Shown here: positions 1 through 64,000 of the stretch, one piece after another | How positions within the stretch are numbered: the stretch's first letter is position 1 | How the letters are laid out: each line of letters begins with the position of its first letter | Source: Escherichia coli | GTDB taxonomy: Bacteria > Pseudomonadota > Gammaproteobacteria > Enterobacterales > Enterobacteriaceae | Strand: one strand, 5' to 3' | Assembly (NCBI RefSeq): GCF_016903815.1 | Contig: NZ_CP069973.1 | DNA: 64,000 bases | Made by a program: the position numbers and the translations under genes | Notes under the pieces: model-generated | Database searches by the model: none | The model's input: the letters and a program-made list of their open reading frames with translations, nothing else | Told to the model about the DNA's origin: nothing

Positions 1-88
1 GCCTCCCCCCCGTTGATGGGTAAAATAGCCGCAATTTTTCGTTTTCAACAAGCGCGGCGCGATGCCGCTTACTCAAGAAGAAAGAATT

Positions 89-1678
89 ATGACGTTGTCT
101 CCTTATTTGCAAGAGGTGGCGAAGCGCCGCACTTTTGCCATTATTTCTCACCCGGACGCCGGTAAAACAACCATCACCGAGAAGGTGCTGCTGTTCGGAC
201 AGGCCATTCAGACCGCCGGTACAGTAAAAGGCCGTGGCTCTAACCAGCACGCTAAGTCGGACTGGATGGAGATGGAAAAGCAGCGTGGGATCTCCATTAC
301 CACGTCTGTGATGCAGTTTCCGTATCACGACTGCCTGGTTAACCTGCTCGACACCCCGGGGCACGAAGACTTCTCGGAAGATACCTATCGTACCCTGACG
401 GCGGTGGACTGCTGCCTGATGGTTATCGACGCTGCAAAAGGTGTTGAAGATCGTACCCGTAAGCTGATGGAAGTTACCCGTCTGCGCGACACGCCGATCC
501 TCACCTTTATGAACAAACTTGACCGTGATATCCGCGACCCGATGGAGCTGCTCGATGAAGTTGAGAACGAGCTGAAAATCGGCTGCGCACCGATCACCTG
601 GCCGATTGGCTGCGGCAAGCTGTTTAAAGGCGTTTACCACCTTTATAAAGATGAAACCTATCTCTATCAGAGCGGTAAAGGCCACACGATTCAGGAAGTC
701 CGCATTGTTAAAGGGCTGAATAACCCGGATCTCGATGCTGCGGTTGGTGAAGATCTGGCGCAGCAGCTGCGTGACGAACTGGAACTGGTGAAAGGCGCGT
801 CTAACGAGTTCGACAAAGAATTATTCCTTGCGGGCGAAATCACTCCGGTATTCTTCGGTACTGCGCTAGGTAACTTCGGCGTCGATCATATGTTGGATGG
901 CTTGGTGGAGTGGGCACCTGCGCCGATGCCGCGTCAGACCGATACCCGTACTGTAGAAGCGAGCGAAGACAAATTTACCGGCTTCGTATTTAAAATTCAG
1001 GCCAACATGGACCCGAAACACCGCGACCGCGTGGCGTTTATGCGCGTGGTATCCGGTAAATATGAAAAAGGCATGAAGCTGCGCCAGGTGCGCACCGCGA
1101 AAGATGTGGTGATCTCCGACGCGCTGACCTTTATGGCGGGCGACCGTTCGCACGTTGAAGAAGCGTATCCGGGCGATATCCTCGGCCTGCACAACCACGG
1201 CACTATTCAGATCGGTGACACCTTTACCCAGGGTGAGATGATGAAGTTCACCGGTATTCCGAACTTCGCGCCGGAACTGTTCCGTCGTATCCGCCTGAAA
1301 GATCCGCTGAAGCAAAAACAGCTGCTCAAAGGGCTGGTACAGCTTTCCGAAGAGGGTGCGGTGCAGGTGTTCCGTCCGATCTCCAACAACGATCTGATCG
1401 TTGGTGCGGTTGGTGTGCTGCAGTTTGATGTGGTGGTAGCGCGTCTGAAGAGCGAATACAACGTTGAAGCAGTGTATGAGTCAGTCAACGTTGCCACTGC
1501 CCGCTGGGTAGAATGTGCGGACGCGAAGAAATTCGAAGAGTTCAAGCGTAAGAACGAAAGCCAACTGGCGCTTGATGGCGGCGATAACCTCGCTTACATC
1601 GCTACCAGCATGGTCAACCTGCGCCTGGCGCAGGAACGTTATCCGGACGTTCAGTTCCACCAGACCCGCGAGCATTAA
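89..1678 (+). CDS. prfC: peptide chain release factor 3 (GTPase)
   Basis: ORF 62..1678; start moved to ATG 89 to give the 529-aa product beginning [14 protein letters not shown]; GTP-binding motif [12 protein letters not shown]. Confidence 0.95.
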
Positions 1679-2070
1679 TTCTTGCCTCCAGGGCGCGGTA
1701 GCCGCTGCGCCCTGTCAATTTCCCTTCCTTATTAGCCGCTTACGGAATGTTCTTAAAACATTCACTTTTGCTTATGTTTTCGCTGATATCCCGAGCGGTT
1801 TCAAAATTGTGATCTATATTTAACAAAGTAATGACATTTCTGACGGCGTTAAATACCGTTCAATGCGTAGATATCAGTATCTAAAGCCGTCGATTGTCAT
1901 TCTACCGATATTAATAACTGATTCAGAGGCTGTAATGGTCGTTATTCATCACCCATCGCTTTTGTGATGGCGACCATTGACTTCTGTAGAGGGTGAAGTC
2001 TCTCCCTATTCAGCAATGCAACCTCGTGTTGCCAGGCTCAAATTACGAGCAAACATACAGGAATAAATCG

Positions 2071-2676
2071 ATGACTATGACAAGACTGAAGATTTCGAAA
2101 ACTCTGCTGGCTGTAATGTTGACCTCTGCCGTCGCGACCGGCTCTGCCTACGCAGAAAACAACGCGCAGACTACCAATGAAAGCGCAGGGCAAAAAGTCG
2201 ATAGCTCTATGAATAAAGTCGGTAATTTCATGGATGACAGCGCCATCACCGCGAAAGTGAAGGCGGCGCTGGTGGATCATGACAACATTAAGAGCACCGA
2301 TATCTCTGTCAAAACCGATCAAAAAGTCGTGACCCTGAGCGGTTTCGTTGAAAGCCAGGCTCAGGCCGAAGAGGCAGTGAAAGTGGCGAAAGGCGTTGAA
2401 GGGGTGACCTCTGTCAGCGACAAACTGCACGTTCGCGACGCTAAAGAAGGCTCGGTGAAGGGCTACGCGGGTGACACCGCCACCACCAGTGAAATCAAAG
2501 CCAAACTGCTGGCGGACGATATCGTCCCTTCCCGTCATGTGAAAGTTGAAACCACCGACGGCGTGGTTCAGCTCTCCGGTACCGTCGATTCCCAGGCACA
2601 GAGCGACCGTGCTGAAAGTATCGCCAAAGCGGTAGATGGTGTGAAAAGCGTTAAAAATGATCTCAAAACTAAGTAA
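2071..2676 (+). CDS. osmY: osmotically inducible periplasmic protein OsmY (two BON domains)
   Basis: ORF 1993..2676; internal ATG 2071 gives 201 aa starting [28 protein letters not shown] (signal peptide). Confidence 0.93.
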
Positions 2677-2802
2677 TTCGTCGTAATTCGTCCTCCCGAA
2701 CTTTGTCGGGAGGCGCGATGTGCACCACACTAAAAATATCGCATTGTGTGATTTTCACGCTCATATCAAGCGGTGACATTAACTATGGTAAAGGAGACGC
2801 TT

Positions 2803-2964
2803 ATGTTTCGTTGGGGCATCATATTTCTGGTTATCGCGTTAATCGCCGCCGCACTTGGGTTTGGTGGTCTGGCCGGTACCGCTGCAGGCGCAGCTAAAAT
2901 TGTCTTTGTCGTCGGGATTATTCTGTTCCTGGTGAGTTTGTTCATGGGCCGAAAACGACCCTAG
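2803..2964 (+). CDS. ytjA: small membrane protein (UPF0391 family)
   Basis: 53-aa hydrophobic product [22 protein letters not shown]... from ATG 2803 within ORF 2773..2964. Confidence 0.8.
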
Positions 2965-3085
2965 ATTTCAGACCATTAAGAAAATTTTATCCAAAGCCAG
3001 TCCAGCGGACTGGCTTTTGTGGTTTTAGCGAATAATAAATTGCGTTACTTTGTCATTCTTTCACAACAAAAACAGGAAGGCAGAG

Positions 3086-4159
3086 GTGGGGCAGCGAATA
3101 CCTGTAACGCTTGGTAATATTGCGCCGTTGTCGCTAAGGCCGTTCCAGCCTGGACGAATAGCTCTGGTGTGCGAAGGCGGCGGACAGCGTGGAATTTTCA
3201 CGGCTGGCGTGCTGGATGAGTTTATGCGCGCGCAGTTTAATCCTTTCGATCTTTATCTCGGCACATCTGCCGGGGCGCAGAACCTCTCGGCGTATATCTG
3301 CAATCAGCCCGGTTACGCGCGCAAAGTCATCATGCGCTATACCACAAAACGCGAATTTTTCGATCCATTGCGCTTTGTCCGTGGAGGAAATCTTATCGAT
3401 CTCGACTGGCTGGTGGAGGCCACTGCAAGCCAGATGCCGTTGCAAATGGATACCGCCGCGCGGTTGTTTGACAGCGGCAAATCGTTTTATATGTGCGCCT
3501 GTCGTCAGGATGACTATGCGCCGAATTACTTTTTACCAACCAAACAAAACTGGCTGGATGTGATTCGCGCCTCCAGTGCGATACCTGGCTTTTATCGTAG
3601 CGGAGTGTCGCTGGAAGGCATTAACTACCTGGATGGCGGGATCAGTGATGCGATTCCGGTTAAAGAGGCGGCAAGGCAGGGAGCAAAAACCTTGGTCGTC
3701 ATCCGCACCGTGCCGTCGCAAATGTACTACACGCCGCAGTGGTTCAAACGCATGGAACGCTGGCTGGGTGACAGTAGCCTGCAGCCGCTGGTCAATCTGG
3801 TGCAGCATCATGAAACCAGCTATCGTGACATTCAGCAATTTATTGAGAAACCACCGGGCAAACTGCGGATATTCGAAATTTATCCGCCGAAGCCATTGCA
3901 TAGTATCGCGCTTGGCAGTCGGATTCCGGCGCTGCGTGAAGACTATAAACTTGGGCGTTTATGCGGTCGTTATTTCCTGGCAACGGTTGGCAAGCTATTA
4001 ACTGAAAAAGCGCCGCTAACCCGCCATCTGGTGCCAGTGGTGACGCCGGAATCGATTGTCATTCCGCCTGCGCCAGTCGCCAACGATACGCTGGTTGCCG
4101 AAGTGAGCGACGCTCCGCAGGCGAACGACCCGACATTTAACAATGAGGATCTGGCTTGA
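3086..4159 (+). CDS. yjjU: patatin-like phospholipase family protein
   Basis: ORF 3050..4159; GTG 3086 gives 357 aa; patatin motifs GGGQRG and GTSAG. Confidence 0.85.
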   Translation: MGQRIPVTLGNIAPLSLRPFQPGRIALVCEGGGQRGIFTAGVLDEFMRAQFNPFDLYLGTSAGAQNLSAYICNQPGYARKVIMRYTTKREFFDPLRFVRGGNLIDLDWLVEATASQMPLQMDTAARLFDSGKSFYMCACRQDDYAPNYFLPTKQNWLDVIRASSAIPGFYRSGVSLEGINYLDGGISDAIPVKEAARQGAKTLVVIRTVPSQMYYTPQWFKRMERWLGDSSLQPLVNLVQHHETSYRDIQQFIEKPPGKLRIFEIYPPKPLHSIALGSRIPALREDYKLGRLCGRYFLATVGKLLTEKAPLTRHLVPVVTPESIVIPPAPVANDTLVAEVSDAPQANDPTFNNEDLA

Positions 4160-4935
4160 TTTGCCGTTTTATCGATACCCACTGCCATTTTGATTTCCCG
4201 CCGTTTAGCGGCGATGAAGAGGCCAGCCTGCAACGCGCAGCACAAGCGGGCGTAGGCAAGATCATTGTTCCGGCGACAGAGGCGGAAAATTTTGCCCGCG
4301 TGCAGGCGTTAGCGGAAAAATATCAACCGCTGTATGGCGCGTTAGGGTTGCATCCGGGGATGTTAGAAAAACATAGCGATGCATCGCTGGAGCAGTTACA
4401 GCAGGCGCTGGAAAGGCATCCGGCGAAGGTGGTGGCGGTGGGGGAGATCGGCCTGGATCTCTTTGGCGACGATCCGCAATTTGAGAGGCAGCAGTGGTTA
4501 CTCGACGAACAACTGAAACTGGCGAAACGCTACGATCTGCCGGTGATCCTGCATTCACGGCGCACGCACGACAAACTGGCGATGCATCTTAAACGCCACG
4601 ATTTGCCGCGTACTGGCGTGGTTCACGGTTTTTCCGGCAGCCTGCAACAGGCTGAACGGTTTGTACAGCTGGGCTACAAAATTGGCGTAGGCGGCACTAT
4701 CACCTATCCACGCGCCAGTAAAACCCGCGATGTCATCGCAAAATTACCGCTGGCATCGTTGTTGCTGGAAACCGACGCGCCGGATATGCCGCTCAACGGT
4801 TTTCAGGGGCAGCCTAACCGCCCGGAACAGGCCGCGCGGGTGTTTGCTGTGCTTTGTGAGTTACGCTTGGAACCCGCAGATGAAATTGCCGAAGTGTTGC
4901 TTAATAACACGTATACGTTGTTTAACGTGCTGTAG
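4156..4935 (+). CDS. yjjV: TatD-family metal-dependent hydrolase
   Basis: 259-aa ORF with TTG start; HxH motif (DTHCHFDF); overlaps yjjU stop by 4 nt. Confidence 0.88.
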   Translation: MICRFIDTHCHFDFPPFSGDEEASLQRAAQAGVGKIIVPATEAENFARVQALAEKYQPLYGALGLHPGMLEKHSDASLEQLQQALERHPAKVVAVGEIGLDLFGDDPQFERQQWLLDEQLKLAKRYDLPVILHSRRTHDKLAMHLKRHDLPRTGVVHGFSGSLQQAERFVQLGYKIGVGGTITYPRASKTRDVIAKLPLASLLLETDAPDMPLNGFQGQPNRPEQAARVFAVLCELRLEPADEIAEVLLNNTYTLFNVL

Positions 4936-5050
4936 GCCGGATAAGGCGTTCACGCCGCATCCGGCAGTTGGCGCACAATGCCTGATGCGACGCTTGACGC
5001 GTCTTATCATGCCTACAAGTCTGTGCCGAACTGTAGGCCACATCCGGCAT
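4936..5050. repeat. REP/BIME cluster (about three palindromic units) between convergent yjjV and yjjW
   Basis: GCCGGATAAGGCGTTCACGCCGCATCCGGC and related palindromes read directly in the sequence. Confidence 0.8.
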
Positions 5051-5051
5051 G

Positions 5052-5915
5052 TCACAAATACAGCGCCGGAAATATCAACCGGCTCACCCCGCGCACCTTT
5101 AACGCATCAGCCAACGGCTCAACGTCTTCCGGCGTGGCGCTCGCCCAGCTTTGGGCCTCGCCATACACGCCGTGGGCATGAAACGCGTTCAGGCGTACCG
5201 GAACATCGCCAAGTCCCTTGATAAACGCCGCCAGTTCTTCGATGTGTTGCAAATAATCCACCTGGCCAGGGATTACCAGCAAACGCAGTTCCGCCAGCTT
5301 GCCGCGCTCTGCCAGCAAATAGATGCTGCGCTTAATCTGCTGATTATCGCGTCCGGTTAACTGTTGATGACATTCGCTACCCCACGCTTTGAGATCGAGC
5401 ATCGCGCCGTCGCACACCGGGAGCAATTTTTCCCAGCCGGTTTCGCTCAACATACCGTTACTGTCCACCAGACAGGTGAGATGGCACAGTTGCGGATCAT
5501 TTTTGATAGCAGTAAACAGCGCCACCACAAACGGTAGCTGGGTCGTGGCTTCGCCGCCGCTTACCGTTATCCCTTCGATAAACAGCACTGCTTTGCGGAT
5601 ATGGCTAAGCACCTCATCCACGCTCATGGACTGCGCCATTGGCGTGGCATGTTGCGGACACATCTTCAGGCAGGTATCACATTGCTCGCAGACCACAGCG
5701 TTCCACACCACTTTGCCGTCAACAATCTGCAACGCCTGATGCGGACACTGTGGCACGCACTCCCCGCAATCATTGCAACGTCCCATCGTCCACGGATTGT
5801 GACAGTTTTTGCAGCGCAGATTGCAGCCCTGCAAAAACAGAGCCAGACGACTGCCTGGCCCGTCAACGCAGGAGAAGGGGATAATCTTACTGACTAAAGC
5901 GCATCTGCTGTTCAT
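5052..5915 (-). CDS. yjjW: glycyl-radical enzyme activating protein (radical SAM)
   Basis: 287-aa ORF; CxxxCxxC cluster ([24 protein letters not shown]) plus ferredoxin-like Cys motifs. Confidence 0.9.
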
Positions 5916-7437
5916 GGCTTATCACGCGCGGCTGGCGTTCCAGAATACGAGTGTTACGTGCGGCTTCTTCTCCCAGCCAGGTGGTGTTGGTACGTGAGCC
6001 TTCGGCACGATATTTTTCCAGATCCGACAAACGCACCATATAACCAGTAACGCGAACCAGGTCGTTACCGCTGATATTGGCGGTAAATTCACGCATTCCG
6101 GCTTTAAAGGCACCGAGGCAAAGCTGTACCAGCGCCTGCGGATTACGTTTGATGGTTTCGTCGAGCGTCAGAATGTCGCTGATGCCGGAATAATAATAAG
6201 CATGATGCGGGGCGACGGTTTGCAGATGGGTGATCGGATCTGGCTCATCACCATACGGCAAACGTGCGCCCGGCGTGGTGCCGATATCGGAACTTATCCC
6301 CGACTGTGCGTGTAACATGGCGCGTTTTTGCCAGCCATATTTCACGGGGGTATTGGCGACAAACTCCGCCAGTTGCGCGCTGATGCGATAACCCACTTCA
6401 TTTGCGGCGGCCTCTTTACCGTAGCGCGCGGCAATCCCCTCTTTTTCACACAGCAAGTTAACCGCTTCCGCCAGCCCATACATGCCAAACATTGGCACAA
6501 AACGTTCAGGGTTAATCAGCCCTTCTTTCACCAGGAAGCTATTCTCAAAGAAGTGTGATTGTTGATAGAGGAATTCACACCGCGCATCGATGATGGCGAT
6601 CTGCTGCTGGCAGTAGTGCGGTAGAGTGCGCGTAAAGAAGTCTTCCAGCGATTCGCTGCGCTCGGCAATGGCTTTCAGGTTAAGGCGTACCAGCGTGCTG
6701 CCACCACCCGCCAGCGGCAGTGAGTTGTAACAGCTCACAATCCCGTAGCCCCCTTTTGTGAAAATTTTATCATGCACCGGACCGTTGGCGATGTGCGGTT
6801 TGCTACATTCACAGATGTTCTTCGCCACTTCCAGCAGTAGGTCATCAGGGGTGATTTCAGGATCGTAGATAAAGGTCAGGTTCGGTGAAACCTGCTTCAA
6901 CTCTGCGTCTGCACGTAAGATCGCGCGGGTAATGGGCGAATCAGACGGGCCGATATTGGCGTGCATAAAGGCGTCTGGCAGGGTTCTGTCGAGGTAACGC
7001 CAGAAACGTTTTATTCGAATATCGATCTCGTCTTGTGTTAGAATTCTAACATACGGTTGCAACAACGCATCCAGTTGCCCCAGGTAGACCGGCATCGATG
7101 TGACCGACGGTACGTGGTGGTAAAGAATGGTCAGCAGAGAGAGTGCGTCATCAAGATCTTTCGCGCCTTCCAGCTCCAGCCATTCGGAACCGTTCGCCAG
7201 AAAACGGGCGTAATCGGGTAAGACATAGCGCGGTTTGTACGGCGCATGACCTTCAAACATATCGCAGATTACACCCTCATCCAGCGCGTGGCGGGCTTCG
7301 GCAGGAAGCTGCGGATAAGGCAGATTGTTTTCTGCTTCCAGCGCCAGAAAATGGCGCTTCTGCTCCGGGCTAAGCACCGGGCTGGTGACAATTTGCTGGC
7401 AACGTTGTTGCAGTGCATTTTCATGAGAAGTGGGCAT
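5887..7437 (-). CDS. yjjI: glycine-radical-enzyme-like protein of unknown function (DUF3029)
   Basis: 516-aa ORF matching remembered YjjI; overlaps yjjW start by 29 nt. Confidence 0.88.
6757..6772. promoter_or_regulatory. putative DeoR operator OE (TGTGAAAATTTTATCA)
   Basis: imperfect palindrome exactly 279 bp upstream of O1, the spacing I recall for the deo operators. Confidence 0.5.
7036..7051. promoter_or_regulatory. DeoR operator O1 (TGTTAGAATTCTAACA, perfect palindrome) at deoP1
   Basis: perfect 16-bp palindrome, 599 bp upstream of a second copy. Confidence 0.75.
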
Positions 7438-7634
7438 CTTCTTTTCCTTTTATGCCGAAGGTGATGCGCCATTGTAAGAAGTTTCGTGAAGTTCACTTTG
7501 ATCCTGATGCGTTTGCCACCACTGACGCATTCATTTGAAAGTGAATTATTTGAACCAGATCGCATTACAGTGATGCAAACTTGTAAGTAGATTTCCTTAA
7601 TTGTGATGTATATCGAAGTGTGTTGCGGAGTAGA

Positions 7635-7650
7635 TGTTAGAATACTAACA
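7635..7650. promoter_or_regulatory. DeoR operator O2 (TGTTAGAATACTAACA) at deoP2
   Basis: 16-bp near-palindrome about 45 bp upstream of the deoC start codon. Confidence 0.75.
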
Positions 7651-7694
7651 AACTCGCAAGGTGAATTTTATTGGCGACAAGCCAGGAGAATGAA

Positions 7695-8474
7695 ATGACT
7701 GATCTGAAAGCAAGCAGCCTGCGTGCACTGAAATTGATGGACCTGACCACCCTGAATGACGACGACACCGACGAGAAAGTGATCGCCCTGTGTCATCAGG
7801 CCAAAACTCCGGTCGGCAATACCGCCGCTATCTGTATCTATCCTCGCTTTATCCCAATTGCTCGCAAAACGCTGAAAGAGCAGGGTACCCCGGAAATCCG
7901 TATCGCTACGGTAACCAACTTCCCACACGGTAACGACGACATCGAAATCGCGCTGGCAGAAACCCGTGCGGCAATCGCCTACGGTGCTGATGAAGTTGAC
8001 GTTGTGTTCCCGTACCGCGCGCTGATGGCGGGTAACGAGCAGGTTGGTTTTGACCTGGTGAAAGCCTGTAAAGAGGCTTGCGCGGCAGCGAATGTACTGC
8101 TGAAAGTGATCATCGAAACCGGCGAACTAAAAGACGAAGCGCTGATCCGCAAAGCGTCTGAAATCTCTATCAAAGCGGGTGCTGACTTCATCAAAACCTC
8201 TACCGGTAAAGTGGCAGTGAACGCGACGCCGGAAAGCGCGCGCATCATGATGGAAGTGATCCGTGATATGGGCGTAGAAAAAACCGTTGGTTTCAAACCG
8301 GCGGGCGGCGTGCGTACTGCGGAAGATGCGCAGAAATATCTCGCCATCGCCGATGAACTGTTCGGCGCTGACTGGGCCGATGCGCGTCACTACCGCTTTG
8401 GCGCTTCCAGCCTGCTGGCAAGCCTGCTGAAGGCTCTGGGCCACGGCGACGGTAAGAGCGCCAGCAGCTACTAA
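7695..8474 (+). CDS. deoC: deoxyribose-phosphate aldolase
   Basis: 259 aa from ATG 7695 ([24 protein letters not shown]...). Confidence 0.95.
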
Positions 8475-8551
8475 GGCTTGATTTGCCGGATGACGCAGCG
8501 ATGCTCATCCGGTTCCCCGATTACCTCGTCTCTTTTCCACGGGAGGTTACC

Positions 8552-9874
8552 TTGTTTCTCGCACAAGAAATTATTCGTAAAAAACGTGATGGTCATGCGC
8601 TGAGCGATGAAGAAATTCGTTTCTTTATCAACGGTATTCGCGACAACACTATCTCCGAAGGGCAGATTGCCGCCCTCGCGATGACCATTTTCTTCCACGA
8701 TATGACAATGCCTGAGCGTGTCTCGCTGACCATGGCGATGCGAGATTCAGGAACCGTTCTCGACTGGAAAAGCCTGCATCTGAATGGCCCGATTGTTGAT
8801 AAACACTCGACCGGCGGCGTCGGCGATGTGACTTCGCTGATGTTGGGGCCGATGGTCGCAGCCTGCGGCGGCTATATTCCGATGATCTCCGGTCGCGGCC
8901 TCGGTCATACTGGCGGTACGCTCGACAAACTGGAATCCATCCCTGGCTTCGACATTTTCCCGGATGACAACCGTTTCCGCGAAATTATTAAAGACGTCGG
9001 CGTGGCGATTATCGGTCAGACCAGCTCACTGGCTCCGGCGGATAAACGTTTCTACGCGACCCGTGATATTACCGCAACCGTGGACTCCATCCCGCTGATC
9101 ACTGCCTCGATCCTGGCGAAGAAACTGGCGGAAGGTCTGGATGCGCTGGTGATGGACGTGAAAGTGGGTAGCGGTGCATTTATGCCGACCTACGAACTTT
9201 CTGAAGCCCTTGCCGAAGCGATTGTTGGCGTAGCTAACGGCGCGGGCGTGCGTACCACCGCGCTGCTCACCGATATGAATCAGGTACTGGCCTCCAGTGC
9301 AGGTAACGCGGTTGAAGTTCGTGAAGCGGTGCAGTTCCTGACGGGTGAGTATCGTAACCCGCGTCTGTTTGATGTCACGATGGCGCTGTGCGTAGAGATG
9401 CTTATCTCCGGCAAACTGGCGAAAGATGACGCCGAAGCGCGCGCGAAATTGCAGGCGGTGCTGGACAACGGTAAAGCGGCAGAAGTCTTTGGTCGTATGG
9501 TAGCGGCACAAAAAGGCCCAACCGACTTCGTTGAGAACTACGCGAAGTATCTGCCGACAGCGATGCTGACGAAAGCAGTCTATGCTGATACCGAAGGTTT
9601 TGTCAGTGAAATGGATACCCGTGCGCTGGGGATGGCAGTGGTTGCAATGGGCGGCGGACGCCGTCAGGCATCTGACACCATCGATTACAGCGTCGGCTTT
9701 ACTGATATGGCGCGTTTGGGCGACCAGGTAGACGGTCAGCGTCCACTGGCGGTTATCCACGCGAAAGACGAAAACAGCTGGCAGGAAGCGGCGAAAGCGG
9801 TGAAAGCGGCAATTAAACTTGCCGATAAAGCACCGGAAAGCACACCAACTGTCTATCGTCGTATCAGTGAATAA
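8552..9874 (+). CDS. deoA: thymidine phosphorylase
   Basis: 440 aa from TTG 8552 ([15 protein letters not shown]...). Confidence 0.93.
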
Positions 9875-9904
9875 CGGTATACTGATCTGATCATTTAAAT
9901 TTGA

Positions 9905-11149
<1,245 letters not shown>

Positions 11150-11205
11150 TGGATTTGGGCGGAGCGTTGACTCCGCCTTTGTTATGTCACAAAAAGGATA
11201 AAACA

Positions 11206-11925
11206 ATGGCTACCCCACACATTAATGCAGAAATGGGCGATTTCGCTGACGTAGTTTTGATGCCAGGCGACCCGCTGCGTGCGAAGTATATTGCTGAAAC
11301 TTTCCTTGAAGATGCCCGTGAAGTGAATAACGTTCGCGGTATGCTGGGCTTCACCGGTACTTACAAAGGCCGCAAAATTTCCGTAATGGGTCACGGTATG
11401 GGTATCCCGTCCTGCTCCATCTACACCAAAGAACTGATCACCGATTTCGGCGTGAAGAAAATTATCCGCGTAGGCTCCTGTGGCGCTGTTCTGCCACACG
11501 TAAAACTGCGCGACGTCGTTATCGGTATGGGTGCCTGCACCGATTCCAAAGTTAACCGCATCCGTTTTAAAGACCATGACTTTGCCGCTATCGCTGACTT
11601 TGACATGGTGCGTAACGCAGTAGATGCAGCTAAAGCACTGGGCATTGATGCTCGCGTTGGTAACCTGTTCTCCGCTGACCTGTTCTACTCTCCGGACGGC
11701 GAAATGTTCGACGTGATGGAAAAATACGGCATCCTCGGCGTGGAAATGGAAGCGGCTGGTATCTACGGCGTCGCTGCAGAATTTGGCGCGAAAGCCCTGA
11801 CCATCTGCACCGTGTCTGACCACATCCGTACTCACGAGCAGACCACTGCCGCTGAGCGTCAGACCACCTTCAACGACATGATCAAAATCGCACTGGAATC
11901 CGTTCTGCTGGGCGATAAAGAGTAA
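11206..11925 (+). CDS. deoD: purine nucleoside phosphorylase
   Basis: 239 aa from ATG 11206 ([28 protein letters not shown]...). Confidence 0.95.
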
Positions 11926-11958
11926 TTGTGTTTTGCTGAAAGGCGATTGCCTTGTGAA

Positions 11959-11987
11959 GCCGGAGCGGGAGACTGCTCCGGCTTTTT
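11959..11987 (+). terminator. rho-independent terminator of the deo operon
   Basis: GCCGGAGCGGGAGACTGCTCCGGC hairpin followed by TTTTT. Confidence 0.8.
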
Positions 11988-12085
11988 AGTATCTATTCAT
12001 CAATAGCAACTGATTTATAGATTTACTATTATTTTTCATATGGATAGAAAATAAAATCCATTCAAGTATCTATTCACGAATCTAT

Positions 12086-12349
12086 TCATTTATGTTCAGC
12101 CGTCATCCAGGAAGGGCATATCAGCAACTCTGGTGGACAACCATAAATTTCTGCCATTTTGCTTTTGATGTTTGAGCTAAGCCGTTCCGTCTTTTCGATC
12201 TGTTTTAGAGAATTAATCGAGATACCTAACATTTTACTTACTTCAGCAAGCGATAATTTATGCCTGATACGCACGGCGGCTAGCCAGGAAATACGCTGGC
12301 TGAACATTAAATTGATAATCTCCCGTTCCTGGTTTTCCAGATCGATCAT
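12086..12349 (-). CDS. small XRE-type helix-turn-helix protein (87 aa); possibly the HTH remnant of yjjJ
   Basis: ORF with strong RBS (AGGGAAGGAAAT-ATG); HTH-like segment LSLAEVSKMLGISINSLKQIEK; 31 bp downstream of lplA on the same strand. Confidence 0.55.
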   Translation of the reverse strand: MIDLENQEREIINLMFSQRISWLAAVRIRHKLSLAEVSKMLGISINSLKQIEKTERLSSNIKSKMAEIYGCPPELLICPSWMTAEHK

Positions 12350-12380
12350 ATTTCCTTCCCTGGATATTTTAATCAGCGAG

Positions 12381-23533: not shown

Positions 23534-25201
23534 TTACTTCGCAATACGCTTGTACTTGATACGCTTCGGCTCCAGCGCGTCTGCGCCCAGCGTGCGTTTC
23601 TTGTACTCTTCGTACTCGGTAAAGTTACCTTCGAAGAACTCAACTTTACCTTCATCCTGGTAATCCAGGATGTGCGTGGCGATACGGTCGAGGAACCAAC
23701 GGTCGTGCGAGATAACCATCGCACAGCCCGGGAACTCCAGCAGGGCGTTTTCCAGCGCGCGCAGGGTTTCGATATCCAGGTCGTTGGTTGGTTCGTCGAG
23801 CAGCAGCATGTTGCCGCCAACTTGCAGCAGCTTCGCCAGATGCAGACGACCGCGCTCACCGCCGGAGAGTTCACCAACGCGTTTACCCTGATCAACCCCT
23901 TTAAAGTTAAAGCGGCCAACGTAGGCGCGGCTTGGCATCTCGGTGTTGCCGATTTTCATGATATCCAGCCCGCCGGAAACTTCTTCCCAAACGGTTTTGC
24001 TGTTATCCATTGAATCACGGAACTGATCAACCGATGCCAGTTTCACCGTTTCACCCAAAGTGATGGTGCCGCTGTCCGGCTGTTCCTGACCGGAGATCAT
24101 ACGGAACAGGGTCGATTTACCCGCACCGTTCGGACCGATGATCCCGACGATCGCCCCTTTCGGGATCGAGAAACTCAGATCATCAATCAGCAGACGATCG
24201 CCATAGGATTTACGCAGATTGCTGACTTCCAGCACTTTGTCGCCCAGACGCGGTCCAGGTGGAATAAACAGTTCGTTGGTTTCGTTACGTTTCTGATATT
24301 CGGTGCTGTTCAGCTCTTCAAAGCGTGCCAGACGTGCTTTACCTTTCGACTGACGGCCTTTAGTCCCCTGACGTACCCACTCCAGCTCTTTCTCGATCGA
24401 CTTACGACGCGCCGCTTCTTGTGAAGCTTCCTGCGCCAGGCGCTGATCTTTCTGCTCCAGCCAAGAGGAGTAGTTACCTTCCCACGGAATACCTTCACCG
24501 CGGTCCAGTTCGAGGATCCAGCCCGCCACGTTATCGAGGAAGTAACGGTCGTGGGTAATCGCCACAACGGTGCCTTCGAAGTCGTGCAGGAAGCGTTCCA
24601 GCCAGGCCACGGATTCGGCATCCAGGTGGTTGGTCGGTTCGTCGAGCAGCAGCATGTCTGGTTTTTCCAGCAGCAGGCGGCACAACGCTACGCGACGACG
24701 CTCACCACCGGAGAGGTTAGCGATTTTCGCGTCCCAGTCCGGCAGACGCAGCGCATCCGCCGCACGCTCCAGCTGAACGTTCAGGTTGTGACCGTCGTGA
24801 GCCTGAATGATCTCTTCCAGACGGCCTTGTTCAGCGGCCAGCTTGTCAAAATCGGCATCCGGATCGGCGTACAGCGCATACACTTCATCCAGGCGTTTCA
24901 GGGCGTTAACCACTTCAGAAACCGCTTCTTCAATGGACTCACGCACGGTGTGTTCCGGGTTCAGCTGCGGTTCCTGCGGCAGATAACCAATCTTGATATC
25001 CGGTTGCGGACGCGCTTCGCCTTCGATGTCTTTATCAATGCCCGCCATAATGCGCAGCAGGGTGGACTTACCCGCGCCGTTCAGACCCAGGACACCAATT
25101 TTTGCCCCAGGGAAGAAACTCAGAGAGATGTTTTTCAAAATATGACGTTTCGGCGGAACAACTTTGCCGACACGATGCATGGTATAAACGAATTGAGCCA
25201 C
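23534..25201 (-). CDS. ettA: energy-dependent translational throttle ABC-F ATPase EttA
   Basis: 555-aa ORF (MAQFVYTMHRVGKVVPPKRHILKNISLSFFPGAKIGVLGLNGAGKST...), two ABC cassettes. Confidence 0.95.
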   Translation of the reverse strand: MAQFVYTMHRVGKVVPPKRHILKNISLSFFPGAKIGVLGLNGAGKSTLLRIMAGIDKDIEGEARPQPDIKIGYLPQEPQLNPEHTVRESIEEAVSEVVNALKRLDEVYALYADPDADFDKLAAEQGRLEEIIQAHDGHNLNVQLERAADALRLPDWDAKIANLSGGERRRVALCRLLLEKPDMLLLDEPTNHLDAESVAWLERFLHDFEGTVVAITHDRYFLDNVAGWILELDRGEGIPWEGNYSSWLEQKDQRLAQEASQEAARRKSIEKELEWVRQGTKGRQSKGKARLARFEELNSTEYQKRNETNELFIPPGPRLGDKVLEVSNLRKSYGDRLLIDDLSFSIPKGAIVGIIGPNGAGKSTLFRMISGQEQPDSGTITLGETVKLASVDQFRDSMDNSKTVWEEVSGGLDIMKIGNTEMPSRAYVGRFNFKGVDQGKRVGELSGGERGRLHLAKLLQVGGNMLLLDEPTNDLDIETLRALENALLEFPGCAMVISHDRWFLDRIATHILDYQDEGKVEFFEGNFTEYEEYKKRTLGADALEPKRIKYKRIAK

Positions 25202-25411
25202 GTTGGACTTCGCCTCTATGTTTATCGTGATGATGAGTTTTCAAAGGCGAAGTGTAGCCTTTTTCCCCGCCTAATCCCAGCCGGTCGATCACCCTCGCAG
25301 TAAAAGTAAAAAAGTGTCCGTAACGTGGCGTAAACGGCAATGACTGGTTAGCATAAATCTATTACGCGGCATGACGCTGCATTGATGTATTTACACTTAG
25401 AGGATGCGCTT

Positions 25412-27349
25412 GTGGAAAAAGCCAAACAAGTTACCTGGCGGCTGTTGGCTGCCGGTGTCTGTCTGCTGACGGTCAGCAGCGTGGCGCGAGCCGACTCACT
25501 GGATGAGCAGCGTAGCCGCTACGCCCAAATCAAGCAGGCCTGGGATAATCGACAAATGGATGTGGTCGAACAAATGATGCCTGGACTGAAGGATTATCCG
25601 CTTTATCCCTACCTGGAATACCGTCAGATCACCGATGACCTGATGAATCAACCGGTGGTGACGGTCACTAACTTTGTTCGCGCTAACCCCACGCTTCCTC
25701 CCGCTCGCACGCTGCAATCTCGTTTCGTCAATGAACTGGCGCGGCGTGAAGACTGGCGTGGCTTGTTAGCCTTTAGCCCGGAAAAGCCCGGAACTACCGA
25801 AGCGCAATGTAATTACTACTATGCGAAATGGAACACCGGGCAGAGTGAAGAAGCCTGGCAAGGGGCGAAAGAGCTGTGGCTAACCGGCAAGAGCCAGCCT
25901 AACGCCTGTGACAAGTTATTTAGCGTCTGGCGTGCGTCAGGTAAACAAGATCCGCTGGCGTATTTAGAGCGTATCCGTCTGGCGATGAAAGCGGGTAACA
26001 CTGGCCTGGTAACAGTGCTGGCAGGGCAGATGCCTGCCGATTACCAGACTATCGCTTCGGCAATCATTTCACTGGCGAACAACCCTAATACGGTACTGAC
26101 CTTCGCGCGTACAACCGGAGCGACCGATTTTACCCGTCAAATGGCGGCGGTGGCGTTTGCCAGTGTGGCGCGGCAGGATGCTGAAAATGCACGGCTGATG
26201 ATCCCGTCGCTTGCCCAGGCGCAGCAGCTTAATGAAGATCAGATTCAGGAGCTGCGCGATATCGTCGCCTGGCGTTTGATGGGCAATGATGTCACCGATG
26301 AGCAGGCGAAATGGCGCGATGACGCCATTATGCGTTCGCAATCTACTTCGCTTATTGAACGGCGCGTGCGAATGGCGCTTGGCACCGGCGATCGTCGCGG
26401 CCTGAATACCTGGCTGGCGCGTTTGCCGATGGAGGCGAAAGAGAAAGATGAATGGCGTTACTGGCAGGCGGATTTACTGCTGGAACGCGGACGTGAAGCT
26501 GAAGCAAAAGAGATTTTGCATCAACTCATGCAACAGCGTGGTTTCTACCCGATGGTTGCAGCACAACGCATCGGCGAAGAGTATGAGCTGAAGATTGATA
26601 AAGCGCCGCAGAATGTTGACAGCGCCCTGATTCAGGGGCCGGAGATGGCGCGCGTGCGCGAGTTGATGTACTGGAATCTCGATAACACCGCGCGTAGCGA
26701 GTGGGCCAATCTGGTGAAGAGCAAGTCTAAAACAGAGCAAGCTCAACTGGCGCGGTATGCTTTCAACAACCAATGGTGGGATCTTAGCGTTCAGGCAACG
26801 ATCGCCGGGAAGCTGTGGGATCATCTGGAAGAACGATTCCCGCTGGCCTACAACGATCTTTTCAAACGTTACACCAGTGGGAAGGAGATCCCGCAAAGCT
26901 ATGCGATGGCGATTGCCCGTCAGGAGAGTGCCTGGAATCCGAAAGTGAAATCGCCGGTAGGGGCCAGCGGCCTGATGCAGATTATGCCGGGCACGGCGAC
27001 CCATACGGTGAAGATGTTCTCTATTCCTGGTTATAGCAGCCCAGGACAATTGCTGGATCCGGAAACGAACATCAACATTGGCACCAGTTACCTGCAATAT
27101 GTTTATCAGCAGTTTGGTAATAACCGTATTTTCTCCTCAGCAGCTTATAACGCCGGACCAGGGCGGGTGCGAACCTGGCTTGGCAACAGCGCCGGGCGTA
27201 TCGACGCAGTGGCATTTGTCGAGAGTATTCCGTTCTCCGAGACGCGCGGTTATGTGAAGAACGTGCTGGCTTATGACGCTTACTACCGCTATTTCATGGG
27301 GGATAAACCGACATTGATGAGCGCCACGGAATGGGGACGTCGTTACTGA
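25412..27349 (+). CDS. slt: soluble lytic murein transglycosylase
   Basis: ORF 25382..27349; GTG 25412 gives the 645-aa product; alternative starts TTG 25382 / ATG 25385. Confidence 0.9.
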   Translation: MEKAKQVTWRLLAAGVCLLTVSSVARADSLDEQRSRYAQIKQAWDNRQMDVVEQMMPGLKDYPLYPYLEYRQITDDLMNQPVVTVTNFVRANPTLPPARTLQSRFVNELARREDWRGLLAFSPEKPGTTEAQCNYYYAKWNTGQSEEAWQGAKELWLTGKSQPNACDKLFSVWRASGKQDPLAYLERIRLAMKAGNTGLVTVLAGQMPADYQTIASAIISLANNPNTVLTFARTTGATDFTRQMAAVAFASVARQDAENARLMIPSLAQAQQLNEDQIQELRDIVAWRLMGNDVTDEQAKWRDDAIMRSQSTSLIERRVRMALGTGDRRGLNTWLARLPMEAKEKDEWRYWQADLLLERGREAEAKEILHQLMQQRGFYPMVAAQRIGEEYELKIDKAPQNVDSALIQGPEMARVRELMYWNLDNTARSEWANLVKSKSKTEQAQLARYAFNNQWWDLSVQATIAGKLWDHLEERFPLAYNDLFKRYTSGKEIPQSYAMAIARQESAWNPKVKSPVGASGLMQIMPGTATHTVKMFSIPGYSSPGQLLDPETNINIGTSYLQYVYQQFGNNRIFSSAAYNAGPGRVRTWLGNSAGRIDAVAFVESIPFSETRGYVKNVLAYDAYYRYFMGDKPTLMSATEWGRRY

Positions 27350-27373
27350 TCCGCACGTTTATGATATGCTATC

Positions 27374-27391
27374 GTACTCTTTAGCGAGTAC
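27374..27391. promoter_or_regulatory. Trp-repressor operator (GTACTCTTTAGCGAGTAC) in the trpR promoter
   Basis: palindrome with GTAC ends about 50 bp upstream of the trpR start. Confidence 0.6.
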
Positions 27392-27423
27392 AACCGGGGG
27401 AGGCATTTTGCTTCCCCCGCTAA

Positions 27424-28286
<863 letters not shown>

Positions 28287-28325
28287 TCAGAAAATTAACG
28301 TTACAGCAGTATACGGAAAAAAAGC

Positions 28326-28973
28326 ATGTTACAGGTATACCTAGTCCGCCACGGTGAAACGCAGTGGAACGCCGAGCGACGTATTCAGGGCCAGTCTGAC
28401 AGCCCGCTGACCGCCAAAGGTGAGCAACAGGCGATGCAGGTGGCAACCCGTGCCAAAGAGCTTGGCATTACGCATATCATCAGTAGCGATTTAGGACGCA
28501 CCCGGCGTACGGCGGAAATCATCGCCCAGGCCTGCGGCTGTGACATCATCTTTGATTCTCGCCTGCGTGAATTAAACATGGGTGTGCTGGAAAAAAGACA
28601 TATCGATTCTCTGACCGAAGAAGAAGAGAACTGGCGTCGGCAGCTGGTCAATGGCACCGTTGACGGGCGTATTCCTGAAGGCGAGTCAATGCAGGAGCTC
28701 AGCGATCGCGTCAATGCGGCACTGGAATCTTGCCGGGACTTACCGCAGGGAAGCCGACCGCTGCTGGTGAGCCACGGTATTGCACTGGGATGCCTGGTGA
28801 GTACGATTCTCGGATTACCAGCATGGGCAGAGCGTCGCTTACGTCTGCGTAACTGTTCTATTTCGCGCGTGGATTATCAGGAAAGCCTGTGGCTGGCGTC
28901 TGGTTGGGGCGTTGAAACCGCAGGGGACATCTCGCATCTGGACGCCCCTGCATTAGATGAGCTGCAGCGTTAA
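28326..28973 (+). CDS. gpmB: probable phosphoglycerate mutase GpmB (histidine phosphatase family)
   Basis: 215-aa ORF with RHGETQWN motif. Confidence 0.92.
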   Translation: MLQVYLVRHGETQWNAERRIQGQSDSPLTAKGEQQAMQVATRAKELGITHIISSDLGRTRRTAEIIAQACGCDIIFDSRLRELNMGVLEKRHIDSLTEEEENWRRQLVNGTVDGRIPEGESMQELSDRVNAALESCRDLPQGSRPLLVSHGIALGCLVSTILGLPAWAERRLRLRNCSISRVDYQESLWLASGWGVETAGDISHLDAPALDELQR

Positions 28974-29839
28974 CGACGGATCGGAATCAGCAGTTCACAG
29001 CGCAGATTAATTGGGCGATCTCCCGCTTTGGCATCTTCTGCCGGGTAGTATCGCTCAATATCCTGACCTTTACGGCGCGTCAGGTTGAGCATTGGCATAC
29101 ACGTTCCGTATACCGTCAGGATAAACTCCTGCACGCCGGTTCCCAGACCTTCATAGGTAAACATCACATATTCGCCGCCCTGCAGCATCACCGGATGCCC
29201 CGTCAGTACATAGCCATCTGCCTGATCCTGGGCTAACGCGGTGGTATAGAATACTTCTTGTTCGTCGTCTTTATCCTGACTCGGACGCGTTTCATTCAGG
29301 CCGTAGAGCACCGGCGGAATGGTCGGCGCGTTGCCGAGAAAATCGTGCCAGAACTGATAACGCATTTCATGGCGGAAATCAGAGATTTGCTCCAGCGAAC
29401 AGGAGTAGCTCTGGGTAACACCAATCAGCGGCGTATCTTCCAGGGTGACAAATTTGTGCTCTGGCATAGTGAATTCACCCAGACGTAGCGGCGGGCGAAT
29501 ACCAAAGGCGCTCCATTCAGGAGAACGGCGGTAAAGTGCAGGAGTCTGGGCAAACTGCTTCTTGAATGCGCGGGTAAATGTCTGTTGAGAGTCGAAGCGG
29601 TATTGCAGCGCGATGTCCAGAATCGGACGCGCAGTCAGGCGTAGTGCGACCGCCGATTTCGACAAACGACGAGCACGAATATACGCGCCAATAGCATGGC
29701 CAGTGACATCTTTAAACATTCTCTGTAAGTGCCACTTGGAATAACCTGCTTTCGCCGCTACATTGTCGAGCGACAGGGGCTGATCCAGATGACCTTCCAG
29801 CCAGATTAAAAGGTCGCGAATAATGCCGGCCTGATCCAT
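28970..29839 (-). CDS. rob: AraC-family transcriptional activator Rob
   Basis: 289-aa ORF, MDQAGIIRDLLIWLEGHLDQPLSLDNVAAKAGYSKWHLQRMFK... Confidence 0.95.
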   Translation of the reverse strand: MDQAGIIRDLLIWLEGHLDQPLSLDNVAAKAGYSKWHLQRMFKDVTGHAIGAYIRARRLSKSAVALRLTARPILDIALQYRFDSQQTFTRAFKKQFAQTPALYRRSPEWSAFGIRPPLRLGEFTMPEHKFVTLEDTPLIGVTQSYSCSLEQISDFRHEMRYQFWHDFLGNAPTIPPVLYGLNETRPSQDKDDEQEVFYTTALAQDQADGYVLTGHPVMLQGGEYVMFTYEGLGTGVQEFILTVYGTCMPMLNLTRRKGQDIERYYPAEDAKAGDRPINLRCELLIPIRR

Positions 29840-30049
29840 AAAATATCCTCATCCTTTCAACAACGAGCACCTGACATCAGGTAATTGGATAATAGCATTT
29901 TTTGCTGTTTTAGCATTCAGTGTTTTTTTCTTAGTAGAGTATGTTTTAGGACTTGACGGAAATAAAAGTATTGAGATTTTGTTCTTAATCAATATGTTAT
30001 TTACCGTGACGAACTAATTGCTCGTGTAATAGATAAAAATGGTAACAAT

Positions 30050-30523
30050 ATGAAATACAAGCATTTGATCCTGTCTTTAAGCCTGATAATGCTGGGGCCA
30101 TTGGCTCATGCAGAAGAGATTGGTTCGGTCGACACCGTATTTAAAATGATCGGCCCGGATCACAAAATTGTTGTGGAAGCCTTTGACGATCCCGATGTGA
30201 AAAATGTCACCTGTTATGTGAGCCGGGCGAAAACCGGTGGTATTAAAGGGGGATTGGGCCTGGCAGAAGATACCTCCGATGCGGCCATTTCTTGTCAGCA
30301 AGTCGGGCCGATTGAACTGTCGGATCGTATTAAAAACGGCAAAGCTCAGGGCGAGGTAGTATTCAAAAAACGCACGTCCCTGGTCTTTAAGTCGTTACAG
30401 GTCGTGCGCTTTTATGATGCCAAACGCAACGCGCTCGCTTATCTGGCTTACTCCGACAAAGTTGTAGAAGGTTCGCCGAAAAACGCGATTAGCGCGGTTC
30501 CTGTCATGCCGTGGCGGCAATAA
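30050..30523 (+). CDS. creA: CreA family periplasmic protein
   Basis: 157-aa ORF with signal peptide; precedes creBCD. Confidence 0.9.
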
Positions 30524-30535
30524 CAGAGGCGATTT

Positions 30536-31225
30536 ATGCAACGGGAAACGGTCTGGTTAGTGGAAGATGAGCAAGGGATAGCCGACACGCTGGTCTACAT
30601 GTTGCAGCAGGAAGGTTTTGCCGTCGAGGTCTTTGAGCGAGGCTTGCCGGTGCTGGATAAAGCTCGCCAGCAGGTACCCGACGTCATGATTCTCGATGTT
30701 GGTCTGCCGGATATTAGCGGCTTTGAATTGTGCCGCCAGTTACTGGCGCTCCATCCGGCGTTACCTGTACTGTTCCTGACGGCCCGAAGTGAAGAGGTCG
30801 ATCGCCTGCTTGGGCTGGAAATTGGCGCTGACGACTATGTGGCTAAACCGTTTTCACCCCGCGAAGTGTGCGCCAGGGTGCGCACCTTACTGCGTCGGGT
30901 GAAGAAGTTCTCGACGCCGTCTCCCGTCATCCGTATTGGACATTTTGAATTGAATGAACCCGCGGCGCAGATCAGCTGGTTTGACACGCCATTAACGCTG
31001 ACGCGGTATGAGTTTTTATTGCTGAAGACGTTACTCAAGTCGCCAGGCCGCGTCTGGTCCCGCCAGCAACTGATGGATAGCGTGTGGGAAGATGCGCAGG
31101 ACACATACGATCGCACCGTCGATACCCACATTAAAACGTTGCGTGCCAAGCTGCGCGCCATCAACCCCGATCTTTCACCGATTAATACTCATCGCGGCAT
31201 GGGATATAGCCTGAGGGGCCTGTAA
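30536..31225 (+). CDS. creB: two-component response regulator CreB
   Basis: 229 aa, receiver plus OmpR-type winged helix. Confidence 0.93.
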   Translation: MQRETVWLVEDEQGIADTLVYMLQQEGFAVEVFERGLPVLDKARQQVPDVMILDVGLPDISGFELCRQLLALHPALPVLFLTARSEEVDRLLGLEIGADDYVAKPFSPREVCARVRTLLRRVKKFSTPSPVIRIGHFELNEPAAQISWFDTPLTLTRYEFLLLKTLLKSPGRVWSRQQLMDSVWEDAQDTYDRTVDTHIKTLRAKLRAINPDLSPINTHRGMGYSLRGL

Positions 31226-32649
31226 TGCGTATCGGCATGCGGTTGCTGCTGGGCTATTTTTTACTGGTGGCGGTGGCAGCCTGGTTCGTACTGGCCATTT
31301 TTGTCAAAGAAGTTAAACCGGGCGTGCGAAGAGCAACGGAGGGGACGTTGATCGACACCGCAACGTTGCTGGCAGAGCTGGCGCGTCCCGATTTGCTCTC
31401 TGGGGACCCAACGCATGGGCAACTGGCGCAGGCGTTTAATCAGCTACAGCATCGCCCGTTTCGCGCCAATATCGGTGGCATTAACAAAGTGCGCAATGAA
31501 TATCATGTCTATATGACCGATGCGCAGGGCAAAGTATTGTTCGATTCGGCAAATAAAGCCGTTGGACAGGATTATTCGCGCTGGAATGACGTCTGGCTAA
31601 CGTTGCGTGGTCAGTATGGTGCGCGCAGCACGTTGCAAAATCCTGCCGATCCCGAAAGTTCTGTGATGTATGTTGCCGCGCCGATTATGGACGGCTCGCG
31701 GCTTATTGGCGTTTTGAGCGTAGGCAAACCGAACGCGGCGATGGCTCCGGTCATTAAGCGCAGCGAGCGGCGAATTTTATGGGCCAGCGCCATTTTGTTG
31801 GGGATTGCACTGGTGATTGGCGCAGGCATGGTTTGGTGGATCAACCGCTCCATTGCCCGGCTCACTCGCTATGCTGATTCCGTCACTGACAATAAGCCCG
31901 TTCCTCTTCCTGAACTCGGCAGTAGCGAACTGCGTAAGCTTGCGCAGGCGCTGGAAAGTATGCGCGTGAAGCTGGAGGGGAAAAACTATATTGAGCAATA
32001 TATTTATGCGTTAACTCATGAGCTAAAAAGCCCACTGGCGGCGATTCGTGGCGCGGCGGAAATTTTACGCGAAGGTCCGCCGCCTGAAGTAGTGGCTCGT
32101 TTTACTGACAACATTCTGACACAAAATGCGCGTATGCAGGCATTGGTAGAAACGTTACTACGCCAGGCAAGACTGGAGAATCGTCAGGAAGTCGTTCTGA
32201 CTGCTGTTGATGTGGCGGCATTATTCCGCCGCGTCAGCGAAGCGCGCACCGTGCAGTTGGCAGAAAAAAAAATCACTCTGCATGTTACGCCCACCGAGGT
32301 TAACGTTGCTGCTGAACCGGCGTTACTGGAGCAGGCTCTGGGGAATTTACTGGATAACGCCATCGATTTTACCCCCGAGAGCGGTTGCATCACGCTAAGC
32401 GCCGAAGTGGAGCAGGAACACGTCACGCTTAAGGTGCTGGATACCGGTAGTGGTATTCCTGACTACGCGCTTTCACGTATTTTTGAACGCTTTTACTCTT
32501 TGCCTCGTGCAAATGGGCAAAAAAGCAGCGGTCTGGGGTTGGCGTTCGTCAGTGAGGTCGCCCGTTTGTTTAACGGCGAAGTCACGCTGCGCAACGTGCA
32601 GGAAGGTGGCGTGCTGGCTTCGCTTCGACTTCACCGTCACTTCACATAG
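31225..32649 (+). CDS. creC: sensor histidine kinase CreC
   Basis: 474 aa; two transmembrane segments; H-box LTHELKSPLAAIRG. Confidence 0.93.
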   Translation: MRIGMRLLLGYFLLVAVAAWFVLAIFVKEVKPGVRRATEGTLIDTATLLAELARPDLLSGDPTHGQLAQAFNQLQHRPFRANIGGINKVRNEYHVYMTDAQGKVLFDSANKAVGQDYSRWNDVWLTLRGQYGARSTLQNPADPESSVMYVAAPIMDGSRLIGVLSVGKPNAAMAPVIKRSERRILWASAILLGIALVIGAGMVWWINRSIARLTRYADSVTDNKPVPLPELGSSELRKLAQALESMRVKLEGKNYIEQYIYALTHELKSPLAAIRGAAEILREGPPPEVVARFTDNILTQNARMQALVETLLRQARLENRQEVVLTAVDVAALFRRVSEARTVQLAEKKITLHVTPTEVNVAAEPALLEQALGNLLDNAIDFTPESGCITLSAEVEQEHVTLKVLDTGSGIPDYALSRIFERFYSLPRANGQKSSGLGLAFVSEVARLFNGEVTLRNVQEGGVLASLRLHRHFT

Positions 32650-32706
32650 CTTCAAATTCTTCCCACATAGCCTTCGTATCCTGCTGCCATTGCAAAGGAG
32701 AAGACT

Positions 32707-34059
32707 ATGTTGAAATCCCCCCTGTTCTGGAAAATGACCACCCTGTTTGGTGCAGTATTGCTGTTGTTGATTCCGATAATGCTGATTCGGCAGGTGATTG
32801 TCGAACGTGCTGATTACCGTAGCGATGTGGAAGATGCGATTCGCCAAAGTACCAGCGGGCCGCAAAAACTCGTTGGGCCGCTCATCGCTATTCCTGTGAC
32901 CGAGCTTTATACGGTGCAGGAAGAGGATAAAACCGTGGAGCGGAAACGAAGTTTTATCCATTTTTGGTTACCTGAGTCATTGATGGTTGATGGCAATCAG
33001 AACGTGGAAGAACGCAAGATAGGGATTTATACCGGTCAGGTCTGGCACAGTGATTTAACGCTAAAAGCCGATTTCGATGTTTCGCGTCTTAGCGAACTCA
33101 ACGCGCCAAATATCACCTTAGGCAAGCCATTTATTGTGATTAGCGTCGGGGATGCGCGTGGTATTGGTGTGGTGAAAGCGCCTGAAGTTAACGGAACGGC
33201 GCTGACCATTGAACCCGGCACCGGGTTAGAGCAAGGCGGGCAGGGCGTGCATATCCCTTTACCCGAAGGGGACTGGCGCAAGCAGAACCTGAAGCTGGAT
33301 ATGGCACTGAATTTAAGCGGTACCGGCGATCTTTCTGTGGTGCCTGCCGGGCGTAATAGCGAAATGACCTTAACCAGCAACTGGCCGCATCCCAGTTTTT
33401 TAGGTGATTTTCTACCAGCCAAACGGGAAGTTAGCGAGTCAGGTTTTCAGGCGCAATGGCAAAGCAGCTGGTTTGCTAATAATCTCGGTGAGCGTTTTGC
33501 TTCAGGCAATGATACCGGCTGGGAAAACTTCCCCGCGTTTAGCGTCGCAGTGACGACGCCAGCCGATCAATACCAATTAACGGACCGGGCGACTAAGTAC
33601 GCCATTCTGCTGATTGCACTGACTTTTATGGCGTTCTTTGTTTTTGAAACGCTCACCGCGCAACGTTTACACCCAATGCAATATTTGCTGGTGGGGCTTT
33701 CATTGGTGATGTTTTATTTGCTCTTGCTGGCGCTTTCTGAACATATCGGTTTTACCGTGGCATGGATAATAGCCAGTCTGATTGGGGCGTTAATGAACGG
33801 TATTTATTTGCAGGCGGTATTGAAAGGCTGGCGCAATAGCATGTTGTTTACCCTCGCGCTGTTGTTGCTGGATGGTGTGATGTGGGGACTGCTCAACTCT
33901 GCCGATAGCGCGCTGTTGTTGGGAACCAGTGTGCTGGTGGTGGCGCTGGCCGGCATGATGTTTGTGACCCGTAATATCGACTGGTATGCGTTTTCACTGC
34001 CGAAAATGAAAGCCAGTAAAGAAGTTACAACGGACGATGAATTACGTATCTGGAAATAA
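32707..34059 (+). CDS. creD: inner-membrane protein CreD
   Basis: 450-aa ORF, multi-pass membrane protein. Confidence 0.92.
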   Translation: MLKSPLFWKMTTLFGAVLLLLIPIMLIRQVIVERADYRSDVEDAIRQSTSGPQKLVGPLIAIPVTELYTVQEEDKTVERKRSFIHFWLPESLMVDGNQNVEERKIGIYTGQVWHSDLTLKADFDVSRLSELNAPNITLGKPFIVISVGDARGIGVVKAPEVNGTALTIEPGTGLEQGGQGVHIPLPEGDWRKQNLKLDMALNLSGTGDLSVVPAGRNSEMTLTSNWPHPSFLGDFLPAKREVSESGFQAQWQSSWFANNLGERFASGNDTGWENFPAFSVAVTTPADQYQLTDRATKYAILLIALTFMAFFVFETLTAQRLHPMQYLLVGLSLVMFYLLLLALSEHIGFTVAWIIASLIGALMNGIYLQAVLKGWRNSMLFTLALLLLDGVMWGLLNSADSALLLGTSVLVVALAGMMFVTRNIDWYAFSLPKMKASKEVTTDDELRIWK

Positions 34060-34070
34060 GGTTGAAAAAT

Positions 34071-34097
34071 AAAAACGGCGCTAAAAAGCGCCGTTTT
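34071..34097 (+). terminator. rho-independent terminator after creD
   Basis: AAAAACGGCGCTAAAAAGCGCCGTTTTTTTT. Confidence 0.8.
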
Positions 34098-34104
34098 TTT
34101 TGTG

Positions 34105-34800
34105 CACAGAAAACCCCCAGCTAGGCTGGGGGTTCCGGAAAGCTTTCAGCTTTGAGCCAGTTATTAAAACCCCTTTTGATTTGTTAAAACACCTTGCGGT
34201 CTGGCAACTGCAAGTGTCAAACAAGAAATCAAAAGGGGGTCCCAATGGGGAACGAAAAGAGCTTAGCGCACACCCGATGGAACTGTAAATATCACATAGT
34301 TTTTGCGCCAAAATACCGAAGACAGGTGTTCTACAGAGAGAAGCGTAGAGCAATAGGCAGTATTTTGAGAAAGCTGTGTGAGTGGAAAAGCGTACGGATT
34401 CTGGAAGCTGAATGCTGTGCAGATCATATCCATATGCTTGTGGAGATCCCGCCCAAAATGAGCGTATCCGGGTTTATGGGATATCTGAAAGGGAAAAGCA
34501 GTCTGATGCTTTACGAGCAGTTTGGTGATTTGAAATTCAAATACAGGAACAGGGAGTTCTGGTGCAGAGGGTACTACGTCGATACAGTGGGTAAGAACAC
34601 GGCGAAGATACAGGATTACATAAAGCACCAGCTTGAAGAGGATAAAATGGGAGAGCAGTTATCGATTCCCTATCCGGGCAGCCCGTTTACGGGCCGTAAG
34701 TAACGAAGTTGGATGCAAATGTCAGATCGTGTGCGCCTGTTAGGGCGCGGCTGGTAAGAGAGCCTTATAGGCGCATTTGAAAAACCTCCGGCTATGCCGG
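34105..34800 (+). mobile_element. IS200-like element (IS200/IS605 family); ends approximate
   Basis: 152-aa Y1 tnpA preceded by a perfect terminal hairpin (CCCCCAGC-TAG-GCTGGGGG, 34114..34132) and a 13-bp stem (34170..34182 with 34227..34239) that sequesters the RBS. Confidence 0.6.
34245..34703 (+). CDS. tnpA: IS200-family transposase TnpA (HUH / Y1)
   Basis: 152 aa from ATG 34245 (MGNEKSLAHTRWNCKYHIVFAPKYRR...), near-identical to remembered Salmonella IS200 TnpA; HxH motif HIHMLVEIPP. Confidence 0.9.
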   Translation: MGNEKSLAHTRWNCKYHIVFAPKYRRQVFYREKRRAIGSILRKLCEWKSVRILEAECCADHIHMLVEIPPKMSVSGFMGYLKGKSSLMLYEQFGDLKFKYRNREFWCRGYYVDTVGKNTAKIQDYIKHQLEEDKMGEQLSIPYPGSPFTGRK

Positions 34801-34830
34801 AGGATATTTATTTGACGGTGGTAAAGCCGA

Positions 34831-35547
34831 TTAATCTTCCAGATCACCGCAGAAGCGATAACCTTCACCGTGAATGGTGGCGATGATTTCCGGCGTATCC
34901 GGCGTAGATTCGAAATGTTTACGAATACGGCGGATCGTCACGTCTACAGTACGGTCGTGCGGTTTCAGCTCACGGCCGGTCATTTTCTTCAGCAGTTCAG
35001 CACGGGACTGAATTTTGCCTGGGTTTTCACAGAAGTGAAGCATGGCGCGGAACTCGCTGCGCGGCAGCTTGTACTGCTCGCCATCAGGGCCGATCAACGA
35101 ACGGCTGTTGATGTCCAGTTCCCAACCATTGAACTTGTAGCTTTCAACGCTACGACGTTCTTCGCTGACAGTACCCAGATTCATGGTACGGGACAGCAGG
35201 TTGCGTGCACGAATAGTCAGTTCACGCGGGTTGAACGGTTTGGTGATGTAGTCATCTGCACCGATTTCGAGGCCGAGAATTTTATCGACTTCGTTGTCAC
35301 GGCCAGTCAGGAACATCAACGCAACATTCGCCTGCTCGCGCAGTTCACGCGCTAACAGAAGACCGTTCTTACCCGGCAGATTGATATCCATGATCACCAG
35401 GTTGATGTCATATTCAGAGAGGATCTGATGCATTTCCGCGCCATCTGTCGCTTCGAAAACATCATAGCCTTCCGCTTCGAAAATACTTTTCAACGTGTTG
35501 CGTGTTACCAACTCGTCTTCAACGATAAGAATGTGCGGGGTCTGCAT
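34831..35547 (-). CDS. arcA: aerobic respiration control response regulator ArcA
   Basis: 238-aa [33 protein letters not shown]... Confidence 0.96.
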
Positions 35548-35642
35548 GTTTGCTACCTAAATTGCCAACTAAATCGAAACAGGAAGTACAAAAGTCCCTG
35601 ACCTGCCTGATGCATGCTGCAAATTAACATGATCGGCGTAAC

Positions 35643-35783
35643 ATGACTAAAGTACGTAATTGCGTTCTTGATGCACTTTCCATCAACGTCAACAACATCA
35701 TTAGCTTGGTCGTGGGTACTTTCCCTCAGGACCCGACAGTGTCAAAAACGGCTGTCATCCTAACCATTTTAACAGCAACATAA
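35643..35783 (+). CDS. yjjY: small ORF YjjY (46 aa), as annotated in K-12
   Basis: ATG 35643, MTKVRNCVLDALSINVNNIISLVVGTFPQDPTVSKTAVILTILTAT; below the ORF-track size cutoff. Confidence 0.35.
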   Translation: MTKVRNCVLDALSINVNNIISLVVGTFPQDPTVSKTAVILTILTAT

Positions 35784-36182
35784 CAGGCTAAGAGGAGCCG
35801 GACACCCAATAAAACTACGCTTCGTTGACATATATCAAGTTCAATTGTAGCACGTTAACAGTTTGATGAAATCATCGTATCTAAATGCTAGCTTTCGTCA
35901 CATTATTTTAATAATCCAACTAGTTGCATCATACAACTAATAAACGTGGTGAATCCAATTGTCGAGATTTATTTTTTATAAAATTATCCTAAGTAAACAG
36001 AAGGATATGTAGCATTTTTTAACAATTCAACCGTTAGTACAGTCAGGAAATAGTTTAGCTTTTTTTAAGCTAAGTAAAGGGCTTTTTCTGCGACTTACGT
36101 TAAGAATTTGTAAATTCGCACCGCGTAATAAGTTGACAGTGGTCACCCGGTTCGCGGTTATTTGAGCAAGAAGAGTGGCAAT

Positions 36183-36869
36183 ATGCGTATAACGATTATT
36201 CTGGTCGCACCCGCCAGAGCAGAAAATATTGGGGCAGCTGCGCGGGCAATGAAAACGATGGGGTTTAGCGAGCTGCGGATTGTCGATAGTCAGGCACACC
36301 TGGAGCCAGCCACCCGCTGGGTCGCACATGGATCTGGTGATATTATTGATAATATTAAAGTTTTCCCGACACTGGCTGAATCGTTACACGATGTCGATTT
36401 CACTGTTGCCACCACTGCGCGCAGTCGGGCGAAATATCATTACTACGCTACGCCAGTAGAACTGGTGCCGCTGTTAGAGGAAAAATCTTCATGGATGAGC
36501 CATGCCGCGCTGGTGTTTGGTCGCGAAGATTCCGGGCTGACTAACGAAGAGTTAGCGTTGGCTGACGTTCTTACTGGTGTGCCGATGGTGGCGGATTATC
36601 CTTCGCTCAATCTGGGGCAGGCAGTGATGGTCTATTGCTATCAATTAGCAACATTAATACAACAACCGACGAAAAGTGACACAACGGCAGACCAACATCA
36701 ACTGCAAGCTTTACGCGAACGAGTCATGGCATTGCTGACGACTCTGGCAGTGGCAGATGACATAAAACTGGTCGACTGGTTACAGCAACGCCTGGGGCTT
36801 TTAGAGCAACGAGACACGGCAATGTTGCACCGTTTGCTGCATGATATTGAAAAAAATATCACCAAATAA
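36183..36869 (+). CDS. yjtD: SpoU/TrmH-family RNA methyltransferase YjtD
   Basis: 228 aa from ATG 36183 (MRITIILVAPARAENIGAAARAMKTMGF...). Confidence 0.88.
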   Translation: MRITIILVAPARAENIGAAARAMKTMGFSELRIVDSQAHLEPATRWVAHGSGDIIDNIKVFPTLAESLHDVDFTVATTARSRAKYHYYATPVELVPLLEEKSSWMSHAALVFGREDSGLTNEELALADVLTGVPMVADYPSLNLGQAVMVYCYQLATLIQQPTKSDTTADQHQLQALRERVMALLTTLAVADDIKLVDWLQQRLGLLEQRDTAMLHRLLHDIEKNITK

Positions 36870-37079
36870 AAAACGCCTTAGTAAGTATTTTTCAGCTTTT
36901 CATTCTGACTGCAACGGGCAATATGTCTCTGTGTGGATTAAAAAAAGAGTGTCTGATAGCAGCTTCTGAACTGGTTACCTGCCGTGAGTAAATTAAAATT
37001 TTATTGACTTAGGTCACTAAATACTTTAACCAATATAGGCATAGCGCACAGACAGATAAAAATTACAGAGTACACAACA

Positions 37080-37148
<69 letters not shown>

Positions 37149-37166
37149 CGCGTACAGGAAACACAG

Positions 37167-37203
37167 AAAAAAGCCCGCACCTGACAGTGCGGGCTTTTTT
37201 TTC
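37167..37203 (+). terminator. thr attenuator terminator
   Basis: AAAAGCCCGCACCTGACAGTGCGGGCTTTTTTTT. Confidence 0.85.
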
Positions 37204-37228
37204 GACCAAAGGTAACGAGGTAACAACC

Positions 37229-39691
37229 ATGCGAGTGTTGAAGTTCGGCGGTACATCAGTGGCAAATGCAGAACGTTTTCTGCGTGTTGCCGATATTCTG
37301 GAAAGCAATGCCAGGCAGGGGCAGGTGGCCACCGTCCTCTCTGCCCCCGCCAAAATCACCAACCACCTGGTGGCGATGATTGAAAAAACCATTAGCGGCC
37401 AGGATGCTTTACCCAATATCAGCGATGCCGAACGTATTTTTGCCGAACTTTTGACGGGACTCGCCGCCGCCCAGCCGGGGTTCCCGCTGGCGCAATTGAA
37501 AACTTTCGTCGATCAGGAATTTGCCCAAATAAAACATGTCCTGCATGGCATTAGTTTGTTGGGGCAGTGCCCGGATAGCATCAACGCTGCGCTGATTTGC
37601 CGTGGCGAGAAAATGTCGATCGCCATTATGGCCGGCGTGTTAGAAGCGCGTGGTCACAACGTTACCGTTATCGATCCGGTCGAAAAACTACTGGCAGTGG
37701 GGCATTACCTCGAATCTACCGTCGATATTGCTGAGTCCACCCGCCGTATTGCGGCAAGTCGTATTCCGGCTGATCACATGGTGCTGATGGCAGGCTTCAC
37801 CGCCGGTAATGAAAAAGGCGAACTGGTGGTACTTGGACGCAACGGTTCCGACTACTCCGCGGCGGTGCTGGCTGCCTGTTTACGCGCCGATTGTTGCGAG
37901 ATTTGGACGGACGTTGACGGGGTCTATACCTGCGACCCGCGTCAGGTGCCCGATGCGAGGTTGTTGAAGTCGATGTCCTACCAGGAAGCGATGGAGCTTT
38001 CCTACTTCGGCGCTAAAGTTCTTCACCCCCGCACCATTACCCCCATCGCCCAGTTCCAGATCCCTTGCCTGATTAAAAATACCGGAAATCCTCAAGCACC
38101 AGGTACGCTCATTGGTGCCAGCCGTGATGAAGACGAATTACCGGTCAAGGGTATTTCCAATCTGAATAACATGGCAATGTTCAGCGTTTCTGGTCCAGGG
38201 ATGAAAGGAATGGTCGGCATGGCGGCGCGCGTCTTTGCAGCGATGTCACGCGCCCGTATTTCCGTGGTGCTGATTACGCAATCATCTTCCGAATACAGTA
38301 TCAGTTTCTGCGTTCCACAAAGCGACTGTGTGCGAGCTGAACGGGCAATGCAGGAAGAGTTCTACCTGGAACTGAAAGAAGGCTTACTGGAGCCGCTGGC
38401 GGTGACGGAACGGCTGGCCATTATCTCGGTGGTAGGTGATGGTATGCGCACCTTGCGTGGGATCTCGGCGAAATTCTTTGCCGCGCTGGCCCGCGCCAAT
38501 ATCAACATTGTCGCCATTGCTCAGGGATCTTCTGAACGCTCAATCTCTGTCGTGGTAAATAACGATGATGCGACCACTGGCGTGCGCGTTACTCATCAGA
38601 TGCTGTTCAATACCGATCAGGTTATCGAAGTGTTTGTGATTGGCGTCGGTGGCGTTGGCGGTGCGCTGCTGGAGCAACTGAAGCGTCAGCAAAGCTGGCT
38701 GAAGAATAAACATATCGACTTACGTGTCTGTGGTGTTGCCAACTCGAAGGCTCTGCTCACCAATGTACATGGCCTTAATCTGGAAAACTGGCAGGAAGAA
38801 CTGGCGCAAGCCAAAGAGCCGTTTAATCTCGGGCGCTTAATTCGCCTCGTGAAAGAATATCATCTGTTGAACCCGGTCATTGTTGACTGCACCTCCAGCC
38901 AGGCAGTGGCGGATCAATATGCCGACTTCCTGCGCGAAGGTTTCCACGTTGTTACGCCGAACAAAAAGGCTAACACCTCGTCGATGGATTACTACCATCT
39001 GTTGCGTCATGCGGCGGAAAAATCGCGGCGTAAATTCCTCTATGACACCAACGTTGGGGCTGGATTACCGGTTATTGAGAACCTGCAAAATCTGCTCAAT
39101 GCAGGTGATGAATTGATGAAGTTCTCCGGCATTCTTTCTGGTTCGCTTTCTTATATCTTCGGCAAGTTAGACGAAGGCATGAGTTTCTCCGAGGCGACCA
39201 CGCTGGCGCGGGAAATGGGTTATACCGAACCGGACCCGCGAGATGATCTTTCTGGTATGGATGTGGCGCGTAAACTATTGATTCTCGCTCGTGAAACGGG
39301 ACGTGAACTGGAGCTGGCGGATATTGAAATTGAACCTGTGCTGCCCGCAGAGTTTAACGCCGAGGGTGATGTTGCCGCTTTTATGGCGAATCTGTCACAG
39401 CTCGACGATCTCTTTGCCGCGCGCGTGGCGAAGGCCCGTGATGAAGGAAAAGTTTTGCGCTATGTTGGCAATATTGATGAAGATGGCGTCTGCCGCGTGA
39501 AGATTGCCGAAGTGGATGGTAATGATCCGCTGTTCAAAGTGAAAAATGGCGAAAACGCCCTGGCCTTCTATAGCCACTATTATCAGCCGCTGCCGTTGGT
39601 GCTGCGCGGATATGGTGCGGGCAATGACGTTACAGCTGCCGGTGTTTTTGCCGATCTGCTACGTACCCTCTCATGGAAGTTAGGAGTCTGA
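37229..39691 (+). CDS. thrA: bifunctional aspartokinase I / homoserine dehydrogenase I
   Basis: 820 aa from ATG 37229 ([20 protein letters not shown]...). Confidence 0.96.
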
Positions 39692-39692
39692 C

Positions 39693-40625
39693 ATGGTTAA
39701 AGTTTATGCCCCGGCTTCCAGTGCCAATATGAGCGTCGGGTTCGATGTGCTCGGGGCGGCGGTGACACCCGTTGATGGTGCATTGCTCGGAGATGTAGTC
39801 ACGGTTGAGGCGGCAGAGACATTCAGTCTCAATAACCTCGGACGCTTTGCCGATAAGCTGCCGTCAGAACCTCGGGAAAATATCGTTTATCAGTGTTGGG
39901 AGCGTTTTTGCCAGGAGCTGGGTAAGCAAATTCCAGTGGCGATGACCCTGGAAAAGAATATGCCGATCGGCTCGGGCTTAGGCTCCAGCGCCTGCTCAGT
40001 GGTCGCGGCGCTGATGGCGATGAATGAACACTGCGGCAAGCCGCTTAATGACACCCGTTTGCTGGCTTTGATGGGCGAGCTGGAAGGGCGTATCTCCGGC
40101 AGCATTCATTACGACAACGTGGCACCGTGTTTTCTCGGTGGTATGCAGTTGATGATCGAAGAAAACGACATCATCAGCCAGCAAGTGCCAGGGTTTGATG
40201 AGTGGCTGTGGGTGCTGGCGTATCCGGGGATTAAAGTCTCGACGGCAGAAGCCAGGGCTATTTTACCGGCGCAGTATCGCCGCCAGGATTGCATTGCGCA
40301 CGGGCGACATCTGGCAGGCTTTATTCACGCCTGCTATTCCCGTCAGCCTGAGCTTGCCGCGAAGCTGATGAAAGATGTTATCGCTGAACCCTACCGTGAA
40401 CGGTTACTGCCAGGCTTCCGGCAGGCGCGGCAGGCGGTCGCGGAAATCGGCGCGGTAGCGAGCGGTATCTCCGGCTCCGGCCCGACTTTGTTCGCTCTGT
40501 GTGACAAGCCGGATACCGCCCAGCGCGTTGCCGACTGGTTGGGTAAGAACTACCTGCAAAATCAGGAAGGTTTTGTTCATATTTGCCGGCTGGATACGGC
40601 GGGCGCACGAGTACTGGAAAACTAA
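39693..40625 (+). CDS. thrB: homoserine kinase
   Basis: 310-aa [24 protein letters not shown]... Confidence 0.96.
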
Positions 40626-41912
40626 ATGAAACTCTACAATCTGAAAGATCACAATGAGCAGGTCAGCTTTGCGCAAGCCGTAACCCAGGGGTTGGGCAAA
40701 AATCAGGGGCTGTTTTTCCCGCACGACCTGCCGGAATTCAGCCTGACTGAAATTGATGAGATGCTGAAGCTGGATTTTGTCACCCGCAGTGCGAAGATCC
40801 TCTCGGCGTTTATTGGTGATGAAATCCCGCAGGAAATCCTGGAAGAGCGCGTACGCGCGGCGTTTGTCTTCCCGGCTCCGGTCGCCAATGTTGAAAGCGA
40901 TGTCGGTTGTCTGGAATTGTTCCACGGGCCAACGCTGGCATTTAAAGATTTCGGCGGTCGCTTTATGGCACAAATGCTGACCCATATTGCGGGCGATAAG
41001 CCAGTGACCATTCTGACCGCGACCTCCGGTGATACCGGAGCGGCAGTGGCTCATGCTTTCTACGGTTTGCCGAATGTGAAAGTGGTTATCCTCTATCCAC
41101 GAGGCAAAATCAGTCCACTGCAAGAAAAACTGTTCTGTACATTGGGCGGCAATATTGAAACTGTTGCCATCGACGGCGATTTCGATGCCTGTCAGGCGCT
41201 GGTGAAGCAGGCGTTTGATGATGAAGAGCTGAAAGTGGCGCTGGGGTTAAACTCGGCTAACTCGATTAACATCAGCCGTTTGCTGGCGCAGATTTGCTAC
41301 TACTTTGAAGCTATTGCGCAGCTGCCGCAGGAAGCGCGCAACCAGCTGGTTGTCTCGGTGCCAAGCGGAAACTTCGGCGATTTGACGGCGGGTCTGCTGG
41401 CGAAGTCACTCGGTCTGCCGGTGAAACGTTTTATTGCTGCGACCAACGTGAACGATACCGTGCCACGTTTCCTGCACGACGGTCAGTGGTCCCCCAAAGC
41501 GACTCAGGCGACGTTATCCAACGCGATGGACGTGAGTCAGCCGAACAACTGGCCGCGTGTGGAAGAGTTGTTCCGCCGCAAAATCTGGCAACTGAAAGAG
41601 CTGGGTTATGCAGCCGTGGATGATGAAACCACGCAACAGACAATGCGTGAGTTAAAAGAACTGGGCTACACCTCGGAGCCGCACGCTGCCGTAGCTTATC
41701 GTGCGCTGCGTGACCAGTTGAATCCAGGCGAATATGGCTTGTTCCTCGGCACCGCGCATCCGGCGAAATTTAAAGAGAGCGTGGAAGCGATTCTCGGTGA
41801 AACGTTGGATCTGCCAAAAGAGCTGGCAGAACGTGCTGATTTACCCTTGCTTTCGCATAATCTGCCCGCCGATTTTGCTGCGTTGCGTAAATTGATGATG
41901 AATCATCAGTAA
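40626..41912 (+). CDS. thrC: threonine synthase
   Basis: 428-aa ORF, MKLYNLKDHNEQVSFAQAVTQGL... Confidence 0.96.
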   Translation: MKLYNLKDHNEQVSFAQAVTQGLGKNQGLFFPHDLPEFSLTEIDEMLKLDFVTRSAKILSAFIGDEIPQEILEERVRAAFVFPAPVANVESDVGCLELFHGPTLAFKDFGGRFMAQMLTHIAGDKPVTILTATSGDTGAAVAHAFYGLPNVKVVILYPRGKISPLQEKLFCTLGGNIETVAIDGDFDACQALVKQAFDDEELKVALGLNSANSINISRLLAQICYYFEAIAQLPQEARNQLVVSVPSGNFGDLTAGLLAKSLGLPVKRFIAATNVNDTVPRFLHDGQWSPKATQATLSNAMDVSQPNNWPRVEELFRRKIWQLKELGYAAVDDETTQQTMRELKELGYTSEPHAAVAYRALRDQLNPGEYGLFLGTAHPAKFKESVEAILGETLDLPKELAERADLPLLSHNLPADFAALRKLMMNHQ

Positions 41913-41935
41913 TATCTATTCATTATCTCAATCAG

Positions 41936-41968
41936 GCCGGGTTTGCTTTTATGCAGCCCGGCTTTTTT
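41936..41968 (+). terminator. rho-independent terminator of the thr operon
   Basis: GCCGGG...CCCGGC stem followed by TTTTTTG. Confidence 0.75.
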
Positions 41969-42125
41969 GTGAAGAAAATATGGAGAGAAACGACAGGGAA
42001 AAAGGAGAAATTCTCAATAAATGCGGTAACTTAGAGATTAGGATTGCGGAGAATAACAACCGCCGTTCTCATCGCGTAATCTCCGGATATCGACCCATAA
42101 CGGGCAATGATAAAAGGAGTAACCT

Positions 42126-42422
42126 GTGAAAAAGATGCAATCTATCGTACTCGCACTTTCCCTGGTTCTGGTCGCTCCCATGGCAGCGCAGGCTGCGGAA
42201 ATTACGTTAGTCCCGTCAGTAAAATTACAGATAGGCGATCGTGATAATCGTGGCTATTACTGGGATGGCGGTCACTGGCGCGACCACGGCTGGTGGAAAC
42301 AACATTATGAATGGCGAGGCAATCGCTGGCACCCATATGGACCGCCGCCATCGCCGCGCCATGACAAGCACAATGATCATCGTGGCGATCATCGTCCGGG
42401 GCCTGACAAACATCATCGCTAA
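42126..42422 (+). CDS. yaaX: secreted DUF2502 protein (His/Arg/Trp-rich)
   Basis: 98-aa ORF with signal peptide [23 protein letters not shown]. Confidence 0.8.
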
Positions 42423-42461
42423 ATATCAATGCCGGATTGCCATCCGGCATTGGCTACAAAC

Positions 42462-43238
42462 TTAACGCTGCTCGTAGCGTTTAAACACCAGTTCGCCATT
42501 GCTGGAGGAAGCTTCATCAAAGAAGTAACCTTCGCTATTAAAACCAGTCAGTTGCTCTGGTTTGGTCAGCCGATTTTCAATAATAAAACGACTCATCAGA
42601 CCGCGTGCTTTCTTAGCGTAGAAGCTGATTATCTTAAATTTGCCGTTCTTCTCATCGAGGAACACCGGCTTGATAATCTCGGCATTCAATTTCTTCGGCT
42701 TCACCGATTTAAAATACTCATCTGACGCCAGATTAATCACCACATTATCGCCTTGTGCTGCGAGCGCCTCGTTCAGCTTGTTGGTGATGATATCTCCCCA
42801 GAATTGATACAGATCTTTCCCTCGGGCATTCTCAAGACGGATCCCCATTTCCAGACGATAAGGCTGCATTAAATCGAGCGGGCGGAGTACGCCATACAAG
42901 CCGGAAAGCATTCGCAAATGCTGTTGGGCAAAATCGAAATCGTCTTCGCTGAAGGTTTCGGCCTGCAAGCCGGTGTAGACATCACCTTTGAATGCCAGAA
43001 TCGCCTGGCGGGCATTCTTCGGCGTGAAATCTGGCTGCCAGTCATGAAAGCGAGCGGCGTTGATACCCGCCAGTTTGTCGCTGATGCGCATCAGCGTGCT
43101 AATCTGCGGAGGCGTCAGTTTCCGCGCTTCATGGATCAACTGCTGGGAATTGTCTAACAGCTCCGGCAGCGTATAGCGCGTGGTGGGCAACGGGCTTTGG
43201 TAATCGAGCGTTTTCGCAGGTGAAATAAGAATCAGCAT
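42462..43238 (-). CDS. yaaA: peroxide stress resistance protein YaaA (UPF0246)
   Basis: 258-aa [20 protein letters not shown]... Confidence 0.92.
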
Positions 43239-43307
43239 ATCCAGTCCTTGCAGGAAATTTATGCCGACTTTAGCAAAAAAAGAGAATGAGTTGATCGATA
43301 GTTGTGA

Positions 43308-44738
43308 TTACTCCTGCGAAACATCATCCCACGCGTCCGGAGAAAGCTGGCGACCGATATCCGGATAACGCAATGGATCAAACACCGGGCGCACGCCGAG
43401 TTTACGCTGGCGTAGATAATCACTGGCAATGGTATGAACCACAGGCGAGAGCAGTAAAATGGCGGTCAAATTGGTAATAGCCATGCAGGCCATTATGATA
43501 TCTGCCAGTTGCCACATCAGCGGAAGACTTAGCAAGGTGCCGCCGATGACCGTTGCGAAGGTGCAGATCCGCAGACACCAGATCGCTTTAGGGTTGTTCA
43601 GGCGTAAGAAGAAGAGATTGTTTTCGGCATAAATGTAGTTGGCAACGATGGAGCTGAAGGCAAACAGAATAACCACGAGGGTAACAAACTCCGCACCCCA
43701 GGAACCCATTAACACCCGCATCGCCTTCTGGATAAGCTGAATACCTTCCAGTGGCATGTAGGTTGTGCCGTTACCCGCCAGTAATATCAGCATGGCGCTT
43801 GCCGTACAGATGACCAGGGTGTCGATAAAAATGCCAATCATCTGGACAATTCCTTGCGCTGCGGGATGCGGAGGCCAGGACGCAGCCGCCGCTGCCGCGT
43901 TTGGCGTCGACCCCATTCCCGCCTCATTGGAAAACATACTGCGCTGAAAACCGTTAGTAATCGCCTGGCTTAAGGTATATCCCGCCGCGCCGCCTGCCGC
44001 TTCCTGCCAGCCAAAAGCACTCTCAAAAATAGACCAAATGACGTGGGGAAGTTGCCCGATATTCATTACGCAAATCACCAGGCTGGTCAGTACCCAGATT
44101 ATCGCCATCAACGGGACAAACCCCTGCATGAGCTGGGCGACGCCATGAAGACCGCGAGTGATTGCCAGCAGAGCAAAGACAGCGAGAATAATGCCTGTCA
44201 CCAGCGGAGGAAAATCAAAAGAAAAACTCAGGGCTCGGGCAACGGCGTTCGCCTGAACTCCGCTGAAAATTATGCCGTAGGCGATGAGCAAAAAGAGGGC
44301 GAACAGAACGCCCATCCAACGCATCCCCAGCCCGCGCGCCATATACCATGCCGGTCCGCCACGAAACTGCCCATTGACGTCACGTTCTTTATAAAGTTGT
44401 GCAAGGGAACATTCGGCAAACGAGGTCGCCATGCCGATAAACGCGGCAACCCACATCCAGAAGACGGCTCCAGGTCCACCGGCGGTAATAGCCAGCGCAA
44501 CGCCAGCCAGGTTGCCGCTACCCACGCGCGCCGCAAGACTGGTACACAATGACTGAAATGAGGTTAAACCGCCTGGCTGTGGATGAATGCTATTTTTAAG
44601 ACTTTTGCCAAACTGGCGGATGTAGCGAAACTGCACAAATCCGGTACGAAAAGTGAACCAACAACCTGCGCCGAAGAGCAGGTAAATCATTACCGATCCC
44701 CAAAGGACGCTGTTAATAAAGGAGAAAAAATCTGGCAT
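43308..44738 (-). CDS. yaaJ: alanine/glycine:cation symporter family transporter
   Basis: 476-aa polytopic membrane ORF. Confidence 0.9.
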   Translation of the reverse strand: MPDFFSFINSVLWGSVMIYLLFGAGCWFTFRTGFVQFRYIRQFGKSLKNSIHPQPGGLTSFQSLCTSLAARVGSGNLAGVALAITAGGPGAVFWMWVAAFIGMATSFAECSLAQLYKERDVNGQFRGGPAWYMARGLGMRWMGVLFALFLLIAYGIIFSGVQANAVARALSFSFDFPPLVTGIILAVFALLAITRGLHGVAQLMQGFVPLMAIIWVLTSLVICVMNIGQLPHVIWSIFESAFGWQEAAGGAAGYTLSQAITNGFQRSMFSNEAGMGSTPNAAAAAASWPPHPAAQGIVQMIGIFIDTLVICTASAMLILLAGNGTTYMPLEGIQLIQKAMRVLMGSWGAEFVTLVVILFAFSSIVANYIYAENNLFFLRLNNPKAIWCLRICTFATVIGGTLLSLPLMWQLADIIMACMAITNLTAILLLSPVVHTIASDYLRQRKLGVRPVFDPLRYPDIGRQLSPDAWDDVSQE

Positions 44739-45016
44739 GCATATCCCTCTTATTGCCGGTCGCGATGACTTTCCTGTGTAAACGTTACCAATTGTTTAAG
44801 AAGTATATACGCTACGAGGTACTTGATAACTTCTGCGTAGCATACATGAGGTTTTGTATAAAAATGGCGGGCGATATCAACGCAGTGTCAGAAATCCGAA
44901 ACAGTCTCGCCTGGCGATAACCGTCTTGTCGGCGGTTGCGCTGACGTTGCGTCGTGATATCATCAGGGCAGACCGGTTACATCCCCCTAACAAGCTGTTT
45001 AAAGAGAAATACTATC

Positions 45017-45970
45017 ATGACGGACAAATTGACCTCCCTTCGTCAGTACACCACCGTAGTGGCCGACACTGGGGACATCGCGGCAATGAAGCTGTATCAA
45101 CCGCAGGATGCCACAACCAACCCTTCTCTCATTCTTAACGCAGCGCAGATTCCGGAATACCGTAAGTTGATTGATGATGCTGTCGCCTGGGCGAAACAGC
45201 AGAGCAACGATCGCGCGCAGCAGATCGTGGACGCGACCGACAAACTGGCAGTAAATATTGGTCTGGAAATCCTGAAACTGGTTCCGGGCCGTATCTCAAC
45301 TGAAGTTGATGCGCGTCTTTCCTATGACACCGAAGCGTCAATTGCGAAAGCAAAACGCCTGATCAAACTCTACAACGATGCAGGTATTAGCAACGATCGT
45401 ATTCTGATCAAACTGGCTTCTACCTGGCAGGGTATCCGTGCTGCAGAACAGCTGGAAAAAGAAGGCATCAACTGTAACCTGACCCTGCTGTTCTCCTTCG
45501 CTCAGGCTCGTGCTTGTGCGGAAGCAGGCGTGTTCCTGATCTCGCCATTTGTTGGCCGTATTCTTGACTGGTACAAAGCGAATACTGATAAGAAAGAGTA
45601 CGCTCCGGCAGAAGATCCGGGCGTGGTTTCTGTATCTGAAATCTACCAGTACTACAAAGAGCACGGTTATGAAACCGTGGTGATGGGCGCAAGCTTCCGT
45701 AACATCGGCGAAATTCTGGAACTGGCAGGCTGCGACCGTCTGACCATCGCACCGGCGCTGCTGAAAGAGCTGGCTGAGAGCGAAGGGGCTATCGAACGTA
45801 AACTGTCTTACACCGGCGAAGTGAAAGCGCGTCCGGCGCGTATCACTGAGTCCGAGTTCCTGTGGCAGCATAACCAGGATCCAATGGCAGTAGATAAACT
45901 GGCGGAAGGTATCCGTAAGTTTGCTGTTGACCAGGAAAAACTGGAAAAAATGATCGGCGATCTGCTGTAA
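45017..45970 (+). CDS. talB: transaldolase B
   Basis: 317 aa from ATG 45017 ([38 protein letters not shown]...). Confidence 0.96.
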
Positions 45971-46084
45971 TCATTCTTAGCGTGACCGGGAAGTCGGTCA
46001 CGCTACCTCTTCTGAAGCCTGTCTGTCACTCCCTTCGCAGTGTATCATTCTGTTTAACGAGACTGTTTAAACGGAAAAATCTTG

Positions 46085-46672
46085 ATGAATACTTTACGTA
46101 TTGGCTTAGTTTCCATCTCTGATCGCGCATCCAGCGGCGTTTATCAGGATAAAGGCATCCCTGCGCTGGAAGAATGGCTGACATCGGCGCTAACCACGCC
46201 GTTTGAACTGGAAACTCGCTTAATCCCCGACGAGCAGGCGATCATCGAGCAAACGTTGTGTGAGCTGGTGGATGAAATGAGTTGCCATCTGGTGCTCACC
46301 ACGGGCGGAACTGGCCCGGCGCGTCGTGACGTAACGCCCGATGCGACGCTGGCAGTAGCGGACCGCGAGATGCCAGGCTTTGGTGAACAGATGCGCCAGA
46401 TCAGCCTGCATTTTGTACCAACTGCGATCCTTTCGCGTCAGGTGGGTGTGATTCGCAAACAGGCGCTGATCCTTAACTTACCCGGTCAGCCGAAGTCTAT
46501 TAAAGAGACGCTGGAAGGTGTAAAGGACGCTGAGGGTAATGTTGTGGTGCACGGTATTTTTGCCAGCGTACCGTACTGCATTCAGTTGCTGGAAGGGCCA
46601 TACGTTGAAACGGCACCGGAAGTGGTTGCTGCATTCAGACCGAAGAGTGCAAGACGCGAAGTTAGCGAATAA
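46085..46672 (+). CDS. mog: molybdopterin adenylyltransferase
   Basis: 195 aa from ATG 46085 (MNTLRIGLVSISDRASSGVY...). Confidence 0.94.
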   Translation: MNTLRIGLVSISDRASSGVYQDKGIPALEEWLTSALTTPFELETRLIPDEQAIIEQTLCELVDEMSCHLVLTTGGTGPARRDVTPDATLAVADREMPGFGEQMRQISLHFVPTAILSRQVGVIRKQALILNLPGQPKSIKETLEGVKDAEGNVVVHGIFASVPYCIQLLEGPYVETAPEVVAAFRPKSARREVSE

Positions 46673-46700
46673 AAAAATCCCCCCGAGCGGGGGGATCTCA
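46673..46700. terminator. bidirectional terminator between convergent mog and satP
   Basis: AAAAAAATCCCCCCGAGCGGGGGGATCTCAAAA. Confidence 0.75.
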
Positions 46701-46706
46701 AAACAA

Positions 46707-47273
46707 TTAGTGCGATTCACCAATCGGCAGAACGGTGCGACCAAACTGCTCGTTCAGCACTTCACCCATCGCCAGATAGATTGCGCTGGCACCGCAGATC
46801 AGACCAATCCAGCCGGCAAAGTGGATGATCGCGGCGTTACCGGCAATGTTACCGATCGCCAGCAGGGCAAACAGCACGGTCAGGCTAAAGAAAACGAATT
46901 GCAGAACGCGTGCGCCTTTCAGCGTGCCGAAGAACATAAACAGCGTAAATACGCCCCACAGACCCAGGTAGACACCAAGGAACTGTGCATTTGGCGCATC
47001 GGTCAGACCCAGTTTCGGCATCAGCAGAATCGCAACCAGCGTCAGCCAGAAAGAACCGTAAGAGGTGAATGCGGTTAAACCGAAAGTGTTGCCTTTTTTG
47101 TACTCCAGCAGACCAGCAAAAATTTGCGCGATGCCGCCGTAGAAAATGCCCATGGCAAGAATAATACCGTCCAGAGCGAAATAACCCACGTTGTGCAGGT
47201 TAAGCAGAATGGTGGTCATGCCGAAGCCCATCAGGCCCAGCGGTGCCGGATTAGCCAACTTAGTGTTGCCCAT
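46707..47273 (-). CDS. satP: succinate-acetate/proton symporter
   Basis: 188-aa ORF; C-terminal half matches remembered SatP/YaaH (NAQFLGVYLGLWGVFTLFMFFGTLK...). Confidence 0.92.
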   Translation of the reverse strand: MGNTKLANPAPLGLMGFGMTTILLNLHNVGYFALDGIILAMGIFYGGIAQIFAGLLEYKKGNTFGLTAFTSYGSFWLTLVAILLMPKLGLTDAPNAQFLGVYLGLWGVFTLFMFFGTLKGARVLQFVFFSLTVLFALLAIGNIAGNAAIIHFAGWIGLICGASAIYLAMGEVLNEQFGRTVLPIGESH

Positions 47274-47421
47274 AATTCCTCAAAAATCATCATCGAATGA
47301 ATGGTGAAATAATTTCCCTGAATAACTGTAGTGTTTTCAGGGCGCGGCATAATAATCAGCCAGTGGGGCAGTGTCTACGATCTTTTGAGGGGAAAATGAA
47401 AATTTTCCCCGGTTTCCGGTA

Positions 47422-48135
47422 TCAGACCTGAGTGGCACTAACCATCCGGCGCAGGCAGGCGATTTGCAGTACGGCTGGAATCGTCACGCGATAGGCGCTG
47501 CCGCTGACCGCTTTAACCCCATTTAGTGCCGCGCCTACAGGGCCTCCCAGCCCCGCGCCGCGCAGCAAACCATGCCCAAGTACGCTCATTGCTGCGTGGG
47601 TGCGTAAAATGCGGGTCAATTGGCTGGAAAGCAAATGCGACACGCCTTTTGCCAATAATTTGTCTTTCATCAGCAGCGGCAGCAGCTCTTCCAGCTCATT
47701 CACCCTGGCATCGACCGCGTGCAGAAACTCCTGCTTATGTTCCTCGTCCATTTTCTTCCAGGTATTACGCAGAAATTGCTCCAGTAACTGTTGCTCAATT
47801 TCAAACGTAGACATCTCTTTGTCGGCTTTCAGCTTCAATCTTTTTGAAACATCGAGCAAAATGGCCCGATACAATTTACCGTGTCCGCGCAATTTGTTGG
47901 CGATACTATCGCCACCAAAATGTTGTAATTCTCCGGCAATCAGCTGCCAGTTGCGGCGGTGTTGCTCGGGATGTCCTTCCATCGATTTAAACAGTTCGTT
48001 GCGCATCAGTACGCTGGAGAGGCGAGTTTTGCCTTTTTCATTATGAGTGAGCAGCCGGGCGAAATTTGCCAATTGTTCCTCACTACAATGCTGGAGAAAA
48101 TCCAGATCTGAATCATTCAGGTAATTAACATTCAT
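47422..48135 (-). CDS. yaaW: UPF0174 / DUF3944 protein YaaW
   Basis: 237-aa ORF, MNVNYLNDSDLDFLQHCSEEQLANFARLL... Confidence 0.85.
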   Translation of the reverse strand: MNVNYLNDSDLDFLQHCSEEQLANFARLLTHNEKGKTRLSSVLMRNELFKSMEGHPEQHRRNWQLIAGELQHFGGDSIANKLRGHGKLYRAILLDVSKRLKLKADKEMSTFEIEQQLLEQFLRNTWKKMDEEHKQEFLHAVDARVNELEELLPLLMKDKLLAKGVSHLLSSQLTRILRTHAAMSVLGHGLLRGAGLGGPVGAALNGVKAVSGSAYRVTIPAVLQIACLRRMVSATQV

Positions 48136-48160
48136 TTTTTGTGGCTTCTATATTCTGGTG

Positions 48161-48565
48161 TTAGTCGTCGCCGATAATTTTCAGCGTGGCCATATCCGAT
48201 GAGTTCACCGTATGGCCGGAAAAGGTGATTTTTGAGACGCAGCGTTTATTGTCGTTATCGCTGTTAATGTTGATCCAGTCAGTGGTTTGCCCTTCTTTTA
48301 TTTCTGAAGGAATATTCAGGCTCTGACTGGCGCTACGGGCGGCTTTGAAATAAACCGATGCACCACTTAACTGTAAATCGCCATGGTCGGCAGTGAGTTG
48401 AATGCGTTTAACAATGCGACAAACAGGAAGTTTCAGCGCCAGATCGTTGGTTTCGTTACGCGGCATCGCAATGACGCCGAGGATTTTATGGTTGTTTGCC
48501 TGCGCTGTGCAGCACAGCAGCAGGCTAATCGCCAGGCTGGCGGAAAGCGTAAAAACGGATTTCAT
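48161..48565 (-). CDS. yaaI: DUF2541 periplasmic protein YaaI
   Basis: 134 aa from ATG 48565 with signal peptide [23 protein letters not shown]. Confidence 0.8.
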
Positions 48566-48785
48566 AAGGATTCTCTTAGTGGGGAGAGGTAGGGGATGAA
48601 TACCCACTAGTTTACTGCTGATAAAGAGAAGATTCAGGTACGTAATATTTTCTTTTTATTACAATTTTTGGTGAATACCTTGGCTGAGATTCATTCTTTA
48701 TATGAATAAAATTGCTGTCAGTTTCACGTCTTGTTCTGCCATATCGCGAAATTTCTGCGCAAAAGCACAAAAAATTTTTGCATCT

Positions 48786-48820
48786 CCCCCTTGATGACGT
48801 GGGTTACGACCCCATTTAGT
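48786..48820 (+). promoter_or_regulatory. sigma-32 heat-shock promoter P1 of dnaK
   Basis: CCCCCTTGATGA (-35) and CCCCATTTA (-10) at the consensus spacing. Confidence 0.75.
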
Positions 48821-48859
48821 AGTCAACCGCAGTGAGTGAGTCTGCAAAAAAATGAAATT

Positions 48860-48895
48860 GGGCAGTTGAAACCAGACGTTTCGCCCCTATTACAG
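48860..48895 (+). promoter_or_regulatory. sigma-32 heat-shock promoter P2 of dnaK
   Basis: TTGAAA ... CCCCTATTA. Confidence 0.65.
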
Positions 48896-48939
48896 ACTCA
48901 CAACCACATGATGACCGAATATATAGTGGAGACGTTTAG

Positions 48940-50856
48940 ATGGGTAAAATAATTGGTATCGACCTGGGTACTACCAACTCTTGTGTAGCGATTATGGATG
49001 GCACCACTCCTCGTGTACTGGAGAACGCCGAAGGCGATCGCACCACGCCTTCTATCATTGCCTATACCCAGGATGGTGAAACTCTGGTTGGTCAGCCGGC
49101 TAAACGTCAGGCAGTGACGAACCCGCAAAACACCCTGTTTGCGATTAAACGCCTGATTGGCCGCCGCTTCCAGGACGAAGAAGTACAGCGTGATGTTTCC
49201 ATCATGCCGTTCAAAATTATTGCTGCTGATAACGGCGACGCATGGGTCGAAGTTAAAGGCCAGAAAATGGCACCGCCGCAGATTTCTGCTGAAGTGCTGA
49301 AAAAAATGAAGAAAACCGCTGAAGATTACCTGGGTGAACCGGTAACTGAAGCTGTTATCACCGTACCGGCATACTTTAACGATGCTCAGCGTCAGGCAAC
49401 CAAAGACGCAGGCCGTATCGCTGGTCTGGAAGTAAAACGTATCATCAACGAACCGACCGCAGCTGCGCTGGCTTACGGTCTGGACAAAGGTACTGGCAAC
49501 CGTACTATCGCGGTTTATGACCTGGGTGGTGGTACTTTCGATATTTCTATTATCGAAATCGACGAAGTTGACGGCGAAAAAACCTTCGAAGTTCTGGCAA
49601 CCAACGGTGATACTCACCTGGGTGGTGAAGACTTCGACAGCCGTCTGATCAACTACCTGGTTGAAGAATTCAAGAAAGATCAGGGCATTGACCTGCGCAA
49701 CGATCCGCTGGCAATGCAACGCCTGAAAGAAGCGGCAGAAAAAGCGAAAATCGAACTGTCTTCCGCTCAGCAGACCGACGTTAACCTGCCGTACATCACT
49801 GCAGACGCGACCGGTCCGAAACACATGAACATCAAAGTGACTCGTGCGAAACTGGAAAGCCTGGTTGAAGATCTGGTAAACCGTTCCATTGAGCCGCTGA
49901 AAGTTGCACTGCAGGACGCTGGCCTGTCCGTATCTGATATCGACGACGTTATCCTCGTTGGTGGTCAGACTCGTATGCCAATGGTTCAGAAGAAAGTTGC
50001 TGAGTTCTTTGGTAAAGAGCCGCGTAAAGACGTTAACCCGGACGAAGCTGTAGCAATCGGTGCTGCTGTTCAGGGTGGTGTTCTGACTGGTGACGTAAAA
50101 GACGTACTGCTGCTGGACGTTACCCCGCTGTCTCTGGGTATCGAAACCATGGGCGGTGTGATGACGACGCTGATCGCGAAAAACACCACTATCCCGACCA
50201 AGCACAGCCAGGTGTTCTCTACCGCTGAAGACAACCAGTCTGCGGTAACCATCCATGTGCTGCAGGGTGAACGTAAACGTGCAGCTGATAACAAATCTCT
50301 GGGTCAGTTCAACCTGGATGGTATCAACCCGGCACCGCGCGGCATGCCGCAGATCGAAGTTACCTTCGATATCGATGCTGACGGTATCCTGCACGTTTCC
50401 GCGAAAGATAAAAACAGCGGTAAAGAGCAGAAGATCACCATCAAGGCTTCTTCTGGTCTGAACGAAGATGAAATCCAGAAAATGGTACGCGACGCAGAAG
50501 CTAACGCCGAAGCTGACCGTAAGTTTGAAGAGCTGGTACAGACTCGCAACCAGGGCGACCATCTGCTGCACAGCACCCGTAAGCAGGTTGAAGAAGCAGG
50601 CGACAAACTGCCGGCTGACGACAAAACTGCTATCGAGTCTGCACTGACTGCACTGGAAACTGCTCTGAAAGGTGAAGACAAAGCCGCTATCGAAGCGAAA
50701 ATGCAGGAACTGGCACAGGTTTCCCAGAAACTGATGGAAATCGCCCAGCAGCAACATGCCCAGCAGCAGACTGCCGGTGCTGATGCTTCTGCAAACAACG
50801 CGAAAGATGACGATGTTGTCGACGCTGAATTTGAAGAAGTCAAAGACAAAAAATAA
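48940..50856 (+). CDS. dnaK: Hsp70 chaperone DnaK
   Basis: 638-aa [24 protein letters not shown]... Confidence 0.98.
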
Positions 50857-50944
50857 TCGCCCTATAAACGGGTAATTATACTGACACGGGCGAAGGGGAA
50901 TTTCCTCTCCGCCCGTGCATTCATCTAGGGGCAATTTAAAAAAG
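50857..50944 (+). ncRNA. putative structured dnaK-dnaJ intergenic RNA (tpke11 position in K-12)
   Basis: hairpin ACGGGCGAAGGGGAATTTCCTCTCCGCCCGT in the 88-bp spacer; K-12 annotation from memory. Confidence 0.25.
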
Positions 50945-52075
50945 ATGGCTAAGCAAGATTATTACGAGATTTTAGGCGTTTCCAAAACAGCGGAAGAGCG
51001 TGAAATCAAAAAGGCCTACAAACGCCTGGCCATGAAATACCACCCGGACCGTAACCAGGGTGACAAAGAGGCCGAGGCGAAATTTAAAGAGATCAAGGAA
51101 GCTTATGAAGTTCTGACCGACTCGCAAAAACGTGCGGCATACGATCAGTATGGTCATGCTGCGTTTGAGCAAGGTGGCATGGGCGGCGGCGGTTTTGGCG
51201 GCGGCGCAGACTTCAGCGATATTTTTGGTGACGTTTTCGGCGATATTTTTGGCGGCGGGCGTGGTCGTCAACGTGCGGCGCGCGGTGCTGATTTACGCTA
51301 TAACATGGAGCTCACCCTCGAAGAAGCTGTACGTGGCGTGACCAAAGAGATCCGCATTCCGACTCTGGAAGAGTGTGACGTTTGCCACGGTAGCGGTGCA
51401 AAACCAGGTACACAGCCGCAGACCTGTCCGACCTGTCATGGTTCTGGTCAGGTGCAGATGCGCCAGGGTTTCTTTGCCGTGCAGCAGACCTGTCCACACT
51501 GTCAGGGCCGCGGTACGCTGATCAAAGATCCGTGCAACAAATGTCATGGTCATGGTCGTGTTGAGCGCAGCAAAACGCTGTCCGTTAAAATCCCGGCAGG
51601 AGTGGACACTGGAGACCGCATCCGTCTTGCGGGTGAAGGTGAAGCGGGCGAGCATGGCGCACCGGCAGGCGATCTGTACGTTCAGGTTCAGGTTAAACAG
51701 CACCCGATTTTCGAGCGTGAAGGTAACAACCTGTATTGCGAAGTCCCGATCAACTTCGCTATGGCAGCGCTGGGTGGCGAAATCGAAGTACCGACCCTTG
51801 ATGGTCGCGTCAAACTGAAAGTGCCTGGCGAAACCCAGACCGGTAAGCTGTTCCGTATGCGCGGTAAAGGCGTCAAGTCTGTTCGCGGCGGTGCGCAAGG
51901 TGACTTGCTGTGCCGCGTTGTCGTCGAAACACCGGTAGGTCTGAACGAGAAGCAGAAACAGCTGCTGCAAGAGCTGCAGGAAAGCTTCGGTGGCCCAACC
52001 GGTGAGCACAACAGCCCGCGTTCAAAGAGCTTCTTTGATGGTGTGAAGAAGTTTTTTGACGACCTGACTCGCTAA
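50945..52075 (+). CDS. dnaJ: Hsp40 co-chaperone DnaJ
   Basis: 376 aa from ATG 50945 ([21 protein letters not shown]...); G/F-rich region and four CxxCxGxG repeats. Confidence 0.98.
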
Positions 52076-52178
52076 CCTCCCCAAAAGCCTGCCTGTGGGC
52101 AGGCCAGGGTAAAAATAGGGTGCGTTGAAGATATGCGAGCACCTGTAAAGTGGCGGGGATCACTCCCCGCCGTTGCTC

Positions 52179-52331
52179 TTACTCGGATTCGTAAGCCGTG
52201 AAAACAGCAACCTCCGTCTGGCCAGTTCGGATGTGAACCTCACAGAGGTCTTTTCTCGTTACCAGCGCCGCCACTACGGCGGTGATACAGATGACGATCA
52301 GGGCGACAATCATCGCCTTATGCTGCTTCAT
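52179..52331 (-). CDS. hokC: Hok-family membrane toxin HokC (type I toxin)
   Basis: 50 aa, MKQHKAMIVALIVICITAVVAALVTRKDLCEVHIRTGQTEVAVFTAYESE. Confidence 0.85.
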   Translation of the reverse strand: MKQHKAMIVALIVICITAVVAALVTRKDLCEVHIRTGQTEVAVFTAYESE

Positions 52332-52388
52332 TGCTCTCTTCTCCTTGACCTTACGGTCAGTAAGAGGCACTCTACATGTGTTCAGCAT
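52179..52388 (-). CDS. mokC: MokC, overlapping reading frame that enables hokC translation
   Basis: 69-aa frame from ATG 52388 (MLNTCRVPLTDRKVKEKRA...) running into hokC in the same frame. Confidence 0.6.
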   Translation of the reverse strand: MLNTCRVPLTDRKVKEKRAMKQHKAMIVALIVICITAVVAALVTRKDLCEVHIRTGQTEVAVFTAYESE

Positions 52389-52434
52389 ATAGGGAGCCTC
52401 GGGTTGATGGTAAAATATCACTCGGGGCTTTTCT
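52380..52434 (+). ncRNA. sokC: SokC antisense RNA (type I antitoxin); coordinates transferred from K-12 by offset
   Basis: position antisense to the mokC start; typical hok/sok architecture. Confidence 0.4.
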
Positions 52435-52916
52435 CTATCTGCCGTTCAGCTAATGCCTGAGACAGATAGCCTCAAGCACCCGCCGCTATTATATCGCTCT
52501 CTTTAACCCATTCTGTTTTATCGATTCTAATCCTGAAGACGCCTCGTATTTTTATGGCGTAATTTTTTAATGATTTAATTATTTAACTTTAATTTATCTC
52601 TTCATCGCAATTATTGACGACAAGCTGGATTATTTTTGAAATATTGGCCTAACAAACATCGCCGACTGACAACAAATTAATTATTACTTTTCCTAATTAA
52701 TCCCTCAGAAATCCTGACCTTAAGCTATGATTATCAGGGCTTAGGGTCACTCGTGAGCGCTTACAGCCGTCAAAAACTCATCTCATCGCTAATGGCACAA
52801 ATCCTTCAATGGTTCGTAAAAAACGAATTATTCCTACACTATAATCTGATTTTAACGATGATTCGTGCGGGGTAAGATAGTAAAAACGATCTATTCACCT
52901 GAAAGAGAAATAAAAA

Positions 52917-54083
52917 GTGAAACATCTGCATCGATTCTTTAGCAGTGATGCCTCGGGAGGCATTATTCTTATCATTGCCGCTATCCTGGCGATGATTATG
53001 GCCAACAGCGGCGCAACCAGTGGATGGTATCACGACTTTCTGGAGACGCCGGTTCAGCTCCGGGTTGGTTCACTCGAAATCAACAAAAACATGCTGTTAT
53101 GGATAAATGACGCGCTGATGGCGGTATTTTTCCTGTTAGTCGGTCTGGAAGTTAAACGTGAACTGATGCAAGGATCGCTAGCCAGCTTACGCCAGGCTGC
53201 ATTTCCAGTTATCGCCGCTATTGGTGGGATGATTGTGCCGGCATTACTCTATCTGGCCTTTAACCATGCCGATCCGATTACCCGCGAAGGGTGGGCGATC
53301 CCGGCGGCTACTGACATTGCTTTTGCACTTGGTGTGCTGGCGCTGTTGGGAAGTCGTGTTCCGTTAGCGCTGAAGATCTTTTTGATGGCTCTGGCTATTA
53401 TCGACGATCTTGGGGCCATCATTATCATCGCATTGTTCTACACTAATGACTTATCGATGGCCTCTCTTGGTGTCGCGGCTGTAGCAATTGCGGTACTCGC
53501 GGTATTGAATCTGTGTGGTGTACGCCGCACGGGCGTCTATATTCTGGTTGGCGTGGTGTTGTGGACTGCGGTGTTGAAATCGGGGGTTCACGCAACCCTG
53601 GCGGGGGTAATTGTCGGCTTCTTTATTCCTTTGAAAGAGAAGCATGGGCGTTCTCCAGCGAAGCGACTGGAGCATGTGTTGCACCCGTGGGTGGCGTATC
53701 TGATTTTACCGCTGTTTGCATTTGCTAATGCTGGCGTTTCACTGCAAGGCGTCACGCTGGATGGCTTGACCTCCATTCTACCATTGGGGATCATCGCTGG
53801 CTTGCTGATTGGCAAACCGCTGGGGATTAGTCTGTTCTGCTGGTTGGCGCTGCGTTTGAAACTGGCGCATCTGCCTGAGGGAACGACTTATCAGCAAATT
53901 ATGGCGGTGGGGATCCTGTGCGGTATCGGTTTTACTATGTCTATCTTTATTGCCAGCCTGGCCTTTGGTAGCGTAGATCCAGAACTGATTAACTGGGCGA
54001 AACTCGGTATCCTGGTCGGTTCTATCTCTTCGGCGGTAATTGGATACAGCTGGTTACGCGTTCGTTTGCGTCCATCAGTTTGA
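52917..54083 (+). CDS. nhaA: Na+/H+ antiporter NhaA
   Basis: 388-aa ORF with GTG start, [31 protein letters not shown]... Confidence 0.96.
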
Positions 54084-54142
54084 CAGGACGGTTTACCGGG
54101 GAGCCATAAACGGCTCCCTTTTCATTGTTATCAGGGAGAGAA

Positions 54143-55048
54143 ATGAGCATGTCTCATATCAATTACAACCACTTGTATTACTTCTGGCATGTCTATAAAG
54201 AAGGTTCCGTGGTTGGCGCAGCGGAGGCGCTTTATTTAACACCACAAACCATTACCGGGCAGATTCGGGCGCTGGAAGAGCGCCTGCAAGGCAAATTATT
54301 TAAACGCAAGGGACGTGGTCTCGAACCCAGCGAGCTGGGAGAGCTGGTCTATCGCTATGCCGATAAAATGTTCACCTTAAGCCAGGAAATGCTGGATATT
54401 GTGAACTATCGCAAAGAATCCAATTTATTGTTTGACGTTGGCGTGGCTGATGCACTTTCTAAACGCCTGGTCAGTAGCGTACTTAACGCCGCAGTGGTAG
54501 AAGGCGAGCCGATTCATCTTCGCTGCTTCGAATCCACCCACGAAATGCTGCTGGAGCAATTAAGTCAGCATAAACTGGATATGATCATTTCCGACTGTCC
54601 GATAGATTCTACGCAGCAGGAAGGTCTGTTCTCCGTGAGAATTGGCGAATGTGGCGTGAGTTTCTGGTGTACAAATCCACCACCGGAAAAACCGTTCCCG
54701 GCTTGTCTGGAAGAACGGCGGCTTTTGATTCCTGGGCGACGTTCAATGTTAGGGCGCAAATTGCTTAACTGGTTTAACTCCCAGGGATTAAACGTAGAAA
54801 TCCTCGGCGAGTTTGATGATGCCGCGTTGATGAAAGCTTTTGGTGCGATGCACAATGCAATCTTCGTTGCCCCAACGCTTTATGCATATGACTTTTATGC
54901 CGATAAAACTGTCGTAGAAATTGGTCGCGTCGAAAATGTGATGGAAGAGTACCATGCTATTTTTGCTGAGCGGATGATTCAGCACCCGGCGGTACAGCGA
55001 ATCTGCAATACGGATTATTCTGCGCTTTTTAGCCCAGCGGCACGTTAA
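54143..55048 (+). CDS. nhaR: LysR-family activator NhaR
   Basis: 301 aa from ATG 54143 ([41 protein letters not shown]...). Confidence 0.94.
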
Positions 55049-55054
55049 TCGGCA

Positions 55055-55081
55055 GCTCCCCCAAAGTTAAGGTGGGGGAGA
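55055..55081. terminator. bidirectional hairpin between convergent nhaR and the fimbrial operon
   Basis: GCTCCCCC-AAAGTTAAGGT-GGGGGAG. Confidence 0.6.
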
Positions 55082-55085
55082 TAGA

Positions 55086-56045
55086 TTAGTTGTACATTAC
55101 CACGATTTTGACTCGGCTCATTATTTGCCCGCTTGAGACATTATTTCCATATGTACGCGGGCGAATAAATAGAGGAATCTGATTACTTCCTTCATGGGGA
55201 TGCTGAAAAGAGTAGTAATTGCTTTTACCATACTGCATTTCATTCGTACCATCATTGGAGAGTTGAAAGCCTATTTGACCCGCACCGTCCTCACTGTTTT
55301 CTAAATCATTTTTTAATATGCTGGTTCCTGAATCCTGTATCGTCACTGGCTCAAAGTAATATTCAACATCACTAGGTTCAAAAACTAATTCACCTTGCTC
55401 ACCCTGGATACAGTCAAATCTTATATGATGAAACTGATAAATTTCATTATTGATACGAGACAGTACAAATCGTCCAGTGTCGATGGATTGATCTTCAAAA
55501 CCACAGGTCATTAAATTTACCTGTAAAATAGTATTTAAATTAAAATTAAAGCGGACGCTATTACAATTAGTATTATTCCCTGTACATGAACTCACTTCAA
55601 TTTCGAACAGCAAAGGAAAAGGAGTTCCTGGAAAAATATCTGCGGTGTCAGAACTATCTGATACAGATGCGATAGAATATGGAATGGTGAAATTTATCGC
55701 AGATAGCATTTCTTCTAAATTATAAGATAACTTCCCTGGAAGCTCTATTTTTTTACCGTCAGATTCAAAGGGGAAATTAATAATGTAATGACGACTTCCG
55801 ACTTTAAACCTTAAAGCGTTCTGTGTTAAAAAATGAACTTTAATGGCGTTGGTCGTCTCTTGCAAGTCTGCACACTCAATGATATTCCCGGTGTTTTCAA
55901 TTTTCTCGGCAGTTAGATTACCTTTCATACTCAGTGGCTTGAGTATATATGTTCCACGTTGTTCACCGACATTGGTCACTGCACAGGGAGCACTTTGCAC
56001 AATAAAAGAATATAGACTTAAGGTGATTAATAAAAGCCACTTCAT
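55086..56045 (-). CDS. putative fimbrial tip adhesin / minor subunit (last gene of the chaperone-usher operon)
   Basis: 319-aa ORF with signal peptide MKWLLLITLSLYSFIVQSA; larger than a pilin, consistent with a two-domain adhesin; 12 bp after the usher. Confidence 0.6.
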   Translation of the reverse strand: MKWLLLITLSLYSFIVQSAPCAVTNVGEQRGTYILKPLSMKGNLTAEKIENTGNIIECADLQETTNAIKVHFLTQNALRFKVGSRHYIINFPFESDGKKIELPGKLSYNLEEMLSAINFTIPYSIASVSDSSDTADIFPGTPFPLLFEIEVSSCTGNNTNCNSVRFNFNLNTILQVNLMTCGFEDQSIDTGRFVLSRINNEIYQFHHIRFDCIQGEQGELVFEPSDVEYYFEPVTIQDSGTSILKNDLENSEDGAGQIGFQLSNDGTNEMQYGKSNYYSFQHPHEGSNQIPLFIRPRTYGNNVSSGQIMSRVKIVVMYN

Positions 56046-56057
56046 AGTAAACTCCTT

Positions 56058-58508
56058 TTACTGGCATATATATGTTTTGTTTTCATCGATAACGTGTTGA
56101 AAAGTAATAGTACAGAATAAGTTCTGTTCATCATTGAGAGCAACTTTTATGCCAGTGGGAATTTCATCTACGCGAATAAAAAGGCGACTACCCTGGCCAA
56201 CGACTCCAATATTGTTTTCCTGGAGATCCAGTACGTCATAGCCAAAGGTTAATGGCGAACCATCGGTACGCAGTGCCTGTATATACCAGGGCTTACGTTG
56301 GTCAGTTGTAAACTGCACATAAGAAACTGCTCCACGGTAAGGCGCAATAATTTGACGATTGCCCTGCAATTCTGTTTCACTTTCACTGTTTGCTATATCA
56401 AGTACCAGATGGTTTTCACGATGAGGTATCATCAGGTCGTAAACAACCTGGCCTTTGCTGTTTGTTCGGTTGTATTTTTGTCCATTAATATGCGCGCCTT
56501 CTAACCCAGGCGCATCCAGAATTGCAAATGTATCGGATAACTGGTTAGTTATATTAATACCACCGGGCCAGACAACTAATCCACTACTAATACTTCCACC
56601 ACTTTGCCAGGCGTTTTTAGAATGGCTATAGCTGCCATCTATTGTGGCGATGGGAGTTCTCCAGCTTAAATTCGTACCAAGCGAGGTATCATTATTTTGT
56701 TGTTGCTGATTAACATATATACCATAATTTAACTGATCATGTTCACCGGCTATGCCAGTAATTCCAGTATTGTTGGAGGAATAGCCATCTTTGGAAAATG
56801 AGGTCGAATTCGATAAGTTAATTTGGTGACGTGTTTTGGCAATATCATCCCCCCAGTAGAAAGGAATGGAGATAAACAGATTAAAACGCTCCTCTTCTTT
56901 ATCGTTTTCATCATAGGATTGGCTGGCAGAGAAAGTATAACTAATGCGTTGCCAGCTATTTGAATAACTGAATTGGTAATCTTTAGCATTTCCACTTCGC
57001 CCCCAGTAATTCCGCCAAAGCGCACTTAATGATACATTTCCCAGATTATTGGATAAAGGTTGCATAATATTGGCAGAAAGGCTATTTTTTCTGCCAATAT
57101 CATAAAAATCATCATATTCACTCTGATGATTGTGTTTATCATTTTCGTAAAGATGGTCGCTGAACGTCCTGTAATCCTGCGAAGCATAACGCCAGGCGGC
57201 CACGCTAAAGCGAGTAGCCGTTTGCACTAGATATTTATTATAGGCGACCTGATAGCTCGTACCTTCGTGTGTTATATCATTATTTAACTTACTACTCGAT
57301 CGGGTAGCGTCAAAAGAGATGGCACCCAGCGGTGTATTCCAACCATTTCCCAGGGTTATAGCATTATAGTTATCGGATAAAATCGTACCGCCATAAAGTG
57401 TCAAAAGATTGTTGAGGCCATATATATAATTTGCCTCGAGAAAGTCCTCCTGATTCTTTACACCATATATCTTACTGCGTCCGGCGATAAAATCGAAATT
57501 TGAAACACCAGGTTGCAGCATGTTGGGTACGGAAGAGTAGGGGACCAAAAAGGAACGAACACTACCATCTGCTTCCTTTATGCTGACATCGAGATCTGAG
57601 CCGCTGCCTGAAAGTTGCAAATCTGCGATAGTAAATGGCCCGGGGGGAACCTCTTTTTGGTAAATGATGTAGCCATTTTGCGAAACCGTTATCAAGGCAA
57701 TACTTTGCGCAACACCTTGTACTAAAGGTGTAAAGCTCTGCATAGAATCAGGTAGCATTTGCATATCGCGAAATAAGCGTATTCCGCTAAATCGCAGAGA
57801 GTCGAATATGAGTGAGGATGTGTAATTTTCTCCTATCTGAACTGTGCTTAATATTTGCGACCAGCCACGTTCCAGGTAAAGAGTATTACTTTGCCATGTG
57901 CCTTTCATATCATCAGGCTTGCTATAGCTGGCATCAGAGTGTAATTGCCAACTAAATAAATTTAATCCGCTGTTAAAACGACCATAACTGGCTGTATTAC
58001 TATTATTATTGCTGTCATAAGAGCGATACTGACTTAAATTATAGGAGGTATAAAAAGCATCAATGCCGCGATCCCAACTTTCCGGGGGAACGTAACCTCT
58101 TTCAAGTTCATTGATATACGCCTGTGGGATCGTTAAATTTAGTCGGTGTTCACTGATATCCCACTGATATTGTCCACCATGAACCGCTTCATCCAGTAAA
58201 ATACAATTATCTTCTGTATTGAGATTATCGGTTTTTACCCCCAGTGTGGTTAGTAGCACCTTAGGCAGACATGGTTTGGCTGGTGACTCTGGGATCGTGA
58301 TATCTTGTTTCCCACGCCACTGGTGGTTTACATAAACATCAAGTTCGTAGTTTCCCGGAAGAGGTTGTTTATTATCGAAGCGATATTCGGAAACTTTTTT
58401 TCCTCTCATGCCGCCAATCATGAAGTGCGTATCAAAAGTTTCTTCAGCATAACCCGGAAAAGAATACAAAAAAATAATAGCAGCGACCCATCGTGTCGTC
58501 CTTAACAT
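56058..58508 (-). CDS. fimbrial outer-membrane usher (FimD/PapC family)
   Basis: 816-aa ORF with signal peptide; length and beta-strand-rich Tyr/Gly/Asn composition typical of ushers. Confidence 0.85.
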   Translation of the reverse strand: MLRTTRWVAAIIFLYSFPGYAEETFDTHFMIGGMRGKKVSEYRFDNKQPLPGNYELDVYVNHQWRGKQDITIPESPAKPCLPKVLLTTLGVKTDNLNTEDNCILLDEAVHGGQYQWDISEHRLNLTIPQAYINELERGYVPPESWDRGIDAFYTSYNLSQYRSYDSNNNSNTASYGRFNSGLNLFSWQLHSDASYSKPDDMKGTWQSNTLYLERGWSQILSTVQIGENYTSSLIFDSLRFSGIRLFRDMQMLPDSMQSFTPLVQGVAQSIALITVSQNGYIIYQKEVPPGPFTIADLQLSGSGSDLDVSIKEADGSVRSFLVPYSSVPNMLQPGVSNFDFIAGRSKIYGVKNQEDFLEANYIYGLNNLLTLYGGTILSDNYNAITLGNGWNTPLGAISFDATRSSSKLNNDITHEGTSYQVAYNKYLVQTATRFSVAAWRYASQDYRTFSDHLYENDKHNHQSEYDDFYDIGRKNSLSANIMQPLSNNLGNVSLSALWRNYWGRSGNAKDYQFSYSNSWQRISYTFSASQSYDENDKEEERFNLFISIPFYWGDDIAKTRHQINLSNSTSFSKDGYSSNNTGITGIAGEHDQLNYGIYVNQQQQNNDTSLGTNLSWRTPIATIDGSYSHSKNAWQSGGSISSGLVVWPGGINITNQLSDTFAILDAPGLEGAHINGQKYNRTNSKGQVVYDLMIPHRENHLVLDIANSESETELQGNRQIIAPYRGAVSYVQFTTDQRKPWYIQALRTDGSPLTFGYDVLDLQENNIGVVGQGSRLFIRVDEIPTGIKVALNDEQNLFCTITFQHVIDENKTYICQ

Positions 58509-58520
58509 GACTTTTTCCTG

Positions 58521-64000: not shown

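Follow-up and report, generated by a model that had tools for sequence, protein, structure and literature searches.

The yjjI-yjjW locus of Escherichia coli as a probable anaerobic operon for an orphan, barrel-only glycyl radical enzyme and its dedicated activase

Which reaction does the E. coli gene pair yjjI-yjjW serve? The original prediction placed a glycyl radical enzyme (GRE) pair with unassigned chemistry at 5052-7437 of the window, i.e., the whole 64,000-nucleotide stretch of DNA analysed here, and both minus-strand open reading frames lie exactly at these positions. A full-text search of 7.7 million PMC papers and of bioRxiv found no substrate assignment for YjjI, so this part of the prediction stands; the same search found no published experiment on the YjjI or YjjW protein, and YjjI is absent from a 2025 paper enumerating the GREs of E. 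coli. The pair is already known and well annotated, yet it is still a real orphan. Very probably, it constitutes a two-gene anaerobic operon encoding an orphan, minimal, barrel-only GRE of 516 residues together with its dedicated activase. The gene layout is as follows.

5887..7437, minus strand: yjjI coding sequence, 516 aa, barrel-only glycyl radical enzyme of the YjjI family (PF11230/TIGR04040)
5052..5915, minus strand: yjjW coding sequence, 287 aa, dedicated radical-SAM activating enzyme (TIGR04041)
5887..5915, minus strand: 29 nt shared by the 3' end of yjjI and the 5' end of yjjW
4935..5050, no strand assigned: REP/BIME repeats between the convergent genes yjjV and yjjW

The window belongs to the E. 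coli chromosome. The yjjI-yjjW pair is found in 5422 of 5426 complete E. coli genomes, making it core to the species. BLAST of the window against complete genomes returned a median of 35 places per genome, owing to the REP copies. The REP/BIME block, in which the REP-derived Rfam family naRNA4 matches at 4935-5013, is probably the 3' boundary of the operon. The predicted 29-nt overlap was recovered, and the RefSeq annotation of a 100% identical E. coli genome gives both genes with the identical overlap. Such an overlap demonstrates co-transcription and renders translational coupling plausible; coupling of yjjW to yjjI through the overlap is, in our judgement, probable. The earlier wording that the two genes are “co-translated” was nevertheless loose, as an overlap does not demonstrate co-translation. 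Among the loci compared, the same 29-nt overlap recurs in Enterobacteriaceae, Hafnia, Proteus, Providencia and “Xenophilus sp. AP218F”, and it measures 26-29 nt across the Gammaproteobacteria examined. In Vibrio sp. HN007 the genes do not overlap and are separated by a gap of about 70 nt, and in an actinobacterial homologue the overlap is just 4 nt.

YjjI is a full-length member of its family above the curated cut-offs, scoring 732 bits (3e-220; cut-off 23) against PF11230 and 787.6 bits (cut-off 498.3) against TIGR04040, with model positions 1-497 of 497 covered; its description as a GRE-like partner of YjjW is borne out. A single YjjI sequence gave no useful match when searched against PDB sequences, and neither the Pfam PFL-like nor the Gly_radical family matched significantly; the family profile did reach both pyruvate formate-lyase (PFL) and the anaerobic ribonucleotide reductase (RNR) NrdD in the PDB. 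The active-site features predicted for YjjI are listed below.

6040..6054, minus strand: glycyl-radical fingerprint RVTGY, residues 462-466, aligned with PFL RVSGY
6043-6045, minus strand: codon of G465, the predicted radical site, invariant in 27 homologues
6724..6735, minus strand: Cys-loop motif S235-C236-Y237-N238, with S235/C236 aligned with PFL C418/C419
6730-6732, minus strand: codon of C236, the predicted thiyl-radical cysteine and the sole invariant Cys of the family
6679..6687, minus strand: R251-L252-N253, located on the strand that follows the Cys loop and aligned with PFL R435-A-N437 and NrdD S-L-N

The GRE superfamily is defined by a C-terminal RVxG[FWY] fingerprint that contains the radical glycine (PMC11528403), and RVTGY of YjjI conforms to it. 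The radical glycine that the original prediction proposed to look for in the C-terminus is G465; neither it nor R462 varies among the 27 diverse homologues aligned. In the AF2 model RVTGY occupies the tip of a predicted beta-hairpin, and S235-C236-Y237-N238 caps another hairpin, formed by strands 231-234 and 238-241, so that C236 would be the mid-protein cysteine expected of a GRE, on a finger loop that faces the glycine loop. In the same 27-homologue alignment S235 and N238 are near-invariant, and at least 90% of sequences keep each of these two residues and R251. D123 and E305 are invariant, and YjjI carries a TPGAR motif. The alignment of R251-L252-N253 is based on hhalign against PflB (probability 95%), a HMMER profile search of the PDB and hhalign against NrdD; mapping of PFL R176 through an “SFGR” motif was dropped, since SFGR lies at 276-279 and not at 176. 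YjjI also has the predicted ten-stranded alpha/beta barrel fold common to RNRs. By homology, YjjI is assigned to the GRE superfamily and is predicted to form a radical and to be catalytic.

YjjW exceeds the cut-off of its own family comfortably (TIGR04041; 397.6 bits, cut-off 250), matches PFL activating enzyme (PFL-AE) structures at 1.6e-19 and falls below the cut-off of the NrdG-type model TIGR02491 (47.5 bits against 126). Its two cysteine-rich regions are the following.

5802..5825, minus strand: radical-SAM cluster motif CNLRCKNC (C31, C35, C38), aligned with the CX3CX2C motif of PflA
5658..5777, minus strand: ferredoxin-like insert, residues 47-86, with two auxiliary 4Fe-4S clusters predicted

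Both the radical-SAM cluster and the ferredoxin-like cysteine motifs had been predicted. The three motifs of GRE-activating radical-SAM enzymes, CX3CX2C, DGxGxR and GGE, are all present: CNLRCKNC at 31-38, VDGPGSR at 17-23 and VSGGEA at 118-123 each align with PflA, with which YjjW has DGPGxR, CX3CX2C and GGE in common at 27% overall identity. What sets the two apart is a 45-residue insert that carries eight cysteines in YjjW and is missing from PflA; within it, residues 47-57 and residues 76-86 each form a CX2CX2CX3C motif. The insert matches Pfam Fer4_9 and Fer4_7, and matches ferredoxin and polyferredoxin chains in the PDB. With this ferredoxin-like domain and its two predicted auxiliary [4Fe-4S] motifs, YjjW is classified by its motifs in the non-PFL activase subclass.

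Published data show FNR-dependent expression of yjjI and an FNR ChIP peak near the gene (PMC3688515). Placed on the window through a validated offset of 1977, the peak maps to about position 7530. The elements found upstream of and within yjjI are given below.

7498..7511, minus strand: FNR-like site CGCAT-CAGG-ATCAA, 7/10 to TTGAT-N4-ATCAA
7471..7476, minus strand: TACAAT, the putative -10 hexamer for yjjI, located 21 nt downstream of the FNR-like site
7441..7449, minus strand: AAGGAAAAG, a Shine-Dalgarno-like stretch preceding the yjjI ATG, GGAA core largely conserved
7036-7051: DeoR operator O1 TGTTAGAATTCTAACA inside yjjI, encoding YjjI residues V129-T133

The FNR-like site is a half-site with conservation limited to its 3' half, and its core GGATCAAA is invariant in 10 genera in the upstream alignment. 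TACAAT, kept as TACAAT or TACACT in 10 genera, has the class II spacing from this site, and the putative GGATCAAA/TACAAT promoter lies ~25 bp from the ChIP peak. Invariant blocks upstream of yjjI are limited to the FNR-like half-site, the -10 hexamer and deoP2 elements. We infer that GGATCAAA/TACAAT functions as the yjjI promoter. A further candidate FNR site, TCGATATACATCAC (7603-7616), was rejected: it is the deoP2 CRP site, marked as such by CRP ChIP (PMC4287617), and lies 80 bp off the FNR peak.

In line with the original prediction of a conserved system, yjjI and yjjW lie next to each other in 16 of the 16 diverse loci compared, and in every other contig examined except a 1.8-kb one (L096) whose neighbour is cut off; the number of YjjI-positive genomes/species is at least 591. 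Locus comparison by a 14-sequence alignment represents the best 80 loci, chiefly Enterobacteriaceae. In this family yjjI-yjjW is divergent from deoCABD, and the coding sequence of yjjI contains the deo operator O1 as well as promoter P1. In two genera of Orbaceae (Gilliamella and Orbus) the pair terminates a co-directional string of nucleoside-catabolism genes, behind deoA/ushA. In H. influenzae, HI0518 is deoD and HI0519 is nupC. With these gene identities and the data of PMC5609409, yjjI-yjjW adjoins nupC in Haemophilus; a homologue search from Gilliamella YjjI gave no Pasteurellaceae protein among the matches listed. The nucleoside-gene link was not found in Proteus, Providencia, Aliivibrio, Photobacterium, Vibrio, Ferrimonas or “Xenophilus sp. 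AP218F”, nor in Ilumatobacteraceae, in an archaeon or in any other metagenomic lineage examined; it is restricted to three sister orders, Enterobacterales, Orbales and Pasteurellales, where it could be inherited synteny.

Ten non-Orbaceae representatives revealed no recurrent informative neighbour. Individual loci contain an MFS transporter and GDPD (L091), His_Phos_1 (L061), a convergent LysR regulator (the Vibrionaceae loci L078 and L101, and L098) and a nearby nitroreductase (L092, L104). A LacI-family gene downstream of the pair in Aliivibrio was considered as a possible CytR and rejected as evidence for a nucleoside link: it adjoins edd and a gluconokinase-like gene, and is more likely a gluconate regulator.

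Could YjjI carry out a reaction already known for GREs? The older label of H. influenzae HI0521, “pflB homolog / formate acetyltransferase”, would make it a PFL-like 2-keto-acid formate-lyase, and a pflB homologue is also what EcoGene/HI0521 is called in PMC3228777. Homology to PflB (PDB 2PFL/1H16) is indeed detectable, with a profile match to PFL at E 3e-4 and the hhalign probability given above, and the predicted equivalents are C236-C419, R251-R435, N253-N437, TPGAR-TPDGR and RVTGY-RVSGY, of which R435 binds pyruvate. However, PFL chemistry requires the adjacent pair C418-C419, whereas YjjI has the near-invariant Ser at C418, and ~165 N-terminal PFL residues as well as several insertions are missing; together with the lack of a significant Pfam PFL-like or Gly_radical match, this renders a formate-lyase scarcely credible. 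A stripped-down RNR-like reductase, removing a ribose hydroxyl from a nucleotide, nucleoside or ribose phosphate with formate or a thiol as reductant, is quite improbable as well. The NrdD proteins listed (PDB 9d3x, 4u3e, 8p23) comprise 640-712 residues and possess a second catalytic Cys, a Cys4 zinc ribbon and an N-terminal regulatory region, all absent from YjjI: with C236 as the sole invariant Cys, nothing corresponds to the second essential cysteine of NrdD (C79 in T4, C175 in E. coli), no Cys follows C440, and the C-terminus has neither a CX2C pair nor a Cys4 zinc site. The finger loop from Cys to Asn spans 17 residues in YjjI, a PFL-like length, versus 28 in NrdD, and the activase is of PFL-AE rather than NrdG type (287 aa and two ferredoxin motifs, versus 154 aa). 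E. coli YjjI scores 11.5 bits against NRDD (PF13597), under the cut-off of 26.2, although some distant family members do score above it, and no NCBIfam NrdD model matched YjjI. Aligned by hhalign with a single NrdD (probability 64%), YjjI has its Cys loop misplaced and NrdD C175 in a gap, and this alignment was used for residue mapping at the LNL strand only. E. coli nrdD/nrdG mutants do not grow under strictly anaerobic conditions, so YjjI is no replacement for NrdD. The GRE 1,2-eliminases (GDH, CutC, HypD, IslA) have a catalytic Cys-x-Glu, with Glu at Cys+2; this holds for the dehydratases including propanediol dehydratase, and E. coli YbiW and PflD are counted in this group, whereas YjjI reads C236-Y237-N238, with N238 at that position, is shorter by about 250-300 residues and lacks accompanying transporter, PTS or microcompartment genes. 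Collectively, the predicted signature of YjjI, S-C-Y-N with a single Cys, no Glu at Cys+2, R251/N253, TPGAR and the invariant D123 and E305, is unlike that of every characterised class, which argues against PFL-type C-C cleavage, canonical class III ribonucleotide reduction and Cys-x-Glu 1,2-elimination. The predicted equivalence of R251 to the carboxylate-binding R435 suggests a small anionic substrate, a carboxylate or phosphate. As the pair is mostly found by itself, the substrate may be a common cytosolic metabolite.

The gene neighbourhoods offer a new lead, in that they hint, weakly, at a link between YjjI and nucleoside breakdown. Our best candidate for the substrate is accordingly a product of nucleoside catabolism (a pentose phosphate, nucleoside or base), although this assignment is tentative and rather doubtful. 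More doubtful still is the fuller version, in which YjjI would be the core of an undescribed anaerobic step of nucleoside catabolism or salvage, an RNR-related, barrel-only enzyme acting with new chemistry on a phosphorolysis product (a 1- or 5-phosphate of ribose or deoxyribose, or else a nucleobase), its enterobacterial expression interlocked with deo via antisense O1 and P1. Set against this is an explanation that we consider evenly balanced between true and false, namely that the deo/nup neighbourhood is historical or regulatory, that the Enterobacteriaceae synteny is held by the deo DNA inside yjjI, and that YjjI acts on a ubiquitous central metabolite with no relation to nucleosides. With O1 and P1 inside yjjI, the two loci could be locked together without any shared function, and O1 is found with 0-1 mismatch in every genus having a divergent deoC and is absent elsewhere. 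Furthermore, Proteus keeps lplA-ytjB-yjjI-yjjW without deoCABD, and in distant homologues the two genes form a cassette of their own, set in unrelated surroundings. The operon-like layout in two Orbaceae genera and the third layout beside nupC in Haemophilus speak against a merely historical arrangement, because neutral synteny would not be expected to persist through rearrangement. A role in anaerobic nitrogen-oxide metabolism, in nitrate/nitrite respiration or NO stress, is very improbable. It derives from a conserved E. coli/Salmonella expression bicluster of yjjI with narG, containing FNR- and NarL-like motifs, from which “nitrogen metabolism” was predicted for yjjI (PMC3228777). However, shared FNR control accounts for the co-expression, no convincing pair of NarL/NarP heptamers was seen by eye upstream of yjjI, and the loci examined have no conserved nitrogen-oxide neighbour gene. 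Moreover, no GRE is known to act on inorganic nitrogen species.

Returning to the two-gene operon of an orphan GRE and its activase, we propose the following working scheme. Upon anoxia, FNR would switch on the class II-type promoter that precedes yjjI. From the resulting mRNA yjjW would be translated too, probably coupled via the overlap. YjjW would bind SAM at the [4Fe-4S] cluster held by C31/C35/C38, receive electrons through its two auxiliary ferredoxin-type clusters and form a 5'-deoxyadenosyl radical, which would take a hydrogen from YjjI at G465. During turnover, the glycyl radical would be passed on to C236, on the tip of the finger loop opposite; the resulting thiyl radical would then abstract a hydrogen from the substrate.

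E. coli YbiW and PflD have been assigned to the cleavage of 1,5-anhydrohexitol-6-phosphates (PMC12441222), which leaves YjjI, as far as the searchable literature goes, as the last E. coli GRE without a substrate. One major GRE survey used two InterPro families, the PFL domain and class III RNR (PMC11528403); YjjI lies outside both and may therefore be overlooked. It is the smallest full-barrel GRE, with a structure intermediate between those of RNRs and PFL-like enzymes. Its reaction is therefore probably new chemistry, and might shed light on the divergence of the RNR and PFL-like lineages. Meanwhile, the linkage to nucleoside gene clusters in bee-gut Orbaceae and in Haemophilus provides a short, testable list of candidate substrates.

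The yjjI-yjjW pair lies on the minus strand of the window as follows:

5052-5915, minus strand: yjjW, predicted radical-SAM activase of 287 aa (ORF list)
5887-7437, minus strand: yjjI, predicted glycyl radical enzyme (GRE) of 516 aa (ORF list)
5887-5915, minus strand: 29-nt overlap of yjjI and yjjW

The extent of the pair (5052-7437) and its 29-nt overlap, both part of the original prediction, are borne out by the ORF list and by the K-12 annotation (b4379 and b4380), and the remaining reading frames contain short shadow ORFs only. Positions 4900-7700 match strain 7/2 and several further genomes at 100% identity, identifying the E. coli chromosome, and RefSeq annotates yjjV, yjjW, yjjI and deoC there in the identical genomes. 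As 5422 of the 5426 complete E. coli genomes cover the query to at least 80%, yjjI-yjjW belongs to the species core. At yjjI-yjjW the window does not depart from the reference annotation, and YjjI is an already known, named and curated orphan family. The convergent yjjV and yjjW are separated by REP/BIME repeats (4935-5050, including an Rfam naRNA4 match at 4935-5013, 76.6 bits) in a gap of 117 bp, versus 420 bp in K-12 MG1655. A 574-aa NCBI protein on a 2.9-kb contig (P0004) joins YjjI, 100% identical over 90% of the query, to PF01791 (DeoC/LacD aldolase); since yjjI and deoC are divergent, it appears to be an artefact of assembly or gene calling and not a true fusion. Elsewhere in the window, Rfam matches at gathering score mark the STnc490 sRNA (34112-34235), the threonine operon leader (37084-37203), tpke11 (50867-50944) and, on the minus strand, the sok antitoxin RNA (52329-52481), implying a hok/sok-type locus.

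YjjI matches Pfam PF11230 "YjjI-like" (3e-220) and NCBIfam TIGR04040 (788 bits, cut-off 498), and YjjW belongs to TIGR04041 (398 bits, cut-off 250); its other, lower-scoring matches are confined to GRE activases, among them those for HypD, PFL, sulfopropanediol dehydratase, CutC, HPAD and BssD. YjjW carries VDGPGSR, CX3CX2C (C31/C35/C38) and GGE motifs alignable to PflA (27% identity), yet a 45-residue insert with two CX2CX2CX3C ferredoxin motifs is absent from PflA; the predicted radical-SAM cluster motif and ferredoxin-like cysteines are thus both present. The activases of loci L082, L092 and L095 on contigs of other genomes (9557-10309, 9621-10364 and 2785-3528; actinobacterial, archaeal-context and one other distant lineage) are only 247-250 aa long and lack ferredoxin Pfam matches, showing that the two auxiliary-cluster motifs are not universal in the family. 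When 1.84 billion cluster representatives were searched exhaustively with phmmer, just 539 matches reached E <= 0.001, about 25 of them full length, so the family is small. Its distribution is patchy, covering many Gammaproteobacteria (Enterobacterales, Orbales, Vibrionaceae, Ferrimonas), "Xenophilus sp. AP218F", Ilumatobacteraceae (Actinomycetota), Oligoflexia, one contig with archaeal translation genes as neighbours and several further metagenomic lineages. Across 27 aligned sequences (29-90% identity), G83, G120, D123, L174, C236, E305, G418, R462 and G465 are invariant. C236 is the sole invariant cysteine, in an S-C-Y-N loop whose S235 and N238 are kept in at least 90% of sequences, and G465, the predicted radical glycine sought in the C-terminus, lies in the fingerprint RVTGY (residues 462-466).

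By every feature that could be tested, YjjI belongs to the GRE superfamily, in line with its original description as a glycine-radical-enzyme-like partner. Its family profile finds PFL (3e-4) and NrdD (3e-3) in the PDB, and some members pass the Pfam cut-offs of both NRDD and PFL-like, which places YjjI structurally between ribonucleotide reductases (RNRs) and PFL-like enzymes. With hhalign, YjjI aligns to E. coli PflB from PFL residue 166 (95% probability, 470 columns), pairing S235/C236 with C418/C419, R251 with R435, N253 with N437, TPGAR with TPDGR and RVTGY with RVSGY. A serine in place of PFL C418 excludes PFL-like chemistry. A class III RNR is ruled out as well: whereas those enzymes have a second conserved cysteine and a C-terminal Cys4 site, YjjI has neither, falls short of the NRDD score threshold and is partnered with an activase unlike NrdG. 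The Cys-x-Glu motif is the defining feature of the GRE eliminase class, and N238 at the Glu position rules out this assignment too. The present analysis thereby explicitly excludes three known catalytic signatures and, judged by these residues, the reaction of YjjI is not transferable from any characterised GRE class.

Enzyme and activase are paired in all contexts examined (one contig being too short to classify), while their neighbours vary. In Enterobacteriaceae and Hafnia, yjjI-yjjW is divergent from deoCABD. In the Orbaceae Gilliamella and Orbus, it closes a co-directional string of PNP (deoD), NupG-like symporter, 5'-nucleotidase, cytidine deaminase and pyrimidine-nucleoside phosphorylase (deoA); Gilliamella has adenosine deaminase between symporter and 5'-nucleotidase, Orbus and Gilliamella locus L073 carry a second 5'-nucleotidase ahead of yjjI, and in Orbus yjjI follows after a gap of 53 bp. 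In H. influenzae type f, one 3.1-kb segment holds YjjI, a radical-SAM protein and a NupC/NupG transporter (PMC5609409). Nucleoside catabolism or uptake genes therefore adjoin the pair in three sister orders, in three different arrangements. Neither they nor any other recurrent neighbour were found in Proteus, Providencia, Vibrionaceae, Ferrimonas, the betaproteobacterial isolate, or the actinobacterial, archaeal and other distant loci. At locus L104 (6901-9262) of one distant lineage the order is reversed, activase then YjjI, with a Firmicute-like sua5-rpiB-glyA-upp-atpI housekeeping string starting shortly downstream of the pair. A convergent LysR-family gene directly downstream of yjjW in Photobacterium and Vibrio sp. 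HN007 (L078, 10452-11423; L101, 11475-12407) and in the genome carrying relative P0121 (L098, 10466-11362) may encode a dedicated regulator in Vibrionaceae.

The deo linkage may have a physical cause. Inside yjjI, at 7036-7051, lies a perfect DeoR operator palindrome, TGTTAGAATTCTAACA (deoO1, at deoP1), which encodes V129-R-I-L-T133 and is exactly 599 bp from the intergenic deoO2 (TGTTAGAATACTAACA, 7635-7650); transcripts starting at deoP1 would thus cross the first ~400 nt of yjjI, and its promoter, in antisense. deoO1 is kept with 0-1 mismatch in every genus with divergent deoC (Escherichia, Citrobacter, Salmonella, Lelliottia, Kosakonia, Yokenella, Atlantibacter, Hafnia, Kluyvera and others) and was not found in Proteus, Providencia, Gilliamella or Vibrionaceae. 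Because this interleaving by itself could preserve yjjI-deo synteny in Enterobacteriaceae, we regard a nucleoside-derived substrate as rather unlikely.

A ChIP-seq and transcriptome study reported yjjI as directly FNR-bound and anaerobically activated, with an unmapped transcription start (peak 4,615,181; PMC3688515), and further published data sets concur on anaerobic expression. A sigma-54 motif published at 4,613,489 (PMC4591121) recurs at 5830-5846, which is 4,615,466 in NC_000913.3; the resulting offset of 1977 puts the FNR peak at about 7530. Apart from the deoP2 elements, two blocks are invariant in the yjjI upstream region aligned across ten genera, GGATCAAA (7498-7505) and, 21 nt further downstream, TACAAT or TACACT (7471-7476). 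A putative FNR-like 14-mer, CGCAT-CAGG-ATCAA, has its centre at 7504.5, some 25 bp away from the peak, and would sit at about -40.5 from the start implied by a TACAAT -10 hexamer, a class II FNR geometry; its conservation is limited to the 3' half-site. Together these elements provide a conserved, if inferred, promoter model for yjjI. A better-looking candidate FNR site at 7603-7616 is instead the deoP2 CRP site (PMC4287617). Within the genes, the sigma-54 promoter-like motif CTGGCTCTGTTTTTGCA in yjjW (5830-5846, minus strand), whose codons specify LALFLQ just before CX3CX2C, is identical to intragenic sense site IS57 of the sigma-54 ChIP-seq study, where its signal was comparatively strong (FAT 17; PMC4591121), and the CRP ChIP-seq site CGTACCGTCGGTCACA inside yjjI of ETEC H10407 (PMC4287617) is found unchanged at 7099-7114 (minus strand).

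We propose that upon anoxia FNR would drive yjjI-yjjW mRNA; YjjW, fed by its two auxiliary clusters, would reductively cleave SAM at the C31/C35/C38 cluster and abstract hydrogen from G465 of YjjI, and the radical would move on to C236, which would attack the substrate. Of this scheme, the genes with their motifs, pairing and conservation, the predicted fold and the published FNR binding are shown directly, and radical formation, its relay, the promoter anatomy and the type of substrate are inferred. A small anionic substrate is suggested by conserved R251, the counterpart of carboxylate-binding R435 in PFL, and by the conserved basic or polar residues H159, K213, H376, Q378 and R392, and the occurrence of the pair as a stand-alone cassette points to a common metabolite. 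Consistent with the original prediction, no substrate assignment for YjjI/YjjW was found in PMC and bioRxiv full text, the sole functional proposal being "nitrogen metabolism", guessed in 2011 from co-expression (PMC3228777). Substrates have meanwhile been assigned to YbiW and PflD (PMC12441222), YjjI is missing from a 2025 list of the glycyl radical enzymes of E. coli, and a major GRE survey was built on InterPro families that leave it out (PMC11528403). Apparently, YjjI is the last unassigned E. coli GRE, which is where the value of the finding lies, and the present analysis adds a testable nucleoside lead.

Follow-up and report, generated by a model that had tools for sequence, protein, structure and literature searches.

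Repressor operators can share their DNA with codons, as do the auxiliary lac operator O2, which lies inside lacZ (+401), and the gal operator OI, which lies inside galE. The DeoR operators O1, O2 and OE of the deo operon are a founding example of bacterial long-range repression via DNA looping; looping between them was reportedly described by Dandanell and Hammer in 1985 and by Valentin-Hansen and colleagues in 1986, and also by Dandanell and colleagues in 1987 and Amouyal and colleagues in 1989. These classical deo papers are older than the annotation of yjjI, the gene in which two of the three operators lie. The deo arrangement resembles lac O2 and gal OI in that a looping or auxiliary operator sits in a coding sequence, but in lac and gal the regulated operon carries the internal operator in its own first gene, whereas in deo two operators together with an entire promoter occupy another gene, one that is transcribed in the opposite direction and regulated separately (by FNR). 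A further likeness is to the convergent promoters pR and pL of coliphage 186, as the distal deo promoter (deoP1) and a putative yjjI promoter face each other about 410 bp apart; pR/pL is a transcriptional interference system, whereas for the deo/yjjI pair interference would be hypothetical and the yjjI transcription start is a prediction from conserved motifs.

The locus considered here belongs to another Escherichia coli strain and lies in a window of 64 kb, the whole stretch of DNA that was analysed (contig NZ_CP069973.1). The gene order is yjjU, yjjV, yjjW (minus strand), yjjI (minus strand) and deoCABD (plus strand), the same layout as in K-12 MG1655. Since the locus is the K-12 deo regulatory region itself, its operator system is already known, and given the status of that system as a founding example its presence in an E. 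coli window is expected. The same three 16-mers are found in K-12 with identical sequence, the same spacing and the same position relative to deoC (OE at 4616385, O1 at 4616664-4616679 and O2 at 4617263 of the K-12 record); the apparatus is without difference but for one SNP in the deoP1 spacer, at 7020, where K-12 has C and this strain T. Of 5,426 complete E. coli genomes, 5,423 contain the region, and 2.7 kb of it is 100% identical to E. coli strain 7/2; the 60-bp megablast queries against the 5,426 genomes are too coarse to localise SNPs, for which the direct K-12 comparison was used. In the papers surveyed that mention yjjI or deoP1, no discussion of the overlap between operators and coding sequence was found, but the overlap is nonetheless readable from any annotated map. 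The features of the locus are as follows.

5052-5915, minus strand: yjjW, glycyl-radical activase; its start overlaps the 3' end of yjjI by 29 nt
5887-7437, minus strand: yjjI coding sequence, for a YjjI family glycyl radical enzyme of 516 aa, annotated alike by PGAP and in K-12
6757-6772, no strand: DeoR operator OE, TGTGAAAATTTTATCA, in yjjI codons 222-227
6998-7035, plus strand: deoP1 upstream block (-35/spacer region), within yjjI codons 135-147
7036-7051, no strand: DeoR operator O1, TGTTAGAATTCTAACA, a perfect palindrome in yjjI codons 129-134
7461-7511, minus strand: putative FNR-dependent yjjI promoter, with a -10 TACAAT at 7468-7473 and the TTTGATCC/FNR half-site at 7497-7504
7549-7617, plus strand: deoP2 CRP-2/CytR/CRP-1 region, TTTGAACCAGATCGCA ... 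TGTGATGTATATCGAA, conserved blocks in a 14-genus alignment
7635-7650, no strand: DeoR operator O2, TGTTAGAATACTAACA, overlapping the putative deoP2 -10
7695-8474, plus strand: deoC coding sequence, the first gene of deoCABD

A mechanical call of a TTG start at 7671 for deoC was set aside, the true start being 7695.

The initial annotation had recorded three DeoR palindromes, spaced by 279 and 599 bp, and had read them as the deo operators. Both points hold: the three 16-mers and their start-to-start distances (OE to O1 279 bp, O1 to O2 599 bp) are exact in the sequence, and palindrome, spacing and identity with K-12 all agree on what the sites are. The deoC ATG lies 44 nt downstream of O2. We take the perfect palindrome to be the published O1 and TGTGAAAATTTTATCA to be the published OE, an identity that secondary literature makes probable for these two sites. 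The deo sites are of the 16-bp palindrome type TGTTAGAA.TTCTAACA, and the DeoR palindrome has been published as TGTTAGAA-TACTAACA, which equals the O2 site at 7635 (PMC5326754). Two DeoR-repressed deo promoters have been described as lying 599 bp apart (PMC3334521), and elsewhere O1 and O2 are placed at tandem promoters some 600 bp from each other, OE being a further 300 bp or so upstream (PMC8053113); this layout is found here, with deoCABD downstream. When the 64-kb window was searched for the perfect palindrome with up to three mismatches, two matches were obtained (O1, with none, and O2, with one) against 0.16 expected from shuffled sequence. At up to four mismatches, five sites were obtained, among them O1, O2 and OE (which has four), against 2.5 expected, and the DeoR-like 16-mers at 39678 and 59190 were set aside as being at chance level. 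As a lone 16-mer OE is statistically unremarkable; it is accepted as real because of its position and its near-invariance in 74 species.

We therefore read the sites as the natural DeoR operators of deoCABD, O1 and O2 lying over the tandem -10 elements and OE being auxiliary, with two of the three embedded in yjjI, and give this reading a probability of about 0.93. O1 and O2 would each cover one extended -10, that of deoP1 and that of deoP2 respectively, with OE in support. According to the literature, DeoR is multimeric and would bridge two or three operators at once, closing loops of 599 bp (O1-O2), 279 bp (OE-O1) or 878 bp (OE-O2), and such a loop would block both deoP1 and deoP2 until released by deoxyribose-5-phosphate.

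Conservation of the sites was followed in 80 yjjI loci from species-representative genomes, 74 of which have deoC as the divergent neighbour (Escherichia, Salmonella, Citrobacter, Enterobacter, Lelliottia, Kosakonia, Kluyvera, Pluralibacter, Trabulsiella, Yokenella, Phytobacter, Atlantibacter, Hafnia and Edwardsiella). Across these 74 loci O1 is a perfect palindrome in 52 and has no more than two mismatches in any, OE is identical in 62, with variants that differ at central positions only, and O2 is found upstream of deoC in all 74; as the species are related these counts are not independent events, and it is ranking within the gene that controls for relatedness. O1, though inside a gene, is more conserved than the non-coding O2 (7 variants vs 15). 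Third-codon-position entropy was scanned over the 516 codons of yjjI in 511 sliding windows of six codons, and the lowest value of all falls on O1 (0.047 bits), followed by OE (0.112 bits), against a background with a median of 1.185 bits and a 5th percentile of 0.611. The third-lowest window (5899-5916) is in the 29-nt yjjI/yjjW overlap, and the fourth (7000-7017, 0.260 bits) is directly upstream of O1. Every operator codon has the lowest or tied-lowest entropy when compared with columns for the same amino acid. Per nucleotide, deoP1 and O1 form a single unbroken conserved block at about 6998-7053, third codon positions included. The block also contains codons that are rare in E. coli, namely AGA131 and CTA133 in O1 and CGA141 and ATA142 in the deoP1 part. 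The operators thus lie in a translated reading frame with excess conservation at synonymous sites, and the earlier proposal that sharing the same DNA constrains both functions is borne out, the operators being the most synonymously constrained spots of yjjI. The same bases have to specify YjjI residues 129-147 and 222-227 while preserving the recognition sites for DeoR and RNA polymerase, which leads to frozen synonymous sites, and this dual constraint accounts for the rare codons and for lineage-specific amino acids too.

The alternative that survives best, although we consider it very improbable, is that OE is not a DeoR site but a chance match with four mismatches or a CRP-like sequence, which would leave O1 and O2 as the sole functional operators. 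The unremarkable statistics of the 16-mer would fit this, as would its left half, TGTGA, which is the CRP core, the whole site reading TGTGA-N6-TATCA. However, the invariance of OE in most of the species extends to synonymous positions and places it second for constraint in the whole of yjjI, its distance from O1 fits the published value, and some Citrobacter O1 sites contain the variant half-site TGTGAAAA. A CRP ChIP-seq table for ETEC also has no peak at OE, the intragenic peak lying some 300 bp off (PMC4287617).

The dependence of the operators on the neighbouring deo operon bears on a second alternative. Four Proteus loci, in which there is no deoC within 4 kb, have 6-8 mismatches out of 16 to O1 at the aligned codons and encode YVG[ENS]LT and QDAVFG at the operator codons, and nothing resembling an operator was found in the yjjI of two more loci of Morganellaceae type, where the gene upstream encodes an OPT transporter or PagP. 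The L082 locus has a yjjI that is 67% identical and abuts deoC; it keeps O2, O1 (with two mismatches) and OE, at an O1-O2 distance of 613 bp. In a 21-sequence alignment of the family the two operators coincide with the segments of YjjI that vary most, one just past the LLxPYV motif and the other between SKPHIAN and YG[IV]VSC, and the residues R/K-I-L-T and D-K-I-F-T are limited to lineages in which yjjI abuts deoC. From this alignment, RILT and DKIFT are best regarded as derived states in variable segments of the family. It could be held that the conservation of O1 and OE is internal to yjjI, reflecting a rare-codon pause, an mRNA structure or a need for particular amino acids, with the palindromes incidental, given that rare codons such as AGA, CTA, ATA and CGA can mark programmed pauses and that O1 and OE stand in one reading frame, 93 codons apart. 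This is less probable still, as what is conserved matches DeoR palindromes exactly and at the spacing of the literature, the sites are lost exactly where yjjI is away from deoC, and the residues they encode sit where the protein varies most and are different in every outgroup. Nor was an Rfam or structural signal found, a search of 6400-7800 against Rfam having given no match. For the YjjI protein, no solved structure was detectable by sequence.

The overlap itself depends on where yjjI begins. O1 occupies nt 387-402 of the coding sequence, where (TA)T GTT AGA ATT CTA ACA is read as YVRILT, and OE occupies nt 666-681, where (CA)T GAT AAA ATT TTC ACA is read as HDKIFT, which agrees with their earlier placement in the 5' 400-680 nt of the gene. 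The predicted protein matches TIGR04040 over residues 11-504 (787.6 bits, cutoff 498.3; NCBIfam) and PF11230 over residues 22-504 (Pfam), and this full-length match, with the radical-SAM activase yjjW adjoining, places it in the YjjI family. Alignments with full-length relatives, some as distant as 33% identity, begin at about residue 7-23. The start codon, whose conservation the initial annotation had proposed as a check, is kept: ATG is codon 1 in all 59 species reached by alignment, and all of 14 genera have CAT at 7435-7437, with an RBS-like block upstream also conserved. Codons 11-128 are under normal purifying selection, their codon-position entropies (0.31/0.22/1.23 bits) being the same as in the remaining gene, and 25 of the 29 SNPs in yjjI relative to K-12 are at third codon positions. 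A start downstream of 7036, which would have removed the overlap, is contradicted by the HMM, start-codon and entropy evidence. The least credible alternative, that yjjI starts past O1 or that the 5' part of its reading frame is non-coding, can draw on the shorter YjjI entries in databases (e.g. the 402-aa P0112, from Met115), but it runs against the model coverage, the distant homologues, the conserved ATG with its RBS-like block and the codon pattern just described, and a Met115 start would still keep O1 within the coding sequence. This places OE, O1 and all of the deoP1 block in the N-terminal third of yjjI, a gene of opposite orientation.

The promoters of the region were identified from motifs and conservation. 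An extended -10, TGnTAGAAT, is found within both O1 (at 7036-7044) and O2, which fits operators that occlude promoters, these promoter elements being putative. The exact -35 within the deoP1 block is likewise a probable assignment. The block takes up 55 bp of yjjI and, at about 6998-7053, lies inside the coding sequence of 5887-7437, as had been suggested for deoP1 from the position of its operators. A sigma-70 consensus scan called neither deoP1 nor deoP2, and such a scan is uninformative where a promoter combines an extended -10 with a weak -35. The CRP sites of deoP2 are presumably centred at -40.5 and -93.5. The CytR/CRP architecture of deoP2 has been described (PMC3454398), and its CRP site TGTGATGTATATCGAA has been seen by ChIP-seq (PMC4287617). 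In the 14-genus alignment of the intergenic region the yjjI start codon, the TACAAT -10, TTTGATCC and the CRP/CytR/O2 blocks are conserved, the TACAAT and TTTGATCC blocks being invariant, and the TTTGATCC block is kept in L082 too. yjjI is reported to be a direct target of activation by FNR, with an FNR ChIP peak assigned to it at 4,615,181 (PMC3688515), which by coordinate conversion would lie near window position 7530.

From its sequence, the putative promoter of yjjI seems to be located inside the loop, between O1 and O2, and to face deoP1 at a distance of about 410 bp. Judged by their motifs, transcription would begin near 7051 and run rightward at deoP1, and begin near 7461 and run leftward at the putative yjjI promoter. 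With the promoters facing each other, RNA made from deoP1 would be antisense to yjjI over its first ~400 nt, and transcription of yjjI would cross O1, deoP1 and OE. Three plus-strand reading frames antisense to yjjI in the deoP1 leader (7057-7221, 7143-7373 and 7246-7464) were rejected as genes because they are intact in merely 8-12 of 59-74 species.

Whether the overlap goes beyond passive constraint to a regulatory coupling of DeoR and deoP1 with yjjIW is a separate matter, and we regard such coupling as a tentative possibility, on balance doubtful. As the putative yjjIW promoter would lie inside the O1-O2 loop and face deoP1, DeoR looping, or antisense read-through from deoP1 over the first 400 nt, could modulate yjjI; the signal would then be deoxyribose-5-phosphate, acting on an orphan glycyl-radical enzyme. 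Conversely, anaerobic transcription of yjjI, on its way through O1 and OE, might displace the DeoR bound there, or it might occlude deoP1. If true, the coupling would tie anaerobiosis to deoxynucleoside catabolism and could give a handle on the function of YjjI.

The distance between O1 and O2 is 596-604 bp in most species, with other classes at about 568, 590, 612-613, 626 and 675 bp. Relative to the main class these are offset by -3.1, -1.0, +1.1, +2.4 and +7.05 helical turns respectively, Hafnia being at +2.4, and four of the five large indel classes are thus offset by about whole turns. This suggests that the phase between O1 and O2 is conserved, but the signal is statistically non-specific, a Rayleigh test on the distances favouring a period of 10.5-11 bp no more than one of 12 bp.

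Lineages in which yjjWI is missing from this position give an indication of how the arrangement arose. In Pantoea and Rahnella, yjjU-yjjV is followed directly by deoCABD, without yjjWI, while in Providencia and Morganella a nupC-like gene separates yjjV and deoC. Pantoea has two DeoR-like palindromes 142 bp apart and Rahnella has one, all non-coding, and in Providencia and Morganella no DeoR-like palindrome was found at up to four mismatches. Comparison with these few outgroup loci suggests that an ancestor of the Enterobacteriaceae and Hafniaceae acquired yjjWI by insertion between yjjV and deoC. O1, OE and the distal promoter would then have arisen de novo from permissive yjjI codons, again as judged against few outgroups.

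To the known operator system the present analysis adds a clean natural case in which a promoter and two operators have evolved in the coding sequence of a neighbouring gene, with measurable signatures: the top two islands of synonymous constraint, rare codons, derived residues in permissive loops and loss linked to adjacency. There are practical consequences. Deletion or codon-optimisation of yjjI will disturb deo regulation, and, along with the putative yjjI promoter, some 400 nt of antisense yjjI are included in the deoP1P2 expression cassette, which is in wide use. More generally, scans for synonymous constraint can find intragenic regulatory sites.

A separate observation concerns the leader of deoC in other lineages. 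A conserved leader of the form GCGGUGAGAnGGAyCUCAn-[hairpin]-AUCUUCAnGGAACCAAGUCCGCUCGCCAAC is present in Hafnia, Edwardsiella, L082, Rahnella, Providencia and Morganella, and is missing from the window and from all loci of the Enterobacteriaceae sensu stricto. A metagenome scan returned 40 genuine instances and 17 chance matches, and deoC lies 26-225 nt downstream in 38 of the 40. All 13 representatives that were folded share one common architecture. The central hairpin has a mean z of -2.27 over 28 distinct cores, with 21 of the 28 below -1.64; the sequence of its stem is lineage-specific and its stability is retained. The invariant 3' CUCGCCAAC can pair with GGUGAG in a closing helix, P1 (-10.4 kcal/mol), or alternatively with the invariant Shine-Dalgarno region GUUGGAGAG (-11.3 kcal/mol), which is found in 45 of 45 instances; P1 and this anti-SD helix are mutually exclusive. 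P1 is invariant and therefore shows no covariation, and MAFFT/RNAalifold recovered just the invariant closing helices, the register of the hairpin varying between lineages. Against Rfam 15 the leader gave no match at E <= 0.1. In a transcriptome of Yersinia enterocolitica the deoC 5'-UTR was listed as a new riboswitch-like candidate (PMC6478967), and it is plausible that the leader is an uncharacterised ON-switch and a candidate riboswitch.

In enterotoxigenic E. coli (ETEC), CRP ChIP-seq placed one peak within yjjI, 544 bp from the CRP peak at deoP2 (PMC4287617), which would put it ~20 bp from O1, one of the two DeoR operators lying inside yjjI, if the deoP2 peak is centred on CRP-1. The motif proposed for this intragenic peak, CGTACCGTCGGTCACA (window 7099-7114, reverse complement), is a poor one, and the peak could reflect indirect cross-linking through the DeoR O1-O2 loop and not a genuine CRP site. 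Upstream of yjjI, a conserved TACAAT and a conserved FNR half-site together form a putative yjjI promoter, which matches an FNR ChIP peak that an earlier study attributed to yjjI (PMC3688515). The positions are as follows:

window ~7066-7114, intragenic CRP peak, inside yjjI and adjoining O1
window 7461-7511, minus strand, putative yjjI promoter, TACAAT (-10) and TTTGATCC (FNR half-site)

This putative promoter and deoP1 are convergent, the former lying within the O1-O2 loop, and deoP1 transcripts would therefore be antisense to the yjjI 5′ region. The conserved spacer/-35 block of deoP1 carries a single SNP relative to K-12 at window 7020 (T in the window and C in K-12; TTCGAATATC and TTCGAACATC, respectively), because of which most E. 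coli genomes fall short of 100% identity across the 60-bp O1 block.

Pantoea ananatis and Rahnella lack yjjWI, and yjjV sits immediately ahead of deoC. DeoR-like palindromes occur at these loci, the two of Pantoea only 142 bp apart:

L089:2802-2959 (Pantoea ananatis, two) and L090:2561 (Rahnella, one), palindromes TGTTATAATAATAACA and TGTTATTATTATCACA, in non-coding DNA

Such sites, placed in non-coding DNA where yjjWI is missing, suggest that the ancestral arrangement was compact and that yjjWI is an insertion.

Two other stretches of yjjI have low synonymous entropy. yjjI shares 29 nt with yjjW (window 5887-5915), and dual-coding 5899-5916 ranks third for synonymous constraint among yjjI windows (74 species), consistent with translational coupling. 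Codons 296-301 (FFENSF; window 6535-6552, plus strand GAAGCTATTCTCAAAGAA) have the fifth-lowest synonymous entropy, at 0.467 bits where the median is 1.185; no recognisable motif was found there, and the low value may be a mere effect of two-fold degenerate codons.

Hafnia, Edwardsiella, Rahnella, Providencia, Morganella and their relatives carry a conserved leader of ~70-95 nt ahead of deoC; this leader is absent from the window and from Enterobacteriaceae sensu stricto. It was located in the following comparison loci:

L072:3534-3771; L075:3525-3762; L082:49-286
L088:2766-3003; L090:2766-3003; L091:2766-3003
40 metagenome loci among L092-L147

Its junction sequences are invariant and its central hairpin sequence is swapped from lineage to lineage. 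The 3′ CUCGCCAAC could pair with either of two partners, GGUGAG (the closing helix) or the invariant SD GUUGGAGAG. The leader resembles a translational ON riboswitch; Rfam holds no family for it, and the Yersinia deoC 5′-UTR has been flagged only as a candidate (PMC6478967). In Proteus and Providencia-type loci, a CRP-like palindrome (e.g. TGTAAAAATTGTCACA) recurs just 3′ of yjjI:

L078-L081 ~5610; L083:5634; L085:5631, CRP-like palindrome, downstream of yjjI

Follow-up and report, generated by a model that had tools for sequence, protein, structure and literature searches.

Which gene occupies the interval between deoD and lplA when yjjJ (hipH), the toxin gene found there in Escherichia coli K-12, is missing, and what remains of yjjJ at that position? 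This question is raised by a locus in a 64,000-nucleotide stretch of E. coli DNA (hereafter the window), for which an earlier note, made from the letters alone, had named a yjjJ gene of about 1.3 kb in K-12 and had seen only a short HTH open reading frame in its place. This account of K-12 is accurate: in K-12 MG1655, yjjJ lies on the + strand in the direction of deoD, abuts the lplA stop codon and measures 1332 bp (443 aa). In the window, deoD and lplA are 455 bp apart (11926-12380), as the earlier note had it, and the sole sizeable ORF of the interval is a minus-strand gene of 87 codons, called HTH87 below. Together with a repeat-bearing control region, R, the locus consists of the following features (window coordinates):

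11206-11925, + strand: deoD (purine-nucleoside phosphorylase), the left flank of the slot, from the ORF list and the RefSeq annotation of the identical strain 7/2
11956-11988, + strand: intrinsic terminator of deoD, a GC-rich hairpin (11956-11985) followed by UUUUU
11990-11999, + strand: distal R-repeat TATCTATTCA, located by motif search and kept in both allele types and across genera
12000-12054, + strand: spacer of the R-region, with a conserved TTATTTTTCA and a -10-like TAAAAT, from an alignment of 14 R-regions
12055-12090, + strand: three tandem 12-bp proximal R-repeats, AATCCATTCAAG, TATCTATTCACG and AATCTATTCATT
12092-12094, + strand: retained start codon (ATG) of yjjJ, placed by base-by-base junction alignment
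12086-12349, - strand: HTH87, an 87-aa XRE-type HTH gene with an ATG start (WP_000566150.1; ECs5344 in O157 Sakai)
12354-12360, - strand: Shine-Dalgarno sequence of HTH87, GGGAAGG, inside the 31-bp gap after lplA
12095-12381, no strand: swapped segment of 287 bp (42% GC), its right junction being the lplA stop codon, from blastn and junction alignment
12381-13397, - strand: lplA (lipoate-protein ligase A), the right flank and probable upstream operon partner of HTH87

Identity to K-12 amounts to 98.3% for deoD and 96.6% for lplA (blastn, two loci). The deoD terminator folds at -33.3 kcal/mol (z = -5.3), and its hairpin, read on the minus strand, lacks a U-tract. A consensus promoter and terminator scan overlooked this clear terminator, which was confirmed by folding instead; the single promoter proposed by the scan, overlapping a start codon, is implausible, and no terminator-like site was called in the gap between lplA and HTH87. 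Rfam returned no RNA family over 11800-12500. On the minus strand, the HTH87 start is preceded by CCAGGGAAGGAAAT-ATG (GGGAAGG-AAAT-ATG), a good Shine-Dalgarno sequence with a spacing of 4-5 nt, and 31 bp (12350-12380) separate this start from the lplA stop codon, which agrees with the strong ribosome-binding site and the distance given in the earlier note.

Alignment of the interval with the deoD-lplA region of K-12 mapped the junctions. Homology on the left extends from the deoD terminator over the distal repeat, a strongly diverged spacer that is the homologue of the K-12 yjjJ promoter region, and the proximal repeats, up to exactly the yjjJ ATG. This codon is the final K-12-homologous position to the left of the swapped segment; read on the minus strand, it encodes His86 of HTH87, and on the + strand it heads a frame of just 27 codons. 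Only 12095-12381 is exchanged, for positions 3396-4725 of the K-12 locus L001 (1330 bp; yjjJ itself has 54% GC), and neither blastn nor junction alignment detected DNA similarity between the two swapped segments. The earlier note had considered a deletion of the kinase domain that left the HTH part of YjjJ behind. A junction does exist at the yjjJ start codon, with the upstream region kept, but it bounds a swap rather than a deletion, and the ORF beyond it is not a remnant.

HTH87 lies on the strand opposite to yjjJ and is not collinear with it. BLASTP gave no meaningful alignment of the two proteins, YjjJ residues 1-110 included, and hhalign of the HTH87-family profile against seven YjjJ N-terminal domains reached a probability of 23% over 20 columns, corresponding to a generic helix-turn-helix only. 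The comparison with the YjjJ N-terminus, named beforehand as the one that could refute a common origin, thus revealed no similarity beyond the bare HTH motif. In Pfam, YjjJ matches HipA_C and shows a very weak MarR-like signal at its N-terminus, with no XRE match. Strand, BLASTP and hhalign rule out HTH87 as a candidate YjjJ remnant; although it occupies the yjjJ site, the yjjJ 5' region and ATG persist and yjjJ deletion remnants exist in other genera (L037, L046, L022 and L029), the lack of DNA similarity between the swapped segments and the presence of HTH87 orthologues in genera whose slot never shows yjjJ sequence make a leftover YjjJ/HipH N-terminal HTH hardly credible. By all these comparisons, HTH87 is unrelated to yjjJ/hipH and is neither its pseudogene nor its debris. 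What HTH87 has in common with YjjJ/HipH of K-12, a Ser/Thr kinase toxin of the HipA family that carries an HTH fused to its N-terminus, is the slot, the upstream R-region with its repeats, the ATG position and a toxin-antitoxin-related nature of the cargo; the proteins themselves are unrelated, HTH87 has no kinase domain, and the genes lie on opposite strands, HTH87 reading toward R and yjjJ/hipH away from it.

Profile searches and structure prediction place the HTH87 product among the XRE-type proteins, as the earlier note had read the ORF. Pfam HTH_3 (PF01381) matches residues 23-76 at 1.2e-6, and the AlphaFold2 model made on the family alignment is confident (mean pLDDT 88.6), with an N-terminal helix (4-18), a five-helix XRE domain at 22-76 (helices 22-29, 34-41, 45-54, 59-69 and 73-76) and a short C-terminal tail. 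Searched against the PDB with Foldseek, the model retrieved CylR2, C.BclI/C.AhdI, SinR, P22 c2, 434 Cro and the N-domain of CapH at E-values of only 0.02-0.1, indicating generic fold similarity. The best structural matches were CylR2, the restriction-modification C-proteins, the SinR N-domain, P22 c2 and 434 Cro (TM ~0.55-0.77 and rmsd 1.4-2.1 Å over 53-60 residues), small XRE repressors from which HTH87 is set apart by an additional helix at the N-terminus and, at the C-terminus, a conserved CPxWM tail. These matches are consistent with a dimeric operator-binding repressor. A PDB sequence search returned nothing significant, and no NCBIfam or PADLOC model matched at its cut-off, only generic XRE models below threshold.

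At the family level, HTH87 is related to antitoxins. PHROG phrog_7241 matches it at 3.4e-10, with residues 10-77 on profile positions 54-121 of 122, and its next-best HMMER relatives are proteins of 95-133 aa. When eight HTH87 orthologues were compared with six ParE-linked antitoxins by hhalign, a probability of 99.5% (E = 3.5e-22) was obtained, residues 9-77 aligning with positions 55-123 of the 125-column antitoxin profile. In Pasteurella phage Pmp14 (gp33) and Enterobacteria phage PPyecE_EH1910 (gp290), relatives of 122-124 aa directly follow an 86-aa toxin gene, that of Pmp14 being a Pfam ParE_toxin at 7e-10, and the metagenomic relatives P0102 and P0097 also follow ParE_toxin genes. HTH87 is thus homologous to the DNA-binding half of toxin-first ParE/RelE XRE antitoxins (~39% identity over 69 columns), with which it shares the helix preceding the HTH and the SLLAAWR, IEK and YxC motifs. 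It is shorter, however, with 87 aa against 122-133 aa: it starts where the HTH half of these antitoxins begins and lacks their N-terminal ~50 residues, the presumed toxin-neutralising segment. Furthermore, its upstream neighbour is lplA and not a ParE/RelE gene, no ParE-like ORF is present in the deoD-lplA slot, and, unlike the phrog_7241-type antitoxins, HTH87 is chromosomal, sits in a fixed slot and is attached to the R repeats.

From these profile alignments, HTH87 is the stand-alone, toxin-less DNA-binding half of a ParE/RelE-associated antitoxin family. Since it lacks two defining antitoxin features, the N-terminal segment and the toxin, we do not file it as a toxin-antitoxin component. 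The suggestion of a toxin-less DNA-binding part of a toxin-antitoxin system was therefore right as to looks but attached it to the wrong family, that of HipH, whereas the other option raised at the time, a different small regulator at this slot, is supported by an intact, conserved, antitoxin-related HTH gene. HipB, the 88-aa XRE antitoxin of hipBA, had likewise been put forward for comparison; it resembles HTH87 in size, in its XRE-type HTH fold and as a DNA binder associated with toxin-antitoxin systems, but HTH87 does not match NCBIfam NF007271 at E <= 1, HipB is absent from its PDB sequence and fold neighbours, and no hipA-like gene is adjacent.

K-12 had been taken as the norm for this locus, yet it is the short form that prevails in E. 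coli at deoD-lplA. A 1-kb probe for the HTH87 form was covered to at least 80% in 4062 complete E. coli genomes (75% of 5426); the yjjJ form is present in 1346 and something else in ~18, in a collection that is skewed to laboratory and clinical strains. Among the genomes with the yjjJ form are ST131, further lineages and the numerous laboratory strains derived from K-12 (401 genomes at >=99% identity); carriers of the HTH87 form include O157:H7, O104:H4, O103:H2, strain B and CE10. The protein is annotated in RefSeq under the accession given above and as a "transcriptional regulator" in O157 Sakai (ECs_5344), and a CDS is present in every sampled record, while a literature search for the allele or the locus tags ECs5344/Z5987 found nothing. 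HTH87 is, in short, an ordinary-looking, already annotated, unstudied accessory regulator.

A word-indexed search of 5.8 billion proteins matched Escherichia and Shigella only. The candidates P0050 and P0029, considered as distant homologues, are E. coli alleles of this slot that have been damaged. When 1.84 billion cluster representatives were searched exhaustively with HMMER, a single further relative of equal length proved genuine, P0079 (44% identity). This protein is a singleton known from one SRA assembly and, used as query in the word-index search, returned itself only. Its gene follows an lplA after 64 bp, the LplA encoded there being 89% identical to that of E. coli, and the 3' end of deoD converges on the P0079 gene. 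Intact orthologues of 86-87 codons occupy the same slot in E. marmotae, Escherichia sp. E1130, cryptic Escherichia, Superficieibacter, Enterobacteriaceae UBA3516 and a metagenomic contig. Outside Escherichia, their identity to the protein of the window amounts to 41-54%, with LplA at ~89-94%.

All eight orthologues compared are intact, with 86-87 codons. Pairwise Nei-Gojobori estimates gave an HTH87 dN/dS of 0.15-0.4 in nearly all pairs, deep ones (dS > 1) included, with noisier outliers of 0.14, 0.60 and 0.70; within Escherichia the ratios are noisy, as each class holds only 4-14 differences. The neighbouring lplA gave 0.02-0.05. By these ratios, HTH87 is a genuine coding accessory gene under purifying yet relaxed selection. 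An lplA dS of ~0.3 between strains labelled "E. coli" was also observed, and the strains concerned (L008 and L090) are cryptic-clade Escherichia with flanks ~92-95% identical.

The relaxed constraint relative to lplA, the missing N-terminal domain and toxin partner, and several independent disruptions in E. coli lineages (L003 has lost 94 bp, L004 bears a duplication and a frameshift, and there are truncated clusters) could also be read as the drift of a solo antitoxin fragment that decays without function after toxin loss. We judge this very improbable: both the length of 86-87 codons and the position of the stop relative to R are kept where synonymous sites are saturated (dS > 1), dN/dS remains at 0.15-0.4 in all deep comparisons, and the gene is found in three quarters of the complete E. 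coli genomes and as a CDS wherever records were sampled.

To place the two alleles in a wider context, the deoD-lplA slot was followed across the Enterobacteriaceae, with one genome per species with LplA, and classed by tblastn; the best 80 of 454 LplA loci yielded 73 scorable slots, and the E. coli type strain, E. fergusonii and S. enterica subsp. enterica were not among these 80. Within this set, 50 of the 73 slots are empty (50-110 bp), including those of S. enterica diarizonae and arizonae, most Citrobacter, Enterobacter and Klebsiella, and E. whittamii. Full yjjJ is present in six: E. albertii (95%) and, at 60-69%, one Citrobacter, Kosakonia pseudosacchari, a Pseudocitrobacter MAG, Leclercia and Silvania. 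Two hold yjjJ deletion remnants and three HTH87 (a cryptic Escherichia labelled E. coli, Superficieibacter sp. and Enterobacteriaceae UBA3516). The remaining 12 carry other cargo, including a REP-associated tyrosine transposase above its NCBIfam cut-off and several hypothetical secreted or membrane proteins. HTH87 likewise occupies the slot of E. marmotae and Escherichia sp. E1130, and yjjJ and HTH87 were never seen together in any slot examined. Kosakonia shows a decay series, from full yjjJ (L020) over R without a gene (L022) and a collapsed R scar (L029) to clean empty slots (L063 and L085). The convergent gap between deoD and lplA can thus be seen as a small cassette hotspot in Enterobacteriaceae.

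What both cargos keep is R, a promoter-like spacer flanked by TATCTATTCA repeats, a single one distally and two to three tandem 12-bp units proximally. The 9-mer of the repeat occurs five times in the window, 0.44 occurrences being expected, and three of the five lie in the R cluster. To our knowledge, no known E. coli operator (ArgR, DeoR, CytR, IHF or others) matches this repeat. R precedes yjjJ in all six yjjJ-carrying genera and is also found between the deoD terminator and the HTH87 stop in cryptic Escherichia, Superficieibacter and UBA3516. The TGA stop codon of HTH87 sits within the last proximal repeat and forms in every case the first three bases of that repeat reversed; one locus (L005) has kept a single degenerate repeat copy. 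The tandem block is single-copy and present solely at the deoD-lplA slot in 5255 of the 5426 E. coli genomes (97%), in both allele types, and no extra copies were found in any of the 5426. As repeats and spacer core are recognisable where synonymous sites are saturated, R is under constraint even without yjjJ. The spacers bear cargo-specific signatures, and because TTATTTTTCA..GGAT.G is common to HTH-type alleles of different genera, they argue for a long-standing split into two cassette lineages and against independent swaps of recent date.

Some of the K-12 literature bears on R. The K-12 deoD-yjjJ spacer contains an RpoD holoenzyme SELEX site (TTTTCA-18-TCTATT) and is bound by H-NS (PMC3946193); this SELEX site is made up of the conserved TTTTCA and the first of the proximal repeats. 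Any assignment of a promoter within R is uncertain, with poor hexamers and, in the HTH87-type spacer, ambiguous spacing. Furthermore, yjjJ-lplA is a listed convergent excludon (PMC12288877), hipH transcription in K-12 increases with c-di-GMP via the promoter region (PMC11452175), HipH is monocistronic with a control described as unknown (PMC8262856), and its toxicity is rescued in trans by HipB (PMC9948734).

With respect to function, HTH87 is most likely a small repressor that is co-transcribed with lplA and possibly acts on the R repeats. We infer translation from the lplA transcript because of the 31-bp gap, the lack of a terminator-like site in it and the tight coupling in Superficieibacter, where HTH87 has a GTG start 7 nt after the lplA stop. 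By analogy with its fold neighbours, the protein would act as a dimeric repressor, and the adjacent R repeats are its most plausible target. With the R promoter directed toward the 3' ends of HTH87 and lplA, binding of HTH87 there would limit R-driven antisense transcription. The polymerase site in the R spacer of K-12 and the listing of yjjJ-lplA as an excludon speak for this proposal. Binding to R is nonetheless doubtful. XRE dimers usually bind inverted repeats, whereas the R repeats are direct, which counts against it. As a weak lead in its support, promoters of related ParE-antitoxin operons carry ATCTTAT/ATCTAAT palindrome half-sites that resemble the ATCTATT core of the repeat, a loose likeness without statistics between AT-rich sequences.

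A more far-reaching idea is that a single ancient regulatory cassette carries either hipH or HTH87 as its payload, and that HTH87 would bind the TATCTATTCA repeats, as operator and promoter of hipH, and silence R as a toxin-free "immunity" allele. Antisense transcription from R into lplA would then be blocked and an incoming hipH repressed, and E. coli would be polymorphic for a toxin and an anti-toxin-promoter allele at a single site; we consider this improbable. Slightly more so is the broader variant in which HTH87, as an orphan antitoxin-like immunity gene, either represses the R promoter or neutralises a HipH/ParE-type toxin in trans, so that its carriers resist incoming hipH or related toxins. 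It could draw on the mutual exclusion with hipH at one site with a common control region, on the homology to antitoxins, on the rescue of YjjJ toxicity in trans by HipB, an unrelated XRE antitoxin, and on the reported lack of a known HipH control mechanism. Against it, HTH87 lacks the antitoxin N-terminal segment, presumably the toxin-binding part, and is no HipB equivalog by model match or by neighbours.

Less improbable, though still unlikely, is that R is controlled with either cargo by a conserved host factor, for instance one responsive to c-di-GMP, and that HTH87 regulates another target or its own lplA-linked expression. The repeats are identical before yjjJ in genera without HTH87, which counts against HTH87 as the R binder; something else must therefore bind there, be it a host factor or the HTH of YjjJ. 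Across genera, the 9-bp motif is kept whichever of the two unrelated cargo HTH domains is present, and a single host factor would account for this conservation of R more simply than an operator shared by both domains; the c-di-GMP response mediated by the hipH promoter region and the binding of H-NS to the spacer fit such a factor as well. On the other hand, the tandem block is found nowhere else in E. coli genomes, so that no regulon is visible at such stringency, and the motif is not known to match any E. coli operator.

Taken as a whole, the reading that we prefer is that HTH87 is an accessory, antitoxin-derived HTH gene and a putative repressor of R, and that HTH87 and yjjJ/hipH are mutually exclusive, old cargos of one variable Enterobacteriaceae slot, each kept with R. 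We give it a probability of roughly 0.7. The part on identity and evolution, as derived from sequence comparison, is held with high confidence; the relaxed dN/dS and the disrupted E. coli alleles count against the whole.

Work on HipH/YjjJ as a toxin involved in persistence and genotoxicity comes almost wholly from K-12 and a few UPEC strains, and the majority HTH87 allele limits how far K-12 hipH results can be generalised: three quarters of the complete E. coli genomes have no hipH but instead, beside the conserved repeat and promoter region of hipH, an uncharacterised antitoxin-derived HTH gene. The interest of HTH87 lies in its being a common alternative to the toxin, in its derivation from an antitoxin DNA-binding domain and in the repeat-bearing control region kept by both. 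The conserved repeats and this natural "promoter without toxin" allele offer handles on hipH regulation. For annotation, HTH87 should be treated as an intact accessory regulator and not as a yjjJ pseudogene. A genuine HTH-only remnant of yjjJ does occur elsewhere, in Phytobacter diazotrophicus (L037), where a 53-codon N-terminal YjjJ fragment is found.

The deletion of the kinase part of yjjJ (hipH, encoding a HipA-family kinase toxin in K-12), which the earlier note had proposed as one possible origin of the small gene in the window (the 87-codon XRE-type HTH gene between deoD and lplA), does occur, in another genus than that of the window. In Phytobacter diazotrophicus (L037), the lplA-deoD gap carries the R repeats (one distal and tandem 12-bp proximal repeats around a spacer) and a 53-codon ORF (MSALTDLLLQGSRSVSELRQSLAISQATFSRIVSAHSEVVQFGKARATRCWKN*) from which the kinase part is deleted, and this ORF is a genuine HTH-only yjjJ remnant. 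Kosakonia (L020, L022, L029, L063 and L085) shows a complete decay series at this position within one genus, running from an intact yjjJ over an R-region with the gene deleted and a collapsed R scar of ~30 bp to empty gaps, which are free of R and contain REP-like sequence.

Other cargo was also found in the deoD-lplA gap. The insert of Pseudocitrobacter vendiensis (L039) scores 181.7 bits (cut-off 80) with NF047646 and is a REP-associated tyrosine transposase. Kluyvera georgiana (L086) carries an ORF closely similar to it, the NF047646 score being that of L039 only. Inserts in other species are:

L033 and L056: secreted protein, 229-241 aa
L041: lipoprotein
L072: PRK09867-family membrane protein
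L074: secreted protein, 406 aa

The gap between the convergent deoD and lplA is a general hotspot for small insertions.

The R spacer is nearly unalignable across the two E. coli allele types (window 12001-12058 compared to K-12 L001 3302-3360), and this holds even for the yjjJ alleles of K-12 and E. albertii, despite 95% identity of their proteins. Since the repeats flanking it are identical, the spacer is hypervariable and bounded by highly conserved repeats. The R-region of L008 lacks precisely one of the window's 12-bp proximal repeat units; slippage between tandem units would be expected to give such a loss. The genes flanking it are only about 92-95% identical to those of the window, which identifies L008 as a cryptic-clade Escherichia despite its label (E. 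coli SCPM-O-B-8794).

Within E. coli, the small gene was independently disrupted in L003, by an internal 94-bp deletion (67-aa product), and in L004, by a short duplication and a frameshift (101-aa product). More truncated or frameshifted protein clusters are present in the homologue list, e.g. P0040 (93 aa, 12 contigs). An antisense frame lies opposite the small gene's 3' end and is codon-aligned with it:

12092-12175, + strand: 27-codon ORF (MFSRHPGRAYQQLWWTTINFCHFAFDV) starting at the retained yjjJ ATG

L008 has an open frame of 27 codons too, but the ATG is not kept in Superficieibacter or UBA3516; the antisense frame probably gave rise to the ORF as a by-product.

Elsewhere in the window, the repeat motif ATCTATTCA has two isolated, exact copies:

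41914-41922, + strand: directly after the end of ORF 40626-41912
52889-52897, + strand: 20 bp upstream of an ORF that begins at 52917

Because 0.44 copies are expected over the whole window, both may be due to chance.

Finally, P0081 (129 aa), a distant relative, is preceded in L006 by just a 35-codon ORF (3147-3254), at the position where its relatives have a gene for an 86-88-aa ParE toxin; this ORF possibly encodes a truncated toxin. Next to it in L006 is a DUF2357/PDDEXK_7 gene.

Follow-up and report, generated by a model that had tools for sequence, protein, structure and literature searches.

In the window, by which we mean the whole 64,000-nucleotide stretch of E. coli DNA that was analysed, positions 34102 to 34812 of the plus strand hold a complete, intact and probably still mobile copy of IS200C, a reading to which we assign a probability of roughly 0.88. 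This member of the IS200 group of the IS200/IS605 family carries tnpA only and has two subterminal hairpins on its top strand (34112-34134 and 34785-34803), each preceded by AAAA. IS200C is a known and annotated insertion sequence, found here in a typical target, and as such is not new. The element and its main parts are as follows:

34102 to 34812, plus strand: the IS200C insertion sequence, 711 bp, running from GTGCACAG to GATATTTATT, without terminal inverted repeats and with tnpA only.
34110 to 34134, plus strand: the left-end subterminal hairpin, AACCCCCAGC-TAG-GCTGGGGGTT (34112-34134), after AAAA (34110-34113).
34245 to 34703, plus strand: tnpA, with its ATG at 34245 and a stop codon ending at 34703, encoding a Y1 (HUH) transposase of 152 aa.
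34781 to 34812, plus strand: the right end, made up of AAAA, the hairpin CCTCCGGC-TAT-GCCGGAGG (34785-34803) and a 9-nt tail, ATATTTATT (34804-34812).

E. coli strain 7/2 (NZ_CP023820.1) matches the window with 100% identity, and its RefSeq/PGAP label at the identical site, between creD and arcA, reads 'IS200/IS605-like element IS200C family transposase'. The ends of the element were set by comparison with K-12 empty sites and with three further E. coli copies, two of them located after htpX and osmE and the third close to an integrase gene. These three and the copy in the window share the sequence from GTGCACAG to GATATTTATT, which from 34102 onward reads GTGCACAGAAAACCCCCAGCTAGGCTGGGGGTT..., and their flanks diverge. 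Aligned with the K-12 empty site, the htpX-yebQ copy proved to be an exact 711-bp insertion after seven T residues, with no duplication. On the other side, the right end ...CCTCCGGCTATGCCGGAGG-ATATTTATT is shared by 51 of the 52 complete copies, which come from unrelated sites in several species, and the base immediately 3' of it varied (T in 30, G in 9, C in 7 and A in 6 of the 52). Since the right end is constant and the next base variable, and since the left end is given by the comparison of copies, the element corresponds to 34102-34812. The earlier note, which had given 34098-34830, therefore enclosed the element but was slightly too wide. That the sequence might be native to all E. coli at this site and lack IS200 termini is contradicted by the empty K-12 site and by these conserved ends. 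A start at T34101, which would make the element 712 bp long and would suit the numbering of the left-end hairpin as nt 12-34 by Ellis, was rejected as a general boundary, because the htpX-yebQ copy runs from G to ATT over 711 bp with no T gained; it is also contradicted by the tandem junctions of Yersinia pestis, which read ...ATT/GTGCCC.

Each of the two end motifs occurs once in the 64-kb window, with zero occurrences expected by chance. The two subterminal hairpins repeat each other directly, with 78% identity and on the same strand, and there are no terminal inverted repeats; related subterminal hairpins lying on one strand without terminal inverted repeats are a hallmark of IS200/IS605 ends. 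With regard to gene content, the family scan covered tnpA, the one open reading frame of the element with such a match, and no tnpB or iscB was seen in its 711 bp.

The product of tnpA had been read in the earlier note as a 152-aa HUH-type IS200 transposase, and all matches concur. It was recognised by Pfam Y1_Tnp (PF01797) with an E value of 4.4e-38 and by the NCBIfam equivalog transpos_IS200 (NF033573) with 147.7 bits for a cut-off of 55, and its relatives in the PDB were 2ec2 (E 4e-23), the IS608 TnpA 2a6m (E 4e-19) and 2xm3 (E 2e-16), in line with the RefSeq IS200C annotation. With residue numbers counted from the translation, the HuH motif corresponds to H61-I62-H63 and the catalytic Tyr/Gln motif to Y125...Q129; when the protein was aligned with solved Y1 transposases, the DHIH and Y-I-x-x-Q motifs lined up. 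No frameshift or catalytic substitution was seen in the TnpA of the window.

Upstream of tnpA, the leader contains two further features:

34170 to 34238, plus strand: the tnpA 5'UTR stem-loop, with a 13-bp basal stem formed by 34170-34182 and 34226-34238.
34164 to 34254, minus strand: the predicted art200 antisense RNA, its position transferred from Ellis 2015.

The core of the left-end hairpin, CCCCCAGC-TAG-GCTGGGGG (34114-34132), forms the perfect 8-bp stem that had been described beforehand, and A-T pairs on its flanks extend it to 10 bp (34112-34134). Folded as single-stranded DNA, this hairpin gave -11.7 kcal/mol on one strand and -11.8 kcal/mol on the other, and the single-stranded folds of the left-end and right-end hairpins together gave z values of -3.2 to -5.3. 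By analogy with IS608, we infer that it is the hairpin to which TnpA would bind on the top strand, with AAAA as a predicted guide-like tetranucleotide. Further downstream, CCCCUUUUGAUUU (34170-34182) pairs with AAAUCAAAAGGGG (34226-34238) in a stem that covers the Shine-Dalgarno sequence AAGGGGG, located 5 nt before the ATG. The 161-nt leader folded with -60.6 kcal/mol (z = -4.2), a stability reached by none of 200 shuffled sequences. When 14 diverse left ends of the IS200 group were aligned, several pairs of the stem over the ribosome-binding site changed on both sides and stayed paired, the left-end hairpin being invariant in this alignment by construction, as it had served as the search pattern.

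The leader was also recognised by the Rfam family STnc490 (RF01405), which is based on Salmonella IS200 and matched 34112-34235 over the full model with 146 bits (gathering score 56), positions 1-23 of the family being the left-end hairpin. Counted from G34102, the hairpin 34112-34134 occupies nt 11-33 and the stem-loop 34170-34238 occupies nt 69-137. On the map of Salmonella IS200, the left-end hairpin at nt 12-34 is a bidirectional terminator that blocks incoming transcription, tnpA transcription starts near nt 40 and the 5'UTR stem-loop spans nt 69-138 (Ellis 2015, PMC4513863). The self-silencing layout proposed for this leader, with a 13-bp stem burying the ribosome-binding site, thus stands on the fold, on the STnc490 match and on an agreement with the published map to within 1 nt.

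A trait of IS200 proper is the antisense sRNA art200 (STnc490), with Hfq-dependent repression. The published art200 has its 5' ends at IS200 nt 153/154 and a length of 90 nt (Ellis 2015, PMC4513863); on the minus strand of the window, the corresponding RNA would have its 5' end at 34253/34254 and its 3' end near 34164, beyond the complement of the stem-loop and a run of four T residues. A putative promoter for it was read from the sequence on the minus strand, with a -35 hexamer TTTACA (34289-34284), an 18-nt spacer and a -10 hexamer TAAGCT (34265-34260). This promoter is weak, its -10 hexamer matching at 3 of 6 positions, and its hexamers were not called by a generic promoter scan, which over 33900-35000 returned no sigma-70 sites, for tnpA or for art200. 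The putative hexamers do fit the remark that the -35 element of art200 is the better match (Ellis 2015, PMC4513863). The strand of the Rfam match was rejected as the sRNA strand, since STnc490 matches the tnpA-sense strand and the literature calls art200/STnc490 antisense. Extrapolating from the work on Salmonella IS200, silencing of the element would operate at three levels: (i) the left-end hairpin would stop incoming transcription, (ii) the 5'UTR stem would hide the ribosome-binding site, and (iii) the antisense art200 RNA would pair with the tnpA 5'UTR.

The surroundings of the element comprise the following features:

32707 to 34059, plus strand: creD, the upstream gene whose terminator was struck.
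34071 to 34101, both strands: the native bidirectional creD/arcA intrinsic terminator, consisting of A5, CGGCGC (34076-34081), a loop, GCGCCG (34088-34093) and T8 (34094-34101).
34813 to 34830, no strand assigned: the native spacer from the old T-run to the arcA stop codon, in which T34813 is one T beyond the T8 of almost all empty sites.
34831 to 35547, minus strand: arcA, the convergent gene, whose native terminator now lies beyond the IS.

The empty site is a single bidirectional terminator for creD and arcA, and the target of the IS is its T-run. In a K-12 derivative without the element, GCGCCG-T8-GACGG leads directly into the arcA stop region; the terminator, whose hairpin is an inverted repeat, was called on the minus strand by the terminator scan. 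Comparison of the occupied site (T8-IS-T-GACGG) with the empty one (T8-GACGG) revealed the gain of one T, which a strictly precise insertion would not predict. With respect to target duplication, then, the htpX-yebQ copy shows none and the creD-arcA site shows one extra T relative to T8 empty sites. An ancestral T9 allele was considered as the source of this T and is possible, though not favoured: nearly all empty sites carry T8 or fewer, and T9 was found in only 2 (sister) genomes of about 5300. Our conjecture is that the extra T reflects a one-base slip in register of the homopolymeric target against the AAAA guide.

An association of the IS200 group with terminators has already been reported and is not new. 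Odaert et al. are said to have proposed, in 1998 (reportedly in J Bacteriol 180:178), that stem-loops are insertion hot spots for IS1541. A 2025-26 preprint describes terminator-like sequences upstream of ISs, most strongly for IS200/IS605; beyond this statistical preprint, a search of the available literature turned up no work that sets out explicitly how IS200 would target terminators.

In a survey, one genome per species was scanned for the exact 24-nt left-end hairpin, which yielded at least 120 loci. The hosts comprised Yersinia pestis (IS1541), several Vibrio, Brenneria, Edwardsiella, Pluralibacter and Budvicia, as well as metagenome-assembled genomes (MAGs) assigned to Oxalobacter, Mailhella/Desulfovibrio, Bacillota, Peptococcaceae, Saccharibacteria and Elusimicrobiaceae. 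Under a strict definition based on a GC-core measure (a hairpin rich in G and C, with 2-12 nt from the end of its core to the IS and with T making up at least 60% of the tail), a hairpin with a T-rich tail preceded the element in 104 of the 122 unique IS200-group left flanks among the matches listed (85%). Few genomes supplied these 122 insertions, a single Y. pestis strain contributing about 56 and a single Vibrio 14. In the controls, the same structure was found at 0.75% of random positions in the same DNA, at 4.9% of positions preceded by TT and at 11.7% of T-rich positions outside long ORFs. The remaining 18 of the 122 flanks mostly showed imperfect hairpins when inspected by eye. In the 104 positive flanks, the tail had a median length of 7 nt and in 90 of them it measured 6-9 nt, the creD tail being 8 nt and the tail of the IS right end 9 nt. 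Some Y. pestis copies lie in tandem, directly after the right end of another copy, and the T-run goes on beyond the point of insertion in 58% of copies.

Drawing on the work on IS608 and ISDra2, the IS would have transposed by 'peel and paste', entering the lagging-strand template in the form of a single-stranded circle. Integration would take place 3' of a T-rich site paired with the AAAA guide that adjoins the left-end hairpin, and a terminator hairpin with a T-rich tail of 6-9 nt would mimic the IS right end (a hairpin followed by the 9-nt ATATTTATT) and become a preferred target. In IS608, according to what Barabas et al. reportedly described in 2008, each hairpin has on its 5' side a tetranucleotide that base-pairs with the site of cleavage or with the target; the guide-like tetranucleotide 5' of the hairpin is AAAA at both ends of IS200C, which fits a T-rich target. 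The literature on the IS200/IS605 family describes a single-strand pathway with lagging-strand targeting and gives TTAC as the target of IS608. The GC skew was positive on the plus strand in all eight 8-kb bins of the window, and the top strand of the IS is the G-rich strand and the lagging-strand template, the creD-arcA locus lying on the clockwise replichore by its K-12 position. Two more copies, those at htpX and osmE, point the expected way, making three copies in all, K-12 synteny being assumed.

Tentatively, and at odds that we place a little below even, we propose that IS200-group transposases choose their targets by structure as well as by sequence. They would insert 6-9 nt after a stable GC hairpin with a T-rich tail, on the lagging-strand template, where the site mimics the right end and pairs with the AAAA guide, unlike the 4-5-nt rule of IS608 and ISDra2. 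The dependence on a hairpin suggests either that terminators are used as right-end lookalikes or that the hairpin keeps the T-tract accessible. If true, such a rule would account for the terminator context seen almost universally across phyla, for the tandem IS-IS junctions and for the one-T slips, and it would also mean that each insertion replaces the downstream face of the host terminator by the right-end hairpin of the IS, as at arcA. The creD-arcA site is a textbook example of the hairpin-plus-T-tail rule, which was reportedly first noted for IS1541 in 1998 and was later seen statistically in the preprint.

The preference for terminators could, however, partly reflect the survival of harmless insertions instead of targeting by the transposase. 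Taken to its limit, this becomes the view that there is no targeting at all, IS200 needing only a T-rich site and its copies surviving after terminators because they do no harm there, which we hold to be unlikely but still worth weighing. The canonical IS608 rule, as Barabas et al. reportedly set it out in 2008, needs only a 4-nt target paired with the guide. Insertion into the spacer of two convergent genes is classically neutral and T-runs are enriched at terminators, but the T-rich intergenic controls carried the hairpin and tail in 11.7% of cases as against 85% of insertions. The preprint, for its part, reads upstream terminators as favouring the persistence of ISs; survival of this kind does not sit easily with a tail length held tightly at 6-9 nt, near the 9 nt of the IS right end, nor with the Y. 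pestis tandems, in which copies lie directly after the right-end hairpin of another copy. Moreover, the T-run extends past the insertion in 58% of copies, which means that the IS does not just land where the run stops.

The distribution of the insertion was determined in 5426 complete E. coli genomes. The creD-arcA site was occupied in 110 of them (about 2%) and empty in about 98%, as well as in K-12, in accordance with the prior suggestion of a lineage marker absent from K-12. Within the best 60 of the 110 occupied genomes, identity was 100% over the 1151-nt query. The insertion is a clean presence/absence marker of an IS200C-rich lineage that includes ST405. This sequence type is a globally spread multidrug-resistant clone. 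The carrier WCHEC96200 is published as ST405, phylogroup D, another carrier was serotyped O102:H6, and in a pangenome study, IS200C is listed as the transposable element that dominates one 'phylon'.

IS200C was present at a coverage of at least 80% in 2063 of the 5426 genomes, with a median of one place per genome. In the best 60 of the 110 carriers, each genome held 16-35 IS200 places in all but two cases (the low-copy IR53017 and AH50). The earlier note had proposed a genome-wide count of IS200 copies; in strain 7/2 it gave 22 places, including another 711-bp copy that is 100% identical. For comparison, the mean IS200 copy number of E. coli has been given as 2.9, and IS200 has been called notoriously dormant (Ellis 2015, PMC4513863). 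A usually 'dormant' element has thus expanded to about 20-35 copies in the carrier lineage, and this unusual expansion argues that IS200 has been active there and has transposed recently.

It is rather improbable that the copy in the window is, instead, a fixed and inactive relic with marker value only. The dormancy ascribed to IS200 by Ellis (2015) speaks for such a relic, and the identity of the best 60 of the 110 occupied genomes at the locus would fit one old event followed by vertical inheritance; against this, the open reading frame, the catalytic motifs and both ends are intact, the 16-35 copies of the carriers vary in number among close relatives, and identical copies exist elsewhere in the genome.

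The right end of the element deserves separate consideration, as it now faces arcA. On the minus strand, it reads as a hairpin followed by TTTTTC, with an 8-bp stem containing 7 G-C pairs, and the terminator scan rated it terminator-like on both strands. Its sequence repeats that of the left-end hairpin in direct orientation, with some divergence: the stem differences between AAAACCCCCAGCTAGGCTGGGGG and AAAACCTCCGGCTATGCCGGAGG are compensatory, so that pairing is kept. Because the hairpin at 34785-34803 ends every copy examined and is homologous to the left-end hairpin, it belongs to the IS. The earlier note had placed the element between a creD terminator and an arcA terminator, but the notion of two native terminators, with 34785-34803 as that of arcA, retains next to no probability in spite of the minus-strand TTTTT, the terminator-like score and a position 27 nt downstream of the arcA stop, as K-12 and about 5300 other empty genomes lack this hairpin and have one shared terminator directly after arcA, the same hairpin and tail end IS200C and IS1541 copies at unrelated loci, and the empty-site and multi-copy alignments rule it out as a native arcA terminator.

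With regard to local effects, the creD hairpin and all eight T residues are intact, so that creD termination should stay as it was before the insertion. On the opposite side, 711 bp now separate arcA from its native terminator. Transcription leaving arcA would first encounter the right-end hairpin of the IS, which, with the five T residues that follow it, is probably a surrogate arcA terminator, a candidate role read from its sequence. Any read-through from arcA would run antisense to tnpA, then into the left-end hairpin and then into the old terminator. An effect of the hairpins on read-through towards arcA, which had been raised before, is plausible, albeit in the reverse direction, the creD side being intact and supplemented by the terminator-like hairpins of the IS, and the arcA side changed. 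arcA encodes a global redox regulator; the 3' end and the stability of its mRNA could shift slightly, but a dramatic effect is unlikely.

Among the systems to which the element may be compared is Salmonella enterica IS200, on which Lam and Roth (1983) and Beuzon and Casadesus (1997/1999) have reportedly also worked. [quoted passage not shown] They differ in length, Salmonella IS200 being quoted at 707 bp and IS200C measuring 711 bp, a comparison made by way of the published map; likewise, the E. coli average of 2.9 copies given in the Salmonella IS200 paper contrasts with a far higher copy number, about 20-35, in the carrier lineage.

IS1541 of Yersinia pestis and Y. pseudotuberculosis is 87.8% identical to IS200C at the nucleotide level and does not differ from it in the left-end hairpin, the right-end hairpin or the tail; its copies also lie after terminator-like hairpins. 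The first 10 nt of the left end are different (GTGCCCAGAA vs GTGCACAGAA), as are host and copy number.

IS608 and ISDra2 resemble IS200C in having a Y1 HUH TnpA, subterminal hairpins in place of inverted repeats and a top strand on the lagging-strand template; they insert without target duplication, as seen for the htpX-yebQ copy of IS200C. They carry tnpB and recognise a defined target of 4-5 nt (TTAC and TTGAT, respectively), whereas IS200C is without tnpB and its putative target is a T-run that lies 6-9 nt downstream of a GC hairpin, with AAAA as the guide-like tetranucleotide at both ends.

Outside this family, bacterial class C group II introns are said to insert after intrinsic terminators, as Robart, Seo and Zimmerly reportedly described in 2007. 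Although these introns move by retrohoming, with a ribozyme and a reverse transcriptase, and have no sequence kinship with IS200C, so that the analogy applies to target choice only, they too home 3' of terminator stem-loops, in harmless sites that shield them from incoming transcription.

The lineage that includes ST405 is the site of an IS200C expansion. Among the best 60 of the 110 genomes carrying the element between creD and arcA, most harbor 16-35 IS200 places per genome, the exceptions being IR53017 and AH50 with only 3-4, while the median for other E. coli is 1. At the creD-arcA junction itself, the occupied site comprises T8 (34094-34101) on the left of the element and T34813 on its right, and almost all empty sites carry T8, leaving one T in surplus. 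An empty allele with T9 was found in two genomes only, the sister strains XJ34 and XJ6-3. The surplus T may reflect a register slip in the homopolymer, either at excision or at integration.

A T-run is also involved at the htpX-yebQ copy of E. coli FCI48 (L003). In the empty site of K-12 (L126), the stop codon of yebQ (TTA on the plus strand) is partly made of the TT of the terminator T-run; in FCI48, the terminal TT of the IS200C right end substitutes for it, so that the insertion restores exactly the stop codon of this convergent gene.

Within the element, the interval from the tnpA stop codon to the right-end hairpin contains the following repeat, which may either belong to the structure of the right end or serve as a tnpA terminator:

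34732-34775, imperfect inverted repeat TGCGCCTGTTAGG / CCTTATAGGCGCA, 13 nt, 85% complementary

Elsewhere in the window, GC content is low from about 55000 to 62000 (0.405 in the last 8-kb bin). The counterpart in strain 7/2, in the nhaR-rpsT interval, holds a chaperone-usher fimbrial cluster and espX1. The stretch appears to be an accessory island with no connection to the IS200C finding.

We also scanned for the exact 24-nt IS200 left-end hairpin. The matches listed include distant taxa (L006-L067), namely assemblies assigned to Oxalobacter, Mailhella/Desulfovibrio, Bacillota, Peptococcaceae, Saccharibacteria, Elusimicrobiaceae and Vibrio. Most of these listed matches lie at the ends of contigs, and the element's opening 7-10 nt vary from lineage to lineage. 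The presence of this hairpin in very distant taxa suggests a broad and recent horizontal spread; for matches in MAGs, mis-binning is possibly the explanation.

In Yersinia pestis NCTC5923, the related IS1541 forms head-to-tail dimers (L070, L071, L073, L087 and L117), in which the right end, terminating in ATATTTATT, abuts the left end GTGCCCAGAA either directly or with one T intervening. On this arrangement, either the right-end hairpin and tail of one copy served as target for another, or a circle junction was captured.

Finally, the Rfam STnc490 model matched the tnpA-sense strand at 34112-34235 (+), where it takes in both the left-end hairpin and the stem-loop of the 5'UTR, and scored only 18.9 bits on the minus strand. 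The strand of the match should not be taken as that of the sRNA, because STnc490/art200 is described as antisense to the IS200 5'UTR (Ellis et al. 2015, PMC4513863), which places the predicted RNA on the opposite strand:

34164-34254, minus strand, art200 antisense RNA (predicted position)

Follow-up and report, generated by a model that had tools for sequence, protein, structure and literature searches.

The hokC/mokC/sokC type I toxin-antitoxin locus in the DNA analysed here (a stretch of 64 kb, referred to below as the window) is the ordinary, uninterrupted form found in E. coli, and the IS186 insertion at hokC in K-12 is the exception among sequenced E. coli. Very probably the window holds the uninterrupted, and probably ancestral, arrangement and the K-12 IS186A state was derived from it at an IS186 hot spot, and we propose that the hokC mRNA of the window passes through a fold-back cycle resembling that of plasmid R1. 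The genes, the empty insertion site, the complementarity between the mRNA ends and the population frequencies are direct observations. The intact hokC and its contrast with K-12 are already known, both forms having been described in 1999, and the uninterrupted form is a previously characterised majority state; the counts of IS186 in both orientations given below add a small new quantification of known hot-spot behaviour.

Gene arrangement of the hokC locus

Every base of the 64 kb window agrees with E. coli strain 7/2 (NZ_CP023820.1; 100.000% identity), with window positions 1-36893 corresponding to 5062348-5099240 of that record and positions 36894-64000 to 1-27107. The genes and leader signals of the locus and its neighbours are as follows.

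48940-50856, plus strand: dnaK
50945-52075, plus strand: dnaJ coding sequence, convergent with hokC (open reading frame and translation; the dnaJ annotation of strain 7/2 at 14052-15182 maps here)
52179-52331, minus strand: hokC, 50-aa Hok/Gef membrane toxin (Pfam PF01848)
52179-52388, minus strand: mokC, 69-codon frame (open reading frame from the K-12 ATG; K-12 mokC, 16751-16960, maps here)
52380-52438, plus strand: putative sokC antisense RNA, complementary to the mokC ribosome-binding region (mapped from K-12 sokC, 16952-17010)
52329-52481, minus strand: 5' leader of the hokC mRNA, from the inferred +1 to the hokC AUG, holding the SokC target and the mokC start (Rfam RF01794)
52488-52493, minus strand: perfect TATAAT, probable -10 of the hokC promoter (read from the sequence)
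52917-54083, plus strand: nhaA, with nhaR next

The dnaJ stop codon (TAA) occupies 52073-52075 and the hokC stop codon, on the minus strand, 52179-52181, which leaves exactly 103 bp (52076-52178) between the two. HokC (50 aa, MKQHKAMIVALIVICITAVVAALVTRKDLCEVHIRTGQTEVAVFTAYESE) matches the full Hok/Gef profile PF01848 (positions 1-42) with E = 1.8e-24 and 85.5 bits against a cut-off of 22. At its N-terminal end mokC extends the hokC frame by 19 codons, the two ending at a common stop, and by analogy with the hok/sok family the translation of hokC may be coupled to that of the overlapping upstream mokC. The sequence-only reading that preceded this analysis had held that hokC and the overlapping mokC frame are intact, with which the open frames and the PF01848 match agree, and that dnaJ ends 103 bp from the hokC stop, which is exact on the coordinates; the span it gave, 52076-52440, stops short of the end of the locus on the right, the leader reaching 52481 and the TATAAT lying at 52488-52493. 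In strain 7/2, PGAP names the 153-nt hokC coding sequence 'toxin MokC'.

Low-level (9%) A-to-I editing of hokC, which recodes a Tyr to Cys, is described in PMC12214031. The hokC Tyr47 codon UAC is found within CGG-CUUACGAAU-CCG (52184-52198, minus strand), UACG being the motif used by TadA, and a tRNA-Arg-like hairpin at this codon was considered and rejected, the segment giving no stable fold (-1.3 kcal/mol, z = 0.55).

Leader, promoter and sokC

The Rfam family RF01794 ('sok') matches the hokC strand along the entire 157-position model (1-157), scoring 120.5 bits against a gathering score of 59, and the match ends at the hokC AUG. A match on the hokC-sense strand up to the hokC AUG implies that the family models the toxin mRNA leader, with the complement of SokC, rather than the antisense RNA, and an annotation drawn from RF01794 alone would place 'sok' on the wrong strand. 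The TATAAT sits 6 nt upstream of the first RF01794 base, which we take as the probable hokC +1. A scan for consensus promoters and terminators picked up no signal of hokC or sokC and missed the TATAAT because no good -35 accompanies it; the hokC -10 and the 3' hairpins described below were identified by reading and folding.

Region 52380-52438 is antisense to the mokC AUG and Shine-Dalgarno and differs from K-12 sokC at two bases (52394-52395). Its predicted fold leaves the first nine nucleotides unpaired as a 5' tail and continues with a long hairpin and a U-run (-23.4 kcal/mol, z = -4.7), and judged by its sequence the region probably encodes the SokC antitoxin RNA. A separate Rfam match, to the Pseudomonas rpsL leader, was set aside as chance (17.6 bits against a gathering score of 70).

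The empty IS186 site

In the K-12 MG1655 annotation the order is dnaJ, IS186A (15387-16731, transposase insL1), mokC (16751-16960), hokC (16751-16903), sokC (16952-17010) and nhaA, which confirms the statement of the sequence-only reading that K-12 has IS186 (insL1) between dnaJ and hokC. The alignment with K-12 that had been suggested as a check was carried out with blastn and a base-by-base display: the dnaJ flank of the K-12 element matches window 51900-52167 and its hokC flank window 52156-53000, so the insertion is located at window 52156-52167, where the K-12 flanks overlap by 12 bp (GGGATCACTCCC), the target duplication (11-12 bp). Compared with the window, K-12 is longer by 1,349 bases (IS186 plus the target duplication); the length of IS186 is given as 1,338 bp in PMC3562002. 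The insertion point lies inside a hairpin (GGCGGGGATCACTCCCCGCC) that is whole in the window.

52152-52171, no strand assigned: hairpin GGCGGGGA-UCAC-UCCCCGCC (as DNA GGCGGGGA-TCAC-TCCCCGCC), the empty IS186 target (K-12 alignment and fold)

This hairpin is perfect, with a predicted fold of -18.5 kcal/mol (z = -3.9), and the window carries the 12-bp target in a single copy. A search for the IS186 terminal repeat with up to three mismatches allowed gave no match anywhere in the 64 kb window, and together with the empty site in the K-12 alignment this bears out the original description of the locus as uninterrupted. From the IS186 site through hokC and mokC K-12 equals the window, the hokC coding DNA being identical, and in the hokC mRNA leader the two differ only at 52394-52395 and 52467. 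The first difference is a CU/UC swap between the mokC Shine-Dalgarno and AUG, which also falls on SokC nt 15-16, and the second, A/G, alters one pair of a leader helix (A-U vs G-U).

IS186 occupancy across E. coli

A 401 bp query across the site matched 5,425 of 5,426 complete E. coli genomes. Laboratory strains are over-represented among these, so the percentages apply to the database and not to nature: the site was uninterrupted in 3,814 of 5,425 genomes (70%) and split in 1,611, the break usually falling at position 197 of the query (window 52156). Orientation was counted with junction queries on the dnaJ side, which are single-copy. IS186 had the K-12 orientation in 672 genomes and the opposite one in 922, which explains 1,594 of the 1,611 split genomes. 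Junction queries on the hokC side, which these replaced, over-counted (819 + 938, above the 1,611 interrupted genomes), and we suspect that hokC-like paralogues also carrying IS186 reached the coverage threshold. K-12 is atypical at hokC, and wild E. coli mostly keep hokC with a complete regulatory 3' end.

Individual genomes illustrate the range of states. Strain M217 carries IS186 in the opposite orientation, 99.9% identical and with the same 12-bp overlap, and its locus has been struck twice, an IS150 copy lying inside the hokC leader/sokC region at the equivalent of window 52402-52406. In strain MLI104K2 an apparent 711-bp dnaJ-hokC insert (1790-2500), annotated as 'hypothetical protein', was rejected as a further kind of insertion, its G, C and A homopolymer runs marking an assembly artefact over an IS186 copy; the artefact stands in a RefSeq 'complete' genome.

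Across the 64 kb a GGGG-N3-6-CCCC site occurs just once, as GGGGATCACTCCCC at 52155-52168, and the target consensus of IS186 is reportedly at least four G, N3-6 and at least four C, a consensus said to go back to SaiSree et al. 2001. Other hok genes have been entered at the same place: K-12 hokE has IS186B in a homologous GGGG-N6-CCCC hairpin just 3' of the hok stop, and the hok gene of plasmid pfosA3 (NZ_CP047005; annotated hokD, IncY replicon) has IS186 in the homologous hairpin GGGGAGAGATCCC at ~490-560. With the hairpins of hokC, hokE and the pfosA3 hok all occupied by IS186, the hok 3' hairpin is a recurrent target of this element. The recurrence may reflect selection for removal of the hok 3' fold-back and not merely the target preference of IS186, a suggestion we regard as rather unlikely; were it true, IS186 would have deregulated or disarmed the toxin, and in wild strains the intact locus, as in the window, would entail a genuine fitness cost or have a genuine function.

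The same observations bear on the direction of change. IS elements occasionally excise precisely between their target duplications, and this general capacity, with nothing direct beside it, would allow the window state to be the derived one, IS186 having once been present and later lost without trace. We hold such a history to be highly improbable, as the window has one copy of the 12-bp target and its perfect hairpin bears no footprint, most genomes have the hairpin intact, distant plasmid hok homologues have it as well, and the presence of IS186 in both orientations points to repeated gain and not loss. An insertion in K-12 into a previously intact hairpin remains our preferred reading.

3' elements and predicted fold-back of the hokC mRNA

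The RNA from 52481 to 52078 (404 nt) was folded and gave -173.8 kcal/mol (z = -7.05 vs shuffles). Four elements of the predicted structure matter here in addition to the hairpin at the IS186 site.

52470-52481, minus strand: tac-like 5' end of the hokC mRNA, GGGUGCUUGAGG (MFE structure; identical in three plasmid hok homologues)
52131-52151, minus strand: 3' segment, in the full-length mRNA the predicted pairing partner of the mokC start region (GCAUAU with AUAUGC; ACUUUACA with UGUAGAGU)
52118-52130, minus strand: fbi-like box CUUCAACGCACCC, the predicted partner of nt 1-12 of the hokC mRNA (MFE structure)
52082-52105, minus strand: terminator-like hairpin GGCCUGCC-CACA-GGCAGGCU followed by UUUU (fold, and helix in the full-length MFE structure)

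In the MFE structure nt 1-12 pair with nt 352-364 (12 pairs, one bulge), ~350 nt downstream, and in the ensemble the probability that the 5' end of the mRNA is unpaired is 0.01. Of all sites in the mRNA, fbi gives the 5' end its strongest duplex (tac-fbi, -18.3 kcal/mol); when the 99-nt 3' region was shuffled, 202 of 5,000 randomised sequences did as well (p ~0.04), and the duplex alone is only modestly better than chance. The structure also contains helices 92-97/346-351 and 106-113/331-338, through which the mokC AUG region pairs with 52131-52136 and nt 106-113 with 52144-52151, the mokC AUG having a probability of 0.00 of being unpaired. All of these 3' pairing partners, whether of the 5' end, the mokC start or nt 106-113, lie past the K-12 IS186 insertion point.

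Plasmid hok loci (~75% identity) lend the fold-back independent support. Their homology to the window begins at nt 1 and stops at nt 364-365, precisely where the fbi box ends, and within the alignment the box is conserved (CCUCAA[C/U]GCACCC) and the flanks on either side diverge. The changes in the box are limited to G-U to G-C, plus a variable bulge base, and no double compensatory changes in the tac-fbi pairing were seen in the plasmid hok alignment.

Two hairpins are candidates for the ends of the transcript. The one at 52082-52105 (-20.7 kcal/mol, z = -2.9; spanning 52086-52105 in the 404-nt structure; absent from the stricter consensus scan), the stem of which read on the plus strand comes directly after dnaJ, is likely the 3' end of the full-length hokC mRNA of ~400 nt, a terminator role suggested by its predicted fold. 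The hairpin at 52152-52171 is likely the protective 3' hairpin of a trimmed hokC mRNA of ~332 nt, and the predicted length of 332 nt agrees with the ~330 nt quoted for the ECOR24 hokC transcript in PMC3562002. The quoted length would also suit a transcript that simply ends at the 52152-52171 hairpin, leaving the box untranscribed, its match to the 5' end fortuitous and 52076-52151 nothing but the dnaJ terminator, and a shuffle test of only p ~0.04 leans the same way. We consider this improbable: CACUUUACAGG, and not a U-run, comes after the hairpin on the minus strand, a second hairpin with UUUU is present at 52082-52105, the plasmid homology continues past the first hairpin exactly to the end of the box, and the literature (PMC3562002) ascribes the K-12 defect to loss of fbi.

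For the longer transcript that we favour, the window mRNA trimmed after the 52152-52171 hairpin (332 nt) was refolded and compared with a K-12 transcript extended by 644 nt into IS186, a distance taken from PMC3562002. For both RNAs the prediction is that the 5' end switches to nt 52-58 as its partner and that nt 82-118 form a hairpin bearing the mokC Shine-Dalgarno and AUG with a CUGAACA loop. As the K-12 RNA refolds like the trimmed RNA, K-12 is predicted to be in the 'processed' fold constitutively. The first description of the locus had named disruption of the fold-back elements of the hokC leader as a concern, and these elements are intact, but the element lost in K-12 is the 3' box and not one of the leader. 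Its proposal that regulation may differ from K-12 is plausible, given the predicted 5'-end pairing lost in K-12 and the literature, and with IS186 present in K-12 and the fold-back elements of the window intact that description stands.

Proposed mechanism

We infer the transcript ends, the trimming, the refolding and any phenotype in the following scheme. The hokC promoter would make an mRNA of ~400 nt, in which tac (52470-52481) would pair with fbi (52118-52130) and more 3' sequence would cover the mokC start; folded back in this way, the full-length RNA would escape both translation and SokC binding. Its 3' end would then be slowly trimmed as far as the 52152-52171 hairpin, giving the ~332-nt RNA, the 5' end of which may refold and so expose the hairpin with the mokC ribosome-binding site and its CUGA (YUNR-type) loop. 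At the exposed hairpin SokC would pair and trigger decay, or else mokC would be translated, and with it, by coupling, hokC, yielding the 50-aa membrane toxin. In K-12 the IS element inside the 3' hairpin would remove the fold-back box and the transcript would run into IS186.

Activity of the intact locus

The hokC gene was characterised from ECOR24, where it is intact (Pedersen & Gerdes 1999, via PMC3562002), and hokA, hokC and hokE of K-12 are described as inactivated by insertion elements in PMC12214031 and PMC2654758. According to the 2026 bioRxiv preprint 10.1101/2025.08.07.668861, summarising Pedersen & Gerdes, the intact ECOR24 hokC gave no post-segregational killing and no activation by rifampicin, and reportedly no plasmid stabilisation, and HokC is toxic when overexpressed; by this second-hand summary the single published test of intact hokC is negative. 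The report of an ECOR24 hokC with neither killing nor rifampicin activation suggests that an R1-style cycle may not reach killing at this locus.

The window locus may therefore be intact in sequence and yet lack addiction-type activity, a conserved chromosomal hok copy, inert or put to another use, for which the absence of IS186 would make no phenotypic difference from K-12, and we consider this a serious possibility, if not quite a probable one. The ECOR24 result fits it, as do the 30% of genomes in the survey that tolerate IS186 at the site in either orientation and the additional IS150 inside the hokC leader of M217. An inert copy sits less easily with the retention of all regulatory elements and a coding sequence identical to that of K-12, with an uninterrupted form kept in 70% of the genomes surveyed, and with the toxicity of overexpressed HokC given in the summary cited above. 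For studies of chromosomal hok function an uninterrupted strain is the one to use; otherwise the distinction matters mainly for correct annotation.

Other features of the window

Several accessory segments lie elsewhere in the 64 kb. A chaperone-usher fimbrial operon of four genes and the type III effector gene espX1 occupy ~55086-61509, between nhaR and rpsT, where K-12 presumably has IS1A. A copy of IS1397 (IS3-like) is found at ~22125-23473 between a LysR-family gene and ettA, and a copy of IS200C at ~34112-34703 between creD and arcA, with the Rfam RNA STnc490 (34112-34235, 146 bits) directly upstream of the IS200C transposase gene. The nadR-ettA accessory block at ~17858-21944, which we take to be missing from K-12, comprises a NadS pseudogene, DUF1471, SRPBCC, an SDR oxidoreductase, an aldo/keto reductase and a LysR regulator. 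An 87-aa helix-turn-helix gene stands alone at ~12086-12349 between deoD and lplA, where we assume that K-12 has the full-length yjjJ (hipH) kinase gene, and it may be a yjjJ (hipH) remnant. Rfam also places tpke11 in the dnaK-dnaJ spacer (50867-50944, 69.6 bits) and naRNA4 at 4935-5013 (76.6 bits), both expected E. coli features.

Comparison with known systems

The architecture of hok/sok on plasmid R1 is well established and is the basis of our comparison. Like the R1 hok/mok/sok (parB) system, the window locus has a Hok/Gef toxin, an upstream mok frame and a short cis-antisense RNA over the mok start, and from the predicted structures it would also share the 5'-3' fold-back pairing and a 3' hairpin at which trimming would stop. 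It differs in being chromosomal, and also in that the intact hokC locus reportedly fails to stabilise plasmids. In the window mokC is in the hokC frame, whereas in the plasmid homologue of NZ_CP013030 (alignment read by eye) a 1-nt indel puts mok in another frame, ending near the hok stop; the hok locus of plasmid NZ_CP044141 has the same 1-nt difference.

Among chromosomal loci, the ECOR24 hokC/sokC (Mol Microbiol 32:1090), which we compared through its description in the citing papers, occupies the same site between dnaJ and nhaA, without IS186 and with fbi intact. In K-12 MG1655 the gef/sof locus (hokC/sokC) has the same hokC coding sequence and the same neighbouring genes as the window, but its 1,349-bp insertion, which the window lacks, splits the 3' hairpin and takes the fold-back box out of the transcript; PMC3562002 likewise describes IS186 as disrupting the fbi element of K-12 gef/hokC. 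In K-12 hokE with IS186B, which faces the other way relative to the toxin gene, and in the pfosA3 hok with IS186 the homologous hairpin is occupied, whereas the hokC of the window represents the empty-site state.
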